From Eubacteriales bacterium (GTDB lineage Bacteria; Bacillota; Clostridia; Oscillospirales; CAG-272), in NCBI GenBank assembly GCA_045636605.1, contig JAZTXV010000014.1:44557-108556 (forward strand): a stretch of 64,000 bases of DNA, written 5' to 3'. The notes under the pieces are model-generated. The model made no database searches. It saw only the letters and a program-made list of their open reading frames with translations, and had not been told where the DNA came from. The position numbers and the translations under genes were made by a program. This document shows positions 1 to 64,000 of the stretch, piece by piece (the stretch's first letter is position 1; every line of letters begins with the position of its first letter).

Positions 1-1253
1 TCAAAGAAATCAACCATTCCGTTGTAATCTGAGGCGATTTTAGCGATTATTTTAGTGCCGTAGCCGTGAGCGCGCGCGTTTTCCTTGCTCGATTCAAGCT
101 CGGGATTTTCCTCGAGCACAGAGCGCTCGGCGGTGTTTTTGCAAATGATTATTCGATTTGAGTTTTGACGCATAAACAACAGCTCAAGACGCTTTCCCGT
201 TGCTTTTTTGAGCCTTGCCAACGCCTCGATTGCATTGTCAAGAATATTACCGATAAGCGCCGTGAGGTCGATATCCCTTATGTCCGACAAATCTCCGATA
301 GAGCCCGATATGACAATTTCCGTGTCGCTCAATGCGCCAAGCTTTGAATTTATTATGTAGTCAAGAATAGTATTACCCGACGATATTAAGCCTCCGAGCC
401 TTGCCGTAGCGCCCGAGATTTGCCCGATATATTCCCTGCATTCCTCGATTTTCCCGTCCTCTAAATAGCCTAAAATTATCGAAAAATGCTGGTTTATATC
501 GTGACGTATGTGCTGAATGCTTGCCCATATTGCGCTCGCATCACTGTGGCGTGAATGCTCAAAGGCAATTTTCTGTCGCAAAATTTCCACCTCATATTTG
601 TTCCTTTGATATTTTTGCACTTGAAAAATAAGAAAGTACAAAATCACATTTGTCAGGGTAAAGGCGATAGCTATAATGAGAGTCTGTGCTTGAATTTCCT
701 TGTCCCTCGCCACAGATGCCAGGTCCATAGTAGATGCAAGCCCCAAAACAGTAATGCACGAAAATAGGAACGCAATAGCGCCGTGCTTTATTTCCGTCAC
801 GTTTTGCGATACAGAGAACCAAAGCACGAGCCTCAAAATGACAAACAAAAGAATTTTGTGAGAAAAAATGTAAGCATATCTGAATATATGATTGGAACCC
901 TGCACCAAGGCATCGTAATCCTTAATAATGAACGTGATTACCAAATACAAAACGGAGCTTAACAGAACGAAGGTAATCTCAAAAATACACCCGGAAATGA
1001 TTGCTCTTACGTATTTTCCATGACATATCAGACACGCATAGCCAATATACAGGGAAAGAAAAATAAGCGTTCCGAGCAGGTTGAAGCCCGATAAAAATAT
1101 ATCGTTTATAATCGAAAACACGAATATGACGGCGACAGAGGGGATAAGCATACGGTTTTTTACGGGTGAAAGCGATACTCCGTTAAAGTGCGATATAAAA
1201 TACACACATAGCATCGCATCGAAAAGTGATGCTGAAAATTCAAGAAAAATCAT
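1..1253 (-). CDS. AgrC-like GHKL sensor histidine kinase (runs off the left edge; absent from ORF track)
   Basis: Manual translation from ATG at 1253 (ATGA overlap with the regulator stop): MIFLEFSASLFDAMLC..., multi-TM N-terminus, H-box IRHDINQH, N-box IGNILDNAIEA, G-box HGYGTKII. Confidence 0.9.
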   Translation of the reverse strand, partial: MIFLEFSASLFDAMLCVYFISHFNGVSLSPVKNRMLIPSVAVIFVFSIINDIFLSGFNLLGTLIFLSLYIGYACLICHGKYVRAIISGCIFEITFVLLSSVLYLVITFIIKDYDALVQGSNHIFRYAYIFSHKILLFVILRLVLWFSVSQNVTEIKHGAIAFLFSCITVLGLASTMDLASVARDKEIQAQTLIIAIAFTLTNVILYFLIFQVQKYQRNKYEVEILRQKIAFEHSRHSDASAIWASIQHIRHDINQHFSIILGYLEDGKIEECREYIGQISGATARLGGLISSGNTILDYIINSKLGALSDTEIVISGSIGDLSDIRDIDLTALIGNILDNAIEALARLKKATGKRLELLFMRQNSNRIIICKNTAERSVLEENPELESSKENARAHGYGTKIIAKIASDYNGMVDFF

Positions 1254-1984
1254 TTGGACACCCTCCTTCTTGTAAATTGCATATAAGCGCTCTTGAAAGG
1301 GGAGGCGCGCTTTTTGCTTATGCTCAGCAGTCTTTCGTTTTTCATAACGAGATAGCCACGGGAGCTTATGCTCTCAATATGCTCAAGATTTACTATGTAA
1401 GCGGAGTGTATTCTAAAGAAATCATATTTTTCAAGCGTTGCCTCGAGCGATTTCATAGTGCCTCTGCATCTGTAAGCCTTTCCGCTTATGGTGTGTATAG
1501 TATAATAATTTCGCTCCCCCTCGAAAAACATGATATCTCGCACTCTTAAAATAACCTCTGCCTCGGTTGACTCAAACAAAAGCGTTTCCGTATCGAGAAC
1601 GCATTTTTTGATAACTCTTTCAAGCGTAGAGGGAAGCTCCTTGTCAAGATGCGCCTTCCTTAAAAATTGGAACGGGCAAAACTCAAATGAGCTGTAAACG
1701 AACTCCTCATACGAGGAAACGAAGATAATAACCGTATCCGGATATACACTACAAAGTGTTTTTGCAAGCTCAAAGCCGCTTGTGCGAGGCATATCAATAT
1801 CCAAAAAGAGAATGTCGATGGTGCTTTCTTCAAGATATGACAGCACCTCGTCGGCGCTGAAAAAGGTGGGCGCAATACGCAAATCCACCCTCTCGGGCAC
1901 GTTATAGGCGCATAAATGCTGCAGATGCTGTCTTAAAAGACAGGCGAATTGAGCGTTATCGTCACAAATCGCAATAGTAATCAT
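1250..1984 (-). CDS. LytTR-family response regulator (AgrA-like)
   Basis: Receiver IAICDD...FLDIDMP and LytTR motif FFRIHSAYIVN; coupled to the kinase. Confidence 0.93.
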   Translation of the reverse strand: MITIAICDDNAQFACLLRQHLQHLCAYNVPERVDLRIAPTFFSADEVLSYLEESTIDILFLDIDMPRTSGFELAKTLCSVYPDTVIIFVSSYEEFVYSSFEFCPFQFLRKAHLDKELPSTLERVIKKCVLDTETLLFESTEAEVILRVRDIMFFEGERNYYTIHTISGKAYRCRGTMKSLEATLEKYDFFRIHSAYIVNLEHIESISSRGYLVMKNERLLSISKKRASPFKSAYMQFTRRRVSK

Positions 1985-2130
1985 AAAAATTCCCCCGTGT
2001 ATGTCTGACAGATGTCTGTCAAGGTTGTATATATTTTAACACATATGCGCCTACTAAAGCAATATCGGATATAAAAAGTATTATTTTTGGGATAATGTTA
2101 CCGAATTTTGTGAAAAAATGCGCGCTCGGA

Positions 2131-2197
2131 CATTTTATCCCATAACTGTCATATCTTATCCCTTGTTTTTGAATTGTACGAGCAAATGTGTTAAAAT
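2131..2197 (+). promoter_or_regulatory. Candidate LytTR binding direct repeats plus extended -10
   Basis: TTATCCC at 2135-2141 and 2156-2162 (21-bp period); TGtTAAAAT at 2189-2197. Confidence 0.55.
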
Positions 2198-2259
2198 ATC
2201 ATTGTGATTTGGTAAAAATGCATAAAAAATCGGGGGGGGGGATTTGTTTATTGTGCATA

Positions 2260-2288
2260 TTGACAACAAATAACTTCTGTGCTATAAT
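2260..2288 (+). promoter_or_regulatory. SigA promoter upstream of the ABC pair
   Basis: TTGACA(2260-2265)-17 bp-TATAAT(2283-2288) with TG extension. Confidence 0.75.
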
Positions 2289-2394
2289 AAAATCTGCAAG
2301 GCAAAAATCACCTAAAATTTCCACTGTGCCTGTTGCGGATTTAATAAAAATATGATAAAATAAATGTAATCTATTTAAGATTGGAGAGACAGAA

Positions 2395-4239
2395 TTGAAA
2401 AAGAAAAAAGAAAAAAAGAACAAAGAAAAGCGCCTCTCCTTCAAGGTGGTATTCAAGGACAGCGCCTACGCCATAAAAATGGTAGTCGGCGCATCCCCCA
2501 TACTGTTTTTTATGAGAATTATAGAGCAGGTAATAGGCTCTGTTGCAGGATTTATCTCAGGCACCTATGTGCTCAAATACATAATCAACTCATTCGAGAC
2601 AGGAAAGACCTTCGAGGCGGTAGCGCTCAGCGCGCTCATAATGCTCGGAATACCGAGCATCCTTCAATTCGTAATACAGCCCATTTCGTCGATTGTTAAT
2701 AATATTGCTTACATAAAAATCGAGAAAAAGATTTTAACCAAGCTTTATGACAAATGCACGGATGTCGAGCTTGCTTGCTTTGAAAATCCCGAATTTTTCG
2801 ATAAATATGTAAAGGCATCGTCTGAGGTTGTGTGGAGAATGTGGAACATCACATGGACTGTCGCAAACCTGTTGGGAGTTATTTTGAGTATGCTTTTGTA
2901 CGGCTCGCTTCTGTTCACAATGGATTTCGCCTTCATAATCTTTGCTATCTTGCCCCTTTTTGGCACATTCCTCAAAAGGAGATGGAACGAGCTTTGGCAT
3001 AAGCATTCAACCGAGGATAAGGAGCATTACAGAAGGGCGCAGTATGCGCAAAGAATTTTCTATTCAAGCGACTATGCCAAGGAAATGCGTCTGACAAACG
3101 CAAGAGCCCTGCTTCTCGAAAGATATGACAGGGCATCCGACGGACGTGTCGAGGTCGTGCGTAAGTACGGCCTTAAGGAAATGTTCCTTGAAATAGCTCA
3201 ACACGGATTTCAAACCATAATAACAAATCCGCTTGCTATCGCCTATGCAATTTACCGTACCGTTGTCAGCGCAACGCTCGGCATCGGAGATTGTGCGGTT
3301 GTTATCAATTCCGTTTCAAGCCTCACAAGCACCTTTAGTCAAATAACGGACAGATACTATAAATGTCACGAGCATGCACTATTCTTTGAGGATTTCAGAG
3401 CCTTTATGGAATATAAGCCCTCAATGCAAAGCCCGCCCGATGCCGAGGAGCCGAGAATTGGCACGATAAGGCTTGAAAACGTGTCCTTTAAGTATGAGGG
3501 AAGCGACAATTATGTGCTTAAAAATGTAACGCTTGAAATCGGCAAAAGTGAGAAAATTGCTCTCGTAGGACACAACGGCGCAGGCAAGAGCACTCTGATA
3601 AAGCTTCTGTTGCGCCTTTATGATCCAACAGAGGGAAGAATAACCCTTGACGGCACGGACATACGTGACATAAAAATAGACGAATACCGTTCGATGTTCA
3701 GCGCCGTATTTCAGGATTTCAAAATTATGGCGCTCAGTGTGGCTGAAAACGTGCTTATGCGACCACGTGAGCCGGGCGATGAGGAGAAAATAATCGACGC
3801 TCTTAAAAAGGCGGGAGTATATGAAAGGGTAATGGAGCTTCCGAACGGAATTGACACCCCTCTCACCAAGGAATTTGACGAGGACGGCGCAGTTTTATCC
3901 GTCGGTCAAAGCCAAAAAATCGCAATCGCTCACGCATTCTTAGCCGATACCCCGTACATCATTCTCGATGAGCCGTCAAGTGCGCTTGATCCTGTGGCAG
4001 AAAGCGAGATGTATGCCAACATGATGGCGGCGGGTGCAGGCAAGGCTATGATATTCATCTCTCACCGTCTGTCAAGCGCAACGGGGGCGGACAGAATATA
4101 TATGCTTGAGCACGGCGAGGTAATCGAAAGCGGCACACACACCGCGCTTATGGAGCTTGACGGAAAATATGCAGATATGTTCAAAAAGCAGGCGCAAAAC
4201 TACATCGACATAGAAAACGGTGATGGAGGTGATGCGTAA
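2395..4239 (+). CDS. ABC exporter, fused permease/ATPase subunit 1
   Basis: N-terminal TM helices; Walker A GHNGAGKS, signature LSVGQ, Walker B IILDEP, H-loop ISH. Confidence 0.92.
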   Translation: MKKKKEKKNKEKRLSFKVVFKDSAYAIKMVVGASPILFFMRIIEQVIGSVAGFISGTYVLKYIINSFETGKTFEAVALSALIMLGIPSILQFVIQPISSIVNNIAYIKIEKKILTKLYDKCTDVELACFENPEFFDKYVKASSEVVWRMWNITWTVANLLGVILSMLLYGSLLFTMDFAFIIFAILPLFGTFLKRRWNELWHKHSTEDKEHYRRAQYAQRIFYSSDYAKEMRLTNARALLLERYDRASDGRVEVVRKYGLKEMFLEIAQHGFQTIITNPLAIAYAIYRTVVSATLGIGDCAVVINSVSSLTSTFSQITDRYYKCHEHALFFEDFRAFMEYKPSMQSPPDAEEPRIGTIRLENVSFKYEGSDNYVLKNVTLEIGKSEKIALVGHNGAGKSTLIKLLLRLYDPTEGRITLDGTDIRDIKIDEYRSMFSAVFQDFKIMALSVAENVLMRPREPGDEEKIIDALKKAGVYERVMELPNGIDTPLTKEFDEDGAVLSVGQSQKIAIAHAFLADTPYIILDEPSSALDPVAESEMYANMMAAGAGKAMIFISHRLSSATGADRIYMLEHGEVIESGTHTALMELDGKYADMFKKQAQNYIDIENGDGGDA

Positions 4240-6029
4240 TGGCAGATAAAAAAGAAAAGGTAAAGCTTTCTCGGGCTATAAAAAATAATACCTTTATTAT
4301 TAAAACGGTATTTAAAAGCGCTCCCGGTCTTTGCATTATGCGAATGATTATGGGCATTGTCACGGGCTTAAATCACGGTGTTACCATATACCTAATAAGC
4401 GAAATTCTTAATGCCCTCGACAGAGGCGACAGCTTCGAGAGAATACTTTGGACAATAGTGACAATGGCGGCATATATGCTCGCATATCAGCTGTTCTATT
4501 CGTGGCATTGGAAGATATATAACCCCAAACGCAAGCTTAATTTCATAAGAGAGCTGCACAAGCGCTTCTTCGTCAAGGCGGCGGAGATTGACCTTGCGTG
4601 CTACGATACCCCCGAGTTCTATAACGATTTCATTTACTCAATGCAGAACTGCGACAAGAGTATAATGAATACCCTCGATATGTTCTCGGATATTTTACGA
4701 TGTTTGTTTGCCTCGATTTCCGTCTTTGGAGTGGTGGCAACGGTTGACCCTGTGATTGCATTTGTGATTTTGGGCTTCTCGGTCGTGGCGATGGTAATCA
4801 ACATTCTTGAAAACTCAATTTGGTACAAGTACGAGATAGTATTTAATGCGATTTGGCGCAAGGATTGGTATTTTCAACGCTTTTTCTCGCTTGCCGAGTT
4901 TGCAAAGGAAATCCGTCTTACAAGAGTTGCCGAGAATATGAAAAACGAGTTCGAGCGCAACAAGACGGAGGACAGAAGACTGACAATAAAGCAGCAAAAG
5001 GAGCTTTTAGGGCTTCAAGCGCTCTATTCCTTCCTTCACATCGCCGAGGACATTTTTATAATTCTGTTTATGGCGTATCACCTGATGGTCACAAAAAATG
5101 TGCTTGTCGGAGGCTTTGCAATAGCGCTTACCGCATCGTACAAGATAAGAGGTATGTTTAGCGAAATTCAATGGCGACTTGCCGAAATGAACAAAAACTC
5201 CCTCTTTGCCGATAAGGTTCGACGCTTTTTGCAAACCAAGAGCAAAATTATCTCGGGCGAAAGAGAGCTTGACGCCTTTGAGAGCATTGAATTTAGGAAT
5301 GTAGGCTTTGCATATGGAGATACCAAGGTGCTCGACGGCGTTAGCTTCAAGGTTGAAGCAGGACAGAGAATTGCATTTGTCGGCTACAACGGTGCGGGAA
5401 AAACAACTGTAACAAAGCTTATTATGCGTCTTTACGATGTGAGCGAGGGCGAGATTTTGATAAACGGAATAAACATCAAGGAATATCGCCTTGATATGCT
5501 CCGCCAAAAAATCGGCGCAGTGTTCCAGGACTATAAGGTTTTTGCCGCAACGGTTGCCGAAAACGTCTTGGCGGACATCTATACACCCGATATGGAGGGC
5601 ACAGTGCTCAGAGCGCTGGAGGACAGCACCTTTGGCGACAAGCTCGGAGAACTGCCAAACGGTATATTCACAGAGCTCACCCGTGAATTTTCAAACGAGG
5701 GCACGGAGCTTAGCGGAGGCGAGAGCCAAAAAATTGCGATTGCCCGTGTGTTTGCGCACAATAACGAGCTTGTTATAATGGATGAGCCGTCAAGTGCGCT
5801 TGATCCAATAGCGGAGTACAACCTCAACGTCGGCATTGACAAAAACGCAAGGGGCAAAACCGTCATATTTATTACTCACCGTCTTTCAACCACAAGACAC
5901 GTGGACAGAATTTATATGTTTGAAAACGGCAAAATTATCGAAAGCGGCTCGCACGATGAGCTTATAGCGTCGGGCGGCAAATATTCGCAGATGTTCAATC
6001 TTCAGGCAGAAAAATATAAGCTCATATAA
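4239..6029 (+). CDS. ABC exporter, fused permease/ATPase subunit 2
   Basis: Walker A GYNGAGKT, LSGGE, VIMDEP; stop/start overlap with subunit 1 suggests a heterodimer. Confidence 0.92.
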   Translation: MADKKEKVKLSRAIKNNTFIIKTVFKSAPGLCIMRMIMGIVTGLNHGVTIYLISEILNALDRGDSFERILWTIVTMAAYMLAYQLFYSWHWKIYNPKRKLNFIRELHKRFFVKAAEIDLACYDTPEFYNDFIYSMQNCDKSIMNTLDMFSDILRCLFASISVFGVVATVDPVIAFVILGFSVVAMVINILENSIWYKYEIVFNAIWRKDWYFQRFFSLAEFAKEIRLTRVAENMKNEFERNKTEDRRLTIKQQKELLGLQALYSFLHIAEDIFIILFMAYHLMVTKNVLVGGFAIALTASYKIRGMFSEIQWRLAEMNKNSLFADKVRRFLQTKSKIISGERELDAFESIEFRNVGFAYGDTKVLDGVSFKVEAGQRIAFVGYNGAGKTTVTKLIMRLYDVSEGEILINGINIKEYRLDMLRQKIGAVFQDYKVFAATVAENVLADIYTPDMEGTVLRALEDSTFGDKLGELPNGIFTELTREFSNEGTELSGGESQKIAIARVFAHNNELVIMDEPSSALDPIAEYNLNVGIDKNARGKTVIFITHRLSTTRHVDRIYMFENGKIIESGSHDELIASGGKYSQMFNLQAEKYKLI

Positions 6030-6149
6030 TGCTTAAAATCCTATAATTTAGAACATTCCAATTAGCGCTAAATTAAAGCGGGGTGAGCGAAAACGCCCCG
6101 CAAGCATTAACGGGCTTGTGCGATACTGCCAAGACTGCACGAAAAACAA

Positions 6150-6178
6150 AAAATCACCGATTTCAAATCGGTGATTTT
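6150..6178. terminator. Bidirectional intrinsic terminator
   Basis: aaaatcaccgatt-tca-aatcggtgatttt between convergent genes. Confidence 0.8.
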
Positions 6179-6187
6179 CATTTTGTC

Positions 6188-7201
6188 TTATTGATTTTCT
6201 CCGTCGCTCTGGGTGGCAGGGGCAGGATTTTCTTCTCTGGTAACGTGTACCCTGTTGAACTTGCTTGAGTGAGCGCTTGTGCTTGAGTTATCAATTACTG
6301 TATGCATAGTTGACAGAAGCGCAAGCATCTTTGAAAGAGCATACACTCCGATAGCCATAATGAGCAGAAGCTCGGGCTGTGAGTAAGCGGCATATTCTGA
6401 AATTTTTCCGGTGATTTTCGCAAAGGAGATTCCGAGCGGGAAGCTGAGTGTGAGCGCCGCACAGGCGAAAGCAGATATAATATATGCTCTGTGTGATGGC
6501 TTTACAAATTCGAACTCGCCCTCGAAAACGAAGAATGCCGCAATAGCGATGTAGGCGATTGAAACGGTAATCTTTGAAATGTCGGCAAAGTTAAGACCGC
6601 TGAAATATACAGTCATAACTCCGAACAAGCTCCATGCGATAGCGCATACAGAGGAACCGATTTTTGCCCATCTCGAAATGTTGATGGTTGATTTGTGGAT
6701 TTTCTTTGGCAATGCCTGAAAAATGAAATAAATGCAAACGGGAATTGTAAGAATCCACTTTGATGCTCTGAAGAAGAAATAGATTTGAAGGTCTGCCTTC
6801 GTTATGGTGATTATGCACTCATAGATGAAGAATATAAACATCATAATAGCGCAAAGCACCGACGCAAATTGTAAGAACTTGTATTGTCTTTTGATGCGTG
6901 TGATGCCAAGAGTCTGCGTCTTGACCGCTGTGTAAATCGCAAGACCGATAACAGAAGCGATAGTGATAAGAAACAAAATTGTTATAATGTGCGGGAATCT
7001 CAATTTAAGCGGACTACTGTATGTGCACAAATACGAAAATGAAATTGCGCTCATTATCGCAGTAACAAACAGATTTGCAAATATTACAATGAACATTCCC
7101 TTTAGGAAGCGATGGGTTTTTCTCATGCCGATTTCCTTCTCTCGTATATATAATTTTATATAATCTTTTAGTATTCTATCATATATAAAGGACAAAATCA
7201 A
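6188..7201 (-). CDS. Hypothetical multi-pass membrane protein (true start may be the internal MRKTHR Met)
   Basis: 337-aa ORF with many hydrophobic segments; no family recognised. Confidence 0.75.
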   Translation of the reverse strand: MILSFIYDRILKDYIKLYIREKEIGMRKTHRFLKGMFIVIFANLFVTAIMSAISFSYLCTYSSPLKLRFPHIITILFLITIASVIGLAIYTAVKTQTLGITRIKRQYKFLQFASVLCAIMMFIFFIYECIITITKADLQIYFFFRASKWILTIPVCIYFIFQALPKKIHKSTINISRWAKIGSSVCAIAWSLFGVMTVYFSGLNFADISKITVSIAYIAIAAFFVFEGEFEFVKPSHRAYIISAFACAALTLSFPLGISFAKITGKISEYAAYSQPELLLIMAIGVYALSKMLALLSTMHTVIDNSSTSAHSSKFNRVHVTREENPAPATQSDGENQ

Positions 7202-7243
7202 GACATAATTTGCAAAATAAAGAGAAAAGTGAAAAAAACATAC

Positions 7244-7630
7244 TCAGCGCCTCGAAAATTTCTTTTTCATAAAGCGCTCATATACCTTTCTTACGCTCTC
7301 GGCGGTATTTTTGCCGCCTATGTGCAACGCAATCTGCTCCCATTCAAGACCGTTTACACATTTGAGAGAGATAATAAGACGAATAAGCGGATCGTCAATC
7401 GAGGAGATAAAATCCAGAATTTCCCGATAAAGCGCCATACACTCGTCAAGATGCTCCTTGATTTGTTGCTCGAGAGCCTCAATTTCGTCGCAATGATCGC
7501 TTATGCGGACGGGCCCTGTGCGAAAAACGCACACATGGTCGCCCGTTTTCTTAAGAGAATGTAAAACGCCCCTTTTGTACTCTATCTCTTTGTTGAGGGA
7601 GCGAAGACGCTCTAAATCCTTTAAGGTCAT
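7244..7630 (-). CDS. Phage-type RinA/ArpU/DUF1492-like regulator with sigma region-4-like HTH
   Basis: Coiled-coil N-terminus then IDDPLIRLIISLKCVNGLEWEQIA..IGG.NTAESVRK, typical of Firmicute phage late regulators; ATGA overlap with upstream gene. Confidence 0.7.
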   Translation of the reverse strand: MTLKDLERLRSLNKEIEYKRGVLHSLKKTGDHVCVFRTGPVRISDHCDEIEALEQQIKEHLDECMALYREILDFISSIDDPLIRLIISLKCVNGLEWEQIALHIGGKNTAESVRKVYERFMKKKFSRR

Positions 7631-7887
7631 ATAATCCTCTCAATTTCGCAAATGCCGTATTTTTCGATAAGCTCAAACACACTGTCAACATCTAAATACG
7701 CACACAGGTCGCTCAAATCGAAGTCGTTTACACAATCACGGCATAGCACACTCCCTGACGGGAAGGTCACAATTTCCTCACCGGGATTGAGCCGATTCTC
7801 GCACCAAAGACAGTATGTTGATGAGCCCTCGGAGCTTTCCGGACACGAGGACAAGTGACCGAACAATGAATTACAAATATCGCACAT
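7627..7887 (-). CDS. Small Cys-rich (Zn-finger-like) phage-type protein, 86 aa
   Basis: RBS GGAGGT precedes ATG at 7887; motifs CDIC..H...CP, CLWC, CRDC. Confidence 0.7.
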   Translation of the reverse strand: MCDICNSLFGHLSSCPESSEGSSTYCLWCENRLNPGEEIVTFPSGSVLCRDCVNDFDLSDLCAYLDVDSVFELIEKYGICEIERII

Positions 7888-8158
7888 ATAAATACCTCCA
7901 TAGTTAAATTTGCCAAGATATGCCACCCTGTGTGCGATTTTGTCGCAAAACATAAGTGAAATCCTGGGATTTTTCCAAAAACCTTTGATTTGGGCGCATA
8001 GCCCTAAATTGAATAATTGCTAAATGCGCTTGGACGCGGGCGACACATCGAAGGAGAAAACGGCAAAAGCACTATGCCGTTACGTTGTGTCGTAGCTCTT
8101 TACGGGGCTTTTACCGATACGGTGCGGAATATTGTATCGGTTAAGAGGTAAGCAAAAA

Positions 8159-8285
8159 GCAAATTAAAATTGCTTACGCTGACATTATAGCAAATAAAAT
8201 TTGCATTGTCAAACCTCTGATGTGAAAAATGTGCGACATTATTTGCCAAAAAGATATTGACACGGCAAAAATTTTTTGCTATACT
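8159..8285. promoter_or_regulatory. Divergent SigA promoters with three palindromic operators GCAAA-N5-(T/A)TTGC
   Basis: Operators at 8159-8173, 8190-8204, 8265-8279; leftward TTGACA(8212-8207)-17-TATAAT(8189-8184); rightward TTGACA(8257-8262)-17-TATACT(8280-8285). Confidence 0.8.
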
Positions 8286-8349
8286 TAGCTTAAAGAGAAT
8301 AAAATTGATATTCTATTGATATTACCGAATTTATTCTAAGGGGGTAAAT

Positions 8350-8943
8350 ATGCTAAAGCAAAGACTGATATCCGCACGCAAGGGCGCAGGTATGACACAA
8401 CAGGACGTGGCTCAATTCCTCGGAATTCGCCGTCAAACCTATTCCGCATATGAAAGGGGAGTAAGCACACCCGATGCAAATACAATCGCACAGCTCGCAT
8501 CACTTTTTGGAGTAAGCGCAGGAGAGCTCGTTACAGGTGAGACGCCTGCTAACGCTATTCGTGTTCCTGTGTGCGGCAACGTTGCGGCAGGTATTCCCAT
8601 AGATGCAATCGAGGATGTTGAGGAGTATGTCGAGGTTGATGCCTCTCTTGCAAGGGGAGCAACGCTTATAGGACTTAAGGTTAAGGGCAGAAGCATGGAG
8701 CCTCGATTTGCAAACGGCGATACCGTAATCGTTCGATGCCAAAGCACCGTTGATAACGGAGATATTGCTATAGTGCTTGTCGGCGACGAGGCAACAATGA
8801 AAAAGGTTGTAAGATATACCGAGGGCATACGTCTTATGCCAACCAATCCCGCATATGAGCCTACATATTTTTCAAACGAGGAAATAAGAAGCCTGCCCGT
8901 TACAATACTCGGAAAGGTCGTAGAATTGAGGGCTAAAATTTAA
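8350..8943 (+). CDS. CI/LexA-like repressor (XRE HTH + S24 autopeptidase)
   Basis: XRE HTH MTQQDVA...TYSAYERG; cleavage site VAAG; catalytic Ser (GRSMEP) and Lys (ATMKK). Confidence 0.9.
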   Translation: MLKQRLISARKGAGMTQQDVAQFLGIRRQTYSAYERGVSTPDANTIAQLASLFGVSAGELVTGETPANAIRVPVCGNVAAGIPIDAIEDVEEYVEVDASLARGATLIGLKVKGRSMEPRFANGDTVIVRCQSTVDNGDIAIVLVGDEATMKKVVRYTEGIRLMPTNPAYEPTYFSNEEIRSLPVTILGKVVELRAKI

Positions 8944-9022
8944 TATAGCTATTGATTAAATCGTCTTATTGTTGTATAATTGAATGGTAAATTAAAATAC
9001 AAGTCAAAAAGGAGATATAAAG

Positions 9023-9730
9023 ATGCTTGAACAGCTGAGAAAGCAGGTTTACGAGGCAAATATGATGCTCGTAAAATACAATTTGATTACATTCACATGG
9101 GGAAACGTCAGCGGAATTGACAGAGAAAGCGGACTTGTCGTTATCAAGCCCTCAGGTGTTGAATATGATGACCTCACACCCGAAATGCTCGTTGTTGTTG
9201 ACCTTGACGGAAATGTTGTAGAGGGTACATATAAGCCCTCGTCGGATACAGCAACTCACCTTGAGCTTTATAAGGCATACCCCGAAATCGGCGGCGTCAC
9301 TCATACCCACTCGCCTTGGGCAGTAATCTATGCGCAGGCGGGTAGGTCAATCACTCCGTACGGCACAACTCACGCCGACTATTTCGGCACAACCATTCCA
9401 TGTACTCGCAAAATGACCGACGAGGAAATAAAGGGTGAGTACGAAAAGGAAACAGGCACGGTTATTCTCGAGGCTCTAAAGGACATCGGCGCAACCCAAA
9501 TGCACGCAGCGCTCGTTCACTCTCACGGCCCATTCACCTGGGGAGATAATGCCGTTGCATCTGTTGAAGCCGCAGTCGTGCTTGAACAGGTAGCTATGAT
9601 GGCTTATAACACTGAGATGCTTATGCTGAGCGCCTATGGTGAAACAACGAGAATGCAGGAAACGCTTCTTCGCAAGCACTATGACCGCAAGCACGGTCCA
9701 AATGCCTATTACGGACAGGGCAAAAAATAA
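9023..9730 (+). CDS. araD: L-ribulose-5-phosphate 4-epimerase (class II aldolase family)
   Basis: TWGNVS, IKPSG, PSSD, HTHS, HGPF, C-terminal [11 protein letters not shown]. Confidence 0.92.
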
Positions 9731-9922
9731 TCAATTTTTTTAAAAAATGCGCCGTTTTTTGCGTGGTAAAACGAAAAAATTGTGTAAAAAAGATTGATTT
9801 TTCTTGTGGAATATGACAAAAAACAAGAGCCGATTTTGTGCGAATCGTACAAATTCTCGGCTCTTTTTTGCTGCTCTGAAAAATCGAAAGACGAAAAAAT
9901 CTTGAAAATTTTCAAAAAAGTC

Positions 9923-9950
9923 TTGACACAAAATGAAAAGAATGTATAAT
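9923..9950 (+). promoter_or_regulatory. Upstream SigA promoter (possible P1 of S10 operon)
   Basis: TTGACA(9923-9928)-16 bp-TATAAT(9945-9950) preceded by A-tracts. Confidence 0.55.
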
Positions 9951-10182
9951 TTATTTCGCTATATATAAACAAGATATATAATTAAAAGGAAGAAAAACAC
10001 TAAAAATTGACCAAAATCCATTTGTGCAATCATACGAAATTTTCGGCTTTTTTAAGACTTTTTAAGCCTAAAAACAGACTGTATTGAATAAAAACAGGGA
10101 TTTTTTTGTGCAAACTGCACAAAAAATGGCGTTTTTTCTACATTTGACAAAAAGAAAAAATCGAAAAAATTTCAAAAAAATG

Positions 10183-10211
10183 TTGATTTTCCTATATATA
10201 TATGATAAAAT
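10183..10211 (+). promoter_or_regulatory. SigA promoter of the S10 operon
   Basis: TTGATT-17 bp-TAAAAT with TG extension and A-rich UP element, immediately before the GC-rich leader. Confidence 0.7.
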
Positions 10212-10214
10212 ATG

Positions 10215-10465
10215 TAGGCTTGATGCGCGAAGAAGCGAGAGGTTGCCGTAGATGTCGCACTGCTAAGGCGTTTGCGGGGAATTTTCGTGGAGCTCATCGG
10301 ATTCACACGGCAGAGAATGTAAAGCCGGGATCTTCCCCTTGGTTAACCCGAGGTGACGCCTGCTTACATTTGTCCGAACCTATGATATGCTGACGGGTTC
10401 GGTTTTGTTAAGCGGGTGATTGAAACACACGGGGCGGTGTAAAGCAAATAGCCCCCGTCAAATTT
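10215..10465 (+). ncRNA. rpsJ (S10) 5' leader RNA
   Basis: GATG..AAGCGAGAGGTTGCCG...CGGGGAATTTTCGTGGAGC resembles the conserved Firmicute rpsJ leader; followed by extra hairpins (ccgaacc/ggttcgg, acgggg/ccccgt). Confidence 0.65.
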
Positions 10466-10489
10466 CTATTTAATAAGGAGGAAAGCAAA

Positions 10490-10801
10490 ATGGCAGTAAA
10501 CGAAAAGATCAGAGTAAGAGTTAAGGGCTACGACCACACATTGGTTGACCTTGCATCTGAAAAGATTGTTGAGGCAGCTAAGAGAAACGGCGCAACGGTA
10601 TCAGGTCCTATTCCACTCCCAACAGAGAAGGAAATAGTAACGATTCTTCGTGCAGTACACAAGTACAAGGACAGCCGTGAGCAGTTCGAGCAGCGCACTC
10701 ACAAGAGACTCATCGAGATCGTTAAGCCTTCAAAGAAGGTAACTGAAGCTCTTATGAGTCTTGAACTTCCTGCAGGCGTTGAAATCGAAATCAAGCTTTA
10801 A
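10490..10801 (+). CDS. rpsJ: 30S ribosomal protein S10
   Basis: GPIPLPT...[11 protein letters not shown]. Confidence 0.98.
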
Positions 10802-10958
10802 TTGATTAAACGTACGGAAGCGAAAAAGCCAAACCCAACTGTACAGTAACGCAAAACCCACTTAGGCGTTATGATGACGGAAGGTCAAGTTGGTGTATCG
10901 GTCGGCTCCGATAAATTCAAGCACCAACCAATAACCTTAAATTAGGAGGAAGCAAAAA

Positions 10959-11591
10959 ATGAAAAAAGCAATCATCGGTAAAAAGCTCGGTATGACACAG
11001 ATCTTCGCTGAGAACGGCGTAGTAGTTCCTGTGACAGTAATCGAGGCTGGTCCTTGCGTGGTAGTTCAAAAGAAGACTACCGAAACAGATGGTTACAATG
11101 CAGTTCAGCTCGGATTTGAGAAGATAGCTGAAAAGCGTGTAAACAAACCACTTCTTGGTCACTTCAAGAAGGCAGGCGTAGAGCCACAGAGATACCTCAA
11201 GGAATTCAAGCTTGAGAATGCAACAGAATTGAATGTAGGCGATGTAATAGCTATCGATACCTTCGCTGCAGGCGACAAGGTCGATGTTTCAGGCGTTACA
11301 AAGGGCCACGGCTACTCAGGCGCAGTAAAGAGATGGGGACATCACATGCTCCAGGCTACTCACGGTGTAGGTCCAATCCACCGTCAGGTAGGTTCAATGG
11401 GAGCTAACTCCACACCATCAAGAGTTTTCAAGAACAAGAAGATGGCAGGTCAGTACGGTAACGAGAATCTTACAGTACTAAATCTAGAAGTAATCAAAGT
11501 TGATGCTGAAAAGAATCTTATCGCAATCAAGGGTGCCGTTCCCGGTGCTCGTGGCGGTATCGTATTCATTCGCAACAGCGTTAAAGCATAA
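10959..11591 (+). CDS. rplC: 50S ribosomal protein L3
   Basis: [10 protein letters not shown]...KGAVPG; operon order. Confidence 0.98.
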
Positions 11592-11607
11592 GTAGGAGGA
11601 AGAAACG

Positions 11608-12231
11608 ATGCCAGAAATTAAGGTTTTAAATATGAACGGCGCAGAAGTTGGTACTCTTGCACTTAGCGAAAAGGTTTTCGGTGCAGAAATCAACGAAGCA
11701 GTTCTTCATGCGGCAGTAAGAGCTTACCTTCTCAACCAAAGACATGGTACACAGTCCACACTCACAAGAAGTGAGGTTTCCGGTGGCGGAAGAAAGCCAT
11801 GGAGACAGAAGGGCACAGGTAGAGCAAGACAGGGCTCAACGAGATCACCACAATGGACACACGGTGGTATTGCTCTCGGACCGAAGCCACGCTCATACAC
11901 AACCAAGCTTAATAAGAAGGTTAAGCAAATCGCTTTGTTCAGCGCTCTCAGCTCTAAGGTAGAGGCAAACGAGATGATCGTTGTTGACGCTATCACAGCA
12001 ACAGAGTTCAAGACAAAGGCAATGGTAGCAATGCTCGCAGCAATCGGCGCAGGAAAGAAGAGCCTCGTGGTTCTTGAAGCTCCCGATGCTATGGTAACAA
12101 AGAGCCTTGCAAACATCCCGGGTGTTAAGGTTGCTTACACCAACACTCTCAATGTATACGACATTCTCAACTGCGACTCAATCGTATTCGCAAAGAATGC
12201 AGTAGCTAAATTAGAGGAGGTATATGCGTAA
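11608..12231 (+). CDS. rplD: 50S ribosomal protein L4
   Basis: KPWRQKGTGRARQGS. Confidence 0.98.
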   Translation: MPEIKVLNMNGAEVGTLALSEKVFGAEINEAVLHAAVRAYLLNQRHGTQSTLTRSEVSGGGRKPWRQKGTGRARQGSTRSPQWTHGGIALGPKPRSYTTKLNKKVKQIALFSALSSKVEANEMIVVDAITATEFKTKAMVAMLAAIGAGKKSLVVLEAPDAMVTKSLANIPGVKVAYTNTLNVYDILNCDSIVFAKNAVAKLEEVYA

Positions 12232-12524
12232 TGAAATTCGCTCAGGACATAATCCTCAAACCAATCATCACTGAAAAGTCAATGGATGGCATCTCCGCAA
12301 AGAGATACACATTCAAGGTAGCAATCGACGCAACAAAGCCTGAAATCGCAGCAGCGGTTGAGGAGCTCTTCAACGTAAAGGTTGCAAGTGTTAATACAAT
12401 TATTATGAAGAAGAAGCCAAAGAGAATGGGTTATCACTATGGATACACCTCTGAGTGGAAGAAAGCAATCGTAACACTCAAGGCAGACTCCAAGGAAATC
12501 GAGTTCTTTAACGGCTTGAACTAA
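12231..12524 (+). CDS. rplW: 50S ribosomal protein L23
   Basis: PIITEKS...WKKAIVTL. Confidence 0.97.
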   Translation: MKFAQDIILKPIITEKSMDGISAKRYTFKVAIDATKPEIAAAVEELFNVKVASVNTIIMKKKPKRMGYHYGYTSEWKKAIVTLKADSKEIEFFNGLN

Positions 12525-12542
12525 GACGGGAGGCAGTAAACA

Positions 12543-13370
12543 ATGGCTACAATGAAATATAAACCTACCACACCGTCGAGAAGACACATGTCGGTAGCGT
12601 CCTTCGAAGAAGTAACAAAGTTTACTCCCGAGAAGAGCTTGATCGTAATCAAGAAAAAGCACTCCGGCCGTAACAGCTACGGTAAGATCACCGTTCGTCA
12701 CCAAGGCGGCGGAAACAAGCAAAAGTACAGACTTATCGATTTCAAGAGAACTCAACCTAAGGCAACAGTTATCGGTATTGAGTATGACCCTAACAGAACA
12801 TCATACATCGCTTTGCTCCAGGACGACGAGGGCAAGAAGAGCTATGTAATCGCTCCTGTTGGAGTAACAGACGGCGACGTTCTTTACTCAGGTCCCGATG
12901 CTGATATCAAGCCGGGTAACACTCTCCCAATCGAGTACATTCCTGTTGGTACAATCATTCACAACATCGAAATTTATCCCGGTAAGGGCGCACAGCTCGT
13001 TCGTTCCGCAGGTGCTCAGGCACAGGTTATGGCTAAGGAAAACGGAATGGCTCAGGTAAGAATTCCCTCCGGTGAGGTTCGTTACATCAGACTTGACTGT
13101 AAGGCAACAATCGGTCAGGTTGGTAACATTGAGCATGATACCATCAAGATTGGTAAGGCCGGTAAGACACGTCATATGGGCATTCGTCCAACAGTTCGTG
13201 GTTCTGTAATGAACCCCTGCGATCACCCACACGGTGGTGGTGAGGGTAAATCACCAATCGGCCGTCCGGGCCCGGTAACCCCATGGGGCAAGCCTGCTCT
13301 TGGTCTTAAGACAAGAAACAAGAAGGCAAGAACAAACAAGTATATCGTTAAGCGTAGAAACGGCAGATAA
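12543..13370 (+). CDS. rplB: 50S ribosomal protein L2
   Basis: [20 protein letters not shown]. Confidence 0.98.
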
Positions 13371-13384
13371 GAAAGGAGAAGAAT

Positions 13385-13666
13385 ATGAGCAGAAGTTTGA
13401 AAAAAGCGCCTTATGTAGAAGAAAAGCTCTACAACCGTATCGTTGCAATGAACGAGAAGGGCGAAAAGAAGGTTATAAAAACATGGTCACGTTCTTCGAC
13501 CATCTTCCCGGAATTCGTTGGACACACAATCGCTGTTCACGATGGAAGAAAGCATGTTCCTGTATATGTTGTTGAGGATATGGTAGGACACAAGCTCGGC
13601 GAGTTTGCATTCACCAGAACCTTCAAGGGCCACGCAGGTTCAAAGACATCTAATAACGGTAAATAA
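13385..13666 (+). CDS. rpsS: 30S ribosomal protein S19
   Basis: [15 protein letters not shown]. Confidence 0.98.
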
Positions 13667-13683
13667 TAGGAGGCAACATCACA

Positions 13684-14103
13684 ATGGAAGAAATGGTAAC
13701 TCATTCTGCCAAGAAGAGCGTACGTGTTCGTGCACGTAAGGCTGAGGCTAAGGCTGCGGCAGTAAAAGAAGTAAAAGCATACCTTTATGATGTTCGCATC
13801 GCTCCTCGCAAGGTAAAAATCGTTCTCGACCTCATTCGTGGTAAGAACGTTGAGATGGCAGCAGCAATTCTTAAGAACACTCCTAAGAGCGCCGCTGAAT
13901 ATCTTGGAAAGTTGCTTGCAAGTGCAGTAGCAAATGCAGAGAACAATCATCAAATGGATATTTCAAAGCTTTACGTTTCACAATGCTTTGTAACCGCTGG
14001 TAGCCATATGCTCAAGAGAGTAATGCCCAGAGGAAAAGGCAGTGCGAACAGAATTTTAAAGAGAACCAGCCACATCACAATCGCAGTGGCTGAGAAAGAG
14101 TAA
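13684..14103 (+). CDS. rplV: 50S ribosomal protein L22 (N-terminally extended)
   Basis: [31 protein letters not shown] before 13684. Confidence 0.96.
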
Positions 14104-14117
14104 GGAGGTACGCTGAA

Positions 14118-14891
14118 ATGGGACAAAAGGTTAATCCACACGGATTGCGTGTTGGCGTAATCAAAAACTGGGATTCAAGATGGTACGCATCTGATGAAAA
14201 CTTCGGCGACATCCTTGTATCTGACTACAACTTGAGAAAATTCCTCAAGAACAAGCTCCTTTCTGCAGGAGTATCAAAAATCGAAATCGAAAGAGATTCA
14301 GCAAACGAAACAGTAAAGGTGTTCATTCACTGTGCGAAGCCCGGTATTCTTATCGGTAAGGGCGGCGCAGGCATCGAGGCAATCCGTAAGGATGTTGAGA
14401 AGCTCACAGGCAAGAAGGCACTCGTAAATGTAGTTGAGGTTAAGCTCGTTGATACAGACGCTCAGCTCGTTGCTGAAAACATCTGCAGCCAGCTCGAGAG
14501 AAGAATTGGCTTCCGCCGTGCTATGAAGCAGGCAATCGGTAGAACAATGAAGTTCGCTAAGGGTATTAAGATCGCTTGCAGCGGTCGTCTTGGCGGCGCT
14601 GAAATCGCTCGTACAGAGCACTACCACGAGGGAACAATTCCGCTTCAGACTCTTAGAGCAGATATCGACTATGGTTTCTGGGAAGCAAACACCACTTATG
14701 GTAAGATCGGTGTTAAGGTTTGGATCTATAAGGGCGAAATCCTCAACGACGTTGCAAAGACAACCGAGCAGAGAAACGACCGCCCCAGAAGAAGAAACAA
14801 CTCTAACAACAGAAACGATAGAAACGACAGAAACGGCAGAGGCCCAAGAAGAGCTGCAGCTCCTAAAAACACAGAAGGAGGCGCACACTAA
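14118..14891 (+). CDS. rpsC: 30S ribosomal protein S3
   Basis: [32 protein letters not shown]. Confidence 0.98.
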
Positions 14892-15319
14892 TGTTAATGC
14901 CTAAAAGAGTAAAATACAGACGTGTTCAAAGAGGCCGCCTTAAAGGAAAGGCTTCAAGAGGTAACACAGTAACAAGCGGTCAATACGGCCTTGTTGCATT
15001 GGAGCCTGCTTGGATTCACGCAAATCAAATTGAAGCAGCCCGTATCGCTATGACAAGATATATCCGTCGTGGTGGTAAGGTATGGATCAAAATATTCCCT
15101 GATAAGCCAATCACCGAAAAGCCTGCTGAAACTCGTATGGGTTCAGGTAAGGGTTCACCGGAGTACTGGGCAGCAGTAGTTAAGCCCGGCAGAGTAATGT
15201 TCGAAATGGACGGCGTATCTGAAGAAGTTGCAAGAGAGGCTATGCGTCTTGCAATGCACAAGCTTCCTATTAAGTGTAAGTTTGTGATTAGGGAGCAAAT
15301 CGAGGAAGTGGAGGAATAA
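14891..15319 (+). CDS. rplP: 50S ribosomal protein L16
   Basis: [17 protein letters not shown]. Confidence 0.98.
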
Positions 15320-15322
15320 GCT

Positions 15323-15511
15323 GTGAAAATTAATGAAATCAGAGAAATGTCTTCACAAGACTTGGAAAAGAAGCTAAAGGAGCTTAAGCAAGAGCTTTTC
15401 AACCTTCGTTTCCAGCATGCGATTAACCAGCTCGAAAATCCTCACAGAATTGCTGATGTTAAAAGAGACATCGCAAGAGTAATGACCATTCTCAACGAGA
15501 AGAACGCATAA
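15323..15511 (+). CDS. rpmC: 50S ribosomal protein L29
   Basis: ELFNLRFQ...IARVMT; GTG start. Confidence 0.96.
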
Positions 15512-15528
15512 TCGGAGGATAAAGAGTT

Positions 15529-15786
15529 ATGACAGAACGCAACTTGAGAAAAACAAGAGTTGGTATTGTTGTTAGCAATAAAATGGATAAGACAATCGTT
15601 GTTGCAATCCAGGATAATGTAAAGCACGCAGTTTACGGCAAGATTATCAAGCACACAACAAAGATCCACGCTCACGACGAAAAGAATGAGTGCAGCATCG
15701 GCGACAAGGTAGAGGTAATGGAAACAAGACCTCTTTCCAAGACAAAGAGATGGCGTCTCGTTCAAATCATAGAAAAGGCAAAATAA
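15529..15786 (+). CDS. rpsQ: 30S ribosomal protein S17
   Basis: [19 protein letters not shown]. Confidence 0.98.
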
Positions 15787-15852
15787 TTAATCCTTATGAG
15801 GGTACATTTAAAATGTGCCGAATATTAGGGAAACCTTATTAGGAGGATAAAA

Positions 15853-16221
15853 ATGATTCAGCAAGAAAGCAGAATGAAGGTTGCCGACAATACAGGCGCT
15901 AAGGAGCTTCTTTGCATCAGAGTTCTCGGTGGTACAGGCAGAAGATATGCTAACATCGGAGATATCGTAGTATGCTCAGTAAAGAAGGCTGCTCCCGGCG
16001 GTATTGTTAAGAAAGGCGACGTTGTTAAGGCTGTTATCGTAAGAAGCGTTAAGGGCGTACACCGTGCTGACGGCTCTTACATCAAGTTCGACGAGAACGC
16101 AGCAGTTATTATTAAGGAAGATAAGACTCCAAGAGGAACACGTATCTTTGGCCCGGTAGCAAGAGAGCTCCGTGAGAAGGAATTCACAAAGATCTTGTCC
16201 CTCGCCCCGGAAGTACTTTAA
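15853..16221 (+). CDS. rplN: 50S ribosomal protein L14
   Basis: [22 protein letters not shown]. Confidence 0.98.
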
Positions 16222-16238
16222 TCAGGAGGTAATCAATA

Positions 16239-16553
16239 ATGAATAAGATGCATGTTAAAACAGGCGATACCGTTATTGTTATTTCCGGTGACAGTAAGGG
16301 TGTTAAGGGAGAGGTGCTCGCAGTAAGCCCCGACGAAAAGAAGGTTATTGTAAAGGGTGTTAACATCGTTACAAAGCACACAAAGCCAAGAAGACAGGGC
16401 GAAGCAGGCGGCATCATTAAGGTAGAAGGCGCTATGTATGCGTCTAAGGTACAGCTCTACTGCAAATCATGTGACAAGGCTACAAGAGCCGCTCACAAGA
16501 TAGTAGACGGCAAGAAGATCCGCGTTTGCGCAAAATGCGGCAAAGAGCTTTAA
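16239..16553 (+). CDS. rplX: 50S ribosomal protein L24
   Basis: KOW GDTVIVISG; C-terminal CKSC/CAKC. Confidence 0.97.
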   Translation: MNKMHVKTGDTVIVISGDSKGVKGEVLAVSPDEKKVIVKGVNIVTKHTKPRRQGEAGGIIKVEGAMYASKVQLYCKSCDKATRAAHKIVDGKKIRVCAKCGKEL

Positions 16554-16568
16554 TAGGGGGTAACTAAA

Positions 16569-17108
16569 ATGGCAAGATTTGCAGATCTTTATAAGAACGA
16601 AGTTGCTCCTGCTCTTATGAGCAAGTTCGGATACAAGAGCCCAATGCAGATTCCAAGATTCAACAAGATTGTAATCAACGTTGGTGCAGGCGATGCAAAG
16701 GATAACTCAAAGGTTATCGACAGCATCATAGAGGAAATTTCAATGATCGCAGGACAGAGAGCAGTTCCTACCTACGCAAGAAAGAGCGTAGCTAACTTTA
16801 AGCTCCGTGAGGGCGTAAAGATTGGTGTTAAGGTAACACTCCGTGGCGAGAGAATGTACGAGTTTATGGATAAGCTCTTCACATTCGCACTCCCAAGAGT
16901 TCGTGACTTTAAGGGTATCAATCCTAACGGCTTCGACGGACACGGAAACTACTCAATGGGACTTCGTGAGCAGTTGATTTTCCCTGAAATCGAGTACGAT
17001 AAGGTTGACAAGATTCGTGGTATGGATATCACATTCGTTACAACCGCAAATACCGACGAAGAAGCAAAAGAGCTCCTTACACTTATGGGCGCTCCGTTTG
17101 CTAAATAA
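16569..17108 (+). CDS. rplE: 50S ribosomal protein L5
   Basis: [17 protein letters not shown]. Confidence 0.98.
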
Positions 17109-17122
17109 TTGGAGGATTTAAA

Positions 17123-17308
17123 ATGGCTAAGAAAGCAATGGTACTCAAACAGCAGAAGAAGCAGAAATTCTCCACAAGAGAATACAACCGCTGCAAAATC
17201 TGCGGCAGACCTCACGGCTATCTTCGTAAGTATGGCATTTGCCGTATCTGCTTCCGTGAGAGAGCATACGCAGGAGAAATCCCCGGCGTAAAGAAAGCAA
17301 GCTGGTAA
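17123..17308 (+). CDS. rpsZ: 30S ribosomal protein S14, zinc-binding type
   Basis: 61 aa, CKICGR...CRIC, KASW. Confidence 0.96.
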
Positions 17309-17423
17309 TTTTCCGGCTACTCCAATCTATCGGAAGGAAACACGAAATTGTTTAACCACCGATATGCCGTCGCCCGAGAGGGTGGCAGCAAGACAAATAC
17401 TTGCATAAAAGGAGATTAAAACA

Positions 17424-17819
17424 ATGCAAATTTCAGACGTAATCGCAGATATGCTCACAAGAATCAGAAATGCGAGCAATGCAAAGCACGAAACAGTTGA
17501 CGTTCCCGCTTCAAATATGAAGAAGGCAATCGCTGATATCCTTCTCGAAGAGGGCTACATTAAGGCTGTAACCGTTATTGAGGACGGTAAGCAGGGTGTA
17601 ATCAGAATTACACTTAAGTATGACGGCAAGGCAAAGGTAATTCACGGTATTCGCAGAGTTTCTAAGCCCGGTCTTCGTATCTACTCAAATTGCGAGGATA
17701 TGCCTAAGGTTATGAACGGCCTCGGCATCGCAATCGTATCCACATCAAAGGGCATTATGACAGACAAAAAGGCAAGACGTGAAAACGTTGGCGGCGAAGT
17801 TCTCGCATTTGTTTGGTAA
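17424..17819 (+). CDS. rpsH: 30S ribosomal protein S8
   Basis: [19 protein letters not shown]. Confidence 0.98.
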
Positions 17820-17834
17820 TAGGAGGAAAAGGAC

Positions 17835-18377
17835 ATGTCAAGAATCGGAAGAGCTCCAATCAATGTTCCTGCAGGCGTTGATGTAAACATCGACACAGCT
17901 AACTCTGTTATCACAGTAAAGGGCCCTAAGGGTACATTAACACTTAACTATCACAGCAGAATGATCGTTGCTATGGAAGGCAACGTAATCACTGTTTCTC
18001 GTCCAAGCGACGAAAAAGAGGACCGTTCACTTCACGGTCTTACAAGAACTCTTATCAACAACATGGTTGTAGGCGTTACAGCAGGCTACTCAAAGAAGCT
18101 TGAGGTTAACGGCGTAGGATACAGAGTTGCAATGCAGGGTAAGAACCTCAACCTCACACTCGGCTACTCACATCCCGTAGTAGTTGAAGCACCAGAGGGA
18201 ATCACGTTCGAAACACCTGATGCTAACACTATCTTCGTAAGAGGAATTGATAAGCAGCTCGTTGGCGAAACAGCAGCTTACATTCGTTCAAGAAGAGCAC
18301 CTGAGCCATACAAGGGCAAGGGTATTAAATACGAGGGCGAAAAGATTCGCCGTAAAGCCGGTAAGACTGGTAAGTAA
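17835..18377 (+). CDS. rplF: 50S ribosomal protein L6
   Basis: [14 protein letters not shown]. Confidence 0.98.
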
Positions 18378-18395
18378 TGAAAGGAGACGACAAAA

Positions 18396-18755
18396 ATGGT
18401 ATCAAGAAGAGATAGCAATGCGCAACGCCTTAAGAGACACGCAAGAGTTCGTGGAAAGATTTCCGGAACAGCTGAGCGTCCTCGTCTTTGCGTTTATCGT
18501 TCAAACAAGAACATCTCTTGCCAAATCATCGATGACGTAGCAGGAGTAACACTCGTTTCCGCTTCTTCTCAGGAGGCTGGCTTCGAAGGAATCGGAAGCA
18601 ACAAGGAGGCTGCAAGAAAGGTTGGCCTCATGATCGCTGAAAAGGCGCTCGCAAAAGGAATCACCACAGTAGTATTCGACCGTGGCGGATACGTATATCA
18701 CGGACGTGTATCGGAGCTTGCAGAGGGTGCAAGAGAGGGCGGACTTAAGTTCTAA
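18396..18755 (+). CDS. rplR: 50S ribosomal protein L18
   Basis: [21 protein letters not shown]. Confidence 0.98.
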
Positions 18756-18831
18756 TCTCAACCAAGTAAGACTTCGGTTTGTACACTGTTTAATTCACTT
18801 AAATCAATTAAACAAATAGGAGAAAATTAAA

Positions 18832-19335
18832 ATGGCAATGATGAAAATCGATCCATCAACTCTTGATCTCAAAGAGAAGATGGTTGCGCTCAACCGTGTA
18901 TCTAAGACGGTAAAGGGTGGTCGTATTGCTCGTTTCACCGCACTTATGGTAGTAGGTGACGGAAACGGCCACGTAGGCTATGGTCTTGGTAAGGCAGCTG
19001 AGGTTCCCGAAGCAATTAAAAAGGGAATTGAGGATGCAAAGAAGAACATGATCACCGTAGCAATGAGAGATACTACAATCCCACACGAAGTAATCGGAAA
19101 GTTCGGTGCAGGCACCGTGCTTCTCAAGCCCGCAGCTCTCGGTACAGGTATTATCGCAGGACAAACAGTTCGTGCAGTGCTTGAGCTCGCAGGCATTAAG
19201 AACATCAGAGCTAAGAGCCTTCGCTCAAACAACAAGACAAACGTAATCAAGGCTACGTTTGAGGCACTCAAGGCACTTAGAACAGCTGATGACGTTGCAA
19301 GAACTCGTGGAATTGACGTAAACGAGTTAGGTTAA
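18832..19335 (+). CDS. rpsE: 30S ribosomal protein S5
   Basis: [17 protein letters not shown]. Confidence 0.98.
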
Positions 19336-19348
19336 GGAGGAACATAAG

Positions 19349-19528
19349 ATGGAAAAGGTTAAAGTAACATTAACAAAGAGTCTTATTGCCTCTAAGCCAA
19401 ACCAAAAGGCAACTGCAAAATCTCTTGGCCTCACCAAGATTGGTGACAGCATCGTTCTCGTAAACGATCAGGTTTTGGCAGGCAAACTAAGGGTTATCGG
19501 CCACCTCGTAACAGTAGAACAGGCATAA
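19349..19528 (+). CDS. rpmD: 50S ribosomal protein L30 (59 aa, below ORF-track cutoff)
   Basis: Manual translation MEKVKVTLTKSLIA...SLGLTKIG...HLVTVEQA; RBS AAGGAGG; position between rpsE and rplO. Confidence 0.93.
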   Translation: MEKVKVTLTKSLIASKPNQKATAKSLGLTKIGDSIVLVNDQVLAGKLRVIGHLVTVEQA

Positions 19529-19603
19529 CCTTAAACTGCCAAAGGGCAGAAATTGGTTGAAAAATCAATCACACAAAATCAATTTCAACAAGGAGGATAA
19601 AAA

Positions 19604-20044
19604 ATGAAGCTCCATGAACTTTCACCCGCTGAAAACTCAACAAAATCAGCTTGGCGCAAGGGAAGAGGTCCCGGCTCAGGAAACGGTAAAACCGCAGGAA
19701 AGGGCCACAAGGGTCAAAACGCACGCTCAGGCGGCGGAGTAAGACCTGGCTTTGAAGGCGGACAGCTCCCACTTTACAGAAAACTTCCTAAAAGAGGTTT
19801 TAATAACAAATTCGGTAAAGAATACGCTATTATAAATGTAAGCACTCTTAATAAGTTCGAAAACGGTGCAACCGTAACAATCGAAACACTCATCGAAAAG
19901 GGTATTCTCGACAAGGCACTTGACGGACTTAAGGTGCTTGGAAACGGTGAACTCAAGAAAGCTATCACTGTCGTAGCAAAGGTTTTCTCTGCAACTGCAA
20001 GAGAGAAAATTGAGGCTGCCGGCGGAAAAGCCGAGGTGAAATAA
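19604..20044 (+). CDS. rplO: 50S ribosomal protein L15
   Basis: [17 protein letters not shown]. Confidence 0.98.
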
Positions 20045-20046
20045 TT

Positions 20047-21357
20047 ATGTTTCGTACATTGGCTAATGCTTGGAAGGTCGCAGACCTTAAGAAAAAGCTA
20101 TTGTTCACTCTCTTCATAGTCCTGATTTACAGAGTAGGCGCATGCTTGCCTATCCCATATATCCACAGCGGATATATTCAAAACGGCACAGCAAACGGCT
20201 CGGTGCTTAAATTCGTAAGCATCTTGTCCGGTAGCGCTTTCGACTACTCAACATTGTTTGCGCTTGGTGTATCACCGTACATTACCGCATCAATCGTAAT
20301 TCAGCTTCTTACAATCGCAATTCCCGCTCTTGAAAGACTTGCGAAAAGAGGCGAGGAGGGCCAGAAAAAAATAGCTCAAATTACACGTTACATTACAATC
20401 GGTATTTCCCTTGTTACCGCTTGGGGATACTTCTTGATCCTCAGAAGCTACAATGCATTGAGAAAGGAAGGCGTATTCTACGCATTCGTAATCATTGCTT
20501 GTCTTGTAGCAGGCTCGTCACTTGTAATGTGGCTCGCTGAAAAGATAAATGAAAACGGTATCGGAAACGGTATTTCAATCATCCTTTTCGCAAACATCGT
20601 ATCTCGTATGCCTACAACGGCAATTAGTATGATAGATGTAATCTTCGATCACCCAATCGGTGGCTCGATATTCGCAGTGTGCTATGCTGTAATCGTGCTT
20701 GCGCTTGTTTGGTTCATTATCTTTATCACTGACAGTGAAAGAAGAATCCCTGTGCAGTACGCAAAGAAGGTAGTTGGAAGAAAAATGTACGGCGGACAAA
20801 GCTCTAATCTCCCGATTAAGCTTAACATGACCGGTGTAATGCCAATCATCTTCGCAAATGCGATAATCACACTTCCTGCAACGATCGCTATGTTCTTTAA
20901 GACTCCTGAGGAAGGAACCTTCTGGCACGGATTCTTGAGCCTGTTCGCTAACACGTCATGGCTCTATGCTGTATTGCAATTCGCATTGATTATTGCTTTT
21001 GCATACTTCTACGTAGCAATTTCGTTTAATCCAATCGAGGTTGCGGGCAACCTTCAAAAGAACGGTGGCTCAATCCCCGGTATTCGTCCCGGAAAGGCAA
21101 CCTCTGACTTTATCACAAAGGTTCTTTCAAGAATCACACTCATAGGTGCATTGTTCTTGTCTGTAATAGCTGTAATTCCGCTTATTGCGTTCATTGTTAT
21201 GAACTACATTCCGAAGCTTGATGAGTTCACCGCAATATTCTCCAATATTGCATTCGGTGGAACCTCAATCATCATCGTTGTAGGTGTAATTCTTGAAACA
21301 GTAAGAGATCTTGAGGCTCAGATGTCAATGCGTCATTACAAAGGTTTCCTCGAATAA
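20047..21357 (+). CDS. secY: Preprotein translocase subunit SecY
   Basis: LGVSPYITASI, GIGNGISI, IPGIRPG, GGTSIIIVV. Confidence 0.98.
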   Translation: MFRTLANAWKVADLKKKLLFTLFIVLIYRVGACLPIPYIHSGYIQNGTANGSVLKFVSILSGSAFDYSTLFALGVSPYITASIVIQLLTIAIPALERLAKRGEEGQKKIAQITRYITIGISLVTAWGYFLILRSYNALRKEGVFYAFVIIACLVAGSSLVMWLAEKINENGIGNGISIILFANIVSRMPTTAISMIDVIFDHPIGGSIFAVCYAVIVLALVWFIIFITDSERRIPVQYAKKVVGRKMYGGQSSNLPIKLNMTGVMPIIFANAIITLPATIAMFFKTPEEGTFWHGFLSLFANTSWLYAVLQFALIIAFAYFYVAISFNPIEVAGNLQKNGGSIPGIRPGKATSDFITKVLSRITLIGALFLSVIAVIPLIAFIVMNYIPKLDEFTAIFSNIAFGGTSIIIVVGVILETVRDLEAQMSMRHYKGFLE

Positions 21358-21373
21358 TAAAAGGAGAAAACTC

Positions 21374-22024
21374 ATGAGTAAGAATCTCAAGCTTATATTC
21401 CTTGGCGCACCCGGTGCAGGCAAGGGAACACAATCTGACATAGTTGCCGAAAGATATGGTATTCCTACCATCTCAACGGGAAATATGATAAGAGAAGCAA
21501 TTAAAAACAATACTGAAATGGGACTTGCCGCAAAGTCTTACACCGAGAGAGGAGCTCTCGTTCCCGACGAGGTTGTAATCGGCATTATCGCTGAAAGACT
21601 TTCAAGAGAGGATTGCCAAAACGGCTTCATTCTTGACGGCTTCCCCAGAACAGTTCCTCAGGCCGAGGCGCTTGACAATATGGGTATAGAAATTAACTGT
21701 GTTGTCAGCATCGAGGTTCCTGATGATAAAATTGTTGAACGTATGGGCGGCAGACGAGTTTGCCCATGCGGAGCATCATACCACACCGTGTATAAGCCCT
21801 CGGCTAACGGCGAGCTCTGCGAGAAATGCGGAGAAAAGCTTATAATCCGTAAGGACGATGCTCCCGAGGTGGTTTTGAGCAGATTGGAAATATACCACGC
21901 TCAAACAGAGCCTCTTAAGGAATTTTATGGTAAGAAGGGCGTTCTTACGCTTGTTGAGGGACAAGAGAAGGTAGAGGATACTACTGCACTCACTCTTAAG
22001 GCGATAGAGGATGCAATCGCTTAA
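21374..22024 (+). CDS. adk: Adenylate kinase
   Basis: GAPGAGKGTQ, LDGFPR; RBS AAGGAG before ATG 21374. Confidence 0.97.
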   Translation: MSKNLKLIFLGAPGAGKGTQSDIVAERYGIPTISTGNMIREAIKNNTEMGLAAKSYTERGALVPDEVVIGIIAERLSREDCQNGFILDGFPRTVPQAEALDNMGIEINCVVSIEVPDDKIVERMGGRRVCPCGASYHTVYKPSANGELCEKCGEKLIIRKDDAPEVVLSRLEIYHAQTEPLKEFYGKKGVLTLVEGQEKVEDTTALTLKAIEDAIA

Positions 22025-22027
22025 AGT

Positions 22028-22786
22028 ATGATTCAGTTAAAAACACCTAAGCAAATCGAGATAATGAAAACCGCAGGTAGAATTACAGGCGAGGCATTAC
22101 TCGTGGCAAAGGAAATGATTCACGAGGGCGTAACAACCAAGGAAATTGACGACACAATACGCAAATATATCGAGAAATGCGGCGCTAAGCCAACATTTCT
22201 CGGATATGGCGGATTTCCCGGCAGTGCTTGCATAAGTATAAATGAGGAGGTAATACACGGTATTCCATCTCATAAAAGAATACTTAGAAACGGCGACATC
22301 GTCAAAATTGACGTAGGAGCTATGTGGCACGGCTTTACGGGAGATAGCGCAAACACATTTGCAGTCGGTGAAATCTCATCTGAGGCACAGGCTCTCATTG
22401 ATGCTACAAGAGAAAGCTTTTTCGAGGCCATCAGGGCTATCGAAAATGCCGACAACCCACGCATAGGCGATATAGGAAATGCTGTGTCAACCTATGTAGA
22501 GGCAAGGGGCTTTTCTGTGGTAAGAGAGTTCGTAGGACATGGCGTAGGCGCAAATCTCCACGAGGATCCCAACGTTCCCAATTACGGAACGGCAGGACGT
22601 GGACCACGCATCTATCCCGGTATGACACTCGCAATCGAGCCTATGATAAATCAAGGCACGCACGAGGTCAAGGTTCTTGGCGACGGATGGACCGTTGTGA
22701 CAAAGGATGCAAAGCTTTCGGCTCACTATGAGCACAGTATAGCATTTACCGACAACGGAGTAATTCTCTTAACAAAAGCAGACTAA
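22028..22786 (+). CDS. map: Methionine aminopeptidase type I
   Basis: HGIP, GHGVG..LHEDP, AIEPM, SAHYEH. Confidence 0.97.
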   Translation: MIQLKTPKQIEIMKTAGRITGEALLVAKEMIHEGVTTKEIDDTIRKYIEKCGAKPTFLGYGGFPGSACISINEEVIHGIPSHKRILRNGDIVKIDVGAMWHGFTGDSANTFAVGEISSEAQALIDATRESFFEAIRAIENADNPRIGDIGNAVSTYVEARGFSVVREFVGHGVGANLHEDPNVPNYGTAGRGPRIYPGMTLAIEPMINQGTHEVKVLGDGWTVVTKDAKLSAHYEHSIAFTDNGVILLTKAD

Positions 22787-22913
22787 GTGAAAAATAAATG
22801 CTTTCCCAAGCGGCTGTTTATTTGGGAAAACAGAGCTTATCGCACGACTCCGTTACTTAAAGTGCGACAGAATCAAAAATAAGATTACCTAAATTTTAAA
22901 AGGAGCAAAACTC

Positions 22914-23132
22914 ATGGCAAAGGACGATGTTGTTGAATTTGAGGGCGTCGTAACGGAAGCACTTCCGAATGCGACCTTCAAGGTAAAATTGCCTAACGGG
23001 CACATTGTAACTGCCCACATATCAGGCAAGCTAAGATTAAACTATATAAGAATATTGCCCGGTGATAAGGTAACCGTTGAGGTGTCGGTATACGATCTCT
23101 CAAAGGGACGCATCACATGGCGTGCAAAATAA
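22914..23132 (+). CDS. infA: Translation initiation factor IF-1
   Basis: [14 protein letters not shown], 72 aa. Confidence 0.98.
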
Positions 23133-23149
23133 AGAAAGGTGGTTTCATA

Positions 23150-23263
23150 ATGAAAGTAAAGCCTTCCGTAAAGAAAATCTGTGATAAGTGCAAGATCATA
23201 AAGAGAAAGGGCGTCGTAATGGTAATTTGCGAGAACCCTAAGCACAAACAGAGACAGGGCTAA
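23150..23263 (+). CDS. rpmJ: 50S ribosomal protein L36, zinc type (37 aa, below ORF-track cutoff)
   Basis: Manual translation [37 protein letters not shown]. Confidence 0.97.
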
Positions 23264-23310
23264 TTCAAACCAAACCAATAAATATCTATATTTAATGAGG
23301 TGAAAAACTA

Positions 23311-23679
23311 ATGGCTCGTATAGCTGGTGTTGATATTCCAAACGCAAAGCGTGTTGAAATTGCTTTAACATACATTTACGGTATTGGAAGAAAGAGCGCA
23401 CAGGACATTCTTGTTAAGACAGGCATCAATCCTGACACACGCGCAAGAGATTTGACAGAAGATGAAATTGCGAGACTTCGTGAGGAAATCGAAACAAATT
23501 ATCAAGTAGAGGGTGACCTTCGCAGAGAAGTAGCTCTTAACATCAAGCGTCTGGTAGAAATTAACTGCTATCGTGGAACCAGACACAGAAAAGGTCTTCC
23601 TGTAAGAGGACAAAGAACAAAGACAAATGCAAGAACCAGAAAAGGTCCTGCAAAGACGATAGCTAACAAGAAGAAATAA
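23311..23679 (+). CDS. rpsM: 30S ribosomal protein S13
   Basis: [24 protein letters not shown]. Confidence 0.98.
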
Positions 23680-23691
23680 GGAGTGTAGCAA

Positions 23692-24084
23692 ATGGCAAAA
23701 GAAAAGAAGGTTGTTAGAAGACGCCGTGAGCGCAAGAACATCGAAAGAGGTGCCGCTCATATTAGCTCTACGTTTAATAACACAATCGTAACAATCACTG
23801 ACCTTGCCGGAAACACAGTAGCATGGGCTTCCGCAGGTGAGCTCGGATTCAAGGGCTCAAGAAAGTCAACTCCGTTCGCTGCACAAATGGCAGCAGAAGC
23901 GGCTGCAAAGGCAGCAATGGAACACGGAATGAAGACCGTTGAGGTTTATGTAAAGGGACCTGGACAAGGAAGAGAGAGCGCAATCCGTGCACTCGCAACC
24001 GCAGGACTTACCGTTACAATGATTAAGGACGTAACTCCTATCCCTCACAACGGTTGCAGACCACCAAAACGCAGACGTGTTTAA
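23692..24084 (+). CDS. rpsK: 30S ribosomal protein S11
   Basis: [21 protein letters not shown]. Confidence 0.98.
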
Positions 24085-24105
24085 TCAATAAGGAGGTACA
24101 GAAAA

Positions 24106-24747
24106 ATGGCAAGATATACAGGACCTTCATGCAAGCTCTGCCGTAGAGAAGGCGTAAAGCTTTATCTCAAGGGCGACCGTTGCACATCAGGCAAGTGCCC
24201 AATCCCTGCAACAAGAGAAGGCAGAAATGAAGTTGTACATGCTCCCGGACAACACGGTGCAGCAAGAAAGAAGCTCACTGAGTATGGTACTCAAATGAGA
24301 GAAAAGCAAAAGGCTAAGAGATACTACGGTGTTCTCGAAAGACAGTTCTTGAACTACTACAAGAAGGCTGATAACCAGGATGGTATTACAGGTGAGAACC
24401 TTCTCCGTCTCCTTGAGAGAAGACTTGATAACGTAGTATTCAGAATGGGCCTTGCAGCAAGCCACAAGGAGGCTCGTCAGCTCGTTCTTCACGGTCATTT
24501 CACACTTAATGGCCACAAGGCAAATATTCCTTCAATTCTCGTTAAGGTTGGCGATGTAATCGCTCTCAAGCCTACCGAGTCAACAAAGCTTAAGGCTCTC
24601 GTTGAGGGAATGGCAGACGTAAGAGCTCCGAAATGGCTCGAAATCGATAAGAATGCAGGAAGCGCAAAGGTTATCGCAATGCCTGAGCGTGACGATATCG
24701 ACTTCGAAATCAACGAGCAGCTCATCGTTGAACTTTACTCAAAATAA
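24106..24747 (+). CDS. rpsD: 30S ribosomal protein S4
   Basis: [28 protein letters not shown]. Confidence 0.98.
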
Positions 24748-24905
24748 TAATCGCTCTTTGTATGCTGTACTACTCCGTTTGTTAAAAACGGAGAGTGCAC
24801 AAGAGTGCACGGTACAGTTCAAAAAACAAAAGGTTGTAGCGTAAATTCCTCTCAATAGATGAGAAAAACACAAACAAATGTTAAACACAAGGAGGATTAT
24901 TTATT

Positions 24906-25874
24906 ATGATGATAGAAATCGAAAAGCCTAATATTACTATAATGGGCGAAAGCGATAACGGCAATAAGGGTAGATTTATCATTGAGCCTCTTGAAAGAGG
25001 CTTTGGTACAACTCTTGGAAACGCACTTAGAAGAGTTCTTCTCAGCTCTCTTCCGGGCTATGCTGTATCAAGCATCAAAATCAACGGCGCTCTTCACGAG
25101 ATTTCAACCGTTGAGGGCGTAACAGAGGATGTAACCGAGATAGTTCTTAATGTAAAGGGAATTATCCCCAAAATCTACGGAGACGTTACAAAGACTGCGT
25201 TTATCGACGTAACAGGTCCTTGTGAGGTTACTGCCGGTGACATTAAACATGATGCCGATCTTGAAATCTTCAATCCCGAGCATCACATCGCAACCGTGGC
25301 TGAAGGCTCACACTTCTATATGGAGCTTACCTTCGAGCGTGGTCGTGGATATGTATCTCAGGAAAGAAACAAGCAGGAGCATATAAGAAGTCAGGCGATT
25401 ATTCCAATCGGAACAATCTTCGTTGATTCAATCTATACTCCTATTTACAACGTAAGCTACTCGGTAGAAAATACCCGTGTAGGAAGCATCGCTGACTTCG
25501 ACAAGCTTACAGTTGACATCGAAACAAACGGCACACTAAACGCAACAGAGGCAATATCGCTTGCTGCCAAGGTTCTCAACGATCATTTCACCTTGCTCGT
25601 AGATCTTTCTGACGAGGCAAGAGGAACTGAAACAATGGTTGACCGTCAGGAAACCATCAAGGAAAAGGTACTTGAGATGACCATTGAGGAGCTTGACCTG
25701 TCTGTAAGAAGCTTCAACTGCTTGAAGCGTGCAGGCATAGATACAGTAGAAGACCTTATCAACCGCACAGAAGAGGATATGATTAAGGTTAAGAACCTCG
25801 GAAAGAAATCCCTCGAGGAAGTAATAGCAAAGCTCGCATCTTTGGGCTTGGAACTCAGAAAGGAAGAGGAATAA
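24906..25874 (+). CDS. rpoA: RNA polymerase alpha subunit
   Basis: [31 protein letters not shown]. Confidence 0.98.
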
Positions 25875-25923
25875 TTCATTATTCCACATTCCATAACATA
25901 ACTCTGCAAAGGAGGATAAATCA

Positions 25924-26268
25924 ATGGCAGGAAACAGAAAACTCGGCAGACCTACTGCGCATAGAATGGCAATGCTTCGTGGCATGGTAACCTTGCTCCT
26001 CGAAAACGGCAAGATTGAAACCACCTACGCAAGAGCAAAGGAGCTCAGCGCTGTTGCCGATAAAATGATAACACTTGGCAAGGACGGAAGCCTTGCTGCA
26101 CGCCGTGAGGCTCTTGCTTTCATCACAAAGGAAGATGTAGTAAAGAAGCTTTTCAACGAGATTGCACCAAAGTATGCAGAACGTCACGGTGGATACACAC
26201 AGGTTTATAAGCTCGGTCCCAGACGTGGAGACGCAGCTGAGATGGCTCTTATTAAGCTTGTTGACTAA
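25924..26268 (+). CDS. rplQ: 50S ribosomal protein L17
   Basis: [19 protein letters not shown]. Confidence 0.98.
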
Positions 26269-26276
26269 TTTTAAAG

Positions 26277-26310
26277 AAAATCCCTTCGGATTTAATCCGA
26301 AGGGATTTTT
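26277..26310 (+). terminator. Intrinsic terminator of the ribosomal superoperon
   Basis: aaaatcccttcggat-tta-atccgaagggatttt followed by T-run. Confidence 0.88.
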
Positions 26311-26365
26311 ATTTTCGGTAATTTGATGTATGGCATTGATTTTGCCCTCAAAAGCACCGAAATTC

Positions 26366-26394
26366 TTGACAAAGATAATTCTTTATGATAAAAT
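26366..26394 (+). promoter_or_regulatory. SigA promoter
   Basis: TTGACA-17 bp-TAAAAT with TG extension. Confidence 0.7.
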
Positions 26395-26429
26395 ATAATA
26401 TATAGATATATAATCTAAGGAGAATACAT

Positions 26430-28241
26430 ATGAAAAAAAGAATTTTGATGCTTGCGATAGCAGTAATAATGCTTGCGTCAATGCTTGGACTTTTCTCGGT
26501 CTCTATGGCTGCCACAGAGGATGAGGCAGAGTGTACCGTCAAGGTCGAAAACGTCGCAGCAAATGCAACGCTCAGTACACGCTCACCCTGTTGGGTAATC
26601 AAGGATTATCTTGGCAACATGGTTGACGGAGATCCGTCAACGGGTCTGGGAGGCTCTCACGCAGGCGAGGCAGGCGGCGTACATAGATTTTTGGATTTCG
26701 GTGCACCGATTAACATCAGTAAAATCGTAATTTACGTGAATTTTAACGGCACGGATGCAAACGTCTCCGGCACAGATCCAAATCTTAGCTTGATAAGAAA
26801 TCAAGACAAAAAATTCACCATTGTATGTCACCCGCTCGCAGAATCCGGATATAACCGTCTTTTCCAACAGGAATTTACAACCAAGGACAAGATAACGGTT
26901 GAATTCACCTCTGAAAAATGGAGTGACAAGCCTGTTCAGTGCGTTGAAATTTGGAATAGTGACTCGTGGGATAACACCTATATTATCTACGAGGTCGAGA
27001 TTTGGCAGCAAACAGGAGAGCACGCATTCAAGCTTGATAGCGTAACCACAAAGCCCGGATGTGAAACAGCGGGAACGGGAGTTTATAAGTGTGAGTGCGG
27101 CGAGACCAAAACAGGCCCAATTGATCCGACAGGACACATCTCCGATAGCATTTACAAGATTGATACAACAAACAAAACACACTATACAAGCTGTGTTACA
27201 TGCTCAGGCAGAGTTGACGAGGAAGAGCACGATTACGACCATCCCTGTGATGCAACCTGTAACACCTGTGGCGATTTCAGAACAATAAGTGGCCACGAAT
27301 ATTCCGCTGATTGCGACACGGCGTGCGATAAGTGTGACACCCCAAGAACCGCTCTTAAGGACCACGTTTATACCGCCGCTTGTGACGACGAATGTAATGA
27401 CTGTCATATGAAGCGAACGCCAATTTCGGAGCACATTTTTGACAATGCGTGTGATGCCGATTGTAACGTTTGCTCCCTTACAAGAACCCCTGCCGACCAC
27501 GTTTACACCGCCGATTGCGATACCGACTGTAATGTGTGTGCAAGGGTAAGAGATGACGTCATTCCTCACACATATACCAAGGATTGCGATCCCGACTGTA
27601 ATGCTTGCGGATATGAGAGAAAAAACACAACCGAGCATCAGTTCTCAAATGCTTGCGATAAGACGTGTAATGCGTGCGGAATTGAAAGAGAGGTTCCCGA
27701 CCACGTTTATAACAACCGCTGTGACAAAAAATGCCACGAATGCGGAACCAAAAACCCCGATTACATCGAAGGACATAAGTATGCAAATAACTGCGATACA
27801 ACCTGCGATGAATGTGGACACAAAAGGGCAGATACAAGACATATGTGGAGTGACTGGATTCCAATCCTTCCCGCTACCGAAAAGACAACCGGACTACAGG
27901 AGCAGGTCTGCCACGAATGCGGACAAAAGTCCGCCCCCGAGATAATCCCGATGATTATCGTAGATGAAACGGGACTTACAAGGGAGCAGACAACCTTAAT
28001 TTTGGTAATTTGCTTCTCAGTTGTTATCGTAGCATGTACTGCAATCGGATTGTACCAAATGGTATTTAAGAAGATGATAGCAAAGAAGAAGGCTGAAAAG
28101 CTTGCAGCTCAAAATCCACCCGAGCCCGAGCAGGAGCTTGACGAGGATGACGAGGAATATGAGGATGACGAGGAATACGAGGACGACGAGGACGCAGAGG
28201 GCGACTCCGAGGACGATGCCTCAACAGACTCTCAAGAGTAA
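26430..28241 (+). CDS. Membrane-anchored surface protein: signal peptide, discoidin/F5-8C-like domain, tandem Cys/His repeats, C-terminal TM and acidic tail
   Basis: Signal peptide ending SMA-A; MVDGD..LDFG..ISKIVIY..IYEVEIW; nine HxY/FxxxCDxxCxxC repeats; TM LILVICFSVVIVACTAIGLY then KK. Confidence 0.85.
   Translation: MKKRILMLAIAVIMLASMLGLFSVSMAATEDEAECTVKVENVAANATLSTRSPCWVIKDYLGNMVDGDPSTGLGGSHAGEAGGVHRFLDFGAPINISKIVIYVNFNGTDANVSGTDPNLSLIRNQDKKFTIVCHPLAESGYNRLFQQEFTTKDKITVEFTSEKWSDKPVQCVEIWNSDSWDNTYIIYEVEIWQQTGEHAFKLDSVTTKPGCETAGTGVYKCECGETKTGPIDPTGHISDSIYKIDTTNKTHYTSCVTCSGRVDEEEHDYDHPCDATCNTCGDFRTISGHEYSADCDTACDKCDTPRTALKDHVYTAACDDECNDCHMKRTPISEHIFDNACDADCNVCSLTRTPADHVYTADCDTDCNVCARVRDDVIPHTYTKDCDPDCNACGYERKNTTEHQFSNACDKTCNACGIEREVPDHVYNNRCDKKCHECGTKNPDYIEGHKYANNCDTTCDECGHKRADTRHMWSDWIPILPATEKTTGLQEQVCHECGQKSAPEIIPMIIVDETGLTREQTTLILVICFSVVIVACTAIGLYQMVFKKMIAKKKAEKLAAQNPPEPEQELDEDDEEYEDDEEYEDDEDAEGDSEDDASTDSQE
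28143..28193 (+). repeat. 18-bp tandem repeat encoding EDDEEY
   Basis: gaggatgacgaggaatat / gaggatgacgaggaatac / gaggacgacgaggac. Confidence 0.8.
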
Positions 28242-28247
28242 TAACAT

Positions 28248-28277
28248 AAAAAGGTAGGAGCTTGCTCCTGCCTTTTT
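28248..28277. terminator. Intrinsic terminator (possibly bidirectional)
   Basis: aaaaaggtaggagc-tt-gctcctgccttttt. Confidence 0.8.
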
Positions 28278-28449
28278 GCTGTGTAGCTCTCCTTGTTGCA
28301 GCAAGGAGCTTTCGAGGTTGCTGAATTTCTCCTGTAAACACCTTTAAACCACCTTGAAAGCAACGATTTTTGCACATTATTTCTTTGAAATGATAGCAAT
28401 TACGCAAATATATGAACACATTAACATTTGATAATATAAGAACCCAAAG

Positions 28450-28475
28450 AAAAGGCTCCGTTTTCGGAGCCTTTT
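28450..28475 (-). terminator. pfkA terminator
   Basis: aaaaggctccg-tttt-cggagcctttt. Confidence 0.8.
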
Positions 28476-28513
28476 GATGTTGTAAATCTTAATCAATTAC
28501 GGATTTTGCCCGC

Positions 28514-29581
28514 TTAACCGATTGTAAGCATTACGTCGTACATATTTTCAAAGTAAGCACGGCGCTCTGCGCAAAGAGCCTTCATAGCCTCGATTTCCTC
28601 GGCAGAGAATGCATCGAGGTCGCCATCCTTTAGCTTGCCCTTGAACATTCTGTCAACGATAAGAGCCCACTTGATATCAGCATAGGTGATTTTATCGTTT
28701 CTTGAGCAGATAACGAGATCGCTTTTGCCCTGAAGAAGAAGGTCAACTGCCTTGTCACCCATAACAGATGCAAGAGAACGGTCACGAAGCGTAGGAGTAC
28801 CGCCACGAACGATATGAGCGGGACGAACAAATCTCGACTCAATACCCGTGCGTGCCTCAATCTCCTTAGTAAGAGCCTCTCCAAACGCACCACCCAAGCC
28901 CTCGGCAACAACAACCACAAAGCTGTGCTGTCCCTCGGCTCTGAGCTTAATCATCTTCTCAAACATGCGCTCCTTGTCAAAAGGCATCTCAATAAGAGCA
29001 ACGCCCACAGCGCCGAGAGCAATTCCTGTCTCGATTGCGATGTAGCCCGCATCACGTCCCATAACCTCAATAACGATACAGCGAGAGTGTGACTCCGATG
29101 TATCTCTTAACTGGTCGCCCAAGCGAACAATAGAGTTCATAGCTGTATCATAGCCGATTGTATAGTCGGTAGCAGTAACGTCATTGTCGATAGTGCCGGG
29201 AATTCCAATGCAGGGAATACCGCGGATGCTAAGGTCGGTAGCGCCTCTGAATGTGCCGTCACCGCCTATTGCGATAATACCGTCAATATTGTTTCTTTTG
29301 CACGTTTCGATAGCCTTTTGCATACCCTCCTCGTATCTGAACTCATCACAGCGAGCAGAGTAGATAGCCGTACCGCCAAGGGAAATAATTCCGCTGACAT
29401 CGTTTACGGTAAGGGGCTTCAGGTTTTCGTTTATAAGACCTGCGTAGCCGCCGATAATGCCGACAACCTCAACTCCACGTGCAAGCGCAGAGCAGGTAAC
29501 GCTTTTAACTGCCGCATTCATACCGGGAGCATCTCCGCCCGAGGTAAGAATACCGATTTTTCTAAATCTTCTTGTTTCCAT
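28514..29581 (-). CDS. pfkA: ATP-dependent 6-phosphofructokinase
   Basis: TSGGDAPGMNA, GGDGT, PGTIDND, EVMGR (Gly at both ATP-specificity positions). Confidence 0.93.
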   Translation of the reverse strand: METRRFRKIGILTSGGDAPGMNAAVKSVTCSALARGVEVVGIIGGYAGLINENLKPLTVNDVSGIISLGGTAIYSARCDEFRYEEGMQKAIETCKRNNIDGIIAIGGDGTFRGATDLSIRGIPCIGIPGTIDNDVTATDYTIGYDTAMNSIVRLGDQLRDTSESHSRCIVIEVMGRDAGYIAIETGIALGAVGVALIEMPFDKERMFEKMIKLRAEGQHSFVVVVAEGLGGAFGEALTKEIEARTGIESRFVRPAHIVRGGTPTLRDRSLASVMGDKAVDLLLQGKSDLVICSRNDKITYADIKWALIVDRMFKGKLKDGDLDAFSAEEIEAMKALCAERRAYFENMYDVMLTIG

Positions 29582-29645
29582 AAGTAATCTCCTTTAAGGA
29601 TAAATCAAATTTCAAGGGATATTTTACCATATAAAAAAGATAAAA

Positions 29646-30137
29646 TCAATAGATTTCGTTAATTTTATCTATAACATAAGACAGAAGCTGCGATGTCGCC
29701 TCGTGCCTGATTTCATCACGGGAAAGCGTAGGGCAAATACAAAGGCGCTTTGAGTAAGCAATACCCTTGATGCACACTCCGATATAAACGGTTCCAACAG
29801 GCTTTTCGGGAGTTCCGCCACCGGGGCCGGCAATTCCCGTGGTGCTGACTCCAATGTCGGTTTTGCAAGCGAGGCACACACCCTTCGCCATCTGCTCTGC
29901 AACAACCGGGCTAACGGCTCCGTAAGCATCAAGAGAGTCGGGATCTACACCTAAGAGCCCCATTTTCACGGAATTGTCATAGGAAACAACTCCACCCCAA
30001 AAAACGCTTGATGCGCCGGGAATATCTGTAAGACATTTGGCAACCAAGCCACCCGTGCAGGATTCTGCCGTGGAAAGAGTTAAGGAATGCTTTTTTAAAA
30101 GCTCTGTAACGGACAACGCTAAATTCATAATAATCAC
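29646..30137 (-). CDS. CinA C-terminal domain / NMN deamidase (PncC-like)
   Basis: AESCTGG, PGASS, GAVS, TGIAGPGGG..KPVGTV. Confidence 0.9.
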   Translation of the reverse strand: MIIMNLALSVTELLKKHSLTLSTAESCTGGLVAKCLTDIPGASSVFWGGVVSYDNSVKMGLLGVDPDSLDAYGAVSPVVAEQMAKGVCLACKTDIGVSTTGIAGPGGGTPEKPVGTVYIGVCIKGIAYSKRLCICPTLSRDEIRHEATSQLLSYVIDKINEIY

Positions 30138-30283
30138 TCCTTTTTAGCTGAGCCTTTAATATATTTTACCACAATATTTTCCATTAAGCAAGAAAAATGA
30201 AACATTCTATTGACAAAAAGAATAAAATGTTGTAAAATATATGTGTAATTATGATCAAAACCACTTTAGAAGGAGAAAATCAA

Positions 30284-30454
30284 ATGAAAAAGCTACTTGC
30301 ACTTATGCTCGCACTTATTGCATGCTTCACAATGCTCGTATCGTGTGGAGACGATACGGAAAGCTCATCCTCTGAGAGCGAATCCGAAAGCGTTGCAGCG
30401 CCCGAGGGACTTCCTGAGGAAAACTTGGACGTGGATAACGAAATTGAATTTTAA
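30284..30454 (+). CDS. Small acidic lipoprotein, 56 aa
   Basis: RBS AAGGAG, MKK-hydrophobic-LVSC lipobox; own promoter TTGACA(30210-30215)-17-TAAAAT(30233-30238). Confidence 0.75.
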   Translation: MKKLLALMLALIACFTMLVSCGDDTESSSSESESESVAAPEGLPEENLDVDNEIEF

Positions 30455-30461
30455 TTTAAGT

Positions 30462-30490
30462 GAATAAAGCCTTCGTTTCGGGGAATACTT
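30462..30490 (+). promoter_or_regulatory. SigF-like promoter of spoIIR, overlapping a terminator-like hairpin
   Basis: GAATA-14 bp-GGGAATACTT resembles the SigF consensus; spoIIR is SigF-dependent in characterised spore formers. Confidence 0.5.
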
Positions 30491-30515
30491 AACCTGCAAC
30501 GGAGGTTTTTATTTT

Positions 30516-31136
30516 ATGAGAATTACTAAAAAAACAGCAAAAATCGCCTTAACCGTCTTTGTTTCACTCATAGCATTTCTGTTTTTGTGGAGCTTTATTC
30601 CAACTGTCGAGGAGTGCCAAATCTACAACTCCACAATAAGACTTCATATAATCGCAAATTCTAATAGTGAGAAGGACCAGGCAGTGAAGCTTAAGGTGCG
30701 TGACGAGGTGCTTTCGCACATTGAAAAATACGAAAGCGACAGCAGGGCGCAAACGCTTTCAATGATATCAACCGATAAGGAAAAAATTGAAAAAATAGCC
30801 AAGGATGTGCTCGAAAAAGAGGGAATTTACGATGATGTGTCCCTCGAAATCGGAAGGGAGGAATACCCCGTCAGATATTACGAGGGCTTCTCACTTCCCG
30901 CAGGAGAATATACCTCGGTAAGAGTCGTTATAGGAGAGGGAGATGGGCAAAATTGGTGGTGCGTGCTTTTTCCGCCGCTTTGTACTGCCCAAGCCATAAA
31001 ATACGACGACGAGGCATACGTGGACGTCGGTCTTACAAAGGAGCAGTATTATATGATAACGGGCAATAGCCCCGAATACGAGGTGAAATTTAAGCTTCTT
31101 GAGATTGCATCTCAGGCATTCGGCTTTAAATATTGA
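30516..31136 (+). CDS. spoIIR: Stage II sporulation protein R
   Basis: IRLHIIANS, LKVRD, LPAGEY, NWWCVLFPPLC. Confidence 0.95.
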   Translation: MRITKKTAKIALTVFVSLIAFLFLWSFIPTVEECQIYNSTIRLHIIANSNSEKDQAVKLKVRDEVLSHIEKYESDSRAQTLSMISTDKEKIEKIAKDVLEKEGIYDDVSLEIGREEYPVRYYEGFSLPAGEYTSVRVVIGEGDGQNWWCVLFPPLCTAQAIKYDDEAYVDVGLTKEQYYMITGNSPEYEVKFKLLEIASQAFGFKY

Positions 31137-31165
31137 AAAAGAGCTGTCATTGACAGCTCTTTTTC
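31135..31165 (+). terminator. spoIIR terminator
   Basis: gaaaaagagctgtca-t-tgacagctctttttc. Confidence 0.8.
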
Positions 31166-31241
31166 AAAAATTTACTTGCAATAGTCTTAAAAAAGTGTTA
31201 TTATATAGTAAGCATAAAAAGGACATAAGGGGGGATAACGG

Positions 31242-32096
31242 GTGTTCGGATATATAAAGCCACAAATTCCGGAGCTTAAGGTAAAGGAATTTGAGCTATA
31301 TAAGGCAACCTATTGCGGACTCTGTCGCACAATGGGAAAAACGACGGGGTGTATGTCGAAAATGACCTTGAATTACGATTTCGTGTTCTTGGTTTTGCTA
31401 CGCAAGGTGGCTCAAAAGCGTGCGGGCGAGATAAAGATGCGCCGTTGTATTGCCCATCCCTTGAAAAGACGTCCTATGCTCGAAATTGATGATACGCTTG
31501 AGTATTGTGCAAGGGCGAGCATCATACTTACCAAGTTAAAGCTTAAGGACAATATAAGCGATACCCACGGAATGAAGCGCTTGCTTGCCAAAATTGTGGG
31601 ACTTGTGGCTGTTTTCTTCAAAAAAACAGATAAAGGCCTGCTTGACCTCGAAGCATCAATCAAGGAAAAAATAGACGAGCTTAGCGCACTTGAAGCGAAA
31701 AATACCGACTCTGTTGACAGTGTTGCATCAATCTTCGGCTCGCTTCTTTCAATCGTTGCATCATACGGCTTAGAGGGAGAAATCGCCACCCTGTGTGCGA
31801 AAATCGGCTATCATTTGGGCAAATGGATATACATTATTGATGCAATCGACGACTACGAGGACGATATAAGGACAAAATCCTTCAACCCGATAGTAAATGC
31901 ATTCGGCACGAGCATCACCGACGAGGATAAGGACATTCTCAGAATTTCACTTATGCTGGAGCTTGACGAAATGAGCAAATACGTCGAGGCGCTTGACTTT
32001 TCGTCGCACCGTGACGTCGAGGGATTGATTAAAAACACCATATATCAGGGAATGGTAAATCAAACAAGAAGCATTTTGAATGTGAAAACTGTGTGA
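31242..32096 (+). CDS. Conserved hypothetical protein (DUF5685-like)
   Basis: MFGY.KP..ELK, YCGLC, LNYD..F, C..HP, LGKWIYIIDA.DD. Confidence 0.75.
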   Translation: MFGYIKPQIPELKVKEFELYKATYCGLCRTMGKTTGCMSKMTLNYDFVFLVLLRKVAQKRAGEIKMRRCIAHPLKRRPMLEIDDTLEYCARASIILTKLKLKDNISDTHGMKRLLAKIVGLVAVFFKKTDKGLLDLEASIKEKIDELSALEAKNTDSVDSVASIFGSLLSIVASYGLEGEIATLCAKIGYHLGKWIYIIDAIDDYEDDIRTKSFNPIVNAFGTSITDEDKDILRISLMLELDEMSKYVEALDFSSHRDVEGLIKNTIYQGMVNQTRSILNVKTV

Positions 32097-32171
32097 AAAC
32101 CCTTTACATAAAGGAAAATTTGTGTTAAAATAGTACAACAAAGCGAAAATAACCGTTTACGGAGGAATACA

Positions 32172-32759
32172 ATGACAGATCCATACAAGGTGCTTGGCAT
32201 ATCGCCGAGCGCAACAAACGAGGAGGTAAAAAGAGCATACAAGGAATTGGCTCTCAAGTACCATCCCGATAAAAACCCCGGACCTATGGCAGAATATGCC
32301 GAGTCCAAAATGAAGGAAATCAACGAGGCGTATGACGAGATTTTAAGACGACGTGCAAACGGAGACTATGGCACAGGCTCGTCCGGCTCGTCAGGCTCAT
32401 ACGGAAACAACGGCGCCGCAGAGGTGCTCAAGCGTGCCCGTCAAAGAATACTCAATGATCAAATCGTGGAGGCAGATGCCGACCTTGAAAGCATTTCTCC
32501 AAATCTAAGAAACGCAGAGTGGCATTACCTCAAGGCGTGCGTTTACACCCGCAGGGGTGCATTCGTTGACGCCATAAGACACGCAAATGCCGCTTGCAAT
32601 ATGGAGCCCAACAATATGGAGTACAAGATGCTCCGTGACAATTTGCAGGCAAGAGGAAACGGCTACGGCAGCCAAACCACATCGCACCCCGGTAACGCAG
32701 GCTGTGATATGTGTGACATTTGCTCGCTCCTTATCTGCCTTGACTGTATTTGCAGATAA
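32172..32759 (+). CDS. J-domain protein with TPR-like region and Cys-rich C-terminus
   Basis: DPYKVLG, YHPD, EINEAYD; ends [18 protein letters not shown]. Confidence 0.88.
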
Positions 32760-32773
32760 GCAAAGAGAAAAAT

Positions 32774-33295
32774 ATGAAAAAAACTAAGCAGCTGACCTTC
32801 TGTGCGATAATGAGCGCTTTGGGAGTTGTGATATTACTGCTCGGCTCGGTTTTAGAGATTTTTGACCTTTGCAGCGTTCTTATTGCGGCAATTTTGATAT
32901 TCGTCGTATGCGAGGAGCTTGGCAACGCCAAGGCAATGGCAACGTATGCCGTATGTATGATTTTATCGTTTCTTATCGTTCCCTCAAAGCTTGTGGCGCT
33001 CGAATATTTGATATTCGGCTTCTATCCCGTGCTAAGAAGAATTTTGGAGGGCTATTCAAGGCCGATTTGCATATCTCTGAAGGCGCTTTATATGCTTGCA
33101 TCCGCTACGGCAACAATGGCAATTATCCGTCTTGTCTTTACCACGGCGGAGACGACCTCGCTTTTTTTGGAGATTGCAACTGCGATAATGGGCATCGCAT
33201 GCTTGATTTTGTGTGATATCGTGTTCAAGCGCTTTTCCAAATACTATCATATAAAGCTGAGAAAAATGCTCCGCATTGATAAATTTTTTAGTTGA
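32774..33295 (+). CDS. Hypothetical membrane protein
   Basis: About 173 aa, several hydrophobic helices; start MKKTK chosen. Confidence 0.75.
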   Translation: MKKTKQLTFCAIMSALGVVILLLGSVLEIFDLCSVLIAAILIFVVCEELGNAKAMATYAVCMILSFLIVPSKLVALEYLIFGFYPVLRRILEGYSRPICISLKALYMLASATATMAIIRLVFTTAETTSLFLEIATAIMGIACLILCDIVFKRFSKYYHIKLRKMLRIDKFFS

Positions 33296-33458
33296 AATAG
33301 TATAAAACCACGCCGAAAAAACGGCGTGGTTTTGTATATATATACAATATTTTAAGAAAAAAGTTGACAAAAACACACGTTATATATTAAAATATAGGTG
33401 AGCGCACGCTCAAGTGCGAAAAATATATTTAAATTATAGGAAAACCAAGGTAAAAATT

Positions 33459-34346
33459 ATGTTTAAAAGTATGACGGCCTTCGCAAGAGCCAGACAAACA
33501 GTAAACGGAAAGGATATCACCGCCGAGATAAAATCGGTCAATAACAGATATCTTGATTGCACAGTAAAGATTTCGAGAATGTATAGCTTTCTCGAGGACA
33601 AAATAAAGCAGTATATGCTTGCAAACGGAATTTCGAGAGGAAAGCTTGAAATTTACATAAGCGTCGATATGCTTGAGCAGCAGGGAGTGGAGATTGCGCT
33701 TGATACGGCATATGCAGAGTCTTACATAAAAGCGCTCTACAAGCTTCGTGATACCTTCGGCTTGCCCGACGATATAACGGTTTGCAAGATTGCCTCAAAC
33801 AGAGAAATCTTCAATGTCAAAAAGCCCGAGGACGATATCGAGGGCGATTGGGAGGACATAAGGGCCGTGCTTGACATTGCTCTTGCGGAATTTCTTGAAA
33901 GACGCAGAGTCGAGGGTGAAAATCTTCTTCGCAACATTCGTGAGAAGATTGAAAACATCAAGGGCTTCGTTGCCGAGATTGCAAGGAACTCAGATGCGGA
34001 CACTCACGAATATGCCAAGAAGCTCGAGGAAAGAATTGTTAAATTTCTTAACGATAACACAATTCAAATCGACGAGAGCAGAATACTCACCGAGGTCGCT
34101 ATCTTCGCAGATAAGATTGCGATTGATGAGGAGCTCGTAAGGCTTGACAGCCACTTTGATGCGTTTGAGGACATCGTCGCATCGAACGAGCCGGCAGGCA
34201 GAAAGCTTGATTTCTTGGTTCAGGAAATGAACAGAGAAACAAATACAATAGGCTCAAAGGCATCAAATGCCGCAACCGCACATCTCGTTGTCAATATTAA
34301 AAACGAGCTTGAAAAGATAAGAGAGCAAATACAAAACATAGAGTAA
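33459..34346 (+). CDS. yloC: YicC/YloC-family endoribonuclease
   Basis: SMTAFAR, KSVNNRYLD, GRKLDFLVQEMNRE.NTIGSK, IREQIQNIE. Confidence 0.93.
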   Translation: MFKSMTAFARARQTVNGKDITAEIKSVNNRYLDCTVKISRMYSFLEDKIKQYMLANGISRGKLEIYISVDMLEQQGVEIALDTAYAESYIKALYKLRDTFGLPDDITVCKIASNREIFNVKKPEDDIEGDWEDIRAVLDIALAEFLERRRVEGENLLRNIREKIENIKGFVAEIARNSDADTHEYAKKLEERIVKFLNDNTIQIDESRILTEVAIFADKIAIDEELVRLDSHFDAFEDIVASNEPAGRKLDFLVQEMNRETNTIGSKASNAATAHLVVNIKNELEKIREQIQNIE

Positions 34347-34356
34347 GGCGGAAAAT

Positions 34357-34614
34357 ATGAGGCTTATAAACGTAGGATTTGGAAATATGATTCTTGACCG
34401 CAGAATAGTTGCGCTCATTTCCCCCGAGTCAGCTCCGGCAAAAAGAGCCGTATCGGAGGCAAAGGACAGTGGCAGAATTATCGACTGTACAAGCGGAAGA
34501 AGAACGAAAAGCATAATAATCACAGACACCGACCACGTTGTTTTGTCGGCGCTTAACGCAGATGTGATAGCGCAGAGAATAAACGGTCAGGAGGGCGAGA
34601 TTACGGAGGGATAA
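34357..34614 (+). CDS. remA: RemA/DUF370-family regulator
   Basis: LINVGFGN, PESAP.KR, ID.T.GRRT; canonical position before gmk. Confidence 0.9.
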   Translation: MRLINVGFGNMILDRRIVALISPESAPAKRAVSEAKDSGRIIDCTSGRRTKSIIITDTDHVVLSALNADVIAQRINGQEGEITEG

Positions 34615-34615
34615 A

Positions 34616-35221
34616 ATGAGCAAGGGAATACTGTTTATCATTTCCGGCCCCGCAGGAAGCGGAAAGGGAACTGTCGTAAGACAGATAATAGACACGCACA
34701 GCGACATAGGGCTATCAATATCCGCAACGACGAGAGCGCCAAGGCCCGGTGAGCTTGACGGAGTGCATTACCATTTCATAACCAAGGAGCAATTCGAGCG
34801 TCTTATCTCGGACGGCGAGGTGCTCGAATACACCACGTATTGCGATAACTACTACGGCACACCCGTAAGGGCCGTGACCGATGCGTTAGAGACAGGCAAG
34901 GACATAATTTTGGAAATCGAGGTTGACGGCGCTATGCAGGTCAAGCGCAAGTTTGAGGATGCAGTTGCCATTATGCTCACCCCGCCCGACCTTGAAACGC
35001 TTGAGGGACGCCTTCGCTCCCGTGGAACCGAAACAGACGAGGTAATCAAAAGACGTCTTGCCCGTGCAAGAGAGGAAATCGCCATTTTGCCCGAGTATGA
35101 CTACTCTGTTGTAAACGAAAACGGAAAAATCATTGAATGTGCCGAGCTTATTTACAGTATAATAAGGGCGGAGCACGCAAAGACAAAGCACACAAAAGAG
35201 ATTATTAAAAAATTTATATAA
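34616..35221 (+). CDS. gmk: Guanylate kinase
   Basis: SGPAGSGKGT, TTRAPRPGE, YYGT. Confidence 0.97.
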   Translation: MSKGILFIISGPAGSGKGTVVRQIIDTHSDIGLSISATTRAPRPGELDGVHYHFITKEQFERLISDGEVLEYTTYCDNYYGTPVRAVTDALETGKDIILEIEVDGAMQVKRKFEDAVAIMLTPPDLETLEGRLRSRGTETDEVIKRRLARAREEIAILPEYDYSVVNENGKIIECAELIYSIIRAEHAKTKHTKEIIKKFI

Positions 35222-35239
35222 ATCAAAGGAGTAAAAGAA

Positions 35240-35749
35240 ATGCTTTATCCATCAATTCAAGAGCTACTCAAGGTTTCAACCGACGAGAACGGAAACGAAA
35301 GACTTAACAAGTACACGCTTGTTATGGCAACCGCAAAGTGCGCTCGTATTATCACAAACGAAAGTCGCCTTCACAGAGAAGCGGAAAGAACTGCTGCGGC
35401 AGATAAAAGAGATCACAAAAAGGAGCCTGTAAAGGACGAAAAGGCAGTAAGACGTGCAGTAAGAGCGCTTAATGCAGGCGAATTTGAGGTTCTTTTCGAG
35501 GGTGACGAGGGCTACGAGGATTCTGTAGTTGATGTTCGTGCGCTCGATGCAGAGCTCGAGGAGCATTTGCGTCTTATAGAGGAGCAGGAAAAGCTTGAAA
35601 AGAGAAGAGTTCTCGACAGAGATAAATATGCGCCAATGACGGCAGACGAGACCGACACGGCAGAGCTTATGGATGCCGACGAGGTTTATACCGAGAGCGA
35701 GGGCTTCGAGGAAAGATACGAGGATCCCACAATCTCCACAGAGGAGTAA
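35240..35749 (+). CDS. rpoZ: RNA polymerase omega subunit with long acidic extension
   Basis: MLYPSI..L, NKY.LV...AK.AR.I, K.V..A; position between gmk and priA. Confidence 0.8.
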   Translation: MLYPSIQELLKVSTDENGNERLNKYTLVMATAKCARIITNESRLHREAERTAAADKRDHKKEPVKDEKAVRRAVRALNAGEFEVLFEGDEGYEDSVVDVRALDAELEEHLRLIEEQEKLEKRRVLDRDKYAPMTADETDTAELMDADEVYTESEGFEERYEDPTISTEE

Positions 35750-35782
35750 TTTAAAAGAAGACAGTACGAAACGGAGGCGGAT

Positions 35783-38284
35783 ATGGTGCAAAAATATATC
35801 GGGGTTCATATATCGAATATTTCATATCACGTCGACATTGAGTATTCGTACAGCATAAGCAAGGAGCTTTTTGATACGGTTCGTATCGGTTCCATTGTAA
35901 TCGTTCCGTTCGGTGCGGCCGATAAGCCCACAACGGCGGTCGTTACCTCACTTGACGTACCTGCTCCGAGAGCGCAGGCAAAATCAGTTATCAGCGTAAT
36001 GAACGACTATTTGTCGCTTGATAGCGATATGCTAAGGCTCTGCTTTTTTATGAAAGAGCAATTCTTATGCACGATAGGCGAGGCTGTAAGGTGTATAGTC
36101 CCGTCTGCATTTGCATCTAAAACGGTCGAAAAATATACCGTAAGCGACAAATCAAGCGACGGAGTTCCACTCGAATGTGCTGATGTATATTTTGAAATTG
36201 AGAAAAGGCCGGGCATCACCCTTGATGCACTGAGAGCAAGGCTTGACGGAGCTCAGTCAAGGATATCGTGGCTATTAAGAAATAAATACATCACAAGACA
36301 GGTAACGCTTGAGGAAAAGGACAAGCTGAAATACGAAAGGGTTGTGTCCCTTGCTATTTCAAAGGACGAGGTACTGTCCTATATTGACGAGAGCTCCCCA
36401 AGAAAAATAAAATCAAAAAAGCAAGCCGAGATACTGCGGCTTCTTTGCGAATTTGACACACTTAGCGATAAGGGCATTTACGAGATGTCGGGCGCAACCT
36501 CGGCTCAGCTCAAGGCTCTTGCCGATAAGGGCTATGTAAAAATAGAGAAGATACCCGTAATGCGTGATCCGTATGCAAGCGCAAGGCATACCGCCACAGA
36601 GGACGTCGTATTAAATGACGAGCAGCAGGCGGCGCTTGACAGCCTAAGAGAGCTTTACGAAACGGGCGAGCCACACGGTGCGCTGCTTTACGGAATAACG
36701 GGTAGCGGAAAAACCAGCGTCATAAAAAAAATGATAGACGTTGTTGTGTCAAGCGGCAGGGGCGTAATTGTCCTTGTACCCGAAATATCGCTTACCCCTC
36801 AAACCGTTTCCGTGTTCTGCGGATATTACGGAGACAGGGTTGCCGTTATTCATTCGGCTCTGAGCGACGGAGAGCGCTTTGACGCATACAGAAAAATAAA
36901 GGACGGAGAAATTGATGTCGTAATAGGTACACGAAGCGCTATCTTCGCTCCCGTAAGAAACCTCGGTATGATAGTTATCGACGAGGAGCAGGAGCATACC
37001 TATAAATCCGACACCAACCCCAAATATCTTGCCCACGATATTGCGCGCTTTCGTTGTGCATCATCGGGCGCTCTTATGCTTTTGGCCTCTGCAACTCCGT
37101 CAATAAATTCATATTTCAAGGCATTAAACGGTCAGTACAAGCTTGTAAAGCTTTGCCACAGATACGGAAAGGCAACTCTGCCCGACGTAATAATAACTGA
37201 TATGAAAAGAGAGAGGGCAAACGGAAATACGAGTGTGTTCTCCACAAAGCTCGCATCGCTTACCGCACGCACCCTCGACGATAAAAAGCAGGCAATTCTG
37301 TTCTTGAACCGCCGTGGCTATCATAGCGCCATTGCGTGTAGCGAATGTGGAAGGGTAATCGAATGTCCACGGTGCTCGGTTGCAATGACCTACCACTCCT
37401 TCAAAAAAATAGACGGGGAGCTTGATAGCGAAAATTCTTACAGAATAATGAGTCAAAGCGGACTTATCAGATGCCACTATTGCGGCAATCAGTCAAGAAT
37501 ACCGAGGGAATGTCCGTACTGTCACTCCGAGGCGCTTGAATATGTGGGCTTTGGCACTCAAAAGCTTGACACGGATCTGACAGAGCTGTTTCCCGAGGCG
37601 AGAACGCTTCGCCTTGACGCAGACACAACCTCAACCAAAAGCTCCTATGAGCGTATCTTAGGCTCGTTTTTGCGAGGCGAGGCAGACGTAATGATAGGCA
37701 CTCAAATGGTAACAAAGGGACATAATTTCCCGACAGTTACCCTCGTTGGAGTAATGCTTGCCGATATGATGCTCTACACAAGTGACTTTCGTGCCGCAGA
37801 GCGTACCTTTTCTATGCTCACGCAGGTGATAGGACGTGCAGGCAGAGCCGAGGATAAGGGAATTGCCGTAATCCAAACCAATTCTCCGAATGACCGTACG
37901 ATTTTGTACGCCGCAGAGCAGGATTACGAGTCGTTCTATCAAAACGAAATCCAAATAAGAAAGGCATATCAGTTCCCGCCGTACTGCGACCTTGCGGTAA
38001 TTACCATAGCATCACCGAGCGAGACAACCCTGCAAGATGTATCTCATAGCGTGCTTGATAGCCTTCAAAAAATGCTGCAGGGCACATCGTTGCCCGCCGC
38101 CGCATACGGCCCGTTTGATGCGCCCGTATATAAAGTGCAGGGTAGATACAGAAAAAGAATCATTTTAAAATGCAAGTTAAATAAGCAGCAGCGAGAAATT
38201 TTGAGCCGCCTGCTTATCGAATATACAAGAGGCTCGAGCAACAGATATACTCTGTCAATAGACCTAAATCCGTCGAGCCTGTAA
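35783..38284 (+). CDS. priA: Primosomal protein N'
   Basis: GITGSGKT, PEISLTPQ, DEEQE, CxxC clusters, QVIGRAGR. Confidence 0.97.
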   Translation: MVQKYIGVHISNISYHVDIEYSYSISKELFDTVRIGSIVIVPFGAADKPTTAVVTSLDVPAPRAQAKSVISVMNDYLSLDSDMLRLCFFMKEQFLCTIGEAVRCIVPSAFASKTVEKYTVSDKSSDGVPLECADVYFEIEKRPGITLDALRARLDGAQSRISWLLRNKYITRQVTLEEKDKLKYERVVSLAISKDEVLSYIDESSPRKIKSKKQAEILRLLCEFDTLSDKGIYEMSGATSAQLKALADKGYVKIEKIPVMRDPYASARHTATEDVVLNDEQQAALDSLRELYETGEPHGALLYGITGSGKTSVIKKMIDVVVSSGRGVIVLVPEISLTPQTVSVFCGYYGDRVAVIHSALSDGERFDAYRKIKDGEIDVVIGTRSAIFAPVRNLGMIVIDEEQEHTYKSDTNPKYLAHDIARFRCASSGALMLLASATPSINSYFKALNGQYKLVKLCHRYGKATLPDVIITDMKRERANGNTSVFSTKLASLTARTLDDKKQAILFLNRRGYHSAIACSECGRVIECPRCSVAMTYHSFKKIDGELDSENSYRIMSQSGLIRCHYCGNQSRIPRECPYCHSEALEYVGFGTQKLDTDLTELFPEARTLRLDADTTSTKSSYERILGSFLRGEADVMIGTQMVTKGHNFPTVTLVGVMLADMMLYTSDFRAAERTFSMLTQVIGRAGRAEDKGIAVIQTNSPNDRTILYAAEQDYESFYQNEIQIRKAYQFPPYCDLAVITIASPSETTLQDVSHSVLDSLQKMLQGTSLPAAAYGPFDAPVYKVQGRYRKRIILKCKLNKQQREILSRLLIEYTRGSSNRYTLSIDLNPSSL

Positions 38285-38295
38285 GGGAGATAAAA

Positions 38296-38757
38296 ATGGC
38301 AATACTTAAAATCGTAAAAAAAGGAACGGACGAGGAGTTTTTGAGAAAAAAGAGCCGTCCCGTTGAGCAAATTACACCGAGAATAAAAACCTTGCTTGAC
38401 GATATGATACAAACGATGCGCCACGCAAACGGATGCGGACTTGCCGCTGTGCAGGTCGGTGTTCTTCGCCGTATCGTTGTAATCGAAACGCCAAACGAGG
38501 GACTTTTTGAGCTTATAAATCCACGCATAATCGCAACGGCAGGCACGCAGGAGAGTGAGGAGGGCTGTCTTTCCATACCGAACGAATGGGGAATGACACG
38601 TCGCCCGATGTACGTTACCGCAAGAGCGCTCAACCGTGACGGCGAGGAAATAGAAATCAAGGCGCAGGGACTTTTGGCGAAGGCAATTTGTCACGAGCTT
38701 GACCACCTTGACGGAATACTTTATACCGATAAGGTAATCAAAAAAATCGAGGACTGA
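38296..38757 (+). CDS. def: Peptide deformylase
   Basis: GCGLAAVQ, EGCLS, HELDH. Confidence 0.97.
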   Translation: MAILKIVKKGTDEEFLRKKSRPVEQITPRIKTLLDDMIQTMRHANGCGLAAVQVGVLRRIVVIETPNEGLFELINPRIIATAGTQESEEGCLSIPNEWGMTRRPMYVTARALNRDGEEIEIKAQGLLAKAICHELDHLDGILYTDKVIKKIED

Positions 38758-38759
38758 GA

Positions 38760-39689
38760 ATGAGAATACTTTTTATGGGAACGCCCGATTTTGCGGCAAC
38801 CTCGCTTAAGGCAATTTATGAAAGCGGAGAGCAAATTGTGGGCGTTGTTACAACACCCGATAAGGCAAAGGGCAGAGGAATGGTGTTGACTCCAAGCCCC
38901 GTAAAGCAATATGCGCTTGATGCGGGACTTTCGGTTTATCAGCCCGTTACCCTGAAGGACGGCGCATTTCTCAACACGCTGAGGGAGCTTGAGCCGGAGC
39001 TTATAGTCGTTGTTGCATACGGAAAAATTTTACCTCAGTATGTGCTCGATTTTGCAAAATACGGCTGCATAAACTCTCACGCATCGCTTCTTCCTAAATA
39101 CCGAGGAGCCGCACCTATTCAAAGGGCAATAATTGACGGAGAGGGCGAAACGGGCGTAAGCATTATGCAAATGGATGCAGGTCTTGACACAGGAGATGTT
39201 ATTCTTGTGGAAAGAGTGGAGATTTTGCCAAGCGATAATTTTGAGAGCGTTCACGATAAGCTTGCCATAGCCTCGTGCAACGGGCTTCTTCGTGCAATCT
39301 CGCTTTTTAAGGCGGGAGCTGTAACACGAGCAAAGCAGGGCGAGGGCTTCACCTATGCCGAAAAAATCACAAAGGAGGATTGCGTTGTCGATTTCACAAA
39401 ATCCGCCAAGGCAGTCCACAATCAAATAAGAGGACTTTCCCCGATTCCTCTTTCCTTTACACGAACACCCGACGGAAAAATTCTTAAAATTGTAGCATCG
39501 CATCTGTCCGATGTCGCATCTGGCGGTGCAAGACCGGGCGAGGTAATCAAGCTTGATGCGTCAATTCACGTTGCGTGCGCAGACGGCGCCGTGGCGCTTG
39601 ACATAATAGTACCCGAGGGCAAGGGAAGAATGAATGCAAGGGACTATATAAACGGAAGAAAAATTGCCGTATCCGACATTCTCGGATAA
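38760..39689 (+). CDS. fmt: Methionyl-tRNA formyltransferase
   Basis: FMGTPDFA, HASLLPKYRGAAPIQ. Confidence 0.97.
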   Translation: MRILFMGTPDFAATSLKAIYESGEQIVGVVTTPDKAKGRGMVLTPSPVKQYALDAGLSVYQPVTLKDGAFLNTLRELEPELIVVVAYGKILPQYVLDFAKYGCINSHASLLPKYRGAAPIQRAIIDGEGETGVSIMQMDAGLDTGDVILVERVEILPSDNFESVHDKLAIASCNGLLRAISLFKAGAVTRAKQGEGFTYAEKITKEDCVVDFTKSAKAVHNQIRGLSPIPLSFTRTPDGKILKIVASHLSDVASGGARPGEVIKLDASIHVACADGAVALDIIVPEGKGRMNARDYINGRKIAVSDILG

Positions 39690-39725
39690 TATTCATCTGA
39701 TATACACAAGGAAAGGGCGAATAAA

Positions 39726-41027
39726 ATGGACAATCCAAGGAAATTAGCAATAGCATCGCTTGTAAAGGCGGAGCTATCCTCTACTTATTCGAATATTGAG
39801 ATTAACACGGTTATTTCTCGCTCCAAAATGTCGAAAATTGACACCGCGCTTTATACGGCTCTCTATCTTGGCGTTACGGAGAAGCTCATAACCCTTGACT
39901 ATCTTATTTCAAAATACTCTCAAAAGCCGATAGAAGAGCTTGATATAGAAACAAAAAACGCACTCCGTCTTGGATTTTACCAGCTTCTGTTTATGGACAA
40001 AATTCCCGACTATTCGGCTGTGTCGGAAACTGTGGGGCTTTGTCCAAGAAGGTCAAAGGGCTTTGTCAATGCGTGCCTGCGCTCGTTTATAAGAGATGAT
40101 AAGGAGCTTGTCCTGCCTGACGATAAATGGCAGGCGATTTCCGTTTCTACATCAATACCTGTGGCTATAATTGACATATTCAGACAATCCTACGGCGACG
40201 ATAGCGCCGAGAAAATTGCCGCCGCACTTTCAAGGCAAAAAAAGGGCATTACCCTTAGAATAAACACCCTTAAAATAGAGCCGACATTGCTTAGAAAAAA
40301 GCTCAAATCCCGTTCGATTCCATACACTCACCACGGCTTTTCGGAGGACGTGCTATTTGTTAGCGCTCCAATATCCGATATTATTGACCTAATCGAAAAG
40401 GGCTACTGCTTTGTGCAGGACGTGGCATCACTTGCGTGTGTACGTGCGCTCGGCGCATCGGCGAATGACATAATGCTTGATGCGTGTGCGTGTCCCGGCG
40501 GAAAGACCTTTTCAAGTGCAATAGATATGGCAAACAAGGGCGAAATCTATGCGTGCGATTTGCATAGCAGTAAGCTTTCGCTCATAACAAGCGGGGCGCA
40601 GCGCCTTGGAATTGAGATAATCAACGTGCTTGAGCAGGATGCAAAGCTTCCGAGAGCCGATTTTATCGAAAAATTCGATAAGGTGCTTTGTGATGTGCCG
40701 TGCTCGGGGCTCGGAATAATTTCAAAGAAGCCCGATATAAAGTACAAGAGCATTGAGCAAATACAAAATCTGCCCGCAGTACAGCTTGCAATATTGAAAA
40801 ACTGCTCGTCATACGTCAAAATAGGCGCAGATTTGGTATATTCCACCTGCACGCTGAACAGAGAAGAAAACGAGGGCGTTGTCGAGCACTTCCTTCAGGA
40901 AAACGACTCCTTCGAGCTTGCCGATTTTCAAACGGGCGACATAAGGGCGAATGGTATGTTCACGTTTATGCCGTATGAAAACGAATGTGATGGCTTCTTC
41001 ATCGCAAAGCTGAAAAGGATTAAATAA
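39726..41027 (+). CDS. rsmB: 16S rRNA m5C967 methyltransferase
   Basis: NusB-like N-terminus, DACACPGGK, DVPCSG, YSTC. Confidence 0.93.
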   Translation: MDNPRKLAIASLVKAELSSTYSNIEINTVISRSKMSKIDTALYTALYLGVTEKLITLDYLISKYSQKPIEELDIETKNALRLGFYQLLFMDKIPDYSAVSETVGLCPRRSKGFVNACLRSFIRDDKELVLPDDKWQAISVSTSIPVAIIDIFRQSYGDDSAEKIAAALSRQKKGITLRINTLKIEPTLLRKKLKSRSIPYTHHGFSEDVLFVSAPISDIIDLIEKGYCFVQDVASLACVRALGASANDIMLDACACPGGKTFSSAIDMANKGEIYACDLHSSKLSLITSGAQRLGIEIINVLEQDAKLPRADFIEKFDKVLCDVPCSGLGIISKKPDIKYKSIEQIQNLPAVQLAILKNCSSYVKIGADLVYSTCTLNREENEGVVEHFLQENDSFELADFQTGDIRANGMFTFMPYENECDGFFIAKLKRIK

Positions 41028-42058
41028 TGAAGCACGATATTCTATCAATGACCTTGCCCGAGCTCGAGGCGCTTATCTTGGAGCTCGGTGAGCCAAAATT
41101 CCGCGCAAAGCAAATATACGGCTGGCTATGCCGTGGCGCTTGGGGCGACGAGATGAAAAATATTCCCCTCTCCTTGCGCAAAAAGCTTGATGATGTATGC
41201 GAAAATAGGCTTCCAAAGGTTGCAAAAAAGCTCGTTTCGCAAATTGACGGAACGGTAAAATATCTGTTCGAGCTAATCGACGGAGAATGTATTGAAAGTG
41301 TATTTATGAAATACGAGCACGGAAATACCCTGTGCATCTCGTCACAGGTTGGATGCCGTATGGGATGCAAATTCTGTGCATCGACAATCAACGGCAGAGT
41401 AAGAAATCTCAGCGCAGGCGAAATGCTCGGTCAAATAATCAAGGCTCAGGCAGATACGGGAGAGCGCATCTCCAACATCGTTATGATGGGAATAGGAGAG
41501 CCGCTTGATAACTATGATAACACGGTAAAATTTCTGCGTCTTGTGTCCTCGCCGGACTCTTTAAACATAGGGCTTCGGCACATCTCACTTTCAACGTGCG
41601 GACTCGTTGACAAAATAGATGCCCTCTCACACGAGGGCTTGCCGATTACACTCTCAATATCGCTTCACGCATATGACGATGAGGTACGCTCGGAGATAAT
41701 GCCCGTCAATAACAAATTCGGCATAGATGCCCTTCTTAGCGCATGCCAACGCTACTTTGAGCTAACAGGCAGACGTATTTCCTTTGAATATACGCTCATT
41801 GCCGATAAAAACGATACTGTGCAGGGGGCTGAGGCGCTTGCGAGAGTATTGAAGAAATACATACACTCAACCCCGCACGTAAATCTTATACCGCTTAACG
41901 AGGTAGAGGAAACACGCCTTTCAACCTCGAAAAACGTCAATGCCTTCAAAAGCAGACTGATTTCCTTAGGAGTCAACGCAACCGTGAGAAGAAGGCTTGG
42001 CTCGGACATCAATGCCTCGTGCGGACAGCTGAGAAGGCAAAGCGCCAAAAACGATTAA
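41027..42058 (+). CDS. rlmN: Dual-specificity RNA methyltransferase RlmN
   Basis: SSQVGCRMGCKFCAS, MGIGEP, ASCGQL. Confidence 0.95.
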   Translation: MKHDILSMTLPELEALILELGEPKFRAKQIYGWLCRGAWGDEMKNIPLSLRKKLDDVCENRLPKVAKKLVSQIDGTVKYLFELIDGECIESVFMKYEHGNTLCISSQVGCRMGCKFCASTINGRVRNLSAGEMLGQIIKAQADTGERISNIVMMGIGEPLDNYDNTVKFLRLVSSPDSLNIGLRHISLSTCGLVDKIDALSHEGLPITLSISLHAYDDEVRSEIMPVNNKFGIDALLSACQRYFELTGRRISFEYTLIADKNDTVQGAEALARVLKKYIHSTPHVNLIPLNEVEETRLSTSKNVNAFKSRLISLGVNATVRRRLGSDINASCGQLRRQSAKND

Positions 42059-42082
42059 AAACAACCGGAAAAGAGGAAAAAT

Positions 42083-42856
42083 ATGATTTGTTCTGCAAAT
42101 ACCGATGTAGGAATGAAGAGAAGCAACAACCAGGACACCTACATTTTGAGAGCTTACTCCGAAAAGACCTGCCTGTGCGTCGTATGTGACGGTATGGGTG
42201 GCGCAAGAGGCGGAAGCGATGCGTCAAGAATAGCCGCCGAGAAGTTCGTGTCGGTAATAGACGATTTCATTACACCCTACATAGGCAATAAGACTAAAAA
42301 GCTCCAGGGCTCCGAGATAAAGAATGCCCTTCTTTCTGCGCTTGAGCAGGCAAATCACGCAGTATATGAATACGCACAGCTTCACCCAACCCTGAAGGGA
42401 ATGGGTACAACGCTTGTGTGTGCGCTCGTAATAAAGGATACTGTATTCTGCGTCAACGTGGGAGACAGCCGTATGTACTTTATGAAGGGCGAAAAAATCA
42501 AGCAAATGACAAAGGACCATTCCTATGTTCAATATCTGCTTGATATAGGACAAATCACCGAGGAGGAGGCTCAACGCTTCCCTCAAAAGAACATAATCAC
42601 ACGTGCAATAGGCACGGAAAGCACCGTAAAGGGAGATTTTATAAGAGAGAGCATCAGCGAGGGAACGTATATTCTTCTTTGCTCCGACGGACTCACCAAC
42701 TTTGTAAGCGAAGAGGGAATACGTGACATCGTAATAGGCGACGACAGACGTGACCTTGACCAAATCAAGCTCGGACTCACTGTAAGAAAGCTGATTGACT
42801 GCGCAAACCAAAACGGCGGCGCAGATAACATTACGGCTATACTTGTAAGGGTATAA
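42083..42856 (+). CDS. prpC: PP2C-type Ser/Thr phosphatase (Stp1/PrpC)
   Basis: VCDGMGG, NVGDSR, CSDGL, GGADNIT. Confidence 0.93.
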   Translation: MICSANTDVGMKRSNNQDTYILRAYSEKTCLCVVCDGMGGARGGSDASRIAAEKFVSVIDDFITPYIGNKTKKLQGSEIKNALLSALEQANHAVYEYAQLHPTLKGMGTTLVCALVIKDTVFCVNVGDSRMYFMKGEKIKQMTKDHSYVQYLLDIGQITEEEAQRFPQKNIITRAIGTESTVKGDFIRESISEGTYILLCSDGLTNFVSEEGIRDIVIGDDRRDLDQIKLGLTVRKLIDCANQNGGADNITAILVRV

Positions 42857-42863
42857 GGAGGCA

Positions 42864-43814
42864 GTGATGGACAGAGAGTTGCTTAAAAAATATGAGGAGC
42901 TTGAGGGCACGCTTCTTGACGGCAGATATTTCCTTGAAAAGCTCATTGGCGTAGGCGGAATGGCAATAGTTTTTCGTGCCAAGGACACCTTCACGAATGA
43001 CAACACCGTGGCAATCAAAATGTTAAAGGACGAAATAGCCTGTGACAAGACGATGCTCAAGCGCTTTAAAAACGAATTCAGAGTAGAGAACGATATCCAA
43101 CATATCAACATCGTAAGCATGTACGAGTTCTGCACAAGCGGCGAGAAAAAGTATATGGTTATGGAATATGTCGGTGGCATAACGCTCAAAAAGTACCTTA
43201 AGGCAAAGAAGGGACCTCTTTCCTTCGAGGAGATAATGAGCTACACCATTCAAACCCTGAAGGCGCTTAAGGCTGCGCACGACGGCGGAGTAATTCACCG
43301 TGACGTAAAGCCACAGAACATAATGGTTCTCAGAAACGGACTTATCAAGGTCATGGATTTCGGTATTGCAAAGCTTCCTAATGCCGAAACGGTAACAATG
43401 ACCGATAAGGCAATAGGTACAGTTTACTATATGAGTCCCGAACAGGCAAGCGCAAAGCCGATAGATTGCAGAAGTGACCTTTATTCTCTCGGCGCAATGA
43501 TATACGAGCTTGCAACGGGTAAGCTTCCCTTCGACGGAGAAAGCCCCGTATCAATTGCAGTAATGCAAATAAATAACGAGCCAACCCCGCCAAGAGAGAT
43601 AAATCCGCAAATTCCCGTAGGTCTTGAGCAAATAATTATGTGCGCTATGTCAAAGAAGCCGCAGGAGCGCTTCCAAAGCGCAGATTCAATGCTCGATTAC
43701 GTAAAGAGGCTTCAAAAAAATCCAAAGATAAAATTTGATAATCTCCCAAGCCGTGGAAAAATGTCGAATTTTATGTCATTCATAAGACGCATTTTCAAAG
43801 TGAGAGGAAAATGA
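42864..43814 (+). CDS. prkC: Hanks-type Ser/Thr kinase in the PrkC position, catalytic domain only
   Basis: GVGGMA, VAIK, HRDVKPQN, DFG, YMSPEQ; between prpC and rsgA. Confidence 0.88.
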   Translation: MMDRELLKKYEELEGTLLDGRYFLEKLIGVGGMAIVFRAKDTFTNDNTVAIKMLKDEIACDKTMLKRFKNEFRVENDIQHINIVSMYEFCTSGEKKYMVMEYVGGITLKKYLKAKKGPLSFEEIMSYTIQTLKALKAAHDGGVIHRDVKPQNIMVLRNGLIKVMDFGIAKLPNAETVTMTDKAIGTVYYMSPEQASAKPIDCRSDLYSLGAMIYELATGKLPFDGESPVSIAVMQINNEPTPPREINPQIPVGLEQIIMCAMSKKPQERFQSADSMLDYVKRLQKNPKIKFDNLPSRGKMSNFMSFIRRIFKVRGK

Positions 43815-44752
43815 TAATTTCAGGAACAGTAACCAAAAGCGTCGGCGGCCTTTTTACCGTTGCGCTTGATAACGAATATAACGGCTCGTTTTACGTGGAT
43901 GCACACGCAAAGGGAGCGTTCAAGCACGAAAAAATTACACTTTTGGCAGGTGACAGAGTAGATGTCGACGTCAACGAAAACGGCGAGCCGTACATAAGCA
44001 AAATCCACGAAAGAAAAAGCTCGCTCATTCGTCCGCCGCTTGCAAATCTCGATATCGCCTTTATCGTAATCTCTTGCGTTAAGCCCGCACCTGTGCTCGA
44101 AACGATAGATAAGCTCATATGTATTGCAGAGTCAAAGGGTATAGAGTGCGTTATCGTAATAACAAAGGCAGATCTCGATACGGACTTTGCCAAATCCGTC
44201 GCTGAAATATACAAAAAAAGCGGCTTTGAAGTGTTTGTCACCTCGAGCGAAAGCGGAGAGGGCAAGGAGGAGCTGTACGGGTACATAAAAAGAGAATGTG
44301 AGGCAAGAAGCAACCCGATTTTCGCATTTTCGGGCGCATCGGGTGCAGGCAAAAGCACCTTCATAAATCTGCTTTTCCCGGGTCTGTCACTTGAAACAGG
44401 CGACCTTAGTCGCAAGCTTGAAAGAGGAAAGAACACCACAAGAAAAACGGAGCTTTTCTCTCTTGAAGCCTTAATGGGTAACGGGACAAGGGGCTACCTT
44501 GCGGACACTCCGGGCTTTACGCTTCTTGATTTTGAGCGCTTTGATTTCTTCACCCTTGACGAGCTTTTTTCTACATTCCGTGAGTTCAGAGAAAGCGAGG
44601 GCAGATGCAAATACACAAAATGCTCTCACACAAAGGAGCAGGGCTGTGATATATTGGAAAGGGTAAGAAGCGGGGAAATCCCCCCCTCTCGCCACGCCAG
44701 CTACGTTTCCCTCTATAACGTCTTGAAGAACAAGCCAAGGTGGAAAAAATAA
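43811..44752 (+). CDS. rsgA: Ribosome small subunit-dependent GTPase A
   Basis: Circularly permuted TKAD...GASGAGKS...DTPGF; CKYTKCSH..EQGC. Confidence 0.95.
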   Translation: MIISGTVTKSVGGLFTVALDNEYNGSFYVDAHAKGAFKHEKITLLAGDRVDVDVNENGEPYISKIHERKSSLIRPPLANLDIAFIVISCVKPAPVLETIDKLICIAESKGIECVIVITKADLDTDFAKSVAEIYKKSGFEVFVTSSESGEGKEELYGYIKRECEARSNPIFAFSGASGAGKSTFINLLFPGLSLETGDLSRKLERGKNTTRKTELFSLEALMGNGTRGYLADTPGFTLLDFERFDFFTLDELFSTFREFRESEGRCKYTKCSHTKEQGCDILERVRSGEIPPSRHASYVSLYNVLKNKPRWKK

Positions 44753-44819
44753 GAAATTAACAAAATAACAAGGGCTCTCATATTATGTAGTGTAGAACTA
44801 CAAATAGGGAGCCTTATTT

Positions 44820-44891
44820 ATGAAAATAGTAATTGTAAAATCACCTAAAATATTGACTCCGATTTTAAAGAGAATATTCAAGGTGAAATAA
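44820..44891 (+). CDS. spoVM: Stage V sporulation protein M (23 aa, absent from ORF track)
   Basis: MKIVIVKSPKILTPILKRIFKVK with Pro9; RBS AGGGAG; upstream ACA-16 bp-CATAttaT mother-cell sigma-like promoter; downstream of rsgA as in Bacillus. Confidence 0.85.
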   Translation: MKIVIVKSPKILTPILKRIFKVK

Positions 44892-44904
44892 CCGAATACA
44901 ACAC

Positions 44905-44929
44905 AAAAGGGAGCATCCGCTCCCTTTTT
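44905..44929. terminator. Bidirectional terminator
   Basis: aaaagggagc-atcc-gctccctttt. Confidence 0.8.
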
Positions 44930-44930
44930 A

Positions 44931-45593
44931 TTATTCCCTTATAAGAGTGTAATTTCCGCCCTTTAAAATCTCTATAAGCTGCTCCATTGAGGTGATCTGT
45001 TCGTCGGTTACAATTCCTGCGTTTGCAGGAGCATAATCATAATGGAAATCCGTGCCGGAGGTCTTGATAAGAGAGAACTTGTCTGCCCACTCATTTGCAA
45101 TATCGTTGCGTGAGTCGTGTCCCTTGTGTCCGTTATAAACCTCAACTCCGTCAAGCGCCGCAGGGTCTGTCACTGTCATACCGTTACGGAACGGATGTGC
45201 CTGTATAAACAGAAGCCCGTTTTCCTGCGCTATTTTGTGAAACTCCCAGGCATTAGACTTGAAAATCCCCTCTTGAACCCTTAAAAGCTCCTCTGTGACA
45301 CCAAAAACAAGATAATCGTTACAGCTTTCGTCAAAGCGAAGCTCTATACCGAGTAAAATATTAAGCTTACCCTCTGATGCCGCCTTAAGCCTTTTGTAGC
45401 CGGAAACAAACTTATCAATCCAGTCGTTCCAATCGGAACTCTTTAAATGCTCGTAGGTCCAACTGTTGAAATGGTTAGATAAAACAAGCGTTGAATAGCC
45501 GCTTGATACAAACTTGTCAATAATCGTGTTACAGTCAACTCTTGCGCAGGCGCTAACGTCGCACGAGTGACAGTGTAATTCTGTCTTAAACAT
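44931..45593 (-). CDS. PHP-domain metallophosphoesterase
   Basis: ELHCHS, SNH, AHPFR, GVEVYNG, GTDFH. Confidence 0.88.
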   Translation of the reverse strand: MFKTELHCHSCDVSACARVDCNTIIDKFVSSGYSTLVLSNHFNSWTYEHLKSSDWNDWIDKFVSGYKRLKAASEGKLNILLGIELRFDESCNDYLVFGVTEELLRVQEGIFKSNAWEFHKIAQENGLLFIQAHPFRNGMTVTDPAALDGVEVYNGHKGHDSRNDIANEWADKFSLIKTSGTDFHYDYAPANAGIVTDEQITSMEQLIEILKGGNYTLIRE

Positions 45594-45669
45594 AAAAATT
45601 CCGCCTTCTTTAAATGTTACACGATTATTATATACCCAAAATCATTTATCGTCAAGCAAAAGAGCGCAA

Positions 45670-46014
45670 TTATTTTTCAAATTCGCTCAAAATTCGGCAT
45701 ATGGCGCTCATAATTTCACAGGTGCTGCCGTACGCATACAAGCGAACCCCCGTATCGCTTGCCTCTGTCACAATAGCGCACTTGACAATCAAACGGTGCA
45801 AAAGCTCCTCGGGCGTGCTTTGTGCGTGGCTCAAAGCCACAAAATCCTCAAAAAAAGTAACGTCGATATCGCAGCTGTCAAGGCAAGCCTGTCTTAAAAC
45901 ATCCATGTTGAATTTGCACCGAAACCTCCAGTTGTCCCTTTTGTCAAGATAAATGATTTTCCTTTTTGGGTATTTTTCTCTCAGCTCGGCTATTGCCATT
46001 TCTGTTGCCTTCAT
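45670..46014 (-). CDS. Hypothetical protein, 114 aa
   Basis: RBS AAGGGAG before ATG at 46014; no family recognised. Confidence 0.6.
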   Translation of the reverse strand: MKATEMAIAELREKYPKRKIIYLDKRDNWRFRCKFNMDVLRQACLDSCDIDVTFFEDFVALSHAQSTPEELLHRLIVKCAIVTEASDTGVRLYAYGSTCEIMSAICRILSEFEK

Positions 46015-46080
46015 ATAATACTCCCTTATCGTAATCTGATACATTATATGCAAGGGCAAGGAGATTGATATTTCCAAATA

Positions 46081-46106
46081 AAAAAGCACCCGAATGGGTG
46101 CTCTTT
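46081..46106 (-). terminator. Terminator of the deo/pdp operon
   Basis: aaaaagcaccc-gaat-gggtgctcttt. Confidence 0.75.
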
Positions 46107-46110
46107 ACAA

Positions 46111-47409
46111 TTATAGTCTGTGCTTGATTAACGTTGCAGTCTTGGGCATCTCGCTTGATATCTCAAATGACGCATCAAGACGGCAAGCGGCATTCTCGAA
46201 AAGCTCCTCGCTCGATGCGTAAAGCACTGCAAGCGTGTCACCGCTATGAACACGGTCGCCGATGCCGACACAAAGCTCAACTCCCGCAAGTGAGTCAATG
46301 GAATCTCCCTTTTTCTGCCTGCCTGCGCCAAGAAGAGCGGAGGTGATGCCGACGCCCTCGGCATCAATTCTTGATATATATCCGTCACACTGCGCCTTGA
46401 ATTCGTACTTAAACGGAGCGCAAAGCAGCCTCTGTGGGTTGTCAATGAGAGATGCATCTCCCCCTTGCGCCGAAATCCATTCCTTCATTTTTTCAAGCGC
46501 CGCCCCGGACGAAATTGCGCCCAAAACACGCTCCCTTGCCGCATCAAGCGAAATCTTAAGGCAAAGCGAAAGCATGCTTGATGCAAGCTCAACGCAAAGC
46601 TCGGCAAGACGGGCATCTCCCTTGCCCGACAACACCTGTATCGCCTCATAGACCTCAAGAGAATTCCCAACAAAGCGCCCAAGAGGAGCGCTCATGTCGG
46701 TAATCAGCGCACACACGTTGCGCCCAAACTGCTCGCCAATTTCAATCATAGCCCTCGCAAGAGCTACCGCATCGTCCTCGCTTTTCATGAAAGCGCCGCT
46801 TCCGCACTTGACGTCAAGAACAATGGAGTGAGCGCCCGAGGCAAGCTTTTTTGACATAATGCTCGACGCAATAAGAGGGATTGAATCAATGGTTGCCGTC
46901 ACATCACGAAGAGCATAAAGCTTTTTGTCTGCGGGAACCAAATTTCCGCTTTGACCTGTAACCGCAATTCCGATTTTTTCAACCTGAAAAAGAAATTCCT
47001 CGCTTGAAAGCTCGGAGCGATAGCCGAGAAGCGACTCCAGCTTGTCAACCGTGCCACCCGTAAAGCCAAGCCCACGGCCTGACATCTTGGCAACCCTTGC
47101 GCCCAGAGAGGCAACAATCGGCGCAATAACAAGCGTTGTCTTGTCGCCAACACCGCCCGTGCTGTGCTTGTCAACGCAAAGCCCGTCAAAGCGACTCAAA
47201 TCCACCGTGTCGCCTGAGCGCATCATAGCATCGGTAAGGTAAAAGGCTTCCAGCGATGTCATACCGTTAAAGCAAATAGCCATCGCAAGCGCCGACATTT
47301 GATAATCCGGCACATCACCCGAGCAAAATCCGTTGATTATGAAATCAATCTCTGCCTTGTCAAGCTCTGCGCCCATTCGTTTCTTGTAAATTATATCGTA
47401 TGCTCTCAT
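46111..47409 (-). CDS. pdp: Pyrimidine-nucleoside/thymidine phosphorylase
   Basis: DKHSTGGVGDK, KMSGRGLG.TGGT.DKLES, SIMSKK. Confidence 0.95.
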   Translation of the reverse strand: MRAYDIIYKKRMGAELDKAEIDFIINGFCSGDVPDYQMSALAMAICFNGMTSLEAFYLTDAMMRSGDTVDLSRFDGLCVDKHSTGGVGDKTTLVIAPIVASLGARVAKMSGRGLGFTGGTVDKLESLLGYRSELSSEEFLFQVEKIGIAVTGQSGNLVPADKKLYALRDVTATIDSIPLIASSIMSKKLASGAHSIVLDVKCGSGAFMKSEDDAVALARAMIEIGEQFGRNVCALITDMSAPLGRFVGNSLEVYEAIQVLSGKGDARLAELCVELASSMLSLCLKISLDAARERVLGAISSGAALEKMKEWISAQGGDASLIDNPQRLLCAPFKYEFKAQCDGYISRIDAEGVGITSALLGAGRQKKGDSIDSLAGVELCVGIGDRVHSGDTLAVLYASSEELFENAACRLDASFEISSEMPKTATLIKHRL

Positions 47410-47420
47410 AAAAACCTCAA

Positions 47421-47819
47421 TTATAGCTTGAAGCCGTTCGGCAAAAGCTCGCACAGCCTGTAAACTCTGTACTCACCCATATCACCGACTAAAACAATCT
47501 CGAAATCTTCGTCGCAGAGCTCACTCATTACCTGTAAGCAAATTCCGCACGGAGGAGTAAAATCAATATCCTTGCCGTCAAGAGCGCCGGCTATTGCAAT
47601 AGCGCAAAAATCACGCTCTCCGTCGCAAACGGCATTTCCAAAAGCAACTCTTTCTGCGCACAAGGTTGCGCCAAATGACGAATTTTCAATATTACATCCG
47701 GAGTAAATTCTGCCACTCTCGGTTAAAAGCGCAGCCCCTACCTTGAACGAGGAATACGGAGCATAAGCTCCATCACGCGCAATAACGGCACGGTCGCAAA
47801 GAAGCTCGTAATCAATCAT
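47421..47819 (-). CDS. cdd: Cytidine deaminase
   Basis: YAPYS.F.VGAA, CAER, PCGIC. Confidence 0.95.
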   Translation of the reverse strand: MIDYELLCDRAVIARDGAYAPYSSFKVGAALLTESGRIYSGCNIENSSFGATLCAERVAFGNAVCDGERDFCAIAIAGALDGKDIDFTPPCGICLQVMSELCDEDFEIVLVGDMGEYRVYRLCELLPNGFKL

Positions 47820-47823
47820 AAAA

Positions 47824-48984
47824 TCACCTCAAAAATTCGCCCTTAAGGCTTATTCCGAAATTAAATTCAACACCCAGTAAATCGCATACGGTAGCGCCTA
47901 TATCGGCATATGTGCTCCTTGTGCCGAGCGACACGGGCTTTATCTGCCTTCCGTAAATCAAAAGCGGAATGTACTCTCTTGTGTGATCGGTGCTGAGGTC
48001 ACCGGGATCACAGCCGTGGTCCGCCGTGATAATAAGCGCATCATCCTCGCCAAGCTCTGTCATTAAAGCGGGCAAGGAAGCATCAAAAAACGAAATGGCC
48101 TTAGCATAGCCGTCAATGTCGTTTCTGTGACCGTAGGTCATATCAAAATCAACCAAATTCGTAAAGCAAAGTCCGTGAAAATCCGTTTTCATTATCTCTA
48201 ACGTTTTGTTAATTCCGTCCTCGTTCGATACTGTCTTGTGGGAGGCCGTAATGCCTCGCCCTGCAAAAATATCGTAAATTTTACCCACAGAAATCACGTC
48301 AAGCGATGCACCCTGTATCAAATCAAGCATAGTTTTACCCGTTGGCTCAAGTGAAAAATCGTGCCGCCTCGGCGTTCTTGTAAAATCGGGATATTCGCCG
48401 ACAAACGGTCTTGCAATAACTCTTGCAACGCCGTGCTCACCGACAAGAAGCCCCCTTGCTATCTCGCAGTAGCGATAAAGCTCCTCTATCGGAACTAAAT
48501 CCTCGTGTGCGGCAATTTGAAAAACACTGTCCGCCGAGGTGTAAACTATCAGCTTTCCTGTTCGTAAATGCTCCTCGCCGTAGTCACGGATAACCTGCGT
48601 ACCCGAATACGGCAGATTGCAAAGCACACCACGTCCCGTTAAGCGCTCAAATTCCTTTATAACCTCGCTTGGAAATCCGTCGGGATATGTCGGAAACGGC
48701 TTTTTTGAAGCAACGCCCGCAATCTCCCAATGTCCAACGGTCGTGTCCTTGCCCATTGACATCTCGGCGCAACGTCCGTACGAACCCAATGGCGCATCAA
48801 CTCCCGCAATACATGAGCCGTCAATGTTGCCAAGCCCGAGCTGCGACAGGTTCGGAATGTTGAAAAACGGCGATTTGGAAATGCTCCTGAGTGTATTTGC
48901 CCCCTTATCTCCGAAAAGCTCGGCATCGGGAAGCTCGCCTATTCCGAAGCTGTCCAAAACTATCAAAAATACTCTTTTAATCAT
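47824..48984 (-). CDS. deoB: Phosphopentomutase
   Basis: VLDSFGIG, GKDT..GHWE, NLVDFD, TADHG.DP, DHTRE. Confidence 0.95.
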   Translation of the reverse strand: MIKRVFLIVLDSFGIGELPDAELFGDKGANTLRSISKSPFFNIPNLSQLGLGNIDGSCIAGVDAPLGSYGRCAEMSMGKDTTVGHWEIAGVASKKPFPTYPDGFPSEVIKEFERLTGRGVLCNLPYSGTQVIRDYGEEHLRTGKLIVYTSADSVFQIAAHEDLVPIEELYRYCEIARGLLVGEHGVARVIARPFVGEYPDFTRTPRRHDFSLEPTGKTMLDLIQGASLDVISVGKIYDIFAGRGITASHKTVSNEDGINKTLEIMKTDFHGLCFTNLVDFDMTYGHRNDIDGYAKAISFFDASLPALMTELGEDDALIITADHGCDPGDLSTDHTREYIPLLIYGRQIKPVSLGTRSTYADIGATVCDLLGVEFNFGISLKGEFLR

Positions 48985-49021
48985 AACATATCGGGCAAAA
49001 ATGCCCACTCCCCTCGGAGAA

Positions 49022-49750
49022 TTAAAGTCTTATCGCTGTTTCCAGCGCAAGCGTCATCATCTGCGTAAAGGTCGATTGACGCTCCTCGGCGCTTGTCGCC
49101 TCACCTGTCAAAACGTGGTCGGAGATTGTGCAAATCGCAAGAGCGCTTTTGCCGAGCCTTGCCGCATTCATATACAGACCCGCCGCCTCCATCTCAACCG
49201 CCATGACTCCCATTTTAGACCATTTAGCGCTTGATGTGTCAGAGGGAGCAACTCCCTCGAAATCGCCGTAGAAAATATCGGACGAAACAAGATTTCCAAC
49301 GTGGTAGCTAAGCCCCATATCCTGCGCCAAATCTGCGCACACCTTGAGGATTTTATAGCTTGCAATAGGTGCAAACGTACCGCCAAGACGGAATGTGCTT
49401 GCAAAATTTGAGTCTGTGCAGGCGCCCATACCGAGAACAATATCTCTTACCTTGATGCCGTGCTGTAAAGCCCCGGCCGAGCCCACACGTATGATATTCT
49501 CAACGCCGAATTGCGTGAAAAGCTCGTGTGAGTATATACCGATTGACGGCATACCCATTCCGCTTGCCATAACAGAAACCTTAACGCCCTTGTATGTGCC
49601 GGTGTAGCCCTGCACACCACGAACGTTGTTTACAAGCGTTGCATTTTCAAGAAAATTTTCTGCTATGAATTTTGCGCGCAAGGGATCTCCCGGCATAAGC
49701 ACGGTTTTCGCAAAATCCCCAAGCGAAGCATTAATATGTGGTGTTGCCAT
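49022..49750 (-). CDS. deoD: Purine nucleoside phosphorylase DeoD
   Basis: TPHI, MPGDPLRA, GMGMPS, VEME. Confidence 0.96.
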   Translation of the reverse strand: MATPHINASLGDFAKTVLMPGDPLRAKFIAENFLENATLVNNVRGVQGYTGTYKGVKVSVMASGMGMPSIGIYSHELFTQFGVENIIRVGSAGALQHGIKVRDIVLGMGACTDSNFASTFRLGGTFAPIASYKILKVCADLAQDMGLSYHVGNLVSSDIFYGDFEGVAPSDTSSAKWSKMGVMAVEMEAAGLYMNAARLGKSALAICTISDHVLTGEATSAEERQSTFTQMMTLALETAIRL

Positions 49751-50414
49751 CTGTCATATCCCCCTGTGAATCGAGTAAAATTTTAACAAGCCTTGATGTG
49801 CCGAGTCTTGATGCGCCAAGAGAAATGAAATCTCTTGCATCGTCAAAGGACGAAATTCCGCCCGCCGCCTTGATTTTAACATCAGGACCTATATGACGGG
49901 CAAACAGAGCAATGTCCTCTCTTGTTGCGCCACCCGTTGAAAAGCCCGTAGAGGTTTTTATAAAATCCGCGCCGGCCTCGGTGACGATTTCGCACATGTG
50001 CTTTTTTTCGTCATCGGTCAAAAGACACGCTTCGATTATAACCTTAAGCACCTTGTTTCTGCACGTGTATCTTTGCGCCTTCAAATCGTCAAGGAGCTTC
50101 TTCAGCTTTCTGTCCTTCAAATCACCGATATTGATAACCGTGTCAATTTCGTCAGCGCCGTTTTCAATGGCATTTTTTATTTCAAAGAGCTTAACCCTTT
50201 CGCACATATAGCCGTTTGGAAAGCCTATGACGGTGCAGATTTTTGTTCTGTGATTGCAATAATCGCTTGCCGCTTCAACAAATGACGGCGGAATACACAC
50301 CGATGCGCATTCGAATTTTATGGCCTCATCACACGTTCTTTTGATTTGCTGCCAGCCTGCATCAACCTTCAAAAGAGTATGGTCAACCATTGTCAAAATT
50401 TCCTTGATTTCCAT
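49731..50414 (-). CDS. deoC: Deoxyribose-phosphate aldolase
   Basis: DHTLL, VIGFP.G, KVIIE, FIKTSTGF, KAAGGI. Confidence 0.96.
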   Translation of the reverse strand: MEIKEILTMVDHTLLKVDAGWQQIKRTCDEAIKFECASVCIPPSFVEAASDYCNHRTKICTVIGFPNGYMCERVKLFEIKNAIENGADEIDTVINIGDLKDRKLKKLLDDLKAQRYTCRNKVLKVIIEACLLTDDEKKHMCEIVTEAGADFIKTSTGFSTGGATREDIALFARHIGPDVKIKAAGGISSFDDARDFISLGASRLGTSRLVKILLDSQGDMTDGNTTY

Positions 50415-50704
50415 AAAAGCCCTCCAAAGCAAAAGAATTAACTCGGATGCAAAGCATCCCTTAATATCATTTTATCATATAATGTAAAAAAAATCAACGG
50501 CAAACTTCAAAGACGAAGGGGAAATGCTCCGCTTTCTAAAATGAAGCGCAAAAATGGAAAAATCAACCCCTTGAAGATGCAAAAATAGGACAAAAACCAA
50601 TCAAAAATAACATTTTTTTTAAAAAGGTATTTCAATTTTGCAAAAAGTGTGATACAATGAAACAAATATATTGACAAATCAACAATCAACTGTGAGGACA
50701 GATT

Positions 50705-51691
50705 ATGGAAAACACCCAAACCGTCGCACCCGAAGCAGTCGCACCCGAAGCAGTCGCACCTCCCACCAAAAAGGAGCTTAAAATGCAAAGAAGGGAAGAG
50801 CGTGCGCTGGAAAAACGCAAGAAAAAGCAAATAAAGGCATACGAGAAGGACAAATTCCGCAGAGTCAAGGGAATCTCTCCTATGTCAAGACTTGTTCCCT
50901 ACATAATGGAGAACAGATGCGGAGCGCAAAATTTTATTTTCGACAGAATAAATATGCCCAAAATAGATGAGTATATAAGAAAAAAGCAAGCCGAGGGGCT
51001 TACGAATTTCAACATAATGCACATCATTATAGCGGCATATGTTCGTGCCTGCTCACAGCGTCCCGCAATCAATAGATTCGTGCGTGGTCAGAAGGTTTAT
51101 ACAAGAAAAAAGGTTGAATTTTCTCTTGTTGTAAAGAAGGAAATGACACTCGAATCTCCCGATACGGTAATCAAGGTCATTCTTGATCCAAGAGCAACCG
51201 CCGCCGAGGTCTACGAGCGCTTTAACGAAAAAATAGAGGGCTACCGTGAAAAGCCCGCAAGCAGCTTTGATAAGCTCGCCAAGGTGCTTAACTTCATTCC
51301 GGGAATACTCCTTCGTTGGACTATCAGATTTTTGAGATTTTTAGACTATTTTGGATTGCTCCCGAGAGCGCTTACCAAGCTTAGCCCCTTCCACGCATCT
51401 GCGTTTATCACCTCGATGGGCTCGCTCGGTATTCCACCCGTCGTTCATCATCTGTACGATTTTGGCTCACTCCCTGTATTTATCGCATTTGGCTCAAGAC
51501 AAAGAGAGCTTAAGGTAAACGAAGACGGAAGCGTAACCAAAAACAGCTATGTCGAGATTACCTACAATCTTGACGAGCGTATTTGCGACGGCTTCTACTA
51601 CGCATCTGCTCTCAAGCTAATGCGTACTTATTTCAAAAAGCCGGAGCTTCTTGACAACCCGCCGGAGCGGGTAGTGGAAGATATAAAATAA
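50705..51691 (+). CDS. Stand-alone 2-oxoacid dehydrogenase E2-like (CAT-fold) acyltransferase domain protein
   Basis: P.INRF, ITSMGSLG, LDERICDG at the position of DHRxxDG; no lipoyl domain. Confidence 0.75.
   Translation: MENTQTVAPEAVAPEAVAPPTKKELKMQRREERALEKRKKKQIKAYEKDKFRRVKGISPMSRLVPYIMENRCGAQNFIFDRINMPKIDEYIRKKQAEGLTNFNIMHIIIAAYVRACSQRPAINRFVRGQKVYTRKKVEFSLVVKKEMTLESPDTVIKVILDPRATAAEVYERFNEKIEGYREKPASSFDKLAKVLNFIPGILLRWTIRFLRFLDYFGLLPRALTKLSPFHASAFITSMGSLGIPPVVHHLYDFGSLPVFIAFGSRQRELKVNEDGSVTKNSYVEITYNLDERICDGFYYASALKLMRTYFKKPELLDNPPERVVEDIK
50723..50760 (+). repeat. 15-bp tandem repeat (VAPEA x2.5)
   Basis: gtcgcacccgaagca x2 plus gtcgcacc. Confidence 0.85.
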
Positions 51692-51705
51692 GAGTATAAT
51701 AACGC

Positions 51706-51800
51706 AAAAACGCCACCCTGTGTGGCGTTTTGATTTGCAAAGGACTGTCCCAACATGGTACAGCTTCATAAAAAAGGAAGTCCAAGGGGACTTCCTTTTT
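51706..51800. terminator. Two terminators between convergent genes
   Basis: aaaacgccac-cctgt-gtggcgtttt (51706-51731) and aaaaggaagtcc-aagg-ggacttcctttt (51771-51800). Confidence 0.75.
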
Positions 51801-51801
51801 G

Positions 51802-52323
51802 TTATTCGGGAATTATAAGACCGTAGCCACCGTTGTTGCGCTTATAAACGACACACGTCTCAAGGCTTTGCGAATCCTTGAACACGAAAAATGTATGTCC
51901 TACAAGCTCCATTTGCAAAATAGCCTCCTCAACGCTCATCGGCTTAAGGGCAAAGGTCTTTGTTCTTACATTAAAGGTGAATTCTTCTTCAACATCGGGC
52001 AAATCCTGCTCAATGGTTGTCAAGCCCTCGGAGCGAACACGGCGAGACAGACGAGTCTTGTTTTTCCTGATTTGTCTTTCCAAGGAGTCAATGGCTCTGT
52101 CAACGGAGTTGGCAAACGTGTCGCTTGCTTCTTCGGCACGGAATACAAATCCGGGAGTGCGGACAGTGATTTCAATTCTTTCCGAATTGCCTACCAACGA
52201 GAAGGTTACATCCATCTCGGCGTCGTCGGCGAAGAATTTTTCCAGCCTGGCGAGCTTTCTTTCGGTGCTTTCTCTTACAACGTCAAACAGCTTCATTTGT
52301 CTTGCAGTAAAATTCATTTTCAT
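51802..52323 (-). CDS. hpf: Ribosome hibernation promoting factor (long HPF/RaiA)
   Basis: LERQIRKNKTRL, KPMSVEEAILQMEL.GH.FFVF, VYKR..GGYGLI. Confidence 0.95.
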   Translation of the reverse strand: MKMNFTARQMKLFDVVRESTERKLARLEKFFADDAEMDVTFSLVGNSERIEITVRTPGFVFRAEEASDTFANSVDRAIDSLERQIRKNKTRLSRRVRSEGLTTIEQDLPDVEEEFTFNVRTKTFALKPMSVEEAILQMELVGHTFFVFKDSQSLETCVVYKRNNGGYGLIIPE

Positions 52324-52534
52324 AAAATCACCTCTTTTAAATTATTTTCTGTTCCACTTATATTTTACCACAATCCAAACCAAAAATAAAGATAATTTGC
52401 TAAAAAAGCGAACGATTTTTGAAAAATATCACATACTAACCACATGCAGAACCAAAACGTAAAATATTTTTCGGGAAAATAAAATTATGCCTTTACTTTT
52501 TAAATAGGGTATGATATACTAAGAGGGTAGGTAA

Positions 52535-53749
52535 ATGAAGGAAATTGAAAAAAATGCAATAGTGGGCCAATCGGGCGGACCGACAGCGGCAATTAACGCA
52601 ACGCTTTTTGGTGTGATTTGCGCCTGCTATGATAGCAAAAATCGAATAAAACGTCTGTACGGCATGAAAAACGGCATAGAAGGGCTTTTGAGGGAGGATT
52701 TGGTCAACCTTTTTTCTTTTTGTGAGGATAAGGAGCGCCTTGAGCTTTTGAAATCCACTCCCGCAAGTGCGCTCGGCTCGTGCCGAATGAGGCTTCCGGA
52801 TAGCTTTGATGAAAAAATTTACCAAAGAGTGCTTGAAATTTTGGAAGGGCACGGCGTCGGCTACTTTTTTTACATTGGTGGCAACGATTCAATGGATACC
52901 GTAAATAAGCTCTCTCTGTATGCCAAAAGCATATCGTCGGACATCAAATTTATAGGAATACCCAAGACAATCGACAATGATTTACCGCAAACAGACCACA
53001 CCCCCGGCTATGGCTCTTGTGCAAAATTCGTTGCTACCGTCACAAGAGAAATTCTTCGTGATACATCGTCATACACAACACCAAGCGTCACCGTAATCGA
53101 GGTTATGGGCAGACACACGGGCTGGCTTGGACTTGCTGCGGCTCTCGCATCTGACAACGGTGCGAAGCTTGACGGAATTTACCTGCCGGAAATCCCGTTT
53201 TCAAGAGAAAAATTCCTCTCTGATATACGAAAAGCGCTCTTTGAGCATCCAAACGTCGTAGTTTGCGTTTGCGAGGGCATAAAGGACGAAAAAGGGGAGT
53301 ATGTATTTGAAAAACATCAAACGGATAGCTTCGGAAACACCTATTTGTCGGGCGTTGGGCAGATGCTTGTCCGCTTGATAAAGGAAAAAATAGGGTGTAA
53401 GGCTCGCTCGGTTGAGCTTAGCCTCACTCAAAGATGCTCGGCGCATATCGCATCGGGCGCTGACATTGAGCAAAGCGTTAAAATCGGCATGGCAAGTGTC
53501 GAGCTCGCCCTTGACGGCAAAACCGCTGTAATGAGCGCCTATAAAAGAACCGACACAGGTGATATGGAGGTTATTCCCGTACCTGTCGGCGAGTGTGCAA
53601 GCAAAACTAAGCCCGTGCCACGTGAGTATATAAGCGAGTGCGGCACAAAAATCACACAAAAGGGCATAGATTATCTAAAACCGCTGATAAGCGCAGAGCA
53701 TTATCCGTGTTACCGTGACGGATTGCCTTGCCATTTCATAATTGACTAA
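52535..53749 (+). CDS. pfp: PPi-dependent phosphofructokinase
   Basis: GQSGGPT..IN, IGGNDSMDT, PKTIDNDL (Asp/Lys specificity residues), EVMGR. Confidence 0.85.
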   Translation: MKEIEKNAIVGQSGGPTAAINATLFGVICACYDSKNRIKRLYGMKNGIEGLLREDLVNLFSFCEDKERLELLKSTPASALGSCRMRLPDSFDEKIYQRVLEILEGHGVGYFFYIGGNDSMDTVNKLSLYAKSISSDIKFIGIPKTIDNDLPQTDHTPGYGSCAKFVATVTREILRDTSSYTTPSVTVIEVMGRHTGWLGLAAALASDNGAKLDGIYLPEIPFSREKFLSDIRKALFEHPNVVVCVCEGIKDEKGEYVFEKHQTDSFGNTYLSGVGQMLVRLIKEKIGCKARSVELSLTQRCSAHIASGADIEQSVKIGMASVELALDGKTAVMSAYKRTDTGDMEVIPVPVGECASKTKPVPREYISECGTKITQKGIDYLKPLISAEHYPCYRDGLPCHFIID

Positions 53750-53763
53750 AAGAGGGACACAGT

Positions 53764-55251
53764 ATGTACAAAATCGGCTTTGACAACGACAAATACCTTA
53801 AACTGCAATCAGAGAGAATCAAGCAGAGAATTGCACGCTTCGGCGGCAAGCTTTATCTCGAATTCGGTGGCAAGCTTTTTGACGACCACCACGCATCGAG
53901 AGTTCTGCCCGGCTTCGCTCCCGACAGTAAAATCAGAATGCTCGCCGAGCTTAAGGACGAGGCTGAGATAATAATCGCAATTAACGCAACCGATATCGAA
54001 AAGAACAAGGTGCGTGGCGACCTCGGCATCACCTATGACCTTGACGTTTTGCGCTTGATTGATGCATTCCGTGGATTTGGCCTGTATGTCGGAAGCGTTG
54101 TTTTGACAAGATATGCCTCATCATCTGTTGTAGAGGCATTCAAGGCAAAGCTTGAGGCGCTTGGACTGAAGGTTTATAAGCATTTTGAAATAGAAAACTA
54201 TCCCTACGATATCGACTATGTCGTCAGCGACGAGGGCTACGGCAAAAACGAATATATAGAAACAACAAGGTCGCTCGTTGTTGTCACCGCACCCGGTCCC
54301 GGAAGCGGAAAAATGGCAACCTGCCTATCTCAAATATACCACGAGTCAAAGCGTGGAATCAAATCGGGATATGCAAAGTTTGAAACCTTCCCAATTTGGA
54401 ACATTCCTCTTGACCACCCCGTAAACGAGGCGTATGAGGCGGCAACCGCAGACCTGAGCGATATAAATATGATAGATCCGTATCACCTTCAGGCGTACGG
54501 CGTTACCACCGTCAACTATAACAGAGATGTTGAAATTTTCCCCGTTCTTCGTGCAATGTACGAGGGAATTTTGGGCGAATGTCCTTATAAATCCCCGACA
54601 GATATGGGCGTAAATATGGCAGGAGATTGTATCTTCGACGACGAGGCTGTAAGAGCCGCCGCAAGACGTGAGATTATAAGACGCTATTACAACGCCCTGT
54701 GTAATCAAAGAAAGGGAAGTAATTGCACAACCGAAATAAATAAAATCAAGCTCATAATGAAAAATAGCGGAATTGATATTCCGACCGAGCGTCCCTGCAT
54801 AAAGGTGGCGCTTGATAAGGCTCAGAAAACAGGAGCGCCTGCCGCCGCAATTGAGCTTTGCGATGGAAGAATAGTCACAGGAAAAACATCTGCGCTTCTC
54901 GGTGCGTCAAGCGCCGCATTGATCAACGCAATCAAGACGATTGCGGGCATCGCCGACGAAACTGATATAATCTCCCCCGAGGTTCTCGAGCCTGTTCAAA
55001 GGCTTAAGGTTGAAAATCTTGGAAATCATAACCCGAGACTACATACAGACGAGGTTCTTATCGCTCTTGCTATCACCGCTGCAACAAGCCCCGAGGCAAA
55101 AAGAGCAATGGAGGCCCTGGCACAGCTCAAGAACGCAGAGCTTCACTCAAGCGTAATCCTCTCTCCTGTCGATGTGGCTACGTTCCGTAAGCTCGGAGTA
55201 AACCTTACCTGCGAGGCACAATATCAGACGAAGAAATTATTTCATGGATAA
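53764..55251 (+). CDS. DUF1846-family P-loop protein
   Basis: KLYLEFGGKL.DD.HA.RVLPG, TAPGPGSGKMAT, AKFETFPIWN. Confidence 0.88.
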   Translation: MYKIGFDNDKYLKLQSERIKQRIARFGGKLYLEFGGKLFDDHHASRVLPGFAPDSKIRMLAELKDEAEIIIAINATDIEKNKVRGDLGITYDLDVLRLIDAFRGFGLYVGSVVLTRYASSSVVEAFKAKLEALGLKVYKHFEIENYPYDIDYVVSDEGYGKNEYIETTRSLVVVTAPGPGSGKMATCLSQIYHESKRGIKSGYAKFETFPIWNIPLDHPVNEAYEAATADLSDINMIDPYHLQAYGVTTVNYNRDVEIFPVLRAMYEGILGECPYKSPTDMGVNMAGDCIFDDEAVRAAARREIIRRYYNALCNQRKGSNCTTEINKIKLIMKNSGIDIPTERPCIKVALDKAQKTGAPAAAIELCDGRIVTGKTSALLGASSAALINAIKTIAGIADETDIISPEVLEPVQRLKVENLGNHNPRLHTDEVLIALAITAATSPEAKRAMEALAQLKNAELHSSVILSPVDVATFRKLGVNLTCEAQYQTKKLFHG

Positions 55252-55671
55252 TTTCGGTCATTTATAGCGTCGCAATGCTGCGTTGCTCCCGAATGCCGAC
55301 CTCGTCGTACACCGAGTACGCCATCGCCCAAGGAAAAAGCAGAGCCTAGCACAACTTGTTCTAAATGTCCGAAATTTAAGGTCATTCAATACTGCGTTGC
55401 TCCCGAATGCCGACCTCGTCGTACGCCGGTAGTACGACATCGTCCGCCATTCTTGCGGTGCGCCTCGCACTGGGGTTCCCCGAAGTGAGCAAAGCGAGGT
55501 TTGGGGGTTCGCAGGATTGCTTGCTCTAAATGTCCGAAATGGAATGGCGGGAAATTGATAGCATCGTTCTGCGTCGTTACTTGCTTTTCCCTTGACCTTG
55601 TCGTACACCGAGTACGCCATCGCCCAAGGAAAAAGCAGAGCCTAGCACAACTTGTTCTAAATGCCCGAAAT
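55251..55671. repeat. Cluster of three imperfect palindromic (REP/MITE-like) units
   Basis: 33-bp identical repeat at 55278-55310 and 55392-55424; 72-bp repeat (1 mismatch) at 55304-55375 and 55600-55671; common end TCTAAATGYCCGAAAT three times. Confidence 0.85.
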
Positions 55672-55720
55672 CTATCGGATGAAATTTTGAACGAATGAAG
55701 CTTTTATTGCCAATAAAACA

Positions 55721-55749
55721 CAAAAACCGACACTCTGTGTCGGTTTTTG
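55721..55749. terminator. Bidirectional terminator
   Basis: caaaaaccgacac-tct-gtgtcggtttttg. Confidence 0.8.
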
Positions 55750-55806
55750 CATTTTTATTTATTTTTATATGTGCTTACTTTTTTCTTCTCCTAAAGAAAA
55801 AGTAAG

Positions 55807-57972
55807 TTAGCTAATCGTTTTCTTGCCTATCTGGCACACCTCGAGGACCTTGGAGCGAAGCAGGGAGTTTTCGTCACTTGACAAATCTCTGTCGAGTGCG
55901 AGAATAGCTCTTGCGCTTTCAAATGCGGAATGGAGAAGTGCTTCGTCCGAGCACGATTTGGCAATAGTGAAGCCAATCTCACCCGATTGACGAATAGACG
56001 CAGAGGAAGAGAAGAAATCACCCGGACCACGCATTTTGAGGTCGCGCTCGGCAATCGTGTAGCCGTCATAGGTTGTACGCATAATCTCAAGGCGCTCACG
56101 GCTTCTTTCGCTATGCGATGAGGAAACGAGAACACAATAGGATTGCGCTTGACCACGACCGACACGGCCACGAAGCTGATGAAGCTGAGAAAGCCCAAAG
56201 CGCTCGGCATTTTCGACAATCATAAGCGTCGCATTGGGAACATTTACGCCGACCTCGATAACCGTGGTGGAAACCAAAACGTCAATTTTACCGTTTGCAA
56301 ACTCCATCATAACGGCATCCTTTTCGTGCGCCTTCATTTTGCCGTGCAAGAATTCAACTCTTAAATCGGGTAGCTCCTCGGATAGCACACGGGAATATTC
56401 AACTGCGGATTTGAGGGGGGGTGTATCGTTAAAATCAATAATAAACGGATTAAAATCTGCGCTTTCGAGGATGTCATCCTTCTTTTCCTCAACACTTGGA
56501 CATACAACGTAAGCCTGATGCCCCTCGGACACCTGCTTGCGTATAAAGGCGTTAAGACGGGCGCGGTAGCTTTCGTCAACAACGAACGTGTCAACTCTTT
56601 TTCTGCCCTTCGGCATCTCGTCAATGAGCGAGATATCAAGGTCGCCGTATATCATAAGCGAGAGCGTGCGTGGAATAGGAGTGGCGCTCATAACAAGCAC
56701 GTGAGCGCATTTGCTCTTTTCCGCAAGACGAGCCCTTTGCATAACGCCAAAACGATGCTGCTCGTCGGTAATAACAAGACCAAGACGGCTAAACTCAACA
56801 CCCGTTTGAATAAGGGCGTGAGTGCCGATAACAAATTGCGTTTTTCCGTTTTTCAAGCGCTCAAGTATTTGCTTTTTAGCCTTTGCGGGCGTTGATCCGG
56901 TAAGAAGCTCGCACGAAATTCCAACCGACTCAAGCAAGGGACATAAATCCTCAAAGTGCTGAAAGGCAAGAATTTCCGTTGGCACCATAAGGGCGCATTG
57001 ATATCCACCCTTGCAGGCAATATATGCGGCAACGGCGGCGCAAATCGTCTTTCCGCTACCAACGTCGCCAACGATAATTCTGTTCATTTGCTTGGTAGTG
57101 AATTTTTCTGCGACATAAGCATCCTCGCTTGCGTTTGAAGATGCGAATTTGCGACACATATCGCCCTCTATTTCTGCAATCGTCCGCCTTTGTGCGCCTG
57201 TCAGCTCATAAGGAAGAGAGGACAACAGCGCAGTCAAATCCTGCCTTGGCATAATCGGCGCATCGGATGACGAGGATGCTTGCCTCATCTGCGAAAGGGA
57301 GAGAGCAAATACGAACAGCTCGTCAAAGGTAAGACGGCGAATTGCGTGATTCAACGCCTCGTCACTTTCGGGAAAGTGAATATTTTCAAGCGCATAGCTA
57401 AGGGTACAAAGCTTGTTTTCGAGTCTTATGCTCTCAGGTAAATAGTCGCAAATAAGCGAGGGAAGCTCACCTCTTAGCTGCGCAAGAAGCTTCGCCAAAT
57501 ATTTTTGGTTCACCCCTGAAAACAGCGGATAAACCGATACGTAGGGCTCAAGCGGCTTGGATGGCAGGCAAGGCTCGTAGGATGGAGAATTCATACACAG
57601 AGTACGCTTTTCCTGCGTTATCTTGCCCCAAAACCTAAAGACAGCGCCGGTCTTGAACACATCCTTCAAATACGATTGGTTGAAAAACGTAATCGTCACC
57701 GTTCCGCTTTCGTCAAACGCCTTGAACTTAAGAATGTTAAGCCCACGGCGAATATCTGCACTCTTGGCATCTGAGGAAACGGTCAAAATATACGAGTGAG
57801 GCTCGCCGTCAACGGACAAATCTGCAACCCTGCGAACATCCCCTCGATTTTGATAAGCACGGGGAAAATAATACAGCAGATCCCTTACCGTATATATGGA
57901 ATTGGAATTAAAATACTTTTCATATTTCGGACCGACTCCGTAAAGAGCGCCAATAGGTGTGTCAAGCGTCAT
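55807..57972 (-). CDS. recG: ATP-dependent DNA helicase RecG
   Basis: GDVGSGKT, DEQHRFG, SATPIPR, QLRGRVGRG, RGPG. Confidence 0.97.
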   Translation of the reverse strand: MTLDTPIGALYGVGPKYEKYFNSNSIYTVRDLLYYFPRAYQNRGDVRRVADLSVDGEPHSYILTVSSDAKSADIRRGLNILKFKAFDESGTVTITFFNQSYLKDVFKTGAVFRFWGKITQEKRTLCMNSPSYEPCLPSKPLEPYVSVYPLFSGVNQKYLAKLLAQLRGELPSLICDYLPESIRLENKLCTLSYALENIHFPESDEALNHAIRRLTFDELFVFALSLSQMRQASSSSDAPIMPRQDLTALLSSLPYELTGAQRRTIAEIEGDMCRKFASSNASEDAYVAEKFTTKQMNRIIVGDVGSGKTICAAVAAYIACKGGYQCALMVPTEILAFQHFEDLCPLLESVGISCELLTGSTPAKAKKQILERLKNGKTQFVIGTHALIQTGVEFSRLGLVITDEQHRFGVMQRARLAEKSKCAHVLVMSATPIPRTLSLMIYGDLDISLIDEMPKGRKRVDTFVVDESYRARLNAFIRKQVSEGHQAYVVCPSVEEKKDDILESADFNPFIIDFNDTPPLKSAVEYSRVLSEELPDLRVEFLHGKMKAHEKDAVMMEFANGKIDVLVSTTVIEVGVNVPNATLMIVENAERFGLSQLHQLRGRVGRGQAQSYCVLVSSSHSERSRERLEIMRTTYDGYTIAERDLKMRGPGDFFSSSASIRQSGEIGFTIAKSCSDEALLHSAFESARAILALDRDLSSDENSLLRSKVLEVCQIGKKTIS

Positions 57973-58019
57973 AAATTTTCCCCCTTTCTCGTTTAATAAT
58001 TCGGTTCAAATTTGAAAAC

Positions 58020-58043
58020 AAAAGCGTGGAAAACCACGCTTTT
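58020..58043 (-). terminator. Terminator after ROK kinase
   Basis: aaaagcgtgg-aaaa-ccacgctttt. Confidence 0.75.
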
Positions 58044-58050
58044 ATCATTT

Positions 58051-59013
58051 TTACATTCCCAATGATGCTGCGCCAACAATGCCCGCATCGTTTCCAAGCT
58101 CTGCAATCTTGATTTGCGTCTGCTTGGAGGGATCCTTTGAATATGTTTCGGCGAATACCTTAGCCTTAAGCGGAACGAGAAGGTAGTCCCTTTCGTTGCA
58201 AACACCGCCACCGATACTGAGAACGTTCGGCTGGAAGATGTTAATTATGGTAGCTACACCGCTTGCAAGATAACTGATATATTCTTCAACGATTTGAGCG
58301 CCAAGCTCGTCGCCCTGCTTCATAGCCGCAAAGGCAACACGGGCGTTCACTCTGTCGAGATCACCCTCAATCATATCGTCGATAAGGGAATGAACACCTC
58401 TTGCTCTTGCCTCGAGAAGCCTTTCCTTTGTCATATTAACAAGACCGGTAGCAGAGCTGTAAGCCTCCCAACAGCCCTTTCTGCCACAAGAGCAGGGCTT
58501 TCCGTCCTTTTGAATAACAATGTGTCCAAGCTCAGCGCCTGCGTGATTGAAGCCGGAGTAAACCTTGCCGTCAATTACAATACCACCGCCAAGACCTGTG
58601 CCGAGAGTAATCATAACAGAATACTTAGAACCCCTGGCCGCACCTGCAACCGCCTCGGCCTTAGCCGCCGCATTTGCATCATTCTCTATGTAAACAGTCT
58701 TAACTCCAAGATATTCCTTAAGCAAATCTGCGATAGGGAAGTTCTTAAAGGGAAGGTTGTTTGCATATTCGACCACACCCGTTTCCGAGTTGGCAGTTCC
58801 GGGAGTTGCAATACCCGCATACTCAATGTCGTCAACAGTCAAGCCTGCTTCGTCGAGAAGCCTTTGGCAAAGAGCCGCCATGTCCTTAATGATAAGCTTG
58901 CCGTCTCTGTTAGCCAATGTGGGAACAGAGCCCTTAAACAAGATTTTGCAATTTTCGTCAACAATACCTGCGGCAATGTTTGTTCCGCCGAGGTCTATAC
59001 CGATATAATACAT
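58051..59013 (-). CDS. ROK-family sugar kinase (glucokinase-like)
   Basis: GIDLGGT, ENDANAAA, GTGLGGG, ELGH, CSCGRKGCWE; no HTH; RBS AGGAG. Confidence 0.92.
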   Translation of the reverse strand: MYYIGIDLGGTNIAAGIVDENCKILFKGSVPTLANRDGKLIIKDMAALCQRLLDEAGLTVDDIEYAGIATPGTANSETGVVEYANNLPFKNFPIADLLKEYLGVKTVYIENDANAAAKAEAVAGAARGSKYSVMITLGTGLGGGIVIDGKVYSGFNHAGAELGHIVIQKDGKPCSCGRKGCWEAYSSATGLVNMTKERLLEARARGVHSLIDDMIEGDLDRVNARVAFAAMKQGDELGAQIVEEYISYLASGVATIINIFQPNVLSIGGGVCNERDYLLVPLKAKVFAETYSKDPSKQTQIKIAELGNDAGIVGAASLGM

Positions 59014-59467
59014 TTTCGTTCTCCTGTGATTTGGTAATTTAGTGTTCGGCTTGGATGAAAAATCCAACCATACCTTATTTTACCCCATCGCATAGGTGTA
59101 TGTCAAGTGCTACGGAAAAAAAGATTAAAAATATTACGAAAATAAGGGCCGAGTGCCAAAATTCCGCCATTTTTTGCAAGGACCGTGAAAAAACGCCAAA
59201 AAAGTTTGGATGTTTGTCTAAAATGTCGAAAACAAGCCTCGATTTTTGTGCAATATTCACAATTAACATTTAAAAATAATGTTCACATTAAGTTCACAAA
59301 TTTTCCTATTCAAATCCATATTGCGCCGTTCCTAAGCGGGAAAACGCCGTTTTTTGCCAAAATTTCCAATGTCAAAAAAATTTACATTTTGTTAATAATA
59401 AACAAAATTCGAAGAGAGCGAAAAAAACCAAAAAAATCGCACGTTTTTTAATATAAAAAAGAAGTGC

Positions 59468-59496
59468 TTGACTTTAGCCCTTGCGTGTGATAGAAT
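59468..59496 (+). promoter_or_regulatory. SigA promoter of the carbohydrate ABC operon
   Basis: TTGACT-17 bp-TAGAAT with TG extension. Confidence 0.65.
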
Positions 59497-59587
59497 TACT
59501 TTGCATAAAATGTCGCTCGTACGCACACGTATAAGCGCCATACCGCCTCGCTCGGCGGGAATAAATTTGCAAAAATGGAGGTTTCTT

Positions 59588-62500
59588 ATGAAAAGGAAAG
59601 CGAAAAGACTACTGGCATTCTTTCTTTGTGCTTTGATGATTATCGGCGCAATAGCGATGCCCGTATCTGCCGCCACCGAAAGCGGCTCGTCGTCCGGAAA
59701 CAAGGTTTCGATTTCTGACGTAAGCGAGATTTTGAATGCTCTGTCTTACCAGGAATATCAGGACAAGTACAAGGACTACGAGGACAAGACGGAGGGAATG
59801 ACCGATGTCGTCATTGATATAAATGATGATATGGTTAAGGATTCCACAACCGCAATTGTCGAAAGGGTGGACGGCTACTACGGTAAGGACGACGTTTTAA
59901 GGATCGCCGATACCGGAAAGGTAACGTGGAAATTCACGGTGCCTGTAAGTGGACTTTACCAAATTGACATTCCGTACTGTCAAATCGTTGGTAAAACCAC
60001 ATCTATTGAGCGTGTATTCTCAATCAACGGTGAAATCCCGTTTGCCGAGGCCCGCTCTGTCATTCTTTCAAAGGTTTGGAAGTATGATTACCAATATGTT
60101 ACCGATGAAAACGGTAACCAAATTCCCGGCTTTAAGCTTGACGGAAACGGAAATGACATCCGTCCCGCAGTAAAGGAGGATCCAAAGTGGGTTACCTTCA
60201 CAATGCAGGACGCAGACGGTCACTATACAGAGCCGTTTGAGTTCTTCTTCAAGGCAGGAGAAAACACCATCACTCTCGAAAGCACAAGAGAGCCCGCAGT
60301 ATTCGGAGATATCGTTCTTCGTCCAAGCGCAAAGGTTACAATTCCTACATATGAGGAATACGTTGCTCAGCACGGAGATATCGCAGCGAATACCCCAAGC
60401 TCAGGTGTTATCTTTATCGAGGGCGAAAACGTAAAGAACACATCAAGCGTTACAATCTATCCCTTACAGGACAGAACCTCGCCTATCACAAGCGGACTTA
60501 CAGGCTCGCAGTCTGCAAAGGTACAGAAGTACAATATTGCAGGCGGCACTCAGTGGAGCACCGTTGGCGAGTGGATCACCTACGAGGCGAAGGTTACCGA
60601 AAGCGGCTACTACGGCATCGTGTTCCGCTATAAGCAGGACCTTCTCAGTGGTATGTACGTATCCCGTAAGGTGTACATTGATGACCAGCTTCCGTTCGTT
60701 GAGGCAGCAAACTGCCGTTTCGACTACACAACAGACTGGCAAACAAAGTACATAGGCGACAAGGTAAATGACGAGGACAGAGCCTTCTATTTCTACCTTG
60801 AGGCAAGAGAGGAGCCTTATACCATTAAGTTTGAGGCATCTCTTTCCGACATGGCGCCACAGATAAGACAAATCTCTAATACGCTTGCTAAGCTTAATGC
60901 GGCGTACCTTGAGATTATCAAGCTCACAGGTAGTGATCCCGACGAGAACCAATCCTACAAATTCTCAGAGGTAATGCCTGACGTTCTTGAAACAATGATG
61001 GTTGAGTCAATCAACCTCAAGAGAGTATTCAATTATCTCTCCAACACAACAAAGCTGAAGGGCGAGAATACAGCGACTCTTGAGCAGCTCTACATTCTTC
61101 TTAATAAGATGGCGAGCGACGAAAGAGAAATCGCAGGCAACCTCGAAACCTTCAAAACACAGCTCGGCTCACTTGGTACGTGGATAACCAGAGTATCGGC
61201 GCAGCCGCTGAAGCTTGACTATTTACAGGTCCAACCGGCTAATTCGGAGCTACCAAAGAGCGACGGTAACTTCTTCCAAAAGCTATGGTACGAGCTGTCG
61301 ATGTTCATTTACAGCTTTATAACGGACTACAACTCACTCGGTGCAGAGGATAGCGATAGTAGTGATGACGACGAAAACAAGCCTATCCAGGTATGGGTTG
61401 CAACGGGTAGAGACCAAGCACAAGTAATGAGAAGCCTTATAGATAACGATTTTACCCCCAAAACAGGTATATCGGCAAACCTTAAGCTCGTTTCAGGAGG
61501 AACACTTCTTCCATCGGTATTGGCGGGAGCAGGTCCCGACGTTTCACTTATGGAGGCGAGCGCATCAATTATCGACTTCGCTCTTCGTAGCGCAGTTTTA
61601 CCACTTAATGAATACATTGAAAACGACAGTGAGGACGTTCTTTCGTGGTTCCCTGAGGTTGCAATCACACCTCTTACACTCCACGATAACTCAGAGGACG
61701 CAGATGTAGAGTACAGCTATTACGGACTTCCCGATAAGCTCAGCTTCTCAATGCTCTTCTACCGTAAGGACGTTTTGGCAGACCTCGAGCTCGATATTCC
61801 GGAGACGTGGGATGACGTTTTGGCTATGGTTCCCGTTCTTCAATACAACAACATGCAGATCGGTATTCAAAACGATATCTACACCTTCATCTATCAAAGC
61901 AATAACGAGGTATATAAGAACGGCGGTATGCAGATCAACTTTGATAACACAGGCGTTCTTAGTGCATTCACCAAGCTTTGTAACATGTACACGCAATATT
62001 CGCTTCCTACCGTTTACGATTTCGCAAACCGTTTCAGAACGGGTGAGATGCCAATCGGTATTGCGGATTACTCAACGTGTAACCAGCTCACACTTTTCGC
62101 ATCCGAGCTTTCGGGACTTTGGGGCTTCACAGTTCTTCCGGGCTATGAGCACGAAAATCCCGACGGAACAAAGTACATAAACAACAGCGCTATTGCAACC
62201 GTAACAGGATGTATTATGCTTAAGGGCTGCGAAAAGGGCCAGAAGGCGTGGGAGTTTATGAAATGGTACGTAGGTAAGGACTGTCAGGTTGCATACACCA
62301 ATGAAATGGTATCAATTCAGGGTATTGCAGGCCGTCACCCAACACCTAACACCGAGGCAATCAAGGAAATTCCTTGGACAAACGAGGAAAGAGATGCAAT
62401 TCTCGAGCAGTTTAACAATCTTGCGGCAGTTCCCAACTATCCGGGAAGCTACTATCTTGCAAGATACGTAAACTTCGCATTCCTTGCAGCATACAACGAG

Positions 62501-62638
62501 CAGAAGAACCCCGGCGACTCACTTCTTTCATATGTTCCCGCTATCAATAAGGAAATTACCAGAAGAAGAATTGAGTTCGATATGGACTACATCGACGTTG
62601 TAACGGGCGAAAAAATCATCGTTAGCAAACAAAAATAA
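59588..62638 (+). CDS. Large (about 1016 aa) extracellular solute-binding protein with N-terminal CBM-like domains
   Basis: RBS GGAGG before ATG 59588; signal peptide; C-terminal family-1 SBP motifs LFYRKD, IPETWDD, AWEFMKW. Confidence 0.88.
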   Translation: MKRKAKRLLAFFLCALMIIGAIAMPVSAATESGSSSGNKVSISDVSEILNALSYQEYQDKYKDYEDKTEGMTDVVIDINDDMVKDSTTAIVERVDGYYGKDDVLRIADTGKVTWKFTVPVSGLYQIDIPYCQIVGKTTSIERVFSINGEIPFAEARSVILSKVWKYDYQYVTDENGNQIPGFKLDGNGNDIRPAVKEDPKWVTFTMQDADGHYTEPFEFFFKAGENTITLESTREPAVFGDIVLRPSAKVTIPTYEEYVAQHGDIAANTPSSGVIFIEGENVKNTSSVTIYPLQDRTSPITSGLTGSQSAKVQKYNIAGGTQWSTVGEWITYEAKVTESGYYGIVFRYKQDLLSGMYVSRKVYIDDQLPFVEAANCRFDYTTDWQTKYIGDKVNDEDRAFYFYLEAREEPYTIKFEASLSDMAPQIRQISNTLAKLNAAYLEIIKLTGSDPDENQSYKFSEVMPDVLETMMVESINLKRVFNYLSNTTKLKGENTATLEQLYILLNKMASDEREIAGNLETFKTQLGSLGTWITRVSAQPLKLDYLQVQPANSELPKSDGNFFQKLWYELSMFIYSFITDYNSLGAEDSDSSDDDENKPIQVWVATGRDQAQVMRSLIDNDFTPKTGISANLKLVSGGTLLPSVLAGAGPDVSLMEASASIIDFALRSAVLPLNEYIENDSEDVLSWFPEVAITPLTLHDNSEDADVEYSYYGLPDKLSFSMLFYRKDVLADLELDIPETWDDVLAMVPVLQYNNMQIGIQNDIYTFIYQSNNEVYKNGGMQINFDNTGVLSAFTKLCNMYTQYSLPTVYDFANRFRTGEMPIGIADYSTCNQLTLFASELSGLWGFTVLPGYEHENPDGTKYINNSAIATVTGCIMLKGCEKGQKAWEFMKWYVGKDCQVAYTNEMVSIQGIAGRHPTPNTEAIKEIPWTNEERDAILEQFNNLAAVPNYPGSYYLARYVNFAFLAAYNEQKNPGDSLLSYVPAINKEITRRRIEFDMDYIDVVTGEKIIVSKQK

Positions 62639-62669
62639 GTCGGAAAAATACTTGTAAAGGAGAAAACTA

Positions 62670-63716
62670 ATGGAAAATAAAAAATCACCATTACGCACCA
62701 TCAAAACGGCAGAATTTAATAGAATTTATGCCGAGTGTGCGGCAGAACCAAGTACCGGCAAAAGAAACGATGATTCAAGCGGCAAAAGAGCAGTCGCAAG
62801 AAAAGACATGACAATGGCACAATGGACAATAAAGGAAATGAAGAGAAATAAGGTTGCATACTTTATGATCGCGCCCTTTATGTTCGTGTTCGTGCTTTTC
62901 ACACTTTTCCCCGTACTTCTATCATTCATACTCAGCTTCACCTCATTCAATATGCTTGAGATTGGCTGGGACATATTCATCGGCATTGACAACTACACAA
63001 GATTGTTCTTTGAGGACGATATCTTCCTTCAGGCTTGTAAGAACACGCTCGTATTCGCAATGGTTATAGGCCCTGTTTCCTATATTCTTTCATTCCTCGT
63101 TGCGTGGTTCATTAACGAGCTTGCGCCGAAGGTAAGAGCTCTTGTTACCCTCGTATTCTATGCGCCATCAATCTCAGGCGGAGCATACACCATTTGGAGC
63201 GCGCTCTTCTCAGATGACGCATACGGTTGGGTAAACGGTACGCTTCTTGACCTTGGAATGCTTGACACCCCTGTGCTTTGGTTCCACGACGAAAAATATG
63301 CTATGACGCTTTGTATTGTCGTTGCGCTCTGGATGTCACTCGGTACAGCCTTCCTTTCCTTCATCGGAGGACTTCAAACCCTTGATAAGAATCAATTTGA
63401 GGCTGCCGCCATCGACGGCGTTAAGAACAGATGGCAGGAGCTTTGGTACATAACACTACCACAAATGAAGAACCACCTTATGTTCGGTGCGGTAATGTCA
63501 ATTACAGGTGCCTTCAACTTCGGTGGCGTTGTAACACAGCTTTGCGGATTCCCATCAGTTAACTATTCGTGTCATACCATTATGCACTGTATCGACGACT
63601 ATGGAAATCAGCGCTGGGAGGTAGGATATGCCTCCTCAATCGCATTCATTTTGTTCCTTATTATGATAGGCGCAAATATGCTTGTTAAAAAATTACTTTC
63701 AAAGGTGGGACAATGA
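62670..63716 (+). CDS. Carbohydrate ABC transporter permease 1
   Basis: GIDNY, EAA motif FEAAAIDG, ITLP. Confidence 0.93.
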   Translation: MENKKSPLRTIKTAEFNRIYAECAAEPSTGKRNDDSSGKRAVARKDMTMAQWTIKEMKRNKVAYFMIAPFMFVFVLFTLFPVLLSFILSFTSFNMLEIGWDIFIGIDNYTRLFFEDDIFLQACKNTLVFAMVIGPVSYILSFLVAWFINELAPKVRALVTLVFYAPSISGGAYTIWSALFSDDAYGWVNGTLLDLGMLDTPVLWFHDEKYAMTLCIVVALWMSLGTAFLSFIGGLQTLDKNQFEAAAIDGVKNRWQELWYITLPQMKNHLMFGAVMSITGAFNFGGVVTQLCGFPSVNYSCHTIMHCIDDYGNQRWEVGYASSIAFILFLIMIGANMLVKKLLSKVGQ

Positions 63717-63717
63717 T

Positions 63718-64000
63718 ATGCAGAAAATGAGAGTCAGAAACCACCAGGTCGTTCTCAACCGTTCGGTAGGAGGCGACACGGGAATATTCGTATTCCTCGC
63801 AATCATGGGCGTATTTATGTTCTTGCCTATGTACTACGTAGTAATCCAATCCCTTAAGCCTCTTGATGAGCTTTGGGTATTCCCGCCGAGATTCTACGTT
63901 GCAAAGCCGACCTTCGGCAACTTCGGCGACCTTTTCTACCTGCTTAGCGATTCTTGGGTTCCGTTCTCAAGATACATCTTCAACACTGTGCTTATCACAG
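63718..64000 (+). CDS. Carbohydrate ABC transporter permease 2 (truncated by right edge)
   Basis: Manual translation MQKMRVRN...FLPMYYVVIQSLKPLDELWVFPPRF...RYIFNT. Confidence 0.85.
   Translation, partial: MQKMRVRNHQVVLNRSVGGDTGIFVFLAIMGVFMFLPMYYVVIQSLKPLDELWVFPPRFYVAKPTFGNFGDLFYLLSDSWVPFSRYIFNTVLIT

Follow-up and report, generated by a model that had tools for sequence, protein, structure and literature searches.

A putatively cleavable phage-type repressor and a phage-type late activator lying side by side among host genes raise the question of what such a switch still controls. We addressed this question for a window of 64,000 nucleotides from a Eubacteriales genome of the Oscillospirales lineage CAG-272 (G000; GCA_045636605.1, contig JAZTXV010000014.1, positions 44,557 to 108,556). 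A preliminary description of the window had proposed a domesticated, DNA damage-responsive module that acts in trans on a distant phage-derived locus. Synteny, dN/dS ratios, the lack of att sites and integrase, and a remote cluster that carries a matching box support this proposal. We consider it likely that a domesticated siphophage left behind its control unit in these three genes, and that they form a DNA-damage relay that would induce, in trans, a gene transfer agent (GTA)-like head operon and the host gyrase genes.

The features of the cassette are listed in Table 1. The repressor had been described as an intact XRE and S24 protein, and its matches to HTH_3 and Peptidase_S24 agree with this; the Ala80-Gly81 site and the Ser115 and Lys152 dyad are unchanged in all eight aligned orthologues. 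Given its N-terminal HTH, Ala-Gly site and Ser/Lys dyad, the protein is predicted to belong to the RecA-cleavable, cI-like S24 class. It scores 90.8 bits against the LexA family model, below the cut-off of 110.95, and its DNA-binding domain is HTH_3, not PF01726. The two divergent genes are translationally coupled as first described, the stop codon of the Zn-finger gene overlapping the ATG of the activator gene. Seven Cys and one His of the Cys-rich product are unchanged in 9/9 orthologues. Neither a close viral homologue nor a named family was found for this protein, which falls into unnamed viral clusters of the Atlas with a recognition score under the Atlas threshold. The activator had been called RinA/DUF1492-like; its homology to phage late activators held (PHROG phrog_36, 1e-10), but the family label did not, as no RinA, ArpU or DUF1492/LtrB model of Pfam or NCBIfam matched at E 0.1. 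A fold search returned no match at E 0.001, and the C-terminal part shows a weak likeness to the sigma-4 HTH (E about 1).

The promoters and operators, also reported as intact, are conserved. Both divergent promoters are kept in aligned relatives, and the positions of all three palindromes are kept in eight aligned genomes, with few single-base variants. The predicted hairpin at the 5' end of the leader (8148-8177) shows compensatory changes in 3/8 pairs, and the word GCCCCGT(A/G), found at 8101-8108 in the window, recurs at positions that shift between species; together, hairpin and word could be a protein-binding RNA site. Rfam yielded no match in the cassette, leader included. Beyond the cassette, positions 10221-10317 match the S10-Clostridia ribosomal leader weakly (25.3 bits, under the cut-off of 35.1).

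Table 1. Features of the switch cassette and its flanks (window positions) and of the unlinked head cluster (genome:contig:positions).
Feature	Position	Strand	Description
Host membrane-protein gene, left flank	6188..7201	-	Adjoins the activator side
Activator gene	7244..7630	-	128 aa, Ltr-type (RinA/ArpU superfamily-like) late transcriptional activator; phrog_36
Zn-finger gene	7627..7887	-	86 aa, small phage-type family, translationally coupled to the activator gene
Untranslated leader of Zn-finger/activator operon	7888..8177	-	About 290 nt, with predicted 5' hairpin
Operator-like palindrome O1	8159..8173		GCAA-W7-TTGC, just 3' of the leftward start
Sigma70 promoter for Zn-finger and activator genes	8184..8212	-	TTGACA-17-TATAAT with TG, score 12/12
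Operator-like palindrome O2	8190..8204		GCAA-W7-TTGC, inside the leftward promoter spacer
Sigma70 promoter for repressor	8257..8285	+	TTGACA-17-TATACT, score 11/12
Operator-like palindrome O3	8265..8279		GCAA-W7-TTGC, inside the repressor promoter spacer
cI-like repressor	8350..8943	+	197 aa, XRE HTH (HTH_3) and Peptidase_S24 autoprotease domains
araD-like class II aldolase gene, host, right flank	9023..9730	+	10-79 bp past the repressor stop in 10 genomes
Head cluster	G000:C8:77167-85143		12 genes, between addAB and HAD gene

The flanks are as first stated, and no integrase match was found in the 64-kb window. No tRNA lies within positions 5000-11000, and a search for att-like repeats found that the longest word common to both cassette flanks is 8 nt. 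Pairwise Nei-Gojobori dN/dS was taken from unsaturated pairs only (dS about 1-2), dS being near saturation for many genome pairs; on this basis the medians are 0.05 for the repressor (27/36 pairs), 0.22 for the Zn-finger gene (11/36) and 0.15 for the activator (12/36), beside 0.03 for araD and 0.06 for gyrB as host comparisons. Medians for all 15 phage-derived genes of cassette and head cluster lie at 0.05-0.36. The preliminary description had named att remnants and neutral decay as the marks of a simple prophage scar; we found no att site or integrase, and purifying selection in their place. That the cassette is nevertheless a neutral scar, maintained only for promoters that now drive araD and the membrane gene, would fit the distance of 10-26 bp between the repressor stop and araD in 7/10 genomes, which makes co-transcription likely. 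We regard this as highly improbable, given protein-level purifying selection in all three genes, invariant catalytic residues, conserved operators and a matching remote target.

The cassette is also old. Within the genus it occurs in 11 species: the activator is present in 11 of the 50 genomes searched, and the cassette in 8/36 same-genus relatives of G000. Membrane gene, activator, Zn-finger gene, repressor and araD share one contig in seven of these eight, and in G011 the locus is split across two contigs. At all 21 other membrane-gene loci the cassette is absent and the membrane gene is directly divergent from araD; one such empty site (G009) gives a single weak Zn-finger match. The same three genes adjoin araD in G080, a member of a second genus. 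Four studies provide conspecific contigs, although one run may be the source sample; these contigs cover the cassette in 30, 30, 30 and 25 of the 30 bins, show no joint that skips it, and cover the head cluster as well. A mobile prophage or recent remnant was rejected on the lack of integrase and att sites, the purifying selection and the presence of the cassette throughout these conspecific contigs. In a rooted tree of a single gene, GyrB, nine cassette genomes form one clade, G031 stands apart from it and G080 lies outside the genus, and a single clade of all cassette genomes was rejected (p-AU 0.003). This placement indicates ancestral presence with at least three joint losses in the genus; the switch-gene tree is poorly resolved. 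The cassette genomes being related, co-occurrence with other loci amounts to few independent events.

The suggested search for head clusters without regulators of their own led to another contig, where such a cluster co-occurs with the cassette and carries the box of the activator family. G000 has two terminase loci, a prophage on contig C30 and this cluster on C8. The cluster comprises terS, terL, portal, scaffold, capsid and head-tail adaptor genes, two genes of 109 aa and 117 aa, and genes for Dit, Tal, an XhlA-like protein and a holin; the 117-aa product has the fold of a tail terminator (lambda gpU, E 3e-5). Neither a tail tube nor a tape measure was found in it, nor any integrase, primase or replication genes. 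A TerL orthologue (71-80%) is present in 7/8 cassette relatives, and the remaining one, G022, has a fragment. The 28 other genus relatives have no orthologue, a single partial match (33%) being all that appears among them. In five cassette-less genomes no convincing cluster remnant was found within 1.5 kb of the HAD gene. Gene order is conserved, every contig that extends to the HAD gene has the cluster at this site, and the head-module tree has the topology of the host-gene tree in nine genomes. The TerL catalytic motifs are unchanged in 8/8, and dN/dS of the head genes is 0.08-0.26.

TerS matches only positions 64-128 of 141 of Terminase_2 (61-136 in G110), starting at the oligomerisation region, while in three phage relatives the match begins at position 1; the predicted cluster TerS is a protein without the DNA-binding domain at its N-terminus. 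Small terminases of known GTAs also lack this domain, according to the available part of a published account (PMC11841831). The distance from capsid to Dit is 1.9-2.2 kb in domesticated clusters. Six related phage loci have 5.4-7.6 kb between the two genes, and at most of them a gene of tape-measure size is seen. The cluster, as judged from its genes, is descended from a siphophage. Three local peculiarities were noted. TerS (L051:11168, corresponding to G000:C8:77167) appears to start at ATA, preceded by a ribosome-binding site; in G000, G032, G023 and G008 the stretch from the in-frame stop upstream to the conserved start contains no ATG, GTG or TTG. One conspecific contig lacks a 184-bp repeated element found between terL and portal (L051:12805-12990), and copy number varies at a short tandem repeat that follows addA (L051:10704-10727).

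A predicted activator box links this cluster to the cassette. Upstream of terS, 9/9 genomes carry TTGTCCGTTTTGTCCGTTTT unchanged. A -10 element comes after it, and no -35 consensus is present; the box is a tandem TGTCCG repeat, 11 nt ahead of the -10 element. G000 has only two copies, at terS (G000:C8:77015) and at gyrB (G000:C20:12704), where 0.0007 exact 16-mers would be expected by chance. There is none directly behind the activator gene, and both copies lie on other contigs. Among the 11 activator genomes of the genus, 10 carry two copies of the 14-mer core and G570 one, and the only other copy in the genus is intragenic (G030). The spacing from box to -10 element is 11 nt at 19/19 sites; in phages it is mostly 12 (46/80) or 11 (16/80). 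In G080, a single variant of the box stands at terS and at remB-gyrB, with a weak -10 element behind it.

The same box accompanies the activator family in viruses. In IMG/VR, where many contigs are redundant, an activator-family gene ends within 250 nt upstream of the exact 20-mer on the same strand at 41/80 loci and lies within 1.5 kb at 55/80. Around viral homologues of the activator, a copy with at most four mismatches follows just downstream at 18/46 distinct loci versus 0/92 control windows, and in prophages the homologues precede terminase genes. Ltr proteins bind direct repeats like the one upstream of terS, as described in the part of the source available (PMC3753634). The activator is, on these grounds, very probably a regulator of the head operon and gyrB in trans. 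The box could instead be read by another factor, a host regulator or the activator of a resident prophage, with the cassette co-occurring by shared ancestry: box binding by the cassette activator is a prediction, the genomes are related, and the C30 prophage encodes another RinA-like gene. This complete-looking temperate prophage (G000:C30:57075-90210; L052, L053) holds an integrase, two tandem S24 repressors, and replication, head and tail genes. Its late promoter, however, has a different repeat, on which ground it was rejected as the activator source. The box also tracks the 128-aa gene in two distinct branches within the genus and in another genus, and it lies directly behind the activator family in phages; we consider reading by another factor very improbable.

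Regulation by the cassette activator would extend to a core host gene. The box precedes gyrB in 9/9 cassette genomes and in G091, and in a comparison for which 30 of 60 gyrB loci were fetched, it was found within five mismatches in 0/21 other genomes. G110 has the box at terS and none within 900 nt upstream of gyrB. No terminator was found between remB and the box in nine genomes, so gyrB need not depend on the box, which is probably an added inducible promoter. No report of a phage late-activator box at gyrB was found in the literature searched; if real, this site would show a core host gene brought under the control of a domesticated phage regulator.

The targets suggested earlier included a tailocin, a gene transfer agent and host genes. 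A GTA-like head cluster and a host gene carrying the box were found; the tailocin was rejected, the cluster having head genes and neither a tail tube or sheath nor a tape measure. A capsid and packaging cluster without a tail tube thus points to a GTA-like element. Several genomic features agree: dispersed host loci, no replication or integration genes, vertical inheritance with repeated losses, purifying selection, and a truncated TerS beside an intact TerL. The output of the cluster is in our estimate likely to be a GTA-like packaging particle under DNA-damage control. Among genes for lysis and delivery, holin, Dit and Tal are present. In five genomes of this lineage we found neither a GH25 endolysin nor, in a search that had no positive control, the upper-baseplate homologue of sister clusters, which carry both; no receptor-binding gene was found in the lineage. 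As tube and tape measure are absent too, the genes found do not account for particle release or delivery. G000 has comEC. Whether the predicted particles transfer genes is close to an even call.

These gaps bear on two alternatives. The relay may be real and yet kept in this lineage for its effect on the host, namely more gyrase after damage and/or death through the holin, with a head module that is non-delivering or vanishing. G022 (97% complete) is the case in point, since an in-frame deletion removed most of terL through Dit while the cassette, both boxes, terS, the XhlA-like gene and the holin gene were kept; the missing endolysin, upper baseplate, tube and tape measure fit as well. At the deletion (L067; G022:C1:113000-114500), the TerL N-terminus is fused to the Tal C-terminus. 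However, the cluster is complete in the sister genome G091, so G022 may have lost its head genes recently (dN/dS between the two is 0.02-0.20). Elsewhere, the head genes are under the purifying selection given above with TerL motifs intact, and cassette-less genomes lack the cluster and the gyrB box together. We consider retention for host output alone unlikely.

Alternatively, the tail-less capsids could be helper-dependent, with tail tube or lysis borrowed from a co-induced prophage, a parallel to capsid-forming phage satellites. The missing tube, tape measure and endolysin would be accounted for, and G000 has a candidate helper in its full C30 prophage with S24 repressors of its own. The cluster nevertheless has its own terminator, Dit and Tal, and it is fixed at one site, vertically inherited and without integrase or primase, which makes helper dependence quite improbable.

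We then return to the GTA-like relay and to the signal that would drive it. Scanning GTDB for the capsid with a pattern-based method yielded 41 loci; most carry titles of uncultured Clostridia assemblies, and many come from herbivore guts. TerL is present in 38 of them, 27 being of the domesticated type, defined by a TerL at least 52% identical. Eleven of these 27 clusters, two of them near-identical, have an Ltr box and no SOS box. We scored the other 16 with GAAC-N4-GTTC, which we take to be the LexA-type SOS box consensus: credible boxes, often over a full promoter, occur in 14; of the remaining two clusters, one lacks them and the other offers too little sequence. In four of these genomes a search for the activator found none. 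SOS-wired clusters (L294:6977-7492, with equivalents in L339-L352) have an extra gene of ~160-190 aa between terminator and Dit, a possible tube protein without a PHROG match, which is missing from relay-wired clusters.

The LexA DNA-binding domain was found in 0/9 cassette genomes searched and gave weak matches in 12/28 other genomes of the genus; there is no strong match in 37 genus genomes (best E 5e-7), unlike in most other families of the order. G000 has no LexA over the cut-off and no intergenic SOS box. SOS boxes at sister clusters, together with the lack of a LexA domain in cassette genomes, support DNA damage as the signal and would explain a private relay. The same lack of LexA and SOS boxes, and a repressor as conserved as gyrB, could be taken to mean that the repressor substitutes for LexA over a general SOS regulon. 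Its operator sites nonetheless cluster at the cassette, which holds the genome-wide top three in G000 and 3/3, 3/3, 1/1, 3/5 and 3/6 of the exact sites in five relatives. No operator lies upstream of recA in G000 (the gene at G000:C20:18476, which by eye we take to be recA), and no shared regulon is marked, so that a LexA substitute is scarcely credible. An operator-like site in the gap between a topoisomerase gene and a V-ATPase operon (G000:C6:12917) is likely due to chance; the exact pattern is absent in the closest relative, G032. For the wider group, we tentatively propose, at somewhat less than even confidence, a family-wide GTA of gut Clostridia, derived from a siphophage minus tail tube and tape measure and wired to damage via LexA boxes or, without LexA, via a private cI-to-Ltr relay that also captured the gyrase promoter.

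Related genes occur in other contexts. In another genus (L283, G157:C4), homologues of the Zn-finger and activator genes stand directly before a different head and sheath cluster, an arrangement suggesting that the pair travels with morphogenesis genes. Both there and at L382 (G224:C11), the element sits between host genes, with SOS-box-like sequences ahead of the Zn-finger homologue and terminase, portal and capsid genes after it; the G157 element has a tail sheath gene as well. Solitary Ltr-like genes, surrounded by host genes and found in other genera and families, are likely further domesticated activators (L023, G055:C4; L279, G211; L281, G136; L282, G132; L284, G268; L297, G110), and L023 has a head cluster nearby.

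In the proposed mechanism, the repressor would silence the Zn-finger/activator operon and itself through the three palindromes that lie over the divergent promoters. RecA bound to single-stranded DNA would then trigger self-cleavage at Ala80-Gly81, as in the S24 family, and the released activator would bind the TGTCCG repeat in place of a -35 element. The resulting particle would package host DNA by the headful, without sequence preference. More speculatively, extra gyrase might support late transcription, packaging or repair, and the Zn-finger protein might assist the activator. The circuit as proposed is complete and testable, comprising a sensor, an activator, an exact box and two targets. 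It also supplies a search rule, in that an orphan Ltr gene and its repeat point to a remote target; GTA-like packaging is frequent in gut Clostridia, and few clusters have been identified. The alternation of LexA boxes and relay would represent regulatory rewiring around one conserved output.

We found no description of this system in the literature searched; supplements of PMC12946183, with further packaging events, could bear on its novelty. PBSX of Bacillus subtilis, controlled by an Xre/Xpf cascade, is likewise a defective, damage-inducible Gram-positive element that packages host DNA, both properties being predictions here. It differs in being contiguous, with a contractile killing tail and regulators in cis. 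PrtN and Ltr activators belong to different families. The PrtR/PrtN pyocins nevertheless share the logic of a RecA-cleavable repressor, an activator and a conserved box at a domesticated phage-derived cluster, cleavage being predicted in our case; their product is a tail without a head, whereas ours would be a head without a tube (PMC8609362, as far as its available text goes).

FpGTA of Faecalibacterium resembles our cluster in its gut Clostridia host, head operon, TerS without DNA-binding domain, lack of replication genes and lack of a visible tail (PMC12946183). It is described as podovirus-like with a second baseplate and lysis operon, whereas the present cluster is siphophage-derived, and in the available main text of that paper the words activator and repressor are absent and no regulator is named. 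No Faecalibacterium record is among the 41 capsid relatives of our scan. In the Caulobacter GTA, from a different phylum, the HTH-S24 repressor RogA silences a two-gene activator unit, GafYZ, that induces a remote GTA cluster and other loci, an arrangement predicted here from the genes. In the available description, RogA lacks the catalytic residues that our repressor retains, and GafY is DnaA-domain-like, not Ltr-like (PMC9632790). The Ltr activators of Gram-positive siphophages (RinA, ArpU, LtrA/B/C) are alike in being small activators under cI control with direct repeats upstream of terS (PMC3753634; PMC13123087, as available in part). In those phages the repeats immediately follow the ltr gene, whereas here the gene and its predicted box are on separate contigs, no replication module is left and the host gyrB has a box as well.
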